DNA of 45,248 nucleotides. Origin: Gemmatimonadota bacterium. Lineage in GTDB: Bacteria > Gemmatimonadota > Gemmatimonadetes > Longimicrobiales > RSA9. How positions within the stretch are numbered: position 1 is the first letter of the stretch; each line of letters begins with the position of its first letter. Shown here one piece after another: positions 1 through 45,248 of the stretch. The stretch covers positions 1 through 45,248 of the forward strand of contig JBBDRO010000036.1 in NCBI GenBank assembly GCA_040905425.1, written 5' to 3'. The notes below the pieces were generated by a model. It did no database searches, was not told the origin of the DNA, and saw only the letters and a program-made list of their open reading frames with translations. Position numbers and translations under genes: made by a program.

Positions 1-52
1 AGGGGACATTTCTATCCGTAGCTGGAGGGGACATTATCATCCGTAGACAACA
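1..52. mobile_element. Terminal inverted repeat of an insertion sequence (IS1202/ISNCY- or IS481-like); the element body lies left of the window
   Basis: Two 21-bp direct subrepeats with 25-bp period (aggggacatttctatccgtag 1-21; aggggacattatcatccgtag 26-46), ending in ACAACA at 47-52. Reverse complement reads TGTTGT...ATAATGTCCCC...AAATGTCCCC, a TGT terminus with repeated transposase-binding boxes. No transposase is visible in the window. Confidence 0.7.
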
Positions 53-125
53 GGGAGACGTGCCGGACGGCTCATCTCACCGGGCTCCTCTCCAGAATTC
101 TGAACCGCACGTCGGGTATGCGCCC

Positions 126-1247
126 TCAGCGTCCCCGGACCCCGAGGCGCCAAAGGTCCAGCACGATGATGCCGTCCTCCAGCTCGCGCACCCCCACCAC
201 GTGCTCACCGTCCATCAGGGAGGTCAGGAGCCGGGAGGTGCTGCCGCCAGTCGCCACCACCTGCCCGGCGTCCACGTTCACAAGCTCGAGCACGGGGTCC
301 AGGAGCTCGTTCATGTCCAGGACCGGCTCCTGGGTCATGGCCCCCGATTGAAAGGCCGCGAACAGGTCCCGCACGCTGGTCATGTTTACGCGCTGCGCCA
401 GCACCCAGACCTCACCCGCGGAAGTGGGCGCCGCGCCGAAGGTCATGGCCGTGGTGCGGGCCTCCTGAATGTGCTGCATGGCCTCCTGCTCGCTGGCCAG
501 CTCCAGAGAGGGAAACCAGTAGGCCTGCCGGTCGATGGTGCGGAGCCGGCTGCCGTCCGCGTCCAGCACGTCCAGCCTGTAGCGGGTGGCGTGCAGCGCC
601 ACCAGGCGACCGTCCGGCAGGGCCACCACACCGGACTGTCCGGTGGTAGGGTTGTCGTCCGTAGGCGGTGTCGAGAGCTCCAGGCGGTCCACCTCCGCGC
701 CGGTGGCGTCCAGCACCGGTGCGCCTCCACCGGCCATGCTCATGACCGCCACCGTGCCGTCGCTGCGCGGCAGGATGCCCATAGCGCCCTGGTCCGCCGT
801 CACGGACCGCACGATCCGCTGCTCCGGGTCCACCACCGTGATGCGGCCGCCCCCGCTGACCACCCACAGGGAGTCCCCCGGGCCCACCACCAGATTCTGG
901 ATGCCACGGAACTCCCCGGGGCCACCCCCTTCCGTGCCGAAGGCGCCGCGGAAGCGACCGTCCGGCCCGTACATGGAAATGGTGCCCGGGGTGTAGGTAG
1001 GCGCCACGAAATAGCGGCCGCGTGAGTCGCGGGCCACCCGGGACTCCGTGGTGGGACCGTGGACCCCTGCATCCCATCCCAGCGCCAGGGTCGGGGTGAG
1101 GGTGACCCGGCAGGCGGGGCAGGAGCGACCCGGGGCAACGCTCAGGGAATCCTGGGCGCCGGCCGGAGCTGGTCCCATTGCCAGGAGGAGCACCGCCCCA
1201 ACCACCACGGCAGCGGCCGCGCGAAACATCCTGTCAGGTGCGTTCAT
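126..1247 (-). CDS. Secreted 6-bladed beta-propeller (NHL/TolB-like) protein
   Basis: ATG at 1247 (MNAPDRMFRAAAAVVVGAVLLLAMGPAPAGAQ, signal peptide), CPAC motif, ARDSRGRYFV and GTEGGGPGEFRGI NHL-like blade motifs. The upstream extension of the listed ORF overlaps the ftsK fragment and is not credible. Confidence 0.75.
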   Translation of the reverse strand: MNAPDRMFRAAAAVVVGAVLLLAMGPAPAGAQDSLSVAPGRSCPACRVTLTPTLALGWDAGVHGPTTESRVARDSRGRYFVAPTYTPGTISMYGPDGRFRGAFGTEGGGPGEFRGIQNLVVGPGDSLWVVSGGGRITVVDPEQRIVRSVTADQGAMGILPRSDGTVAVMSMAGGGAPVLDATGAEVDRLELSTPPTDDNPTTGQSGVVALPDGRLVALHATRYRLDVLDADGSRLRTIDRQAYWFPSLELASEQEAMQHIQEARTTAMTFGAAPTSAGEVWVLAQRVNMTSVRDLFAAFQSGAMTQEPVLDMNELLDPVLELVNVDAGQVVATGGSTSRLLTSLMDGEHVVGVRELEDGIIVLDLWRLGVRGR

Positions 1248-1254
1248 GGCTCGC

Positions 1255-1282
1255 AGTACGGCGGTAGTGGCCCGGAGGTTTC
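1255..1282 (-). promoter_or_regulatory. Putative ECF-sigma promoter, leaderless, for the beta-propeller gene
   Basis: Minus strand GAAACC-N16-CGTACT, 7 nt before the ATG at 1247; AAC/CGT cores typical of ECF promoters; no SD. Confidence 0.4.
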
Positions 1283-1389
1283 TACGGCTCCTTCGTACCC
1301 CGATGGGATGAGAGGCGTGGCGCGCATGACTGGAAGTTACGGCCCCACGCGTGCCATGCCTCGTTGCCTTCCCAAGATGCCGCGAACCC

Positions 1390-2037
1390 CTACAACCCCT
1401 CCAACGGATCCTCACAGATATGATCCAATGACTCCATCCCCACCAGCACCTCGCGCGGCTTGGAGCCGTCCGGGGGGCCGAGGATGCCGGCGTGGTGGAG
1501 CTGGTCCATGATGCGGGCGGCGCGGCCGTAGCCGATGCGCATGCGCCGCTGCAGGCGGGAGGTGCTGCCCTGCTGTTGCTGGATGCACACCTCGGCGGCC
1601 TGGCGGAAGAGCTCGTCGCGCTCCTCGAAGGGGGCCAGGTCGTCGGCGGAGGCCTCGTCCGCCTCGCGCGAGCGCACCATCTCCAGGATGTCGTCCTCAC
1701 TGGGCGGGCGGCCCGTGCGGTCGGCGGCCTCCCGGTACCAGTTCATGAGGCGCTCGGTGTCCTCCGTGGAGATGTAGGCGCCCTGGATGCGCACCGGGTC
1801 GGACTGACCGGGGGGGAGGAAGAGCATGTCCCCGTTGCCGAGCAGGGCGTCGGCGCCGTTCTGGTCCAGGATGGTGCGGCTGTCCACCTTGCTGCTCACG
1901 CGGAAGCCGATGCGGCAGGGGAAGTTGGCCTTGATGAGGCCCGTGATGACGTTCACGCTGGGGCGCTGCGTGGCCACGATCAGGTGGATGCCGATGGCGC
2001 GCGCCTTCTGCGCCAGCTGCTCGATTGGGCGCTCCAC
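1390..2037 (-). pseudogene. ftsK: Second, 5'-truncated copy of ftsK (end of motor domain plus gamma domain, 215 codons, open frame)
   Basis: Near-identical to the last 215 aa of the full ftsK (ARAIGIHLIVATQRPSVNVITGLIKANFP...IGYGRAARIMDQL...DPLEGL*). Lacks TM segments and Walker A/B. Confidence 0.9.
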
Positions 2038-2050
2038 CGCCGCTCCGGAA

Positions 2051-2079
2051 CCGCGGAGAATTCTCCGTTAACTCCGCGG
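2051..2079. other. Nested palindrome/hairpin at the cassette-repeat junction (possible terminator or recombination scar)
   Basis: ccgcggag (2051-2058) pairs with ctccgcgg (2072-2079); overlapping perfect palindrome cggagaattctccg (2054-2067). Confidence 0.6.
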
Positions 2080-2129
2080 CACGCTGACGGTATCGAGGAA
2101 TGGATACGCATTCCCCGCCGCGCAGCACG

Positions 2130-2657
2130 CTATCTCAGGCGACCATGCCCCATGAGAAGCACCTCTTTACCAATCATCCTAATTGCGCCGTGCTGCCAAC
2201 CGAAGGAATACCTCCAGGCTTCGACGAACGTACCCTTCGTTTCAAGTGAATTTCTGCCGAAGAAGACGACATCAACGTCGTACCCCTCTTGTGTCGTCCT
2301 AGGATTACTAAAGGTCACATGAATGGTCGAAGGCGACTGTAGACAGGATGTACGACCGCTACGCCCGCCACATACCTCGGCACCAGGAATTTCCCTCAAT
2401 AGGGCGACTATGACCGGCGACTCTGGTGATTCCAACAGCGTGGCTGCTCGAACAAATCGAATCGGCTCGTCGGCGTTGAATCGCTCTTGAATCACGCGTG
2501 GATCCACGAGCGGCTTCCGTTCTGCATACGCATCCGGCAGTTGCTTCAGTACCGAATGGTAGATTCTCACCACGTCGCTAGCTCGGGCTGGTTCCTGTGC
2601 GGCCAAGCCGCCGAAGGTAAGCAGCACAAGCACGAGGGTTGTGATTGCGCGTAGCAT
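2130..2657 (-). CDS. Hypothetical secreted protein, 175 aa (lower-GC cassette)
   Basis: SD AAGGAGAG before ATG; signal peptide MLRAITTLVLVLLTFGGLAAQ; one Cys pair; atypical codon usage. Confidence 0.75.
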   Translation of the reverse strand: MLRAITTLVLVLLTFGGLAAQEPARASDVVRIYHSVLKQLPDAYAERKPLVDPRVIQERFNADEPIRFVRAATLLESPESPVIVALLREIPGAEVCGGRSGRTSCLQSPSTIHVTFSNPRTTQEGYDVDVVFFGRNSLETKGTFVEAWRYSFGWQHGAIRMIGKEVLLMGHGRLR

Positions 2658-2703
2658 TGGAAACTCTCCTTACGAGCAAGTCAGCGGACGTCAGATCGCC
2701 GCG

Positions 2704-3195
2704 CTATTCCGCGTAGCTGCCGCACGACATTCCGATGAACTCAGCTTGGGACTCAGTCAGGTCGGTTACGCCATCGACCAGCCAGTCCTGATGATGTGCT
2801 TCTTCATGAATCGCAGTAGGGCCGAGATCCTCCAAGCCCTTGCTCGTAATTCGGGTGATGTTACCATATTCACCAGGCAATATGAAGCCGTAGGGATCGT
2901 CGGGGCCATCAGCAGTCCCGCCCCAACGAAAGCCGATATCAGTAGAAGGATGGTTATAGCGTGCAAGCGCATCATTCACGAGGTCCTCACACGACGAATT
3001 CGCAAAATGCGCAGCCAGGGCGTCTAGTTTCTGCTTAAGCCGCGTGCATTCATCATCTGGCAGGTCGCAGCTATAATAGTAAAATGATGGAGTACTGACG
3101 GGTGCGGTTGCGGTTAACCCGTCGTCAACTCCACACCCCCCGAGGACGCCCGCGCCAACGATAATGCCCACCAAGGGGGTGACAGCCAGTTTCAT
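2704..3195 (-). CDS. Hypothetical lipoprotein with HExxH zinc-metallopeptidase-like motif, 163 aa (lower-GC cassette)
   Basis: ATG at 3195 gives MKLAVTPLVGIIVGAGVLGGC (lipobox LGGC); TAIHEEAHH motif followed by ESQAE; four further Cys. Confidence 0.7.
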   Translation of the reverse strand: MKLAVTPLVGIIVGAGVLGGCGVDDGLTATAPVSTPSFYYYSCDLPDDECTRLKQKLDALAAHFANSSCEDLVNDALARYNHPSTDIGFRWGGTADGPDDPYGFILPGEYGNITRITSKGLEDLGPTAIHEEAHHQDWLVDGVTDLTESQAEFIGMSCGSYAE

Positions 3196-3238
3196 CTCGC
3201 TGCTCGCAAATGTGTGGGGAGCACAGACAACCATGATG

Positions 3239-3267
3239 AGTCTACCAAGATGGAGCAGCGAATGCAA
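3239..3267 (-). promoter_or_regulatory. Putative sigma70 promoter of the two-gene cassette
   Basis: Minus strand TTGCAT-N17-TAGACT with extended -10 TG, ~45 nt upstream of ATG 3195. Confidence 0.55.
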
Positions 3268-3394
3268 GCCTCTGACGCGTACCCAACGAGCGAGTACATG
3301 CGCGTGACAAGTCGTACCGAGAGTACTCATTCCAAACCAACCGCCAGGATCGGCGCAGGACGCTACAGCATCGGCGCCTCCAATTCGCAGGACC

Positions 3395-5656
3395 CTACAA
3401 CCCCTCCAACGGATCCTCACAGATATGGTCCAACGACTCCATCCCCACCAGCACCTCGCGCGGCTTGGAGCCGTCGGGCGGGCCCAGGACGCCGGCGTGG
3501 TGGAGCTGGTCCATGATGCGGGCGGCGCGGCCGTAGCCTATGCGCATGCGACGCTGCAGGAGGGAGGTGCTGCCCTGCTGCTGCTGGATGCACACCTCCG
3601 CGGCCTGGCGGAAGAGCTCGTCGCGCTCCTCGAAGGGGGCCAGGTCGTCGGCGGAGGCCTCGTCCGCCTCGCGCGAGCGCACCATCTCGAGGATGTCGTC
3701 CTCGCTCGGCGGGCGGCCCGTGCGGTCGGCGGCCTCGCGGTACCAGTTCATGAGCCGCTCGGTGTCCTCCGTGGAGATGTAGGCGCCCTGGATGCGCACG
3801 GGGTCGGACTGGCCGGGCGGCAGGAAGAGCATGTCCCCGTTGCCGAGCAGGGCATCGGCGCCGTTCTGGTCCAGGATGGTGCGGCTGTCCACCTTGCTGC
3901 TCACCCGGAAGCCGATGCGGCAGGGGAAGTTGGCCTTGATCAGCCCGGTGATGACGTTCACGCTGGGGCGCTGCGTGGCCACGATCAGGTGCATGCCGAT
4001 GGCGCGCGCCTTCTGGGCCAGTTGCGCGAGCGGCCGCTCCACCTCCGCCTGCACGGTCATCATGAGGTCGGCCAGCTCGTCCACCACCACCACGATGTAG
4101 GGCAGCGGGCCCTCGGTGTAGGCCCAGCGGTCGGGGTCGTTCTCCGAGCCGCTGGGGAAGGCGCGCCGGAGCTCCTGCCCCGACTCCGCGCGGCGGTTGA
4201 ACTCGGCCAGCGAACGGGCGCCGTTCTCCGAGAGCAGCGTGTAGCGCCGCTCCATCTCCATGACCGCCCACTTCAGGATGGTGGCGGCGTCCTGCGGGTC
4301 CGTGACCACCGGATGGCGCAGGTGCGGCAGGTCCCCGTACATGGAGAGCTCCACCATCTTCGGGTCCACCATGAGCAGGCGCATCTGCCGCGGCGAGTGC
4401 CGGTAGATGAGGCTGGTGATGATGGTGTTGATGCACACGCTCTTGCCCGAGCCCGTGGCGCCGGCAATGAGCAGGTGCGGCATGCGCGCCAGGTCCGCCA
4501 CGTAGGGACGGCCCATGAGGTCCTTGCCGAGCGCCAGCGGCAGCGTGCCGCGCGCGCGCTGGAAGGCGGGCGCCTCCAGGATGTCCCGCAGGTGCACCAC
4601 CTCGGGGCTGGGGTTGGGCACCTCCACGCCCACGGCGCCCTTGCCGGGGATGGGCGCCACGATGCGGATGCTCGGGGCGCGGAGCGCCAGCGCCAGGTCC
4701 GCGTCCAGCGCGGCGATGCGGTTCACCTTCACGCCGGGCGCCGGCACCACCTCGAACTGCGTCACCACGGGGCCGGTGGTGCGCCCGCCGATCTCCCCCT
4801 CCACCTTGAAGGTCCTGAGCGTGGCGATGAGCGTCTCACCCAGGCGGTCCAGCTCCGCGGAGGAAAGGCTGTCCCCCGCGGGCGGCGGCGCGGAGAGCGC
4901 CTGCATGGGCGGCCGGTCCGCGGACTCCGGATCGCCGGAATCCACGAGCACCGGCGCGGAGCCGCCCACCGCCTTCTTCACGCGCTTCTTCACCTTTTCC
5001 ATGACAGGCCGCGGTCCCGCGTCCGCCTCCGGCGCTCTCTCCAGCTCCAATTGCGCCTCTTCCTCCCACGGGCTCGGCGGCAGCTCCTCGGCGTGCACGT
5101 CGCCCTCGTCCACGGCGTCACCGCCCGAGCCGAAGGCGCGCAGCGCGCCCCACCCTCCCCACGCCAGCCCGCCCTGGCTCCAGCCGATGGTGGCGATCAC
5201 CAGCCCCACCAGGAGCACCGTGAGCACGAAGCCCGCGCCCACGGGGCCGAGCAGCGCCACCAGCGGCAGGCCGATGGCGCGGCCCACGAAGCCGGTGGGC
5301 GAGGGCGGCAGCAGCATGCCCCCCTCGGCGGACGTCTCCGGAATCCAGAGGGCGGCGGCGGCGGGCAGCAGGAAGGCCAGGCCCAGCAGCAGCGCCACCC
5401 AGCGCGCGCCTTGGTCCGCGGGCACCCGCCCCCACGCCCAGCCGGCGCCCACCGCCAGCGCCACGGGGATGATGAGCATGCCGATGCCGAAGAGGCCCAG
5501 CCCCCAACGCGCCGTGAGCGCGCCCAGGGGGCCCATGACGTTGCCCGCGGGAAAGTGCCGCGCCACGTCGGCGGGCAGCAGGCTCAGCAGGACGAAGAGG
5601 GCCAGCGCCGCGGAGGCCAGGCCCAGGAGCTGTCGGCGCTGCCGTTCGGTGACCAT
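3395..5656 (-). CDS. ftsK: DNA translocase FtsK
   Basis: N-terminal TM helices from MVTERQRR, PHLLIAGATGSGKS Walker A, VVVVDELAD Walker B, ATQRPS, C-terminal gamma domain STSLLQRRMRIGYGRAARIMD. Confidence 0.97.
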   Translation of the reverse strand: MVTERQRRQLLGLASAALALFVLLSLLPADVARHFPAGNVMGPLGALTARWGLGLFGIGMLIIPVALAVGAGWAWGRVPADQGARWVALLLGLAFLLPAAAALWIPETSAEGGMLLPPSPTGFVGRAIGLPLVALLGPVGAGFVLTVLLVGLVIATIGWSQGGLAWGGWGALRAFGSGGDAVDEGDVHAEELPPSPWEEEAQLELERAPEADAGPRPVMEKVKKRVKKAVGGSAPVLVDSGDPESADRPPMQALSAPPPAGDSLSSAELDRLGETLIATLRTFKVEGEIGGRTTGPVVTQFEVVPAPGVKVNRIAALDADLALALRAPSIRIVAPIPGKGAVGVEVPNPSPEVVHLRDILEAPAFQRARGTLPLALGKDLMGRPYVADLARMPHLLIAGATGSGKSVCINTIITSLIYRHSPRQMRLLMVDPKMVELSMYGDLPHLRHPVVTDPQDAATILKWAVMEMERRYTLLSENGARSLAEFNRRAESGQELRRAFPSGSENDPDRWAYTEGPLPYIVVVVDELADLMMTVQAEVERPLAQLAQKARAIGMHLIVATQRPSVNVITGLIKANFPCRIGFRVSSKVDSRTILDQNGADALLGNGDMLFLPPGQSDPVRIQGAYISTEDTERLMNWYREAADRTGRPPSEDDILEMVRSREADEASADDLAPFEERDELFRQAAEVCIQQQQGSTSLLQRRMRIGYGRAARIMDQLHHAGVLGPPDGSKPREVLVGMESLDHICEDPLEGL

Positions 5657-5682
5657 GGATGCTGCTCGGTCGGGGTGGGGGC

Positions 5683-7053
<1,371 letters not shown>

Positions 7054-7095
7054 GGCTTCAGGCGTGGAGGCCGCGGAGAAGCGGAGGACGCTGCA

Positions 7096-7740
7096 TCACC
7101 CCTTGCCTCCCGTCGGCTCGACTCGGAACAGCACCTGGCCGAACTCCACCGGATCGGCGTTGTCCACCAGGATCTCGCGGATGACGCCGTCCACCTCGGA
7201 CTCCAGCTCGTTCATGAGCTTCATGGCCTCCAGGATGCACAGCGTCTGCCCCTTGGAGACCGCCGTGCCCAGCTCCACGTAGGACGGCGCCTCGGGGGCC
7301 GGCGCGCGGTAGAAGGTGCCCACCATGGGGGACTTGATGTCCACCAGGTTCGAGGCGGGCGCCTCCGCGGCCGGTGCCGCCCCGGCCGTCCCGGCCTCAT
7401 CGGTGCCCGCGGATCCGCTCGGGGCGGACGCGGGCGCGCTGGCCTGCTGCGCCGGTGCGGGCGCCTGCATCATGGCCATCGGCTGGCCGGCCGCCGCGGC
7501 AGGCGCGGGCGGGGGCGTCTTGGCAATGCGAATGCGCGTGCCCGCGCGATTCAGTTCGAGCGAGTCGATGCCGCTCTCGTCCACCGCGGCAATGAGGCCG
7601 CGCAGAAAATCCAGATCGATCATGCGCTCCAGCGCTCCGGCTCCATTTCCCGGGGCGGCAGCGGCCGCGGTGTCGGCCGTGCCGCGCTCCTTCTTCGTAC
7701 TCTTCTTCACCGCCGTCTTGCGGCCCTCGTCGCGCACCAT
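7096..7740 (-). CDS. accB: Biotin carboxyl carrier protein (alternative start at 7623)
   Basis: SPMVGTFY and EAMKLMNE biotinylation motif; Pro/Ala linker; SD GGGAGG before ATG 7740. Confidence 0.95.
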   Translation of the reverse strand: MVRDEGRKTAVKKSTKKERGTADTAAAAAPGNGAGALERMIDLDFLRGLIAAVDESGIDSLELNRAGTRIRIAKTPPPAPAAAAGQPMAMMQAPAPAQQASAPASAPSGSAGTDEAGTAGAAPAAEAPASNLVDIKSPMVGTFYRAPAPEAPSYVELGTAVSKGQTLCILEAMKLMNELESEVDGVIREILVDNADPVEFGQVLFRVEPTGGKG

Positions 7741-7751
7741 GGCGCCTCCCT

Positions 7752-8198
7752 TCAGTGCCCGCCCCGGGCGGCCAGCTGCCGCGCCAGACCCCTGAGGCCG
7801 AGGAGATAACTGTCGGCGCCGAAGCCCACGACCACCCCCGCCGCGCGCGGGGCCAGCAGCGACTCCCGCCGGAAGCTCTCCCGGGCATGGATGTTGGAGA
7901 GGTGCACCTCCACATAGGGGCGGCCCACGCCCACCAGCGCATCCAGCAGCGCCACGCTCGTATGGGTCAGCGCGGCGGCGTTCACCAGAAACCCGTCCAC
8001 CCTGGACGCTGCCTCCTGCACATAGTCTACCAGCGCGCCCTCGCCGTTGGCCTGAAAGGTCTCCAACTCCACGTCCAGCGTGCCGGCTTCCTCGCGCAGC
8101 GTCCGGTCGATGGCCTCCAGCGTGTCCCGCCCGTAGACCTCTGGTTCACGGTGCCCCAACAGGTTCAGGTTGGGGCCGTGCAGCACGGCGATCCTCAC
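7752..8198 (-). CDS. aroQ: Type II 3-dehydroquinate dehydratase
   Basis: [38 protein letters not shown]. Confidence 0.96.
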
Positions 8199-10909
8199 TT
8201 CTTCAGACTCTGGAGCCAGGAGCGGAACATGTCCAGGTCCTCATCCGAGCCGGCGTCCTCCTCCGCATCATCCGTAAGCGACGTCCCCGCGTCACCTGCA
8301 CCGCCCAGCGCCGCCTGCGCGGCGCCATCGATCCCCCCATCGTCCCCCCCATCGTACCACGCCGCGAACGCCTCGGCCACGTCTCCCTCGTCCCGCGTGG
8401 CCGTCCCGGGCCGCCTTTCGGCGGCCGGCGGCGCCGGCGCTGCGGCCGGTGGTGGCGCCTCGGGCCGGGCCGCCGGGGCCTCGCCGCCCGCTGCCGGCTG
8501 CGCGTCATCGAGAGGGCTCTCGAAGGGAAACAGCTCATCCGCCGGCACCGCATCCGCGGTCGGCGTGAGGGACTCCGGCGGGGTCTCCGCGGTCGGCGGC
8601 GTGGCGGAGTCCGCCGCCTCGGGCGCCTCGTCCGCCGGCGGCAGCTCGAACGGGAACGGTTCGCCTGCGCCCGATGGGGGCGCGTCGGCGCGCGGCCCGT
8701 CCGCTACCGGCGCGTCCGGCCCCCGGCCGCCAGGTGCGGCCGCCTCGTCTACGATCTCGTCCAGCAGCAGCTCTTCGTCATCCGCATCCGCCGCGGCATC
8801 GCCCCCGGCCACATCCGCCGCGTCCACATCCGCCTCGGCGTCGATCCCTCGCGCGTCCGGCGCGGCCGCGAGCGCGTCCGCATCCGCCCCGGCACCGACG
8901 ACTTCCGAACCCGCCGCGGCTGCGACGCTCCCCGCATCCGCCGCGGGTGCCCCCTCCCCCGTGGCGGGGAGATCCTCACGCGGCCGCCAGGCCAGCACCT
9001 GGTCCAGATAGGACGCCGCCGACGGGCCGGACGGTGCCGCCGTGGGCTCCTCGGCGTCCTCCACGTCGGGCGCGTAGGGGCTCGGCTCGTCGTGGCCGGC
9101 TCCCGCGCCACCCGTCCACGCGGACTCCACGCCCTCCAGCCACGGCCTGGCACCCGCCGCGGGGGTCGACCGGGCGCCCGGCGCCGGCGGCTCGTCGGGG
9201 CGGGAGGTGGGACCCGGGCTCTCAGCCGCCGATTCGGCCGCTTCCGCCCGGCCAGCTTCCGCCGCTTCATCGCCGGCATCCTCTCCCCGGCCGAAGAAGG
9301 CATCCTCGAGGCCTCCCTGCGCGTCCGTCTCCTTGTCCTCCTCCCGCTCATCACCCGCAGAGAAGAAAACGTCCTCGAGCCCCGGCGGGGCATCCACGGT
9401 GCCGGCAGAATCCCCGGATGCCGCCCCGCCTGGCCCGGCCAGGACCGCCTCCGCCGCGGCCAGACGGGCCTCCAGACGCGCATCGCCCGGCCGCTCGCGG
9501 AGCAGGGCGCGGAAGATCTCCGCTGCGCGATCCGGAAAATTCTGGCGGAGATAGAGATCCGCCATGGTCTCCGTCATCATCTCGCTGGCCGGCGAGCGGC
9601 GCGACTCCCCGTCCGTGTCCTCATCAGGCGCCACGGCGGGTTTGTCCGATTCGCCTTCGGCCACGGATTCCGCGCCCGCGCCCGATTCCGCCTGGTAGAA
9701 GGCCAGATCCCCGGGCAGCTCCCCGGTGGCGTCGTCATCAAGGCCCGACCAGCCCAGATCCAGATCGTCAGCCGCCCCGGGGGCTTCCTCCGCCGCATCG
9801 CGATCCTCGGCATCCCACGGAGAGGCCGCGCCGCCTGGAACCTGGACCGTGCCTGGAACCTCGGCCGTGCCCGGGACATCGGCCGTGCCCGGGACATCGG
9901 CGGCGCCCGGGACATCGGCCGCGCCCGGAACATCGGCAGCGCCCGGGACATCGTCCGCGCCCGGGACATCGTCCGCGCCCGGGACATCGTCCGCGCCCGG
10001 GACATCGTCCGCGCTCGGTAGGTCCTGCCCGCCCGGTACATCCTGCCCGCCCGGTAGGTCCTGCCCGCCCGGAATATCCTGCCCCCCCGACATCGAGAGC
10101 TCCGGCTCCGCCCCGGCGTCCTCCGCGGACTCGCCGACAGGCGGCTCCAGATCCAGATCGTCATCCGCGCCCCACCCGCTGCCGCTCTCGAAACCGCCCA
10201 GCTCCAGGTCCCCGCCAGCGGTCTGACCATCGTCCGTGTCGAAGCCGGACAGATCCAGATCTCCGCCGCCAACGGAATCGGCCTCCGCATCGGCCGTCGA
10301 CCCCGCGTCGTGGGGCAGCTCGAAACGGTCCTCCTGGCCCGTGTCCTCGGCGGGCGCGGCGGAGCCGGCGGGTGCATCGAGGTCGGGCAGGTCGAGGAGG
10401 TCGTGCGTGGGACCGTCGCTTGATGCTTCGTACGGGGCGTACGCCGACGCACCCGGAGACGGCTCCGGCGGAGCGGCCTCGGACGCAGCCTCACGCTCGC
10501 CCTCCGCCCGGAGGGCCGCCACCTTCTCCTGGAGCTCCTCGTCACCCCGATCCCGGTGCAGGAGCTCGTCGTAGTAGCCGAGCGCCGCCTGGTGGTCCCC
10601 CGCCTGCTCGGCCAGGTCACCCAGCGTACGCAGCGCCACCAGGTTCTGGGGGTCCAGTTCGATAACCCGGCGGAAAGCGTTGCCGGCGGCCGTGTTCTCC
10701 CCCTGGTCCATGAGGATCCGGCCCAGCACCACGTGGGCACTGGAATAGTCCTCGTGGCGTGCCAGACCCGCCTCCAGAATCTCGCGGGCGCGCTCCAGTT
10801 CGCCCGCCTTGCGGTGGGCCTCGGCTAGATGGGTGAATACCCGTCCATCCGGATTTGCGGCGTAGAGCGCCTCGAGCTTGTCGATCTCGTCCCGGTTGGA
10901 CTCGGCCAT
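8195..10909 (-). CDS. TPR protein with long acidic low-complexity region
   Basis: N-terminal TPRs from MAESNRDEI, central [14 protein letters not shown]-like motif, C-terminal amphipathic [18 protein letters not shown] overlap with aroQ. Confidence 0.85.
9833..10087 (-). repeat. 18-bp coding tandem repeat, 14 units (GGQDxP / GADDVP / GAADVP / GTAxVP)
   Basis: Repeated gcccgggacatcgtccgc-type units visible in both DNA and protein. Confidence 0.92.
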
Positions 10910-10960
10910 CGAACCGCTCCAGGGCATGCTGAGGGAAATTAGCGTTCGGGTGAGCGACCG

Positions 10961-11050
10961 AAGATAGAGAGCCGCGCGGCGGCGTGTCAACGCGCCGCGT
11001 GCGGGCGCGCCACGCGTGGGGTTGATGGGCAGTGGCGGGCCGGCTATCTT
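10961..11050. promoter_or_regulatory. Back-to-back sigma70 promoters (TPR-aroQ-accBC on minus, ppiD on plus)
   Basis: Minus: TTGACA (10990-10985)-N18-TATCTT (10966-10961). Plus: TTGATG (11022-11027)-N17-TATCTT (11045-11050). Confidence 0.6.
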
Positions 11051-11103
11051 TTGACGCTTATCCTCGATCCGTCCGTTCCAGTTCCCAGTGGAGTCGTCGG
11101 CCT

Positions 11104-12942
11104 ATGATGCGTCAGATGCGGGACAACACCAAGTGGATCATGCTGATCACGGCGCTCGCATTCGCGGCCCTCATGATGTTCGAGTGGGGCATGGATGCCA
11201 GCGGGCGGAGCGGTACGCAGATGACGGGCGGCGAGGTTGGGCGCGTCAACCGCCAGAGCGTTTCCTACGAGGAGTACATCAACACGTACCAGAGTCTCTA
11301 CCAGCAGCAGCAGGCGTCCTACCCGGGGCCCATTCCCTCTGCCTTGAACAAACAGATCGAGGACGCCGCGTGGGAACAGGTGGTCATGCAGAAGCTGGTG
11401 GCATCGGAGCTGGCGCGCCGCGGCATCCGTGTCACCGAGCGGGAGATCGTGGAGGCCGCCCGCTACGCCCCCCCGCCCGAGCTTGCGCAGCAGGAGCTCT
11501 TCCTCACGAACGGGCAGTTCGACCTCGACAAGTACCATCAGTTTCTGGCCTCGCCCGCGGTGGACGAGCAGTTCCTGCAGGGCCTCGAAGCGTACTACCG
11601 GGACATCCTGCCGCGCAGCAAGCTTTACTACCAGGCCACGGCCGGCGCCTACGTGCCCGATGACGAACTCTGGCGCATGTGGCGTGACAACCGTGAAACG
11701 GCCACGGCGAGCTTCCTCAGCTTCGATCCCGAGGCCATGGTGCCGGATGATGCCGTCTCGGTGAGTGATGCGGAGGTCCGCGCCTACTACCAGGAGCATC
11801 AGGACGACTTCGAGCAGCCCGCGCGCGCCACGGTCCGGCTGGTCACCATGAACCGCCTGCCCACCGCCGAGGACACCGCCGCAGTGCGGGAGCGGGCGCG
11901 CGAACTGCGCGAGCAGATCCTGGCCGGCCGCGACTTCGGGGAGGTGGCCGCCGTGGAGTCGGCCGATGACGCCACGGCCGTCGAGGGCGGCCAGATGAGC
12001 GTGGTGCGCGGCGCAGGAACGGCGCCCGCCTTCGAGGAGGCCGCGTTCGCGCAGCCCCCCGGCCAGGTGGGGGAACCGGTCCAGACCGAGGACGGGTTCC
12101 ACCTCATCCAGGTGGATAGCCGCACCGGTGACACGGCGCAGGTGGCACACATCCTCCTGCCCCTCGAGCGTACGCGGGAGAGTGAGAATCGCCTCTTCGC
12201 GCGGGCTGATTCGCTGGAGGAGCTCACCACGGATGGCAACCTCCAGGCCGCCGCGCGTCGGCTGGGCCTGGAAGTGCGCACCACCGAAGTGACGCCCGCG
12301 CTACCCTTCGTGCCCGGCATCGGTGAGGCCGGAGAGGGGCTGGACTGGGCCTTCGAGGAGGCGGAGACCGGGGAGGTGAGCCCCGTATTCGAGACGCCTT
12401 CCGCCTATTATGCCCTGGAGCTGGTGAGCCGCACGGAGGCGGGAATCCAACCGCTGGAGCAGGCCACGCCGATCATCCGCGCCGCCGTCCGGGCGGACAA
12501 GAAGCTGGCGCGGGCGCGCGATCAGGTGCGCGAACGGGTGGACCGTATCCGTGCCGGCGAGACCCTGGAGCAGGTGGCGGCGGAGACGGGCCGCCAGGTG
12601 CAGACGGCCGGGCCCTTCACAAGGGCCGAGTTCGTGCCGGGGCTCGGCCGCTTGAATCCCGCCATCGGCACCGCCTTCGGGCTCCCTGAGGGGGCCACCA
12701 GCGGCGTGGTGGAAGCGGACCGCCGTCTCTTCATCCTGCGTGTGGAGGAGCGCACGACCGCGGATCGGGAGGCGTGGGAGGAGCAGAAGGAGATGCAGCG
12801 GCAGCAGGTGGCACAGGCGCTTACCCAGCAGCGCTGGGAGCAGTTCCTGGGTGCGCTGCGGGAGTCGGCCGACGTGGTGGACCTGCGTGCCGAGCTGGAG
12901 CGCCAGAATGCGGCGGCCGCCAAGGCGGCGGCTACCTTCTAG
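11104..12942 (+). CDS. ppiD: Membrane-anchored parvulin PPIase/chaperone (PpiD/SurA-like)
   Basis: N-terminal TM anchor, SurA_N-like domain, rotamase motif AFEEAAF...PVQTEDGFHLI, HILL. Confidence 0.85.
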   Translation: MMRQMRDNTKWIMLITALAFAALMMFEWGMDASGRSGTQMTGGEVGRVNRQSVSYEEYINTYQSLYQQQQASYPGPIPSALNKQIEDAAWEQVVMQKLVASELARRGIRVTEREIVEAARYAPPPELAQQELFLTNGQFDLDKYHQFLASPAVDEQFLQGLEAYYRDILPRSKLYYQATAGAYVPDDELWRMWRDNRETATASFLSFDPEAMVPDDAVSVSDAEVRAYYQEHQDDFEQPARATVRLVTMNRLPTAEDTAAVRERARELREQILAGRDFGEVAAVESADDATAVEGGQMSVVRGAGTAPAFEEAAFAQPPGQVGEPVQTEDGFHLIQVDSRTGDTAQVAHILLPLERTRESENRLFARADSLEELTTDGNLQAAARRLGLEVRTTEVTPALPFVPGIGEAGEGLDWAFEEAETGEVSPVFETPSAYYALELVSRTEAGIQPLEQATPIIRAAVRADKKLARARDQVRERVDRIRAGETLEQVAAETGRQVQTAGPFTRAEFVPGLGRLNPAIGTAFGLPEGATSGVVEADRRLFILRVEERTTADREAWEEQKEMQRQQVAQALTQQRWEQFLGALRESADVVDLRAELERQNAAAAKAAATF

Positions 12943-12966
12943 GCGCGCTTCCCCGGCCTTGCTGCG

Positions 12967-13005
12967 CGTGAGCCCCGCGGATCCAGGTGATCCGCGGGGC
13001 TCACG
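12967..13005. terminator. Hairpin between convergent ppiD and tatA
   Basis: Perfect 17-bp stem cgtgagccccgcggatc / gatccgcggggctcacg with loop caggt; no U-tract. Confidence 0.65.
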
Positions 13006-13043
13006 TACATGCGGACTGCCGCGCCGATGCGGCGCGCTGCCCG

Positions 13044-13310
13044 CTACTGGGCATCGTTGCGGGGTTCGGCCACCTTGTCACGCTCGGCCGATTCCGCGCT
13101 CAACGCGTGGGGCGGCCGTGCGGCGCCCACCTCCTTGCGCTCCTCCGGCCGATCCATCTCCGTCTTGATGTCATTCATGGAGCGCTTGAACTCGCGAATC
13201 CCCTTGCCCAGGCCACTGCCCAGTTCCGGCAGCCGCTTGGCACCGAATACCAGCAGCAGGACCACCATGATGAACACCATCTCGAACGGGCCGAGATTGA
13301 ACGGTCCCAT
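13044..13310 (-). CDS. tatA: Twin-arginine translocase TatA/E
   Basis: LLVFGAKRLPELGSGLGKGIREFK; SD AGAAGG. Confidence 0.95.
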   Translation of the reverse strand: MGPFNLGPFEMVFIMVVLLLVFGAKRLPELGSGLGKGIREFKRSMNDIKTEMDRPEERKEVGAARPPHALSAESAERDKVAEPRNDAQ

Positions 13311-13347
13311 GTTGCCTTCTCTCTTGATGGATGTCAGCGCTGCCCGG

Positions 13348-13626
13348 TCAGAACCAGGAGCGCATCACCAGCGCCACGAGCAGGATACCTACCAGGCTCA
13401 GCGCGTTCAGGGTAATCGTCAATGGCCCGAGTACGATCGCGACCGCCAACAGATCGATGCTCAGCGGCCCGAGCGATGCCGACACCGCCACCGTCAGGAA
13501 TTCCCGCGCCACGCTCTCCGGCATGAACAGCACCGCGAGCTTCGTGAAGAGGGCTCCCAGAAAGAGTCCCACGATCACAGCCCAGAACATGCGCGGTAAT
13601 GTGCCGCCCCGTCTGACCACCATCAT
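13348..13626 (-). CDS. Small membrane protein, DUF4321-like
   Basis: Hydrophobic helices with GPLSIDL...LTITLNALSLVG pattern; start trimmed to avoid overlap with the upstream gene. Confidence 0.65.
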   Translation of the reverse strand: MMVVRRGGTLPRMFWAVIVGLFLGALFTKLAVLFMPESVAREFLTVAVSASLGPLSIDLLAVAIVLGPLTITLNALSLVGILLVALVMRSWF

Positions 13627-13658
13627 CCTACCGACTGTCTCGCTGGCGGTTCCATTCG

Positions 13659-14714
13659 TTATCGACGCCGCTCCACCACGAATTCGATGGCGGCGGCCAG
13701 GGCATCGCAATACGGCCCACCCGGCAACCGCGCCAGCGCTTCCCCCGCCTGGCGTCCGTACGCGTCCGCCCTGCTCCGGGCATAGTCCAGGCCACCGTGT
13801 CCCACCACCAGCTCCACGACACGTGCAATACCCGTGTCTGAGACGGCCGGATCGGCAAAGAACGCCTCGACGTCAGCCCGGTCCCCGGCCGCCATGCGGG
13901 GCAGTGCGGCGATGAGCGGAAGCGTCACCTTGTGCTCGCGGAGGTCCTGACCCGCGGGCTTTCCCGTCACCTCCTGGCTACCGGTATAGTCCAGCAGGTC
14001 GTCGGCGATCTGGAAGGCCATGCCGAGGGCATGCCCATAGGCCGCCAGCGGCTCACGGTGCGCGCTCTCCCCCGCCACGGCCCCCAGTTCGCAGGCAGCC
14101 GCCATGAGCGAGGCCGTCTTGCTGGCGATGAGCCGGTCGTAGTCCGCTTCCGTGAATCCCAGCGCATCGAACGAGGCCAGTTGACGGAGTTCGCCCACGC
14201 TCATCTCGTTGGCGGCGCGCGACAGGACGCGGATCAGCTCCACGTTGCCCAGTTCGGCCAGCACCGTGATGGAGCGGCTGTAGAGATAGTCCCCCATGAT
14301 CACCGCCGTCTGGTGATTCCAGAGGGCGTTCACGGTGGGCATGCCGCGCCGGAGCACCGAGTGGTCCACGGCGTCGTCGTGCACCAGGGTGGCCAGGTGT
14401 ACCAGCTCCACCAGTGCCGCCATGGTCACGGCGCGCGGATGCGGCCTGGCGCCCAGTCGATTGCTCAGCAGGAGCAGCGTGGGCCGGAAGAGCTTGCCGC
14501 GGGCCCAGAGCAGGTGTGCGTTGACGTCCTCGATGCCATCGTAATCGGCGCAGACGATGCGCCGCAATTCAGTGGTGACAGCTTCCAGGTCCTGACGGAC
14601 CGGATTCTGGATGGCGCTCAGGCGCGGCGACCGGGCAGCGCGGCCGACGCCCGGGCGGGCAGCGTGTCGCGGCGGCCCGGCCTGTGCCGTGGGGGCGCCC
14701 GATTCGCCGCTCAC
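13659..14714 (-). CDS. Polyprenyl diphosphate synthase (IspB/HepT family)
   Basis: GKLFRP, ELVHLATLVHDDAVD..LRRG, KTASL, AFQIADDLLD, GKPAGQDLRE. Confidence 0.93.
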   Translation of the reverse strand: MSGESGAPTAQAGPPRHAARPGVGRAARSPRLSAIQNPVRQDLEAVTTELRRIVCADYDGIEDVNAHLLWARGKLFRPTLLLLSNRLGARPHPRAVTMAALVELVHLATLVHDDAVDHSVLRRGMPTVNALWNHQTAVIMGDYLYSRSITVLAELGNVELIRVLSRAANEMSVGELRQLASFDALGFTEADYDRLIASKTASLMAAACELGAVAGESAHREPLAAYGHALGMAFQIADDLLDYTGSQEVTGKPAGQDLREHKVTLPLIAALPRMAAGDRADVEAFFADPAVSDTGIARVVELVVGHGGLDYARSRADAYGRQAGEALARLPGGPYCDALAAAIEFVVERRR

Positions 14715-17074
14715 AGCCGGGCCATCCGCTCATTCACGTCGGCAAAGGAGATGTCCAGCCCGAGTACGCGCTCGTAGGCCTCCCGGGCTTCCGAGCGGGC
14801 GCCCAGGGCCTCCTGGACCCGCCCGAGGTGGTAATACACCCCGATGAGCTCGAGCTCGTCGTCGAACGGCACCTGCAGCGCGCGCTGCAGCACCTTGAGG
14901 GCAATGTTGTACTGCTCCTTCAGGATGAAGCACTGGCCGAGCTCCTCGTAGATCTTGAGGCGCTCGTCGCCGCCGCGCAGCGCCACCTGGAACTCCGCGA
15001 TGGCCTCGTCCACGAGACCCATCTCCTTGAAGGCCAGGCCGAGGTCGTAATGGCTCCCCGCATCCTCCGGCGCCACATTCTCCGACACCTTCTGCTTGAA
15101 CTGCGAGAGCAGTTCGGCAAAATCCCGGTCCTCGTCGCCGCTGGGCGCGTTCTCGGCCACCACGAAGCGCGTGTCGGGGTCCTGCCGCTCGTCGGAGACG
15201 AGCGCGAACAGGTCCACGAAGCCCTCCTGCACCTGGCCGCGCTCCTCGCGCAGCGCCTCGCCGGCGGTGGCGTTGTCGGGGTCCAGCTCGAGCACGCGCT
15301 GGTACATGGCGCGCGCCTTGGTGGGCGAGCCGGCTCGCTCCAGCGCCTGCGCGAGGCCCAGGTGCGTACGAACCTGGGCCGCGGTGTCCCCCAGCGCGAC
15401 GGCATACTCCACGGCCCGCTGGTGGTGCGTCAGGGCGTCGGGTTCGAGGTCGATCAACTCCTCCGCCACCGTCAGCGCGTCGGCATGGCGCTCGCGCGCG
15501 GCCAGCCCCGTGTGCAGTCGGCGCAGCAGATCGGCCGCCTCCTCGATCCGTCCACCGGCCTTGAGCTCCGCCACGCGGGTCCGCTCCGCTTCCACGTCGA
15601 GCGGCTCTCCGTCAGCCGCCAGCGCGGACCCGGCGCCCGCCCCGGCATCGAGGCCCGACTCCATGCCGGCGAGCTCCGGGAAGCCTTCCTCGGCGCGGGC
15701 CCCGGCCGGCTCCTGCAACTCCGCCGCATCCGCCGGGAGCGGCTCGACCTCGAGTTGGTCGAGTTCCTCGTCGTCGAGGCCCGGCAGGGACGCGGTATCC
15801 GCTTCGTTTTCCTCGTCGTCGAAGCCCGGCAACGGCGCGGCGCCCTCCTCGTCCTCGAGGTCGGGGAGCGGTGCAGTGTCCTCCTCGTCATCGAGACCGG
15901 GGAGCGGCGCGGCCTCCGCGGCTTCGTCTTCATCGAGCGCGGGCAGCGCCGCGGCGGCCTCCTCGTCATCGTCATCGAAACCGGGGAGCGGCGCGGCCTC
16001 CTCCTCATCATCCAGCGAGGGCAGCTCGAAGCCGGGGTCCTGATCCTCATCCAGCCCGGGAAGCTCGCCGGCCGGCTCGTCCGCGTCGGCCTCGAGCTCG
16101 ACCGTCCCGGACAGGTCCGTGCCCTCCAGCCCCTCCAGGTCGATCGTACCGACCTCGTCAGGCGTGCCCCCGCCGATCTGGGTGCTCTCGAAGCCCTCCA
16201 GCCCCAGGTTGCCCAGTTCCACGTCACCGTAGGCGGCGGTGTCGAGGGAGGTGGGCTCGATATCGATCGCCTCCACCCCATCCTCGGGCGCCGCTTCCTC
16301 TTCGGATTCGGCCTGCGCATCGGCGCGAGGCGCTTCCTGGGCTGCGGCGGGCTGCTCCGGCGGCGGTGCGGTTGGCTTCTCGGGCAGGTCAGCGAGCCCA
16401 GGGAGGGCGTGGGAAGCTGGACCCGCGTGGGACATTCCGGCGGCGGCACCCTCGGAGCTCACCACCGCGTTCGGATCCAGTTCGAGGATGCGTGCCTTCA
16501 GCGTCTCCGCGGCCTCCGCCTCACCGGCCGCCGCCCGCATCCCGTAGGCACGCTGCAGCTCCGTCACCGCCTCCGCGATGCGATCGTGGGCCTCCAGCCG
16601 GTCGGCGAGGAGTTCCCGGACCGCCGGATCCTCCGAGGTTTCGGCAAACTGCTCGAGCGCCGCGAAAGCGGCGTCCACCTGGCCCGCCTTCGACATCTTC
16701 TCGGCGTACTCGAGGAACCAGCGGCGCGCGTCGGTGAGGAAACCCTGGGAGGCGCTGAACTCGCCCAGCTTGCGCAGCACATCCACCCGATCGGGAACGT
16801 AGCGCAGAGCTTTGTTGCAGAGGGCAATGGCGTTGTTGAACAGGCCCGCCTCGGCATACTGGTCGGCGGCCTGCTCGTAGTACTTCACCGCGTCATCGGG
16901 ACGACCCATACGGACATAGAGATCCCCGACGCGGTTATAGAGGGGGAGCTCGACCTCGGCATCCCCCTCGTCGCCCGTCTTGAGCACCTGGAGGTAGGCA
17001 TCGATCGCCTTCTGCCATTCCTCCTTCTGCTCGTGCTTACGAGCCTGGTCCTTCAGCTTCGTTACAGACTTCAT
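14711..17074 (-). CDS. Large TPR protein with acidic repeat linker
   Basis: N-terminal TPR array, central LPxLDDEE repeats, C-terminal TPRs (HYDLGLAFKEMGLVDEAIAEF); coupled overlaps on both sides. Confidence 0.85.
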   Translation of the reverse strand: MKSVTKLKDQARKHEQKEEWQKAIDAYLQVLKTGDEGDAEVELPLYNRVGDLYVRMGRPDDAVKYYEQAADQYAEAGLFNNAIALCNKALRYVPDRVDVLRKLGEFSASQGFLTDARRWFLEYAEKMSKAGQVDAAFAALEQFAETSEDPAVRELLADRLEAHDRIAEAVTELQRAYGMRAAAGEAEAAETLKARILELDPNAVVSSEGAAAGMSHAGPASHALPGLADLPEKPTAPPPEQPAAAQEAPRADAQAESEEEAAPEDGVEAIDIEPTSLDTAAYGDVELGNLGLEGFESTQIGGGTPDEVGTIDLEGLEGTDLSGTVELEADADEPAGELPGLDEDQDPGFELPSLDDEEEAAPLPGFDDDDEEAAAALPALDEDEAAEAAPLPGLDDEEDTAPLPDLEDEEGAAPLPGFDDEENEADTASLPGLDDEELDQLEVEPLPADAAELQEPAGARAEEGFPELAGMESGLDAGAGAGSALAADGEPLDVEAERTRVAELKAGGRIEEAADLLRRLHTGLAARERHADALTVAEELIDLEPDALTHHQRAVEYAVALGDTAAQVRTHLGLAQALERAGSPTKARAMYQRVLELDPDNATAGEALREERGQVQEGFVDLFALVSDERQDPDTRFVVAENAPSGDEDRDFAELLSQFKQKVSENVAPEDAGSHYDLGLAFKEMGLVDEAIAEFQVALRGGDERLKIYEELGQCFILKEQYNIALKVLQRALQVPFDDELELIGVYYHLGRVQEALGARSEAREAYERVLGLDISFADVNERMARL
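15764..16066 (-). repeat. About 8 degenerate acidic repeats LPx[LF][DE]3+ in the TPR protein
   Basis: LPGLDEDQD, LPSLDDEEE, LPGFDDDDEE, LPALDEDE, LPGLDDEED, LPDLEDEE, LPGFDDEENE, LPGLDDEE. Confidence 0.85.
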
Positions 17075-18024
17075 CCGTTCCGCGTCATGCGCGTCGTCGT
17101 CCCGGTGGCCGTACGAGCGAGATGGTCCGCGAGGCGTGCGGAGAGCAGGCGCCCGGCGGTTCCCGGGCGCAGGCGTAGCCGGTCGGCGGCGGCATCCGCC
17201 ACCAGCCGGTCCGGCACCAGTCCTATGACTTCCGTTTCCAGCACGTGGCCGCCCGCCTCCTCAGCCAGTTGTACAATCCGGTCGAACACCGCGAGCGGTG
17301 ATACAGCATCCGGGTCTTCCAGGTTCATGGAAACCTGGACGCCGCGGTCCGGCAGCGCCAGCGCCAGCGCGCGTACCCCGCGGAAACCGCCGTCTCGCTC
17401 GCGCACGGTGCGCGCGATGGCACGGGCCGCCTCCAGCGTGATCCCCCTCAGGAGGACATTCCAGGCAAGCAGCACGTGCCGGGCGCCCACGCACACGGCA
17501 CCAGCCGTGGGATGGGCGCCTGGATGGTCCCAATCCCCCGGCAACTCGTCGGGCTCCCGTCCTTCTGGCCACCCGGTCACCAGCGTTTCAAACCCGCCCC
17601 TGCGCAGATTCGCCAGGGCTCGTCCCGCGGGGCGGCTCGCGTCCCCATAGTAGTATACGGGCAGACCCACTTCCCCGGCGAGCCGCCGCCCCACCCGGTG
17701 CGCGGAGGCAACGGCATCAGCGAGGGTCAGGCCGAGCAGAGGCACGAAGGGGAGAACATCCAATGCCCCCACCCGTGGATGGAGGCCGGCATGCCGCCGC
17801 AGGTCGATACGTTGCGACGCCACGTGCGCCGCACGAACCGCCGCCTCCTCGACCACCGCGGGCGGCCCCACGGCCGTAACCACTGAGCGGTGATGGTGCG
17901 CGTCGGACGACCAGTCCAGGACGTCCGCACCGGCAGCCAGCATGGCGTGGACAACCGCCTCCAGCACCGCGGGATCGCGCCCCTCACTGAAGTTCGGTAC
18001 CGTCTCCATGAGGCGGAGCGTCAT
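17071..18024 (-). CDS. ftcD: Glutamate formiminotransferase (FT domain only)
   Basis: ETVPNFSEGRD, HHRSVVT, IDLRRHAGLHPRVGALDVLPFVPL, QVSMNL, EVIGLVP. Confidence 0.92.
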   Translation of the reverse strand: MTLRLMETVPNFSEGRDPAVLEAVVHAMLAAGADVLDWSSDAHHHRSVVTAVGPPAVVEEAAVRAAHVASQRIDLRRHAGLHPRVGALDVLPFVPLLGLTLADAVASAHRVGRRLAGEVGLPVYYYGDASRPAGRALANLRRGGFETLVTGWPEGREPDELPGDWDHPGAHPTAGAVCVGARHVLLAWNVLLRGITLEAARAIARTVRERDGGFRGVRALALALPDRGVQVSMNLEDPDAVSPLAVFDRIVQLAEEAGGHVLETEVIGLVPDRLVADAAADRLRLRPGTAGRLLSARLADHLARTATGTTTRMTRNG

Positions 18025-18032
18025 GCGCCGGG

Positions 18033-18061
18033 ATAATACAGGCTGAGCGGCATGCCCACAA
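18033..18061 (-). promoter_or_regulatory. Putative leaderless sigma70 promoter of the formiminotransferase gene
   Basis: TTGTGG-N17-TATTAT, 8 nt before ATG 18024; no SD. Confidence 0.5.
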
Positions 18062-18109
18062 GCATCCAGGACCGGAGCGTCGGACAGGGGAAATTCCGCT
18101 CGGCCCGCC

Positions 18110-19336
18110 TCACGGAATCCTCACGCCGCGCCGCCAGACACCCCCCAGCGGCGGCGCACCAAAGTGATAGGGGATCTCGCGATGATCCGGCACACTCCAG
18201 AGCAGGATGTCAGCGGGCGCTCCGCGGCGCAGGGTGCCGCGCCCGTCCTGGATGCGCAGCGCCCGGGCGCCGCCCGCGGTGGCCGCCACGATGGCTTCCA
18301 GGGGCTCGAGCCCCATCTGCGAACAGGCCATGGTGAGGACCAGGGGCATGCTCGGGGAGGGCGCCGACCCGGGATTGAAGTCCGTGGCCAGCGCGATCGT
18401 GGCACCCGCGTCCAGCAGACGGCGGGCGGGCGCGTAATCACGGTGGCCCAGGAAGAACAGGGTGGCGGGCAGCAGGGTGGCCACCGTCCCGGAGCCGGCC
18501 AGCGCCTGGATGCCCGCCCGGCTCACCTGACCCAGGTGGTCGGCGGAGGCGGCACCGAGCCGGACCGCGAGTGCGGCGCCTTCCGAGTTCTTGAGCTCGT
18601 CCGCGTGCAGCTTGGGGATGAGCCCGTGGCGCAGCGCCGCGGCGAGTACGCGGTGCGCCTGCGTGGCGGTGAACACCCCGGGCTCCATGAATACGTCGCA
18701 GAAGGTGGCCAGCTCCTCCGCCGCCACGGCCGGGATCATTTCGTGTTCTACAAGGGCCACGTAGTCGTCCCGGCGCTCCGCGAATTCCGGCGGAAACTCG
18801 TGCGCGCCCAGGAAGGTGGCCACCAGCTCCGGCAGGGCGCCCCGCGCGCCTTCCTGGCTCAGCGTCCGGATGACCCGGAGCTGCTTCAGTTCCGCGGCGG
18901 TCTCCAGCCCGTAGCCACTCTTCACCTCCACCGTGGTGCTGCCCAGGCGGAGCATGCCGCGCAGCCGAGCGCGCGTCAGCTCCACCAGCTCCTCCTCGCT
19001 GCGCGCGCGCACGTCGCGCACCGAGGCGTTGATGCCCCCGCCTTGTCGCGCGATCTCCATGTACGGGACGCCGCGCGCCCGGAGCGCGTATTCGGCCGCG
19101 CGCCAGCCGCCGAACACGGCGTGCGTGTGGGAATCCACGAAGCCCGGCGTGAGCACGCCGCCGCCGCAATCCACCTGCACCGAGCCGGCGAACCGTCCGC
19201 GCAGCGTCTCGTGGGGCCCTACCTCGGCAACACGGCCATCCACGACCGCCAGGGACGCGCCACGTAGAATCCCATCGGACCCGGCCGAGGTCCCCGTGAC
19301 CAGCTCGGCCACGTTGCGGAAGAGCAGGCCGCTCAC
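18110..19336 (-). CDS. hutI: Imidazolonepropionase
   Basis: PGFVDSHTH, EVKSGYGL, TFLGAH, KLHADEL, SADHL, ATDFNPGS; GTGA overlap with the hutH stop. Confidence 0.96.
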   Translation of the reverse strand: MSGLLFRNVAELVTGTSAGSDGILRGASLAVVDGRVAEVGPHETLRGRFAGSVQVDCGGGVLTPGFVDSHTHAVFGGWRAAEYALRARGVPYMEIARQGGGINASVRDVRARSEEELVELTRARLRGMLRLGSTTVEVKSGYGLETAAELKQLRVIRTLSQEGARGALPELVATFLGAHEFPPEFAERRDDYVALVEHEMIPAVAAEELATFCDVFMEPGVFTATQAHRVLAAALRHGLIPKLHADELKNSEGAALAVRLGAASADHLGQVSRAGIQALAGSGTVATLLPATLFFLGHRDYAPARRLLDAGATIALATDFNPGSAPSPSMPLVLTMACSQMGLEPLEAIVAATAGGARALRIQDGRGTLRRGAPADILLWSVPDHREIPYHFGAPPLGGVWRRGVRIP

Positions 19337-20868
19337 GACGCCCCCCCGTGCGAGCGCCACAGGTCGGCGAAGGCGCCGCCGCGCACCAGCGCCTCCACCG
19401 CGGCCACGTCCGGCGCCAGCACCCGATCGGCGTCCAGCGGCGCCACCACGCCCCGTACCCGTTCGTAGGCGGCGGCCACGCCCAGGCCCGGCGTGAGCGG
19501 CCGCAGAAACTCCAGAGCCTGCATGGCCGTGAGCAGTTCCAGCGCCAGCACCGTCTCCAGGAGCGCCACCGCGTCGCGCGCCTTGCGTGCCGCGCCCACG
19601 CCCATGCTGACGTGATCCTCCTTGTTGTTGTCCGTGGGGATGGAGTCCACGCTCATGGGATGCGCCCGCTGGCGCAGCTCGGCCACCAGGGACGCCGCCA
19701 CAATCTGCGCCATCATGAGTCCCGAGCGCACGCCCGCTTCCTCCACGAGGAAGGGCGGCAGGCCCGATAGCGCCGGGTCCACCAGCCGTGCGATGCGCCG
19801 CTCGCTGATGGCGCCCAGATCGGCGCACGCCAGCGCCAGCACGTCCAGCGCCTGCGCCACGGGCTGGCCATGGAAATTGCCCCCGGAGAGGATGAGCCCC
19901 TCGTCGGGAAAGAGGAGCGGATTGTCGGTGGCGCTGTTGGCCTCCACCTCCAGAACGCCCCGCACATACGCCAGCGCCTGACGCGCGGCGCCGTGCACCT
20001 GCGGCATGCAGCGCAGTGAGTAGGCGTCCTGCACGCGCGGATCGCCCCAGCGGTGCGATTCACGGATACGCGACTCGGCCAGCAACGCGCGCAGCCGCTC
20101 GGCGCTCTGCGCCTGCCCCCGGTGGGGGCGCGCCTGCTGGATGGCCGGATGGAAGGCATCGGGCGTACCGCGCAACGCCTCCAGGCTGGACGCACCCGCC
20201 ACCTCGGCGGTCTCCACCGCCCGTTCGGCCGCCAGCAGCGCCAGGATCCCGATGCCCGTCTGCACCTGCGTGCCGTTGTTCAGTGCCAGGCCCTCCTTGG
20301 CCTCGAGAACGAGCGGCTCCAGGTGGGCACGCGCCAGCGCATCGGCGCCCGACAGGCGTTCATCCCCCACGAACGCCTCCCCCTCGCCCAGGAGGACCAG
20401 CGCTAGATGGGAGAGCGGCGCCAGGTCGCCGGAGGCGCCCACGCTGCCGAGTTCGGGGATGACCGGATGGATGCCGTGATTGAGCAGATCGAGGAGCCGC
20501 TCCACCACCACCGGCCGCACGCCGGAATGGCCGAGGGCCAGCACGCTGGCCCGCAGCAGCGTGATGGCGCGCACCTCCGCCTGGCGCAGCGGCGGACCCA
20601 CGCCGCCGGCGTGACTGCGAATCAGATTGGCCTGCAATTCCAGCAGCCGGGCGGGCGGGATGGCCACTTCGGCGAGCGCCCCGAAACCGGTGGTGATGCC
20701 ATAGACGACCCGGCGCTCGGCCACCGCGCTCTCCACCATGGCGCGCGCTGCTTCGATGCGGGGCAGCGCCGCCGCGGCAAGGCGCACGTCGGGCGCCCCG
20801 GGTCGGGAAACCCGCTCCACGTCCTCGAGGCGCAGCGCGCCCGCACCGATCTGCAGGGTGTCAGCCAT
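19333..20868 (-). CDS. hutH: Histidine ammonia-lyase
   Basis: VYGITTGFG, GSVGASGDLAPL (MIO), KEGLALNNGT, QDAYSLRC, GGNFHG, EDHVSMG. Confidence 0.96.
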   Translation of the reverse strand: MADTLQIGAGALRLEDVERVSRPGAPDVRLAAAALPRIEAARAMVESAVAERRVVYGITTGFGALAEVAIPPARLLELQANLIRSHAGGVGPPLRQAEVRAITLLRASVLALGHSGVRPVVVERLLDLLNHGIHPVIPELGSVGASGDLAPLSHLALVLLGEGEAFVGDERLSGADALARAHLEPLVLEAKEGLALNNGTQVQTGIGILALLAAERAVETAEVAGASSLEALRGTPDAFHPAIQQARPHRGQAQSAERLRALLAESRIRESHRWGDPRVQDAYSLRCMPQVHGAARQALAYVRGVLEVEANSATDNPLLFPDEGLILSGGNFHGQPVAQALDVLALACADLGAISERRIARLVDPALSGLPPFLVEEAGVRSGLMMAQIVAASLVAELRQRAHPMSVDSIPTDNNKEDHVSMGVGAARKARDAVALLETVLALELLTAMQALEFLRPLTPGLGVAAAYERVRGVVAPLDADRVLAPDVAAVEALVRGGAFADLWRSHGGAS

Positions 20869-20875
20869 GGCGGGG

Positions 20876-20904
20876 ATCATAGGGGCGCGCCCCGGGCACT
20901 ACAA
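20876..20904 (-). promoter_or_regulatory. Putative leaderless sigma70 promoter of hutH-hutI
   Basis: TTGTAG-N17-TATGAT, 7 nt before ATG 20868; no SD. Confidence 0.55.
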
Positions 20905-20969
20905 GGCAACGCGGACGGGCTGGCGGCCCGCCGGGGTCCCCGGGGCGCGGGCCCGCGGCCGGCGCCGGG

Positions 20970-23900
20970 CTACCGGCGCGTGCCGGGGCGGGAGAGCTCC
21001 AGGTCCGAGCGCTGCTCGTAATCCACCTTGATGTCCGGGTTGGCGCGCAGCTGGACACGGAACTGGAAGCTGAAATTGCCGTTCTGGGCCTTCACGAAAT
21101 CAAAGTTGGCGTCCCAGTCGTGCATGTGCCGGGTGAAGGTAAGGAAATGATCGGCGAACGTGCCGTCGGTGAAGTCATAGCTGGTGCTCCAGTTCACGGA
21201 CCACAGCTCGGTCGGCTGGAAGTTCATGCGCGCGCGGAGTAGCGCACTTTCCTGGCCGGCCGTCCCCTCGCGCGGTCGATTGAGGGAAAAGTCCAGACTG
21301 GCGTCCCAGGCTCCGACCGCGCCGCCCGTGGCGGTGGCGGGGGTGCGACGTCGGGTGCCGATGAGCCCGAACTCCTGCTGCCCGTAGTCGGTGGGCGGTG
21401 CGGCCTCGGCCTCGTCGGGCATGTCCGTGGGTTCGGTGCCGGAGCTGGGAGCCTCGTCCGTACCGCCGGACAGACCCAGTGCGCGGAAGATCCATGAGTC
21501 CCCGTCCAGCCGGAAACCGGTGCTCACGCGCGAGAGATGGGGCGCGAATCTGCGCCCATCGCCCCCACCCTCCTCCTCCGCGAAGAGATCATGCGTCACG
21601 CGCAGTTGCAGCCCCCGCAGCAGATCCGACGAGAGGGTGTTAGACAGGTCCGCGGTGGTGATGGCGTGCTCGCCCTCGCCTGCCGCCACGAAGTCGTAGA
21701 CCACGGCGTCGGTGTTGATGGCCAGCAGGTTGACGGTCCGCGAGGCGGGCAGCTTGCGCGGCTCGCCCGGCGCCGCGCCGGTCGTCTCACCCACCGCCGC
21801 GCCGGCCGTCTCTCCCGCCGCCGCGCCCGCCGTCTCACCCACCGCCGCGCCGGCCGTCTCTCCCGCCGCCACCGAGTCCGCCGACTCAGCGCCCGCTGAA
21901 TCGCCCTCCTCCGGATGATACTTGCCTTCGAAGGTCTGGTTGAACCCGATGGAGATCGTGTTGCGCTCGCGCGTCTCCCGCGTGCCGAAGATCTGGCGCT
22001 GCCGCTCGGTCACGGTGGGCTGTGGCGCGTAGGTGTAGCTGACGGTCGGCGTCACCTTGTGGCGGAAGCGCTCGAACGGCCCCACGCCCGGCCAGAAGCC
22101 GAAGAAATCCGTGCGCAGGCCCGCGCCGAAATTCAGCGTGGTGGGCGCCGCCAGCGTCTCGCCGCGGGTGGTGTCCCCCTGCAGCGTGCCGCCGCGCAGC
22201 GTAAGCGACGGCGTGAGGGTGCTGGTGCCCACCAGCCGCTGGCTGTAGGAGAGGCTGGTGTTCCAGTCCAGCCCCCGCTCGTAGCGGCGGGGCAGATCCT
22301 CCAGGCTGTCCACGGCAAAGGCGCGCGGCTCATGCACCTGGTCCTCGAAGCTCACCTGCTGACGCCAGCTGAAGGACCCTAGCGAGAACCCGCTGGAGAG
22401 ATTGCCCGTGACGTCCCGCTGGTCCTGCTGCGTGAGGGACGTGGGCGCGTCCCCCGTGGTCCGGGTCCTGGCGCCGGCCTTGAACGAGCCGTTCCAGGTA
22501 GCGTTGCCCAGCAGGCCCTGCGCCTGCGGAAAGAGCTCCATGGACGAGACGCTCACGCTGAGATCAGGCAGCGTCATGACCACCCTGCCGTCCGCCAGAT
22601 ACTGCTGCCGGCTGGCACTCAGGCTGCCGTTCCCCCAGTCGAAGCGCCGCCGCACGCCGGCGTTGGAGGCAATGCTCCGACTCAGCTCCCGCGGGTCGTA
22701 GCTGCGGTTGCGGATGAAGTCCACGGAGCTGGTGTAGGTGCCGTCCACGTTCAGGTTCGTGCGCTCGTCGGGACGCCAACTGTGGTTGGTGCGCAGCGTC
22801 ATGTCCCGCCCCCCCTCCACCTTCCAGTAGCGCGACAGCGCGAGCGCTCCCGAGAGAAACTGCCGGTTGAACTTGTAGTCGAAGAAGCCGTTCAGCGCCG
22901 TGTGGTCGTTGCTGACCAGGTCCATGCTCATCTCGAGGCCGAAATGATCACTCACGGCCCAGTAGAAGCCCACGTCCTCGATCTTGCGGTTGTAGCGCGT
23001 GCTCTGGCGGGCAATGTCGTTGACGCCGAAGCGCGGCATGAGGATGCCGCTGCGCCGCTCGGTGCCGAGCCCCTGGACCATGAACGGCAGCCAGAAGACC
23101 GGCACATCCTGGAAGTTCAGCGTGACGTCCCGCGCCACGAGCCACTCGCCGGCCACCACCTTAAACTTCTTTGCCGAAAAGTGGTAATGGACGCCCTCGT
23201 GCCAGGGGATGTTGCAATCAGTGAAGATGGCGTTCTGGCCGTAGACCGAGTCACCCACCAGGTAGCCACGCGGCAGACGCGTACGCCACGTGGCGCCCTC
23301 GTTCAGCTCCGTCTCCGCGTTGTAGGCCACGACGCGGCCGCCTTCCACCAGATAGCAGAGCGAATCGGCCACGATCGGCGTGAGCCCGGGGCCCGAGCCC
23401 GTGGGCCGGCCGCGGGCGCACATGACGCCCTCCGCCTCCAGGTAGGTGATCGTGGAATCGGCCCGCAGGCGATTGCCCAGGCGCAGCACCTCCGGCTCCA
23501 GCCGCAGGTCCAGACGGCCGCTGGCCGCGTCGTAGCTCGCCTCCCGCGCGCTGTACTCCGTGGCCACGTAGCCGCCGAGCCGCAGCAGCGCCCGGGCAAT
23601 GCTGTCGCGGGGCACCAGGCCCTCCCCCACCTCACCACGCTCACCCATCCCCTCGATGTCCACCCGGATGTCGGGCAGCTGGAGCGAGTCCACCCGCAGG
23701 GAGTCGGGGCCGAGCGAGTCCGCGGCCGGCAGTGCGTCCCGCCCCACGGCGCCCAGGCCGAGCAGGCGCGCACGCGCCCGCTCCAGCGGCGTCATGCTCA
23801 CCGTGTCCTGCGCCTGCGAGGGCGGCCCTCCGGCCGGGGGGCGCTGACCCTCGACGTCACCTGGCCATGCGACGAGGACGCTGCCCGCCACGAGCGCCGT

Positions 23901-24008
23901 CAACGCGCGCGGCAAACGCCCCGTCCCGTGTGGCCGGGCTCGGCGCCGGGCCACCTCCGCCCCCGATGCGCCTCGCGTGCTCCGGTGCGCGTCCAGGATG
24001 CGCGTCAC
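20970..24008 (-). CDS. lptD: Putative LPS-assembly outer-membrane protein LptD
   Basis: Beta-taco-like N-terminus, FTDC...HYHF, VPVFWLPF, RRSGILMPRFG, beta-barrel with aromatic C-terminal strands; GTGA overlap with tatC. Start uncertain. Confidence 0.8.
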   Translation of the reverse strand: MTRILDAHRSTRGASGAEVARRRARPHGTGRLPRALTALVAGSVLVAWPGDVEGQRPPAGGPPSQAQDTVSMTPLERARARLLGLGAVGRDALPAADSLGPDSLRVDSLQLPDIRVDIEGMGERGEVGEGLVPRDSIARALLRLGGYVATEYSAREASYDAASGRLDLRLEPEVLRLGNRLRADSTITYLEAEGVMCARGRPTGSGPGLTPIVADSLCYLVEGGRVVAYNAETELNEGATWRTRLPRGYLVGDSVYGQNAIFTDCNIPWHEGVHYHFSAKKFKVVAGEWLVARDVTLNFQDVPVFWLPFMVQGLGTERRSGILMPRFGVNDIARQSTRYNRKIEDVGFYWAVSDHFGLEMSMDLVSNDHTALNGFFDYKFNRQFLSGALALSRYWKVEGGRDMTLRTNHSWRPDERTNLNVDGTYTSSVDFIRNRSYDPRELSRSIASNAGVRRRFDWGNGSLSASRQQYLADGRVVMTLPDLSVSVSSMELFPQAQGLLGNATWNGSFKAGARTRTTGDAPTSLTQQDQRDVTGNLSSGFSLGSFSWRQQVSFEDQVHEPRAFAVDSLEDLPRRYERGLDWNTSLSYSQRLVGTSTLTPSLTLRGGTLQGDTTRGETLAAPTTLNFGAGLRTDFFGFWPGVGPFERFRHKVTPTVSYTYAPQPTVTERQRQIFGTRETRERNTISIGFNQTFEGKYHPEEGDSAGAESADSVAAGETAGAAVGETAGAAAGETAGAAVGETTGAAPGEPRKLPASRTVNLLAINTDAVVYDFVAAGEGEHAITTADLSNTLSSDLLRGLQLRVTHDLFAEEEGGGDGRRFAPHLSRVSTGFRLDGDSWIFRALGLSGGTDEAPSSGTEPTDMPDEAEAAPPTDYGQQEFGLIGTRRRTPATATGGAVGAWDASLDFSLNRPREGTAGQESALLRARMNFQPTELWSVNWSTSYDFTDGTFADHFLTFTRHMHDWDANFDFVKAQNGNFSFQFRVQLRANPDIKVDYEQRSDLELSRPGTRR
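21769..21870 (-). repeat. 24-bp coding tandem repeat, about 4 units (GETAGAAV/A) in an LptD loop
   Basis: GETAGAAV GETAGAAA GETAGAAV GETTGAAP. Confidence 0.85.
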
Positions 24009-24817
24009 ACCGTCTCCGTGGAGGGCTCGGCGGCCAGCGCGCGGGCACGCCGGCGCTCCATGATGCGCGCGAGTACGATGCTCAGCTCGTAGAGCCCGAG
24101 CAGCGGAACCATGAGCAGGACCGTGGCCGTCCACACGTCGCCCGGCGTCAGCATGGCCGCCGCCACGGCCATCACGGCAATGGCGTAGCGCCGCTTCTCG
24201 GCCAGCCATCCTCCGGTCACGAGTCCCATCGAGGAGAGGATGAGGATCACCACCGGCAGCTCGAAGGCAATGCCGAACGCCATGAGGAGCTTCACCACGA
24301 AGCTGATGTAGAGCTGCGCCGTGATCATCTGTGCCAGGGCGTCCACCTGGATGGTGGCCAGGAAGAAATGCAGCGTCATGGGCAGGGCATACATGTACGC
24401 CAGTGCCACGCCACCACTGAAGAGCACCACGCCCAGGTAGAGGGAGGGCACGATGGCGCGCTTCTCGGACTTCGTGAGCGCCGGTGCCACGAAGCTCCAG
24501 ATCTGGTAGATGATGACCGGGGCCGCCAGAATGGCGCCGACGGCCAGGCCCAGGTTGAGCGTGATGAAGAACGGGTCCGTGACGCTCAGGTAGAAGAGCT
24601 TGCCGTCGGGCAGATACGGGGCAATCGGAATGATGAGATACTGCAACAGCTGGAAGTGCCACACCAGCCAGATGCCCAGACCGGCACCCACGGCCAGCGC
24701 GAGCAGGCTCCAGAGCACACGCCAGCGCAGCTCCTCCAGATGGTCCAGGAAGGGCATTTCGGCGGCGTCACCACCACCCAGGATCTTGTGGACACGGGTG
24801 CGGAACAGTGACTTCAT
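24005..24817 (-). CDS. tatC: Twin-arginine translocase TatC
   Basis: MPFLDHLEELRWR, YQIWSFVAPAL, AFGIAFELPV, LTPGD, LYELSI. Confidence 0.96.
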   Translation of the reverse strand: MKSLFRTRVHKILGGGDAAEMPFLDHLEELRWRVLWSLLALAVGAGLGIWLVWHFQLLQYLIIPIAPYLPDGKLFYLSVTDPFFITLNLGLAVGAILAAPVIIYQIWSFVAPALTKSEKRAIVPSLYLGVVLFSGGVALAYMYALPMTLHFFLATIQVDALAQMITAQLYISFVVKLLMAFGIAFELPVVILILSSMGLVTGGWLAEKRRYAIAVMAVAAAMLTPGDVWTATVLLMVPLLGLYELSIVLARIMERRRARALAAEPSTETV

Positions 24818-25329
24818 TCCGTTTCTGCTTCCGGCAGCTGCAACTCCACCTGGCCCCGCGCCTGCGCGGCGCGGAGCCGCCGCGCGTCCAGGTCGCGCAA
24901 CTCATCGTAGAACTCTTCCAGGTCCTGAAAGTTCCGGTACACGGAGGCAAAGCGCACGTACGCCACGTTGTCCCGGTCCTTGAGCACATCCATGAGCTGC
25001 TCGCCGATCAGCCGGCTCGGCACGGCGTCGCCGGGATGACCCGAGAGGGCATCCTCGACCGCGTCGGCCATGGCCTCCATGTCGGCCGCGGTGACGGGAC
25101 GCTTGGCGCAGGAAAGCTGGATGGAGCGGAGCACCTTGTTGCGGTCGTACGGCTCCGTCGAGCCGTCCGTCTTGGCCACCTGCAGGCGGCGCTCCTCGAT
25201 GAACTCGTAGGTGGTGAAGCGCTTGCCGCAGGCCAGGCACTCACGCCGACGGCGCACCGCCCGCCCTTCCTGGGCGGTGCGGGAGTCCACGACGCGGTCT
25301 TCGAGGTCGTTGCAGAAGGGACAGCGCAT
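24814..25329 (-). CDS. nrdR: Transcriptional repressor NrdR
   Basis: MRCPFC...VVDSR...RRRRECLACGKRFTTYE, ATP cone, VAYVRFASVY. Confidence 0.97.
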   Translation of the reverse strand: MRCPFCNDLEDRVVDSRTAQEGRAVRRRRECLACGKRFTTYEFIEERRLQVAKTDGSTEPYDRNKVLRSIQLSCAKRPVTAADMEAMADAVEDALSGHPGDAVPSRLIGEQLMDVLKDRDNVAYVRFASVYRNFQDLEEFYDELRDLDARRLRAAQARGQVELQLPEAETE

Positions 25330-25335
25330 GGGGGA

Positions 25336-26163
25336 TTACCCCCCGATCGTCCGGAGGCCCTCCTCCGCAAGGCGCGCCGGGTCGGTCTCCGGATGCTCCC
25401 GCACCAGGCGCTGCCAGTAGTCCCGGGCGCGCCGCCGCTCACCGTCCTCGAGCGCCACGAAGCCGGCGCGATAGAGGGCCTCGGGCACCACCTCGGCATC
25501 CGGCCAGCGCTCCCACACCTCCTCGAAGGCGTCGTAGGCGTCGTCCTCCAGCCGGCCCTGGCGCACGTAGGTCTCGGCCACCTGGAGCTGGGCACGCGGC
25601 GCCCATGGATCCTCCGGGAAGCCGGAGACCACCTCGCGGAAGGCCGTACGGGCCGTGGCGTATTCCTCGTTGGCCAGGAAATCCACGCCCATGTCGTAAT
25701 ACTCCCGCGCCTCACGGCTGCCGCCCGTGGGGGGCGGCGTGCTCATCGGCTGCCCGCCCCTGAGCGCACCCTGCCGGGCCAGCGCTTCCATGCGCTCGAT
25801 GAGGTCATCCAGCCGGGAAAACTCCTGGAGCAGGCCCTGCAGGCGCTGCTGCGTGTCATCCACCAGGTTGCCGAGCTGCTGGATGTCCCGGCCCAGCGCG
25901 CGCGCCTGATTGGCGGTCTGCCCCTGCATGTTGCGCTGCAGCTCCAGGGTGAGCTCCACGGAATCCAGGAGCATGGCCAGGCGCCTCTCGAGCGTCCGGA
26001 AGGCCTCCTCCTGGCGCTCCTCCAGGCCGCTCATCTCCATCTGGAGATTGCGCATGTCCCCCTTCGTGGCGCAGGCCGGAAGCGCCAGCAGGGCGCCCCC
26101 GGCCAGGGCCAGGAGGAGCCGGGCGGGAGCCCGGCGGACGGACCGCGTGCCGAGCGGACTCAC
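25336..26163 (-). CDS. cpoB: Tol-Pal system protein CpoB/YbgF (lipoprotein)
   Basis: Lipobox LPAC, coiled coil, C-terminal TPRs; directly follows pal with GTGA overlap. Confidence 0.8.
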   Translation of the reverse strand: MSPLGTRSVRRAPARLLLALAGGALLALPACATKGDMRNLQMEMSGLEERQEEAFRTLERRLAMLLDSVELTLELQRNMQGQTANQARALGRDIQQLGNLVDDTQQRLQGLLQEFSRLDDLIERMEALARQGALRGGQPMSTPPPTGGSREAREYYDMGVDFLANEEYATARTAFREVVSGFPEDPWAPRAQLQVAETYVRQGRLEDDAYDAFEEVWERWPDAEVVPEALYRAGFVALEDGERRRARDYWQRLVREHPETDPARLAEEGLRTIGG

Positions 26164-26738
26164 GAGCCGGGTGCCACCAGCATCTGGGGACCCGCCGTCA
26201 CGGTGAACTCGTCGCGCCGGTTGCGGGCCCACGCGGACTCGTTGCTGCCGGGATCGAGCGGCCGCTCCTCACCGAAGCTGGTCACCTCGATGCGGCTGCC
26301 GTCGATGCCGAAGCCGGTGATGTACTCCTTGGCGGTCAGCGCGCGACGCAGGCCCAGCGCCACGTTGTACTCCAGCGAACCCCGCTCGTCGGCGTGGCCC
26401 GCGATCTGGATGCGCGCCGTGGGGTTGGCGCGCAGCACCTGCACCTTGGCGGCCAGCGTACGCTCCGCCTCCGCCGAGAGCGCGGACTCGTCGTAGCCGA
26501 AGAAGATCATCTCGCTCAGCGTCGCGCGGGCCCTGCGATCCTCTTCCATCTCGAGGCGACGCGCTTCCGCCTCACGGGCCCGACGCTCGGCGGCGGTGTC
26601 CGGCCCCGTGTTGGCCGTGGGCTGCGGCGCGGTCGTTTCCACCGGCGCGGGCTCCGGCGGCGGTTCGTTCTTGGAGCACGCCGTCAGCACGACAGAGCTC
26701 AGGACCAGGGTCACCACGACGCGTGGAAGCATCTTCAC
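26160..26738 (-). CDS. pal: Peptidoglycan-associated lipoprotein Pal (possible start at 26732)
   Basis: Lipobox LTAC, IFFGYD, GHADERGSLEYNVALGLRRA, SFGEERP, NRR. Confidence 0.95.
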   Translation of the reverse strand: MKMLPRVVVTLVLSSVVLTACSKNEPPPEPAPVETTAPQPTANTGPDTAAERRAREAEARRLEMEEDRRARATLSEMIFFGYDESALSAEAERTLAAKVQVLRANPTARIQIAGHADERGSLEYNVALGLRRALTAKEYITGFGIDGSRIEVTSFGEERPLDPGSNESAWARNRRDEFTVTAGPQMLVAPGS

Positions 26739-26778
26739 TTCTCCAGGGTGGAATGGGACGTTGATGGATGCATGCCGT

Positions 26779-28137
26779 TCAGCGCGCGCCCTCCAGCGGC
26801 GGTCCCAGCCGGCTGAGCGACGGGGACCACGCGGGAAGACGGAGTTCGCCGCCGCTCACCAGCAGCCTGCGCTTGAGCGTTACGGTGTCGATAACATACA
26901 GCCCCGAGCCGCCGGGCGCACTCCCCGTATACACGATGTGGCGGCCGTCGGGCGCCCACGCGGGGTCCTCATTGGTGCCACCCTGGGTGAGTTGCTTGGC
27001 CTGCCCGGCAAGGCGGTCGGGATCGGTGATCACCACCTGTTCGGCCCCACCGAAGCCGCCCGTGAAGGTCAGCTGCCCGGTATGGGACCAGTCCGGCGCC
27101 GCGAACTGCGCGCCCTGCCCGCGCGCGTACGGGGAAACGCGGGCGCCGACGGCACCGTTCGCGTCCATCAGGAAGACGTGGGCATTGCCCAGCCGGCTCG
27201 ACACGATGGCAAAGCGGCGCCCGTCGGGGGAATACATGGCGGCCGTCACGTTCTCAGTTCCGCGGCCCTCGTAGAGCACGCGGCTCCGGCCGGACGCCAG
27301 GTCCATTTCCATCAGGCGTGAGCCACCCTCGTCGAACACGGCGTAGCTCAAACTCCGCCCATCGGGAGAATAGTCGGGGGCATAGAGCGTCGAACCGCGC
27401 TCCAGCACGCGGCTGCGCCCGCTCTCCAGCTCCCGCTCCACGAGCTCCCAGCCCTGCATCTCCGGGGTGGCCACGTACGCTAGCTTGCGCCCGTCGGGCG
27501 AGAAGGCGGAGCCATAAATGATGCCCCCCTCGCCGAAGATGCGGCGCTGATCCTCCCCGTCGGAGTCAATCATAATGAGGTCGTAGCTGCCCGCCGCGTT
27601 CTTGCGCACGAAGGCAATACGGGTGGCTGCCATCCCCGGCTCACCGGTGATCATGCGCACGATGTCATCGGAGACGGCGTGCACGGCCATGCGGAAACCG
27701 CGGTCATTCTGCGGCGGCAGCTCGTAGGCCGCGCTCTCCAGCAGCGTCTTGTAGACCACGTCGTGGACGCTCACCTCCAGCCGGTAGCCGTTCGCGATCG
27801 GCTCCAGGCGGCCGTCCACCAGGTAGACCGCCCGCAGGTCGTTCCAGTCCTCGTAGACAATGTCTCCCTCCGCCAGGCGGGCGGGGGTGGGGATGAGGGC
27901 GAACCGATCGCTGTACGTCAGGTCCCGCTCGATGATGCCCCGAATGTCACCGGCCTCGACCGCGCTGCGCATGCCGCTCGCGACCGGCCGCACGGCCAGG
28001 ATGGGGCGCGGCGTCACGTCGTACCCCGTGCTCAACTCCACGCCGGCGGGGATGGTGTCCCGCTGCGCCGCCACGGGGGCGGCGGCGGCCAGGGTGCCGA
28101 TGAGCACGAGTGCGGTCTGGAGTGCACGCTGTTTCAT
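26779..28137 (-). CDS. tolB: Tol-Pal beta-propeller protein TolB
   Basis: Signal peptide, TolB_N-like region, TRIAFV, repeated SPDG PD40 blades. Confidence 0.92.
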   Translation of the reverse strand: MKQRALQTALVLIGTLAAAAPVAAQRDTIPAGVELSTGYDVTPRPILAVRPVASGMRSAVEAGDIRGIIERDLTYSDRFALIPTPARLAEGDIVYEDWNDLRAVYLVDGRLEPIANGYRLEVSVHDVVYKTLLESAAYELPPQNDRGFRMAVHAVSDDIVRMITGEPGMAATRIAFVRKNAAGSYDLIMIDSDGEDQRRIFGEGGIIYGSAFSPDGRKLAYVATPEMQGWELVERELESGRSRVLERGSTLYAPDYSPDGRSLSYAVFDEGGSRLMEMDLASGRSRVLYEGRGTENVTAAMYSPDGRRFAIVSSRLGNAHVFLMDANGAVGARVSPYARGQGAQFAAPDWSHTGQLTFTGGFGGAEQVVITDPDRLAGQAKQLTQGGTNEDPAWAPDGRHIVYTGSAPGGSGLYVIDTVTLKRRLLVSGGELRLPAWSPSLSRLGPPLEGAR

Positions 28138-28221
28138 GGACTCACTCTATGGGATGCTGCGCGCCGCTTAACGGTCGCGCTCCTTCTACACATGGACACG
28201 GGCGGGTGGTTCCGCCGGGGC

Positions 28222-29019
28222 TCACCGCTGCGGCTCGAAGGTGAAGCGCACCCAGAGACGCGCATTCACGAACTCCGCCGGCAGCGGGCCGAACTCCTCG
28301 TTGCGGGCGGCCATGTTCACCGCCTGCACCGCGGCCAGGTCGAAGCGCGGATTGCCCGAGCGGCGCATGATATCCACGTTGGTCACCGAGCCGTCCCGCT
28401 CGATGGCGAACACCAGCGTCACCTTGAGATCGGGCGAGCCATCCCAGCGAATGTAGCGGTGCAGCTGGATGATGATATTGTCCGTGTACCAGGGAAAGTC
28501 GAACTCCTGGCCGTCCTGGACCACCTCCAGATCCTCCCCACCCGTAGATTCCGGGTCGGGGCGCGCACCCGTGGACTGTTCGGGTTCCTTCTTCTCCTCG
28601 TCCGGCGGCGGCGGGGGCGTGGCGGCCGCGCGCGCCGGTTCCGGATCCGGCTTGGGCTCCGGCGGCTTCTCCTCCACCGGCTGCGGCGGCTCCGGCATCA
28701 CCGGCTCGGTGTTCAGATCCACCGGGATGACCGCCTCCTCCTCGGGGGGCGGTGTGGGCTCGCCGAGCGCCACCGGCGGCGGAGAGACAATGTGCACGCG
28801 CATGGTCTCGAATTCGAGCATGTCCTCGGCCAGTAGCCCGCCGGAAAGGACCACGCCCGCCAGCAGCGCCGCATGGAGGAGGATCGAAGCCAGCATGGAG
28901 CGCGCGCCGGGCCGGCCCGCGCCGTGGTGCAGCGCCTGGGCCAGACGCACGCCCGTGGAGCGCTCGTCACCGGGCGCCGGACCGGCGTCCTCGTCCCAAC
29001 CGTCGGGCCGCTCAGTCAT
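28222..29019 (-). CDS. TolA/TonB-family energy transducer
   Basis: TM helix with SxxxH (SILLHAALL), Pro-rich linker, TonB_C-like FAIERDG..SGNPRFDLAA..FGPLP; position suggests TolA role. Confidence 0.85.
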   Translation of the reverse strand: MTERPDGWDEDAGPAPGDERSTGVRLAQALHHGAGRPGARSMLASILLHAALLAGVVLSGGLLAEDMLEFETMRVHIVSPPPVALGEPTPPPEEEAVIPVDLNTEPVMPEPPQPVEEKPPEPKPDPEPARAAATPPPPPDEEKKEPEQSTGARPDPESTGGEDLEVVQDGQEFDFPWYTDNIIIQLHRYIRWDGSPDLKVTLVFAIERDGSVTNVDIMRRSGNPRFDLAAVQAVNMAARNEEFGPLPAEFVNARLWVRFTFEPQR

Positions 29020-29038
29020 GCCTCCCCCTTGCTTCGGC

Positions 29039-29464
29039 TCACCGGTTCGTTTCCTCCGGTTCGAGGACCAGGCTCAGATCCGTCACACCCATGCCACTGA
29101 TGATGGCCAGCACCTGCACCACCACGCCGTAGGATACGGCCGCGTCCGCGCGCACATAGGTGGTGCGCTGCTCGGCGTCCAGCCAACTGCCGAAGACGCC
29201 CCGGAACTCCTCCAGGCCACCCATTTCGGCCTCACCCACGAAGATGGTGCCGTCCCGGGCAATGGAGACCATGACGCCCTCCTCGTCGGTGAGCGGCGCC
29301 GCCTCGGCGTTCGGCAGGTCCAGCTCGATGCCTCCCTGCAGGATAGGCGCCGTGATCATGAAGATGATCAGCAGCACGAACGCCACGTCCACCAGATTGG
29401 TGATCTGGATCTCCGCGTTGACCGGCAGTCCGCGCCGCCGGGCGCGCCTCAGGGAGCGCTGCAT
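29039..29464 (-). CDS. tolR: TolR/ExbD biopolymer transporter
   Basis: ITNLVDVAFVLLIIFMITAP, VRADAAVSYG. Confidence 0.92.
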   Translation of the reverse strand: MQRSLRRARRRGLPVNAEIQITNLVDVAFVLLIIFMITAPILQGGIELDLPNAEAAPLTDEEGVMVSIARDGTIFVGEAEMGGLEEFRGVFGSWLDAEQRTTYVRADAAVSYGVVVQVLAIISGMGVTDLSLVLEPEETNR

Positions 29465-29569
29465 CAGATCCGCCCTTCCCGCGCCAGGGTGCCGGCGAAC
29501 TCACTCGCGAAGCGCTGCATCAGATCCGTCCTTCCCGCGCCAGGGTGCCGATGAACTCGCTCGCGAAGC
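29455..29569. repeat. 56-bp tandem duplication spanning the tolQ end and tolR start
   Basis: agcgctgcatcagatccg.ccttcccgcgccagggtgccg..gaactc.ctcgcga occurs at 29455 and 29511; 4 mismatches. Confidence 0.95.
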
Positions 29570-30203
29570 CCTCCATCTCACCGGCGAACCGGTCCAGGCG
29601 ACTCGCGAAGTAGTTGTACCCGATGGCGGCCGGGATGGCCGCCACCAGCCCGAAGGCCGTGGTGATGAGCGCCTCCGCGATGCCGGGCGCCACCGACGCG
29701 ATGTTGGCGCTGCCCCCCGCCACGATGCCCTGGAAGGCCACCATCACGCCGATCACCGTCCCCAGCAGACCCAGCAGGGGCGCGGTGACGGAGATGATCG
29801 CCAGCCACACCATGCCGCCCGACAGCCCGTCCCGCTCCTCGTCCTGCACCTTCTCCAGCACCAGCCAGAGCGCGTGCAACTGGGTTTCGGAGAGCGGCGC
29901 CGCATCCGCCGCATCCTCGCGCAGCGCGCCGGGGCGCAGTTCGCTGAAGAAGTTGGCGCCGTTGCGGAAGACGCGCGTGTACGGCGTTTCCGGCAGCCGC
30001 ATCACCGTCTTGTACGCGTCTTCCAGCCGTTGGGTCCGCTCCAGCGCCGTCGCGAAGCGGAAGCCGTCCCCCTGCAGGCGCCGGAACTGGTAGATCTTCC
30101 AGAAGATGATGACCCAGCTGGCGAGCGAGAAGAGGGCCACCACCAGGATCACGGCCTGGGTGGAGGGCGAGGCGTCCGCCACCATCTGCAGGGTGCCGCC
30201 CAT
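29520..30203 (-). CDS. tolQ: TolQ/ExbB proton channel
   Basis: APLLGLLGTVIGVM, VAPGIAEALITTAFGLVAAIPA; start approximate. Confidence 0.93.
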   Translation of the reverse strand: MGGTLQMVADASPSTQAVILVVALFSLASWVIIFWKIYQFRRLQGDGFRFATALERTQRLEDAYKTVMRLPETPYTRVFRNGANFFSELRPGALREDAADAAPLSETQLHALWLVLEKVQDEERDGLSGGMVWLAIISVTAPLLGLLGTVIGVMVAFQGIVAGGSANIASVAPGIAEALITTAFGLVAAIPAAIGYNYFASRLDRFAGEMEGFASEFIGTLAREGRI

Positions 30204-30234
30204 GCCCCCGGTCTGTATTGCCAGTATCAACGCG

Positions 30235-31224
30235 CTACCTCCGAGCCCCGTCAGATGAAAGTGCGCCGGAAGGGACCGTCCCCCCGGCCACGATGTGGTC
30301 GTACGTGCGGCGCAGGCCGGCGGCCAGCGTGGTGCCGGGACGCCACCCCAGCTGCGCCGCTCGGGAGGTATCCAGCGCCGAATGGCGCAGCTCGCCCGGG
30401 CGTTCGGATGCGTCCTCCACCCCCACGCGGCGTCCGGCCGCTTCCATGAGCAAGGCGCCCAGCGCGTGCACGCTCGTGCCCACCCCGGTGCCGATGTTGA
30501 AGGCGCGCGCGTCCAGGCCGTCCGGCGGGGGCAGCGGTGCGCCGGCCAGGATGACGTTGGCCGCCGCCACATCCTCCACATACACGTAATCCCGCGTCTG
30601 CTCCCCGTCACCAAACACGGTGAGCGGATCGCCGGCGGCAATACGCTGACTGAAGATGGCCACCACGCCGGCCTCGCCGTGCGGGTCCTGGCGCGGACCA
30701 TATACGTTGGCGTAGCGCAGCGCCACGTAGTCCAGGCCGTGGATGCGCGCGTAGGCGTGCAGGTAATACTCCGCCGTGAGCTTGGTCACGCCGTAGGGGG
30801 AGAGCGGCAGCTTGGGCGCATCCTCGGGCGTGGGGCGCCGCTCGGGCTCACCGTACACCACGCCACCCGAGGACACGAAGATGAAGCGGCCCACGCCGTG
30901 GCACCGGGCGGCCTCCAGGACGTTCAGGAAGCCGTCCACGTTGCTGCGCGCGTCGCGGCGGGGATCGGCCACCGAGACGCGCACGTCGATCTGCGCGGCA
31001 TGGTGGCTCACCACGTCGAAGCCGCCCACCTCCGCGCAGAGCGCGTCCACCGCCGGAGCGCCGATGTCCATCTCCCGGAAGTCCGCGCCGGCCGGCACGT
31101 TGGCCCGCCGGCCCGTGGAGAGGTCATCGATGATCCAGACGCGATCACCGAGCGCCAGGAAGGCGTCCGCCACGTGGCTGCCGATGAACCCGGCACCGCC
31201 CGTGACGAGGACGCGCCGGCTCAC
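30235..31224 (-). CDS. NAD-dependent epimerase/dehydratase (GalE-like)
   Basis: VLVTGGAGFIGSH, SPYGVTK (YxxxK), LRYANVYGPRQ, GDGEQTRDYVYVEDVA. Confidence 0.93.
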   Translation of the reverse strand: MSRRVLVTGGAGFIGSHVADAFLALGDRVWIIDDLSTGRRANVPAGADFREMDIGAPAVDALCAEVGGFDVVSHHAAQIDVRVSVADPRRDARSNVDGFLNVLEAARCHGVGRFIFVSSGGVVYGEPERRPTPEDAPKLPLSPYGVTKLTAEYYLHAYARIHGLDYVALRYANVYGPRQDPHGEAGVVAIFSQRIAAGDPLTVFGDGEQTRDYVYVEDVAAANVILAGAPLPPPDGLDARAFNIGTGVGTSVHALGALLMEAAGRRVGVEDASERPGELRHSALDTSRAAQLGWRPGTTLAAGLRRTYDHIVAGGTVPSGALSSDGARR

Positions 31225-32630
31225 GCGGCCCCCTGCGAGCCCTGCTCACCGCCATCCGAGGCCAGCCGGTCGGGCGCGGCCGCAGCGGGGCCGGACGGGT
31301 CACGCTCCCCTCCCCCGGCGGCAGGAGGATGCGGGGCGTCGTCGCTTACTTGATCCTCATCGGGCAGATCGAAGAGGTAGCGCGCCGCCTCCAGCACGTC
31401 CGCGTCCGGCTGCTCGCCGACAGCCTCCTTCAGGCGCGCCGTGGGGGCGTGCAGCACCTTGTTCATGAGCTGCCGCGTGAGGACCTCCACCCGGGCACGA
31501 TCCTCCTCGGGGAGATGGGCCAGCGCACGGAGCGCCCGCTCGGTCTCCGCGCGGCGGATGTCCTCGGCCTGCGTGCGCAGCGCCCGGATGACGGGCACGG
31601 CGCTGCGCGAGCGGTACCAGCGCCAGAAATCGTCCCGGCCATCCGCAATGATACGCTCGGCCACGGCCACCTCGGAACGCCGCTTCTCGAGCGTGCCCTC
31701 CACCACCTGCTGCATATCGTCGATGTCGTAAAGGAAAACGTTCGGAATGGCACCCACCGTGGGCTCCACGTCCCGGGGCAGGGCAATGTCCACGATGAGG
31801 AGCGGCTTGCGCGGGCCGTCCGGGTGGACCTCCTCCAGCATGGCGCGCGTCAGCACATGATGGGGCGCCGAGGTGGCGGTGGCCACGATCTCCGCCTGCG
31901 CCAGCAGCGCGGGCAGTTCCTCCACGGAGGCCGAGCGGCCGCCGAAACGGGCGGCCAGCTCCCGCGCCCGCGCCTCGGTCCGATTGGCCACCACCAGACT
32001 GGCGATCCCCTCGGCGGCCAGGCACTCCAGGGCCAGGGCGCTCATCTCACCGGCGCCGATGACCACGGCGTGCCGCCCCCGCAGGGAGCCGAAGATCTTC
32101 CGCGCGAGCGCCACCGCGGCGGAAGGAATGGAGGCGGCGCCCTTGCCCAGCGCCGTGTCGTGCCGCACGCGGCCGCCCACCCCCAGGCTGGATTCGAAGA
32201 GGCGCGCCAGCACCGGCCCAACCGGCCGCGGATCGGCGTGCACGGCCAACTCGTAGGCGGCCTTCACCTGGCCCTGGATCTGGGCCTCACCCAGGATCAT
32301 GGAATCCAGACTGGAGACCACCCGGAAGAGGTGCTCCACGGCGTCCCGGCCCTGCCGGGTGTAGAAGAAGCCGGCATCCAGCGCGCCGAGCAGACCCGCC
32401 TGCTCGGTGAGGAAGCGTGCCCCGAACGGCGTGGGCTCCGCCAGCACGCGCTCCGTCTCCAGGTACAGCTCGGTACGGTTGCACGTGGACACCACCACCG
32501 CCTCGCGGGCATGCCCGGCGTCGGTCAGCGCGCGCAGCGCCGCCAGGCTCCGCTCGGGGCTCATGGCCAGCGCCTCACGCACCTCCAGGGGCGCCGTGTG
32601 GTGGCTGATCCCGACCACCGTTATGGGCAC
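31221..32630 (-). CDS. hemA: Glutamyl-tRNA reductase
   Basis: STCNRTELY, HLFRVVSSLDSMILGEAQIQGQVK, IGAGEM, DIALPRDVE. Confidence 0.97.
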   Translation of the reverse strand: MPITVVGISHHTAPLEVREALAMSPERSLAALRALTDAGHAREAVVVSTCNRTELYLETERVLAEPTPFGARFLTEQAGLLGALDAGFFYTRQGRDAVEHLFRVVSSLDSMILGEAQIQGQVKAAYELAVHADPRPVGPVLARLFESSLGVGGRVRHDTALGKGAASIPSAAVALARKIFGSLRGRHAVVIGAGEMSALALECLAAEGIASLVVANRTEARARELAARFGGRSASVEELPALLAQAEIVATATSAPHHVLTRAMLEEVHPDGPRKPLLIVDIALPRDVEPTVGAIPNVFLYDIDDMQQVVEGTLEKRRSEVAVAERIIADGRDDFWRWYRSRSAVPVIRALRTQAEDIRRAETERALRALAHLPEEDRARVEVLTRQLMNKVLHAPTARLKEAVGEQPDADVLEAARYLFDLPDEDQVSDDAPHPPAAGGGERDPSGPAAAAPDRLASDGGEQGSQGAA

Positions 32631-32643
32631 CGCAACGCCCCCC

Positions 32644-33459
32644 TCACAGGAAGGTGCTGCCGGTGCCCATGGTGAGGCGCACCACCAGGTACGCCAGGAC
32701 CACGAGCACGAAACCGATGACGCTGGCCAGTGCGCCGCGCCGATCGCTGCCGGCCCCGCCGCGCCGAGCCATCAGGACGCCCACGAAGACGAACCAGGTG
32801 GCCACGGCCCACACCACCTTGGGCTCGCTGATGACGGCCACCTCCCGGAAGCGGAGGGTCCAGCCGGCGCCCAGGAGGATGGCGGCGGTGAGCGCCGGAA
32901 AACCGATCACCAGCGCGCGCCGACCCACGCCGTCCAGCGTGCTGAGCGGCGGGAAATAGCGGAAGGCGCGGCCGAAGTGTTTGTCCCGCAGCTGGCGGAA
33001 CTGGAGCACGTAGAGGAGCCCCGCGGCGGAGGCCACGGCCAGGCCGGCGTACCCCACGAAGGCCAGCACCACGTGCAGGCTGAACCAGGGCGCCTGGAAC
33101 GCCGGTGCGTCCCCGCTCGGCGCCACGCCCACCACCAGCCCAGCCGCCAGCAGCACCGCGATGAGCGGGGCGAGCACGAGCGCCAGGGGACGGGCCTGCG
33201 CCACCAGCAGCGCCGCCACCAGGAAGACACCGATGAGGAACGCGAAGGTGGCCAGCGATGGACCGAGTCCCACCAGCGGCGGCTCGTTCCACTGCAGCGT
33301 GAAGGCGGCCAGGCCGGCCGCGTGCGCGGCCAGACCCGCCACCACTACCAGCAGCGGCCCCCGCGGCGCCGCGGCACGCCCCCCGGCGAACGACGCGGCG
33401 AGCAGCCCGGCGGCCGCCAGGTAGAGCGTCAGCGCCGCGGCCAGCAGCAGCAGGGTCAC
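32644..33459 (-). CDS. ccsA: Cytochrome c assembly protein CcsA/HemX-like
   Basis: Multi-TM protein, WFSLHV, PPLSTLD, EPKVVW; SD GGAGG before GTG 33459; typical position before hemA. Confidence 0.8.
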   Translation of the reverse strand: MTLLLLAAALTLYLAAAGLLAASFAGGRAAAPRGPLLVVVAGLAAHAAGLAAFTLQWNEPPLVGLGPSLATFAFLIGVFLVAALLVAQARPLALVLAPLIAVLLAAGLVVGVAPSGDAPAFQAPWFSLHVVLAFVGYAGLAVASAAGLLYVLQFRQLRDKHFGRAFRYFPPLSTLDGVGRRALVIGFPALTAAILLGAGWTLRFREVAVISEPKVVWAVATWFVFVGVLMARRGGAGSDRRGALASVIGFVLVVLAYLVVRLTMGTGSTFL

Positions 33460-33479
33460 CCCGCACCTCCCCCATGTGG

Positions 33480-33505
33480 ACACGGGCGCCAGCCGGCGCC
33501 CGTGT
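33480..33505. terminator. Hairpin between the LysM gene and ccsA
   Basis: Perfect 11-bp stem acacgggcgcc / ggcgcccgtgt, loop agcc; no U-tract. Confidence 0.45.
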
Positions 33506-33544
33506 ACCGAAGTTCCATCCCGCCCGGCCGTGGCCGCTCCGGAG

Positions 33545-34642
33545 TCACTGCATCCTGCGGATGAGCCGCACCGGCAGGCCTCCCCTGAGCGCCGTGCTCG
33601 TGAGGCCCGTGACGAGCACCGTGGCGCTCGTGCGCTCCACCCGGATCACGCGCAGATGCGCCACGGGCTGGGGCGGCACCTCACCGTCCCCGGCGGCGAA
33701 GGCCTCGAACTCATCGCCCAGAGATACCCCGCGATCGGCACCCATATCGATGAAACCGTGGTGCAGCACCGAATTGAGTGGCCGATCCCGGGCAAAATCC
33801 AGGATGGCACCCGTGGGTCCGTTCGCGATCGCCCGGGGCTGCCCCCGCGGCATGGCGGGCCGCGGGGTGTCCACCAGCACGAGGTCACCCACGCGGGCAT
33901 CGGCGTACTGGTGCCGCACCCGTGCACGCACCACCGGACCCGCCACGGTATCCACGATCAGCACGGCCATGGGGAAGACCTTGTGACCCCAGCCGTCCAC
34001 ATCGCCCTCGAGGCGCACCGCCAGCAGGGTGTCCCCCACGACGTGTGAACCTGCGCGCAGCTGCCCCACCAGGACCTGATCGAAGGGGTGAAGTGTGGAG
34101 GCCAGCCTTTCCTCCGACTCGGACGGATCCGCCAGACGAACGATGCGGCCGGCCCAGGCCAGCTGCGCCGTGTCGGCGAGCCAGGGGGCGCTGGCATACT
34201 CACCCGGACGGACCGCCCAGGGTAGCGTCATCTCGTCCTGGGGCGCCGCCACGGTATCCGCGGGCGGGGGCGCGGGCGGCTCCGGCGGCGGTTCCACCTC
34301 AACCGGCAACTGCCCCACGGGCGTTCCCACCGGCCCCCGTTCGTCCGGCTTGGTCACCGGAATGAGCAGACGCTGCTGCGGCAGGATGAGATCCGGATCG
34401 GTCAGCAGCCCGCGATTCACGTCGAAGAGCAGGGGCCACAGAAACGGGTCCCGCAGGTATGCCCGGGCCAGTTCCCAGAGCGTGTCACCGGGACGCACCA
34501 CGTGCTCCCGCTGCTGGGTGGGGGGGGGAATGGTGTCCTGCGCGCCCACCGGTACGGCCAGCAGCAGGCTGGCCGCCACGAGGACGGCGGGGAGGAGCGC
34601 CGGGGAGATGGAGCGGGCCGGTGTGACTTTCGGCGTACTCAA
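33545..34642 (-). CDS. Secreted LysM peptidoglycan-binding protein (TsaP-like architecture)
   Basis: SD AGGAG with TTG start, signal peptide, HVVRPGDTLWELA...WPLLFDVN...PDLILP LysM, C-terminal FIDMGADRGVSLGDEF beta domain. Confidence 0.82.
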   Translation of the reverse strand: MSTPKVTPARSISPALLPAVLVAASLLLAVPVGAQDTIPPPTQQREHVVRPGDTLWELARAYLRDPFLWPLLFDVNRGLLTDPDLILPQQRLLIPVTKPDERGPVGTPVGQLPVEVEPPPEPPAPPPADTVAAPQDEMTLPWAVRPGEYASAPWLADTAQLAWAGRIVRLADPSESEERLASTLHPFDQVLVGQLRAGSHVVGDTLLAVRLEGDVDGWGHKVFPMAVLIVDTVAGPVVRARVRHQYADARVGDLVLVDTPRPAMPRGQPRAIANGPTGAILDFARDRPLNSVLHHGFIDMGADRGVSLGDEFEAFAAGDGEVPPQPVAHLRVIRVERTSATVLVTGLTSTALRGGLPVRLIRRMQ

Positions 34643-34820
34643 AAGCGGCTCTCCTGCCTGGGGTGTCCGCGATCCCGGCCCGTGGCCGGGGCCCGTGATG
34701 CTTCCAACCGCCGCAGCGGCGGCGGGGGCGGCGCATCGTCGCCACCAGAAGTGTCAGCGGGATGGTTTAAAGGTAACGATCGGCGCCCCTCCACGTCCAG
34801 CACGCGCGCGCGAGAAGGCT

Positions 34821-35795
34821 TCATCCCGCCTGGCGGGCGAACTCGCGCGCCCAGTACGTGAGGATCATGTCCGCCCCCGCCCGCCGTATGGAGGTCAGCG
34901 CCTCCGTCATGGCGCGGTCCAGGTCCAGCCAGCCGAGCCGAGCCGCGGCATGCAGCGCGGCGAACTCCCCGGAAACGTGATAGGCGCACACCGGGTAGCC
35001 GGTGGCCTCCTTGACCCGCCAGATAATGTCCAGGTAGGCCAGGGCGGGCTTCACCATGAGGATGTCCGCGCCCTCGTGCACGTCCAGCATCACCTCCCGC
35101 AGCGCCTCGTCCCCGTTGGCCGGATCCATCTGGTAACCCTGCCGATCCCCGAACTGTGGCGCGCTCTCCGCCACGTCCCGGAAGGGGCCGTAGAAGGCCG
35201 AAGCGTACTTGGCGGCGTAGGACATGATGGGCACCTGCTCGAAGCCGGCCCCGTCGAGCGCGCCCCGAATGGCCGCCACGCGGCCGTCCATCATGTCACT
35301 CGGGGCCACCAGGTCCGCGCCGGCACGGGCGTGGCTGACGGCCTGCTCGGCCAGCAGTTCCAGGGTGGGGTCGTTGGCCACCTGGCCGTCCTCGAGCACC
35401 CCGCAGTGCCCATGAGAGGTATACTCGCACATGCACACATCCGTCATCACCGCCAGCTCCGGCAGCTCCCGCTTGAGCGCCCGCACCGCGTCCTGGACGG
35501 GGCCGTGCTCCTCGGCGCCGCTGCTGCCGATCTCGTCCTTGTGGTCGGGGATGCCGAAGAGCAGCACGGCGGGGATGCCCAGGCCGGCCGCCTCGCGGGC
35601 ATCGGCCACCAGTTCGTCCACGGAGGTCTGGCTGACGCCCGGCATGGAGGCTACGGGCCGGCGCACGCCTTCCCCGGGAACCGCAAAGAGCGGCAGGATG
35701 AGATCGTCGGGCGTCACGCGCGTCTCCCGCACCAGGCGGCGGAGCGTGGCCGTGCGCCGCAGGCGACGGGCGCGATATACCGGAAAATGGGACAT
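34821..35795 (-). CDS. hemB: Porphobilinogen synthase
   Basis: [48 protein letters not shown] before ATG 35795. Confidence 0.97.
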
Positions 35796-35809
35796 TCTGG
35801 CTCTCCTTT

Positions 35810-36277
35810 TCAATCCGTGCCGGGCGGCGCCGCATCCAGCGCGCGCCGCATCACCAGCGCATCCTCCACGGGCCACCGATAGTACTGGCGGCGGCGGCCG
35901 ACCAGCTGGAAACCGAAGCGTTCATAAAGCTTCCGGGCGCCCAGATTGCTCGGGCGCACTTCCAGGAAGACCTCACCCACACCCATCTCCGCCGCCCGCT
36001 CCAGAACGGCTGTCAGGAGCCGCCCCGCCAGGCCGCGGCGCCGACACGTCTCGGCCACGGCCACGTTGCCCAGTTCGCCCTGCTCGCCCACGGCCCAGAA
36101 GACGGCGTAGCCCACCACCTCCGCGCCGCGTGCGGCCACCAGGGCCAGCGCGTCGCCGCGCTCCAGCAGCGCCCTGAAGGTAGCCGCCGACCAGGGCACC
36201 GCATAGGAGAACGCCTCGAGCTCCACCACCGCCTCAAGATCGGCCCCTTCCATGGGCCGGAGACGCACATCCTCCAT
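35810..36277 (-). CDS. rimI: Ribosomal protein N-acetyltransferase RimI
   Basis: GNAT motifs NVAV...[39 protein letters not shown] overlap with tsaB. Confidence 0.92.
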
Positions 36278-36990
36278 CAGCCCCGCACCCCCCGCTCCGC
36301 TCCGGACGGGCGCAGGTACTCCGGCTCCCAGGCGGCGGGATCGGCCACGCGCGACGCCGCCGGGTCCAGCGCCGTCAGTGCCAGCAGCGCCCGCGCGTCG
36401 GGATGGCGCTCCGGTCCGGGCCGGGCGCCCGCGGCGCGAAGCTCTTCCGCGTAGCGGGTGGCGCCCTGCCCCACCCAGCTGACGCCACCCGCCGCCAGGC
36501 GGCCCAGGACCACCTCCAGCCGGCCGAGCACCTCCGCCACAGGCGCAACGCAGGGCGCCAGGACCACCTCGGGTAGCCGGTCGCGCGCGAAGCGCCAGCA
36601 GCCGGCGTAGACCTGGCCCCGCCGGGCGTCCAGCAGCGCACACACGCTGCCCGCGGGGAGCGCCGGTCCCGGTGCGGCGGCCAGCGCCAGCAGGCTGGAG
36701 TGGACGTGCAGGGGAATGCCCAGCGCGCGCACCATCCCGCGCGCCGTGGCGGCGGCTATGCGCACGCCCGTGAAGGAGCCGGGACCGCCACCGAGCACCA
36801 CGCCCTGCAGGGCGCGCGGCTGGATCCCCGCCCGCGTGAGCAGGGCGTCGAGCGCGGGCAGCAGCGTCTCCGCGTGGCGGGCGTCCGCCGTCAGTTCAGC
36901 GTGGGCCAGCAGCTGCCCGCCGCGGCCCACCGCCACGCTGCCCACCGGGGTGGAGGTATCGAACGCCAGGCGCAGGTCAGCCATGCCCAC
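36277..36990 (-). CDS. tsaB: t6A biosynthesis protein TsaB
   Basis: LAFDTST, HAETLLP, GPGSFTGVRI, LDARRGQVY, EPEYLR. Confidence 0.95.
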   Translation of the reverse strand: MGMADLRLAFDTSTPVGSVAVGRGGQLLAHAELTADARHAETLLPALDALLTRAGIQPRALQGVVLGGGPGSFTGVRIAAATARGMVRALGIPLHVHSSLLALAAAPGPALPAGSVCALLDARRGQVYAGCWRFARDRLPEVVLAPCVAPVAEVLGRLEVVLGRLAAGGVSWVGQGATRYAEELRAAGARPGPERHPDARALLALTALDPAASRVADPAAWEPEYLRPSGAERGVRG

Positions 36991-37059
36991 CTGCCCGGCG
37001 ACGGGATGCCGGCGCGACCACTGACGCGCGGCCCGGATGCCGGCCTGGCGGCCGCGCTC

Positions 37060-37506
37060 TCAGCACGCCTCCGGCTCCGGCAGCGGCCCGGGCTTCCCCA
37101 CCGGGACGGCCACCACTTCCCGCAGCTCCGGGGCGTCGGGGGGGGTCACGAGCCGGATGTCCCAGCGGTCGGGAGGCAGCAGCGCCTCCGCCCGCTCCGG
37201 CCACTCCACCAGCACCACCTCGTCCGGCGCCGGCAGCTCGTTCCAGCCGAGCTCGCGCACCTCCTCGGGGCGCTCCAACCGGTAGAGATCCATGTGCACC
37301 ACGCTCAGCCCCGCCGCGGCGTCGTAGCGGAACACCAGGTTGAAGGTGGGTGAGGGGATGTGCCCCGCCACGCCGGCGCCCCGGGCCACGGCGCGCGCCA
37401 GCACGGACTTGCCCGCGCCCAGCTCCCCGCTGAGCGCCAGGAAGAGCGGCGGGGCGGCCGCGGCGCCGATGCGCGCGCCCCAGGCCTCCAACGCCGCCTG
37501 GCTCAG
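37060..37506 (-). CDS. tsaE: t6A biosynthesis ATPase TsaE (start codon unclear)
   Basis: [30 protein letters not shown]. Confidence 0.9.
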
Positions 37507-39527
37507 GAGGATGGGCCCGAACCCGCGGGGGCCGTCCCCCCCAGCCTGGCGCGCACCTCCAGGAGCTGGTCCCTGAGGAGCGCCGCCCGCTCGAAATCCA
37601 TGGCTCGCGCGGCCTCGGCCATCTGCTGCTCCAGGATCTTTGCCCATTCCTCGAGATTCACCTCGTCCGCGTAGCTGGCCCTGGGTTCCGCCACCCGCCC
37701 ACCGGCCGTTTCGGTGCGGGCGTCCGCCACGCGCGTGGTCTGCATGAGTTCGTCCACGCTCTTCACGATGGTGCGCGGCTCGATGCCGTGCTCTTCGTTG
37801 TAAGCGCGCTGAATGTCGCGCCGCCGATCGGTCTCCGCGATGCAGCGCGCCATGGAGCCCGTCATCCGGTCCGCGTACATGATGGCCTTGCCGTGCACGT
37901 TGCGGGCGGCCCTGCCGATGGTCTGGATGAGGGAACGCTCGTCGCGCAGGAAGCCTTCCTTGTCCGCGTCCAGGATGGCCACCAGGGACACCTCGGGCAG
38001 ATCCAGCCCCTCGCGCAGCAGGTTGATGCCCACCAGCACCTCGAAGCGGCCCAGCCGCAGGTCCCGCAGGATCTCGATGCGCTCGATCGTGTCCACGTCC
38101 GAGTGCATATAGCGCACGCGGATGCCGATCTGCTGGAGGTACTCGCTCAGGTCCTCCGCCATGCGCTTGGTGAGCGTGGTGACGAGCACCCGCTCACCCG
38201 CCGTCTCCCGTTCCCGGATCTCCGCCACCAGGTCATCCACCTGCCCCTTCACGGGCCGGACCTCCACCTCCGGATCCAGCAGCCCGGTGGGCCGGATGAG
38301 CTGCTCGACCACTACACCGCCGGAGCGCTTCACCTCGTACTCGCCCGGCGTGGCGGACACGAACAGCGCGCGCGGCACCAGCCCCTCCCACTCGTCGAAC
38401 GTGAGGGGCCGGTTGTCCAGCGCGCTGGGGAGCCGGAAGCCATGCTCCACCAGGGTGAGCTTGCGGGCCCGGTCCCCGTTGTACATGCCCCGGATCTGCG
38501 GCACCGAGACGTGCGACTCGTCCACGATGAGCAGGAAGTCCTCCGGGAAATAATCGAAGAGGCACGCCGGCCGCTCCCCCGCCGCGCGGCCGGCGATGTG
38601 GCGCGAATAGTTCTCCACGCCGGGGCACGTACCGATCTCCATGAGCATCTCGATGTCGAACATGGTGCGCTGCTCCAGACGCTGCGCCTCCAGCAGCTTG
38701 CCCGCCCCACGCAGCTCCAGCAGACGCTCGTCCAGCTCCGGCCGGATGCGCTCCACCGCCCGCTCCACGGTGCTGCGGCGCGTCACGAAGTGCGTGGCCG
38801 GATAGATGGCCGCGCGCGGCAGCCGCACGATGGTGTCCCCCGTCAGCGGGTCGAAGCGGGAGATGCGCTCCACCTCATCCCCCCAGAGCTCGATGCGCAC
38901 CGCCTGCTCCTCGTAGGCGGGGAAGACCTCCACCACGTCCCCCCGCACGCGAAACGTGCCGCGCGTGAAATCGATGTCGTTGCGCGCGTACTGGATGCGC
39001 ACCAGCGCCTCGAGCAGGTCGCGGCGGCTGGTCTCCTGCCCCGTCTCCACCACCAGCATGAGCTCACGGTACTCGCGCGGGTCACCCAGGCCGTAGATGC
39101 AGGACACCGAGGAGACGATCACCACGTCCTCCCGCTCCATGAGTGAGGAGGTGGCGCGCAGGCGCAGGCGCTCGATGTCCTCGTTGATGGAGGAGTCCTT
39201 CTCAATGTACGTGTCCGAGGAGGGCACGTACGCTTCGGGCTGGTAGTAGTCGTAGTACGAGACGAAGTACTCGACCGCATTGGCGGGAAAGAACTGCTTC
39301 AGTTCTCCGTAGAGCTGCGCGGCCAGCGTCTTGTTGTGGCTCATGACCAGCGCGGGGCGCCCCAGCTCGGCAATGAGCGAGGCCATGGTGACCGTCTTCC
39401 CGGAGCCGGTCACGCCCAGCAGCGTCTGGGACTCGGCGCCGCTCGCGTACGTGGTGGTGAGCTCCTCGATGGCGCGGGGCTGGTCGCCGGCCAGGCCGAA
39501 AGGGAGGCGGAGGTCGAATGTACCCAT
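37503..39527 (-). CDS. uvrB: Excinuclease ABC subunit B
   Basis: [59 protein letters not shown]. Confidence 0.98.
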
Positions 39528-39619
39528 CTAAGCGACGACGCCGGGCCGACCCACCGGCGCCCGCACGCCCGCGGCCACGGCTGGCCGTCCGGCCGGTGCG
39601 CTGAGCGCCACGCGCATGC

Positions 39620-41833
<2,214 letters not shown>

Positions 41834-41896
41834 GGTACGTCCGCTGCTACGAATTCCGGTGCGGCGCCGCGGCACGCCGCGGTGCGTGAACGGGCC

Positions 41897-42607
41897 TCAG
41901 CCCGCGTCCAGCAGCCCCGCCTCCACGAAGGAGACGAAGCGCCCGTCCCCCACCACCACGTGGTCCAGGACGGGTATGCCGAGGGTCCGGCCCGCGGCCG
42001 CCAGCTGCGCCGTCACCAGACGATCCTCGGGCGAGGGGGTGGGGTCACCCGAGGGGTGATTGTGCACCAGGATGACGGCCGCCGCGCTCTCGGTGATCGC
42101 GGCACGGAACACCTCCCGCGGGTGGATCACGGAGGCGTCCAGGATCCCGCGCGTCACCACCAACTCGCGCGTGACGGCGTGCTGCGTGTTGAGCAGCAGG
42201 ATGCGAAACTCCTCCTGCGCCGCGCCCCGCAGCGTCGGCGCGCACCGATCATAGACGTCCCGCGGACCGTGGATGCGGGCCCGGGCCGCGGGCTCCTCGC
42301 ACGCTTCGCGCCGGCCCAGTTCCAGCCCGGCCGCCACGCGGGCGGCCACGGCCGGACCCACACCGGGCACCCGCTCCAGTTCGGCTGCCGAGGTGGCGGC
42401 CAGCCGGCGGAGCGAGCCGTCCGCGGCGCGCAGCAGGGCGCCCGCCACGTCCAGCGCGGAGGCGCCGCCGGTGCCGCTCCCCACCAGGATGGCCAGCAGC
42501 TCCCGGGTAGCCAGGGCGTCGGCGCCACGCGTCCGCATGCGCTCCCGCGGACGGTCGGCCTCCGGCCATGCCTTGATGGCGTACCCGGACGCCGACGCCG
42601 GACTCAC
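41897..42607 (-). CDS. radC: RadC/JAB-domain protein
   Basis: RPRERM, Hh[40 protein letters not shown] overlap with secA. Confidence 0.95.
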
Positions 42608-45248
42608 GCCGCCCCCGCTCCGTGGCACTTCTTGTACTTCTTACCGGAGCCGCAGGGACAGGGGTCATTGCGGCCGATCTTCTCCTCCGCGGTCACGGGC
42701 GTGGCCGGCCGGGCGGCCTCCCCCCGGTTGGTCTGCAGGGCGCCCACGTCGGGCCCGCCGGGGATGCCCGCGGCCACCTGCGCGGCGGCGGTGGGCGCCA
42801 TCTGCCGGCCGCCGGACACGGCCGCATCCAGCGCGTCCCGCGGTTCCTCGCGGATCGGTTCGGGCCGCGGCTGCGCCACCCGTGGCGCGCCGTCCGGCGT
42901 GTCACTCGGTCCGGAGAGCACCAGCTTGCGTGGGGGCGCCTGCGGGCGCGGCTGGGGCACGCCCAGCTGGGCCCTGAAGGTCAGCGAGGAGACCGCCCGG
43001 CGCAGGTCACGCATGAAGTCCACGAACATCGAGTACGCCTCCTGCTTGTACTCGACGAGCGGGTCTTTCTGTCCCCAGCCGCGGAAGCCGATGGATGCCT
43101 TCAGGTGGTCCAGATCGTAGAGGTGATCACGCCACTTCTCGTCGATGGTGCCCAGGAGCACCCACGAGAGGATGCGTTCCTGGTGCTCGCCGAATCCTTC
43201 CAGCTTGCGGTCGAACGCCGTGCGGGCCGCTGCCAGCACGGTCTCGGCCACCGCTTCCTCGTCGTGGAAGGCGTGCTCCTGGTCATCGCGCTGGGGCAGG
43301 CCGTCCACCACCATGAGGTAGTCCAGCGCCAACCGGCTGCGCAGCCCTGCCAGGTTCCACTCCTCCGCGTGCACACCGTCCTCGGCATACTCCGCCACCA
43401 GGTCCTCGAGCGCGGCGGACGTCATCTCCCAGACTTCCGCCTTGAGGTCCTCGCCGCCCTCCAGCGCGAAGAGGCGCAGGTCGTAGACCACCTCGCGCTG
43501 CTGGTTCATCACGTCATCGTAATCCAGCAGCCGCTTGCGCTGCTCGAAGTTCTGCATCTCCACGCGGCCCTGCGCGCTGCCAATGGAGCGCGTCACCAGC
43601 GCATGCGTGATGACCTCTCCCTCCTCGGCCCCCAGCCGGTCCATCACGCCCGCGATGCGATCCGAATTGAAGAGCCGCATCAGGTCATCTTCCAGGGACA
43701 GGAAGAACTGGCTGGCGCCCGGATCCCCCTGGCGGCCCGCGCGCCCGCGCAGCTGCCGGTCGATGCGGCGGCTCTCGTGCCGCTCGGAGCCGATGATGTG
43801 GAGCCCGCCCACCTCGAAGAGGGTGCGCTCATCCACCTTCGCCGGGTCCACGTCGCGCGCCGGGTCGGCGGTGTGCGGCACCTCCGCCGGGTCCAGCTCC
43901 TTCTCCTGCAGCCAGGCGCCGTCCCGCGCGTCGGTGACGCCGGCGCCCAGCTTGATGTCGGTACCGCGCCCGGCCATGTTCGTGGCAATGGTGACGGCGC
44001 CCGGCCGGCCCGCGCCCGCCACGATCTCCGCCTCGTGCTGGTGGTACTTGGCGTTCAGCACGCTGTGCGGGATGCCGCGCCGCTTGAGCATACGCGAGAG
44101 CGTTTCGGAGACGTCCACCGACACGGTGCCCACCAGCACGGGCAGCTGCAGGCCGTGCAGCCGCTCGATCTCGTCATTGATGGCGTTGAACTTCTCACGC
44201 TTGGTCCGGTAGACCAGGTCCTGGCGGTCATCACGCACGACGGGCCGGTTGGTGGGAATGACCATGACGTCCAGACCGTAGATGGAGTGGAACTCCCCCT
44301 CCTCGGTCTCCGCCGTACCGGTCATGCCCGCCAGCTTGTCATACATGCGGAAGTAATTCTGGATCGTGACGGTGGCCAGCGTCTGCGTCTCGCCGCGCAC
44401 CGTCACGTTCTCCTTCGACTCCACCGCCTGGTGCAGCCCGTCGGACCAGCGCCGACCCGCCATCTTGCGGCCGGTGAACTCGTCCACGATGACCACCTGG
44501 CCGTCCTCCACGATGTACTGCTCGTCGCGGGCGTAGAGCGCGTACGCCTTCAGCAGCTGGTGGATGGCGTGGATGCGCTGGCTCTTCTCCGCGTACTCCG
44601 CCTCGAGCGCCTGGATGCGCTCGCGCTTGGTGTCCAGCGAGAGCGCCTCGTCCTTTTCGATGACGCCCACGACCTCGGAGAGGTCAGGCACCACGAAGGC
44701 GTCCGGATCATCCGGCGAGAGCTCCTCCAGCCCCTGGTCGGAGAGGTGCACGCTGTGCCCCTTCTCGTCCATGGCAAAGTACATGAGCTCATCCACCTCG
44801 TGGAGGCGCTTTTCGCGCATGAAATCGGCTTCGGTCTGCTGCACCAGCTTCTGGATGGCCGGGCGCTCCGCGAAGAGCTTCATGAGCCGCTTGTTTTTGG
44901 GACCGCCGCGCTTGGCGGCCAGCAGCTTCTCACCGGCAGCCGGCTCGTCACCCTCGGCCAGCTCCCGCTCCGCATCCGCGATGAGCTCGCTGATCACCTT
45001 GGTCTGCTTGCGATAGAGCTGCGCCACGCTGGGGTTGTACTTCCGATACTCGACGTTGTGCTCCTTGCCCACCGGCCCGCTGATGATGAGCGGCGTGCGC
45101 GCCTCATCGATGAGGATGGAGTCCACCTCGTCGATGATGGCGTAGGCATGGCCACGCTGCACGCGCTGCTCGAGCGAGTGCACCATGTTGTCCCGCAGGT
45201 AGTCGAAGCCGAACTCGTTGTTCGTGCCGTAGGTGATGTCGGCGGCGT
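42604..45248 (-). CDS. secA: Preprotein translocase SecA (5' part outside the window)
   Basis: [89 protein letters not shown]. Confidence 0.99.

Follow-up and report, generated by a model that had tools for sequence, protein, structure and literature searches.

How did the 3′ end of ftsK, an essential gene, come to occur twice around DNA of foreign composition, and does the arrangement reflect a dedicated means of gaining genes? This question is raised by a 45,248-nt stretch of DNA from an uncultured member of the Gemmatimonadota, here called the window. An earlier note, made from the letters of the window, had described the layout as ftsK, cargo and a second ftsK end, and had proposed a locus at which cassettes are captured and exchanged. 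We found that the layout is real. The direct repeat spans 656 nt (1388–2043 and 3393–4048, both on the minus strand), with 94.97% identity, the same orientation and no indels, and its copies are spaced by exactly 2005 nt. In one copy (3393–4048), the final 651 nt of coding sequence of the working ftsK are followed by its stop codon and 2 further nt; the other (1388–2043) is an orphan ftsK 3′ fragment with an open frame of 215 aa (1390–2037). As the note had stated, homology ends within a few bases of the stop codon, 2 nt past the TAG. The upstream limit (4048/2043) closely follows the Walker B region; at this limit the exact run is only 9 nt and the mismatch density is the highest of the repeat. 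Searching the whole 4.12-Mb assembly with blastn and tblastn, a count for which the note had called, returned two ftsK tail copies in all and no third.

The copies bracket 1,349 nt of cargo (2044–3392, minus strand) at 52–59% GC in a genome of about 70% GC, and the lower GC content that the note had seen between the copies is evident at closer range as well (0.515–0.59 versus 0.65–0.78 around). The cargo DNA had no match in 40 relatives, the plasmid collection or the phage collection. It holds two minus-strand ORFs with predicted signal or lipoprotein peptides in their translations, in agreement with the two exported-protein genes of the earlier note, and it lacks an integrase or transposase, as also noted (none of the four scanned insert ORFs matched such families). 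By contrast, the promoter that the note had assigned to the cargo was not confirmed; the sole sigma-70-like match in positions 1–6200 is on the wrong strand. Gene A (2704–3195, minus strand) encodes a predicted 163-aa lipoprotein with an LGGC lipobox and an HEEAH motif in its translation, and the product is a candidate small zinc metallopeptidase. It had no Pfam or NCBIfam match and only a self-match in a search of 5.8 billion proteins, whereas 1.84 billion representatives yielded seven remote homologues of 30–43% identity; in their alignment (A1), H130, E131, E152 and two cysteines are invariant. Atlas leads pointed to zincin families, every one below the atlas thresholds. Gene B (2130–2657, minus strand) encodes a 175-aa protein with an N-terminal signal-like helix in its translation, without a family match in Pfam or NCBIfam and again with only a self-match among the 5.8 billion proteins; its AF2 model was unusable (pLDDT 42.6). 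Both cargo proteins are thus near-orphans, and neither matched a toxin or immunity family in Pfam or NCBIfam.

The intact ftsK (3395–6043, minus strand) is an 882-aa ORF from the first GTG, although the true start may be further in. Its frame is open and encodes the Pfam domains FtsK_4TM, FtsK_alpha, FtsK_SpoIIIE (E = 1.3e-65) and FtsK_gamma, and its DNA is about 80% identical to the ftsK of the nearest genera. The orphan retains the final 27 profile positions of the motor domain and the gamma domain. The tails differ at 33 coding positions, 28 of them third codon positions (Sd 27, Nd 6, dS 0.20, dN/dS 0.06), a bias with a binomial P of 1.5e-9 against equal positions and of 2.7e-6 against the 45% expected under free drift of one copy. 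At the protein level there are 6 differences in 217 codons, leaving the two FtsK ends 97% identical. The excess of third-position differences and the low dN/dS show that the tails diverged as functional genes in separate lineages, and hence that at least one was imported; the two are alleles of different lineages and did not diverge in place. Three replacements are found in the orphan only (L>I, A>E and L>R). In an alignment with 101 relatives (99–101 aligned per site), the original residues are kept in 99 of 99, 94 of 99 and 101 of 101 sequences, respectively. Replacement at such invariant or nearly invariant positions marks the orphan as a decaying remnant, evidently non-functional, in which decay has begun.

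To the left of the orphan, that is, downstream of it, lies a gene for a secreted propeller-like (NHL-type) protein of 373 aa (126–1247, minus strand), with a signal peptide in its translation. Its only NCBIfam match was a weak NHL hit (E = 4e-4), its GC content is normal and it has paralogues on contigs C67 and C103. Positions 1–53 are the end of an unassembled IS-like repeat, identical to the start of contig C22 and the end of C39; the contig therefore stops inside such a repeat, as the earlier note had supposed. The 16-nt flank of the repeat (54–69) recurs at the end of contig C100, where it flanks the opposite end of the element and lolA–rimO lie 3.07 kb inward. In most loci of the family, lolA starts 17–130 nt after ftsK and is followed by rimO and an aminotransferase gene, and lolA directly after ftsK is also the arrangement of most loci of the order. 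Here, lolA–rimO–aminotransferase are found at the C100 end, which is linked to the start of the window through the IS with its matching 16-nt flanks, and the synteny is interrupted by more than 6 kb of strain-specific DNA comprising the cassette, the orphan, two propeller genes and the IS. The stretch between the conserved ftsK and lolA flanks has other content in close strains: those seen in samples X2 and X5 carry different DNA after the ftsK stop. The propeller gene, which the earlier note took as possibly the cargo of a previous unit, does lie within DNA absent from the ftsK–lolA gap of relatives, but no further ftsK fragment bounds it, which leaves its status as earlier cargo without support.

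We then compared the locus with Logan contigs, which come from another assembler, were built with k = 31 and omit rare variants. Samples X1–X3 belong to one study; they may include the source sample and are thus not independent of the original reads. The cargo–orphan joint is bridged by contigs from X1 (1957–3422, 0 differences, depth 39.4) and X2 (1960–2509), the flank between orphan and propeller gene by one from X3 (1127–1615), and the passage from tail to gene body across 4048/4049 by contigs from X1 (3962–6047, depth 39.1) and X2 (3962–4087). The structure was thus present in three samples, and the bridging of its junctions at equal depth argues against a chimeric assembly. It is highly improbable that two co-occurring strains, or a chromosome and a 2-kb circle, were stitched into one contig, because contigs with allele-specific letters, drawn from X1, X2 and X3 taken together, cross each of the non-homologous joints at 2043/2044 and 1387/1388, and a free circle at exactly the chromosomal copy number would be unlikely (in X1, the cargo had a depth of 39.4, the ftsK body one of 39.1 and the propeller flank one of 26–35). 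In favour of such an artefact, one or more additional strains in the sample have a near-identical ftsK, and the single X1 contig listed for 1476–1485 does not agree with the window there. In addition, k = 31 contigs cannot phase over the 35 nt that the copies share at 3393–3427; no Logan contig reaches the first diagnostic site, and what ties the cargo to the intact-type allele is the original assembly, together with elimination.

The same contigs revealed strain variants. A sister strain in X2, 16-fold deep, has 5 differences in 1,988 nt of the ftsK body; from 3485 upward its tail matches the intact type, with orphan letters at 3428 and 3434 and a different post-stop flank, which resembles neither the cargo nor the orphan flank and is no clean pre-insertion state. 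A 74-nt contig from X1 (1443–1516, depth 17.5) combines orphan-type letters at 1471 and 1474 with intact-type letters at 1480 and 1485. Both variants are compatible with one reciprocal crossover near 3480–3484, although this mosaic involves very few sites and private mutations or gene conversion would explain it equally well. For the listed joints that skip about 2005 nt, the sides of 24 nt and the unlike letters on the two sides assign them to the ftsK of other organisms.

With moderate confidence, we interpret the locus as a single insertion-duplication, or gene-tail displacement, in the 3′ part of ftsK within the strain-variable ftsK–lolA stretch. The donor would have been DNA of a related lineage, carrying the terminal ~650 nt of that lineage's ftsK allele with a low-GC, two-gene cassette of 1.35 kb attached at the stop codon. 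Recombination of this DNA with the resident ftsK would have kept the gene whole, placed the cassette behind its stop codon and left one tail copy downstream as the non-functional, decaying orphan. The most likely route would be a Campbell-type event, in which ftsK and a molecule of ~2 kb, circular or tandem, undergo one reciprocal crossover, catalysed by RecA or by a recombinase acting in trans, which the sequence cannot distinguish. A same-orientation duplication of RecA length (656 nt, 95%) around a low-GC insert is indeed what we observed. The circularity of the donor, the position of the crossover and the enzyme are inferred, and the proposed route leaves the origin of a 2-kb circle with an ftsK fragment unexplained. 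The earlier note had likewise invoked single-crossover integration of a circle; the layout and the allelic tails are as that model predicts, but neither a circular form or tandem joint nor an exact empty site was listed among the contigs, in which rare forms are invisible.

Other histories could produce a similar arrangement. Linear DNA of a relative may have been imported by homologous pairing within ftsK at one end and illegitimate joining at the other, a process known as homology-facilitated illegitimate recombination or, at rhs/cdiA loci, as C-terminal displacement; alternatively, a donor in which the order ftsK–cargo–ftsK′ was already present may have passed it on by double crossover. The tail varies within the population: the X2 sister strain differs from the window at 4 positions within 3428–3479 versus 5 in the 1,988-nt gene body, a pattern compatible with a recombination tract whose end falls within the final ~90 nt, and the ftsK–lolA interval varies between strains (X2 and X5 contigs), as it does at replacement islands. 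The X5 strain is also closer to the window in the orphan (12/331 nt) and the propeller gene (37/1,076) than in the ftsK motor region (20/279 and 44/477), although identities of different gene parts are not directly comparable. Nonetheless, we consider linear import distinctly unlikely: an illegitimate join upstream of the homology end is not the favoured outcome, a ready-made donor just pushes the origin back, and microhomology does not settle the joint at 2043/2044. A remnant or non-autonomous site-specific element, with the 3′ part of ftsK as attB, a replacement 3′ end and an integrase that was lost or acts in trans, is possible but unlikely. The architecture matches that of e14 at icd, for which PMC13626634 describes a gene running into the element and a C-terminal pseudogene at the far end, with mostly synonymous differences. 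Homology ending at the stop codon would be expected if an element need only rebuild the reading frame, and short or degenerate ftsK-tail repeats occur downstream of ftsK in three other Gemmatimonadota loci: a 141-nt repeat with a PIN/Phd pair in between (L108), tandem copies (G008) and a 52-nt repeat (G015, unpublished). However, repeat lengths differ across all four loci, giving no common crossover point, and identity near the upstream boundary is lower instead of perfect. The 656-nt repeat also far exceeds the 12–54 bp given for direct repeats of streptococcal ICEs in PMC4701971. No integrase, excisionase, phage or conjugation gene was found in the 2,005-nt unit, on contig C36 or at the C100 end, nor in the 98 scanned ORFs (of 157 candidates) downstream of ftsK at other loci; the genome's three tyrosine recombinase genes (PF00589, the family searched genome-wide) are on C21, C80 and C94, with none on C36 or the C100 end. 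Viral contigs had distant FtsK-like genes only, without ftsK fragments.

Two further readings involve repeated use of the site. The 2,005-nt unit could be a recombinase-free mobile cassette that leaves as a circle by recombination between the tails and re-enters ftsK by single crossover, always rebuilding the gene, with ftsK–lolA as a homology-driven exchange site and the tail repeats at the three other loci as older traces; we regard this as quite improbable. Very improbable is the dedicated, reusable capture and exchange locus of the earlier note, whose units would stack, amplify and swap. The 656-nt direct repeats would permit RecA-dependent excision and reintegration, the DNA downstream of ftsK varies among close strains, and small accessory genes (toxin–antitoxin, HEPN, PDDEXK or DinB) directly follow ftsK in some other scanned loci, besides the tail repeats in three. 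Against recurrence, none of 400 phylum genomes, 18 fetched relative loci and 80 metagenome loci had a second C-terminal copy next to ftsK, no long orphan tail was seen in the 400 genomes, 40 relatives and 80 metagenome loci, and an exact-tail search of metagenome contigs gave 0 matches. With two copies only, no nearby recombinase and no recurrence, the locus does not have the form of an integron-like or stacked array. Moreover, the orphan is decaying and, both cargo proteins being near-orphans, there is no cargo gene family with a link to ftsK. The locus has the appearance of a one-time event whose general kind is already known, and not of a system dedicated to capturing cassettes.

The locus shows that an essential gene can receive a small foreign cassette without harm when the cassette brings a replacement tail homologous to the gene, and no integrase is apparent here. 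Were such events recurrent, related strains could gain genes from one another without an integrase, with conserved essential genes as anchors of homology. Gains of this kind would be overlooked by standard island finders, which search for integrases, tRNA genes and short att sites. The current tally is one clear case and three weak traces in the phylum, and the host is uncultured.

Several known systems share features with this locus. Streptococcus ICEs and IMEs insert in the ends of housekeeping genes, ftsK included, with minimal damage; according to PMC4701971, ftsK is targeted at its 5′ end, direct repeats measure 12–54 bp and the elements carry genes for integrases and conjugation modules. 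The use of a conserved essential gene as insertion site is common to both, whereas our locus involves the 3′ end of ftsK and a 656-nt repeat and lacks integrase and conjugation genes. At rhs, cdiA and T6SS effector loci, polymorphic toxin tips are swapped together with immunity genes, and the arrays recur across strains. There, too, the main gene is followed by new genes and then by a displaced 3′ fragment with some conserved sequence, but here both tails encode the same FtsK end (97% identical) instead of different toxin tips each with an immunity gene, and there are no recurring arrays. Flexible genomic islands resemble this locus in their fixed site, here ftsK–lolA, with strain-specific accessory genes and raised diversity in the flanking gene end. 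Exchange of such islands normally involves a double crossover, one in each flank, and does not duplicate a flank, whereas here the flank is duplicated.

The icd gene of E. coli is a target of phage 21 as well as of e14. In e14, as set out in PMC13626634, an incoming replacement 3′ end keeps icd intact, icdC is the orphan at the far side, the two differ mainly at synonymous sites and recombination between them restores a chimeric gene. Our locus likewise has direct repeats of the target gene's 3′ end with the gene intact (656 nt, ftsK open); unlike e14, a prophage of 15 kb that encodes a site-specific integrase and is excised upon SOS induction, it is 2 kb long and has no recombinase or phage gene, its insert ORFs being without family matches. 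Campbell-type insertion-duplication is the principle of insertion-duplication mutagenesis and of suicide-plasmid integration. As in that reaction, a direct duplication of the homologous segment surrounds a heterologous insert, no dedicated recombinase would be needed and the reverse reaction would excise a circle of repeat and insert; unlike that reaction, which is chiefly a laboratory event, the donor fragment here ends exactly at the stop codon and the essential gene is kept.

We found that the 3' end of ftsK is present as a direct repeat of 656 nt (1388–2043 and 3393–4048) in the window, the first 45,248 nt of contig C36 in a Gemmatimonadota assembly (G000) of 4.12 Mb and 115 contigs. The two copies are 94.97% identical, have no indels and lie at a spacing of exactly 2,005 nt. 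The upper copy forms the 3' end of the intact gene (3395..6043, minus strand), which carries the Pfam domains FtsK_4TM, FtsK_alpha, FtsK_SpoIIIE and FtsK_gamma, and the lower copy holds an orphan fragment, ftsK' (1390..2037, minus strand), an open frame of 215 aa in which the gamma domain, the linker and the final 27 profile positions of the motor domain are kept. Homology between the copies ends downstream 2 nt past the TAG stop codon and upstream at 4048/2043, directly beyond the Walker B segment, where the density of mismatches peaks. The GC content of the 1,349 nt separating the copies is 51.5–59%, compared with 65–78% in the surroundings. An earlier note on this DNA had described both a duplicated ftsK end of about 650 bp, in the same orientation and without indels, and DNA of lower GC content between its copies; both descriptions stand. 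A BLASTN count of copies, which that note had proposed for the contig, returned the two already known, and neither blastn nor tblastn found a third copy of the tail in the whole assembly. Searches for non-coding elements found no Rfam family within positions 1–7000, no tRNA in the window and no significant RNA fold at three junction regions.

It is very improbable that this layout of repeat and cargo is an artefact of assembly. An index search matched 16 public sequencing runs (X1–X16), three of which, from one study, contain at least half of the words, and we aligned the Logan contigs of X1, X2, X3 and X5 to positions 1–6100; X5–X16 carry small shares of the stretch and X5 is the sole one of these aligned. 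Stretches without contig cover in X2, X3 and X5 were left out of the evidence. In X1, a contig matching 1957–3422 with 0 differences (depth 39.4) spans the joint between cargo and orphan with 87 nt of orphan-specific sequence, another runs out of the intact tail into the body of the gene (3962–6047, 0 differences, depth 39.1), and three contigs cover the propeller flank over 26–1417 (0 differences, depth 26–35). The joint of cargo and orphan is crossed again, in another sample, by an X2 contig (1960–2509, 0 differences, depth 5), and an X3 contig (1127–1615, 1 difference, depth 5.8) joins the propeller flank to the orphan allele. X1–X3 belong to one study and possibly have source reads in common, so that their agreement tests the assembler, not the sample. 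None of the contigs listed crosses from the cargo into the intact-type allele, because 35 nt (3393–3427) are common to both tails; for this link, the basis is the original assembly together with elimination.

The two tails differ at 33 sites over 651 coding nt, 28 of which are third codon positions. This share (85%) exceeds the approximately 45% expected for an orphan diverging in place unselected (P = 2.7e-6), and a Nei–Gojobori comparison of tail with tail gave 27 synonymous and 6 non-synonymous differences (dS 0.20, dN/dS 0.06). The third-position excess therefore argues that both copies diverged within working ftsK genes of separate lineages, and hence that at least one tail was imported. 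Judged from their sequences, the tails represent two alleles and did not arise by local duplication. Three replacements, L>I, A>E and, within the gamma domain, L>R, are present in the orphan alone when 101 relatives are compared, the relatives holding L, A and L at these positions in 99 of 99, 94 of 99 and 101 of 101 aligned cases. The changes specific to the intact tail (M and V) are conservative and are found in relatives too. Because the orphan-only replacements fall at conserved positions and the frame is still open, the orphan reads as a young remnant under relaxed constraint.

The DNA after ftsK varies among close strains. A sister strain in X2 (depth ~15) has 5 differences over 1,988 nt of the ftsK body; its tail is intact-type from position 3485 up, shares the orphan's letters at 3428 and 3434 and has letters of its own at 3458 and 3479, and past the stop codon it continues into 393 nt matching neither the cargo nor the orphan's flank. 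A 74-nt contig in X1 (1443–1516, depth 17.5) is orphan-type at 1471/1474, intact-type at 1480/1485 and private at 1476. In X5, a run of a different study, one contig joins an ftsK tail to the 31 nt of flank that adjoin the orphan (1357–1387) and then to 4.2 kb unlike the window, and another carries the propeller gene with 37 differences over 1,076 nt and an upstream side unlike the window. The flank of the orphan probably represents the older context. Alleles joining intact-type to orphan-type sequence near 3480–3484 thus exist. If a single reciprocal crossover took place, its pre-insertion allele or its excision product would have such a joint; the informative sites are few, and are equally well explained by private mutation or by gene conversion.

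Relatives of the same family and order have lolA after ftsK, starting 17–130 nt past the stop codon in most loci, followed by a MiaB/RimO-type radical-SAM gene and a class-III aminotransferase gene. In a more distant soil group (metagenome loci L055–L110), ftsK is followed by UPF0102 (YraN-like) and recA, not by lolA–rimO; UPF0102 matches account for 24 of 98 scanned ORFs. The lolA–rimO–aminotransferase genes of G000 lie 3.07 kb from the end of another contig, C100. C100 at its end and C36 at its start break off within opposite ends of an IS-like repeat, with an identical 16-nt flank, and a second contig pair of the same kind (C39 end and C52 start) has another 16-mer. We infer the order ftsK, cargo, ftsK', NHL-type propeller gene, IS-like element, two small ORFs, second NHL-type propeller gene and lolA, which would thus put more than 6 kb of strain-specific DNA in place of the relatives' short spacer.

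Between the IS-like element and lolA, the last 3.1 kb of C100 holds ORFs of 179 and 157 aa and the second, secreted NHL-type propeller gene (378 aa), and a propeller gene accordingly lies on either side of the element in G000. The element is multi-copy and unassembled, breaks at least six contigs and has no interior in the assembly. It was noted at window 1–69, C100 end, C22 start, C39 end, C52 start, C108 end and C103:57931, and two copies of an 18-nt motif occur at each end. Duplications of 16 nt flank two insertions, and three left flanks carry, 15–16 nt outside the end, a GTCAAG/GTCAAAG word resembling the terminus of the element itself. A third, older ftsK-tail remnant at this site was considered and attributed to chance: the match to a repeat unit in the phylum genome G008 is 12 nt on the opposite strand (E 0.21), and this 12-mer of the 16-nt flank has eight occurrences in the genome. 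No tyrosine recombinase gene was found on C36 or near the C100 end, the genome's three all lying elsewhere.

The insert (2044–3392) is filled by two minus-strand genes, A (2704–3195) and B (2130–2657). The earlier note had read both as genes for exported proteins, a prediction borne out by a lipobox in the 163-aa protein of gene A and a signal-like N-terminus in the 175-aa protein of gene B. Gene A, which also has an HEEAH motif, belongs to no Pfam or NCBIfam family and had no relative among 5.8 billion proteins in a word-seeded search; exhaustive HMMER searching of 1.84 billion representatives found seven relatives only, at 30–43% identity, and H130, E131, E152 and two cysteines are kept in the alignment. 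We take these residues to be an HExxH...E zinc-peptidase signature, making gene A a candidate zinc peptidase. The Atlas leads from gene A to zincin families were all below Atlas thresholds. For gene B, neither a Pfam or NCBIfam family nor a relative in the protein search was found. Single-sequence AlphaFold (AF2) models, with pLDDT of 34.9 for gene A and 42.6 for gene B, were too poor for fold search. The cargo DNA had no match in 40 relatives, 72,556 plasmids and 50,697 phage records, and an alignment-based search of genome contigs gave 14 pattern matches, of which 0 were confirmed.

With the orphan protein as query against 400 other genomes of the phylum, two matches to the tail were found in nine. 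Four of these proved to be distant paralogues, four were one gene split between contig ends, and the remaining genome, G032, has two nearly full copies on separate contigs with different neighbours (C13:72060–72713 and C103:492–1142, with 70% and 74% identity to the query tail). In G032, lolA is the neighbour of one copy, as usual, and RCC1-repeat and HD-domain genes come after the other; the second ftsK is either a paralogue or contamination. In four of the 400 genomes (G088, G235, G247 and G377), ftsK is broken in the assembly between its motor and gamma domains, with both pieces ending at contig ends, which could reflect a hypervariable linker or unresolved tail repeats. A second protein-level copy of the tail was found in 0 of 18 fetched relative loci and 0 of 80 metagenome loci, and a degenerate pattern of the exact tail had 0 matches in metagenome contigs. 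The best metagenome relative shows 84% protein identity, and none of the 40 relatives is of the same genus. The recurrence predicted by the earlier note failed in every collection searched, among which there was no same-species strain from outside this study.

A sensitive self-comparison of 101 non-redundant loci (760 kb) yielded eight direct-repeat pairs, excluding two repeat-protein genes, and five of these, spread over four loci, reach into the final 150 nt of ftsK. The repeat at the ftsK stop of locus L054 was rejected as a palindromic GCGGAATG-type element, not ftsK sequence. This element of ~105 nt (2019–2122 and 8682–8785), with GCGGAATG/GCGGAGTG words, lies after ftsK and again after a second gene at a distance of 6.6 kb, and looks like a REP-like or terminator-like repeat. 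On the metagenome contig L108 (2219–3791), the ftsK tail recurs 1.43 kb downstream as a degenerate copy of 141 nt with a frameshift, and a PIN toxin and Phd/YefM antitoxin pair and a gene fragment lie between ftsK and the copy. In G008 (locus L013; G008:C139, 1538–2000), the last ~36–64 nt of ftsK plus spacer occur three times in tandem between ftsK and lolA; an array of ~66-nt units with the palindrome GCAACGTTGC comes after these copies. G015, one unpublished genome, has a 52-nt tail copy 150 nt downstream and then a HEPN gene. The repeats in L108, G008 and G015 therefore indicate that the ftsK end is enriched for small duplications in the phylum, and all are of different lengths, none resembling the 656-nt case. 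No integrase was found in 98 scanned ORFs downstream of ftsK (of 157 candidates); the scan took the first ORF from every locus and the second from some.

What the locus presents is an insertion that duplicated the 3' segment of its target and left the essential gene whole. We rank first a single homologous crossover, in which ftsK would have recombined with a circular or tandem donor, because nothing that it requires is absent, the 656-nt repeat is explained and the hinted common breakpoint fits. The boldest form of this model is the reusable capture locus of the earlier note, against which the failed prediction of recurrence counts. An e14/icd-type element, now decayed or a satellite, ranks second, and linear import with one illegitimate end, which has been proposed for the displacement of rhs/cdiA C termini, ranks third. 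The literature on integrase-free islands reportedly includes the microcin H47 island.

Among known systems, e14/icd, as PMC13626634 presents it, has the same architecture as the ftsK locus, but the integrase that defines such elements was searched for here and not found. Streptococcal ICEs, according to PMC4701971, insert at the 5' end of ftsK with repeats of 12–54 bp, and among the papers listed by a full-text search on ftsK integration sites there was no report of insertion at the 3' end with a long duplication. The locus is not shown to be a system. It is a real and neat case of a gene tail displaced by a small foreign cassette, located at the variable ftsK–lolA junction, unusual in the length of its repeat and in having no recombinase, and of a general kind that is known.
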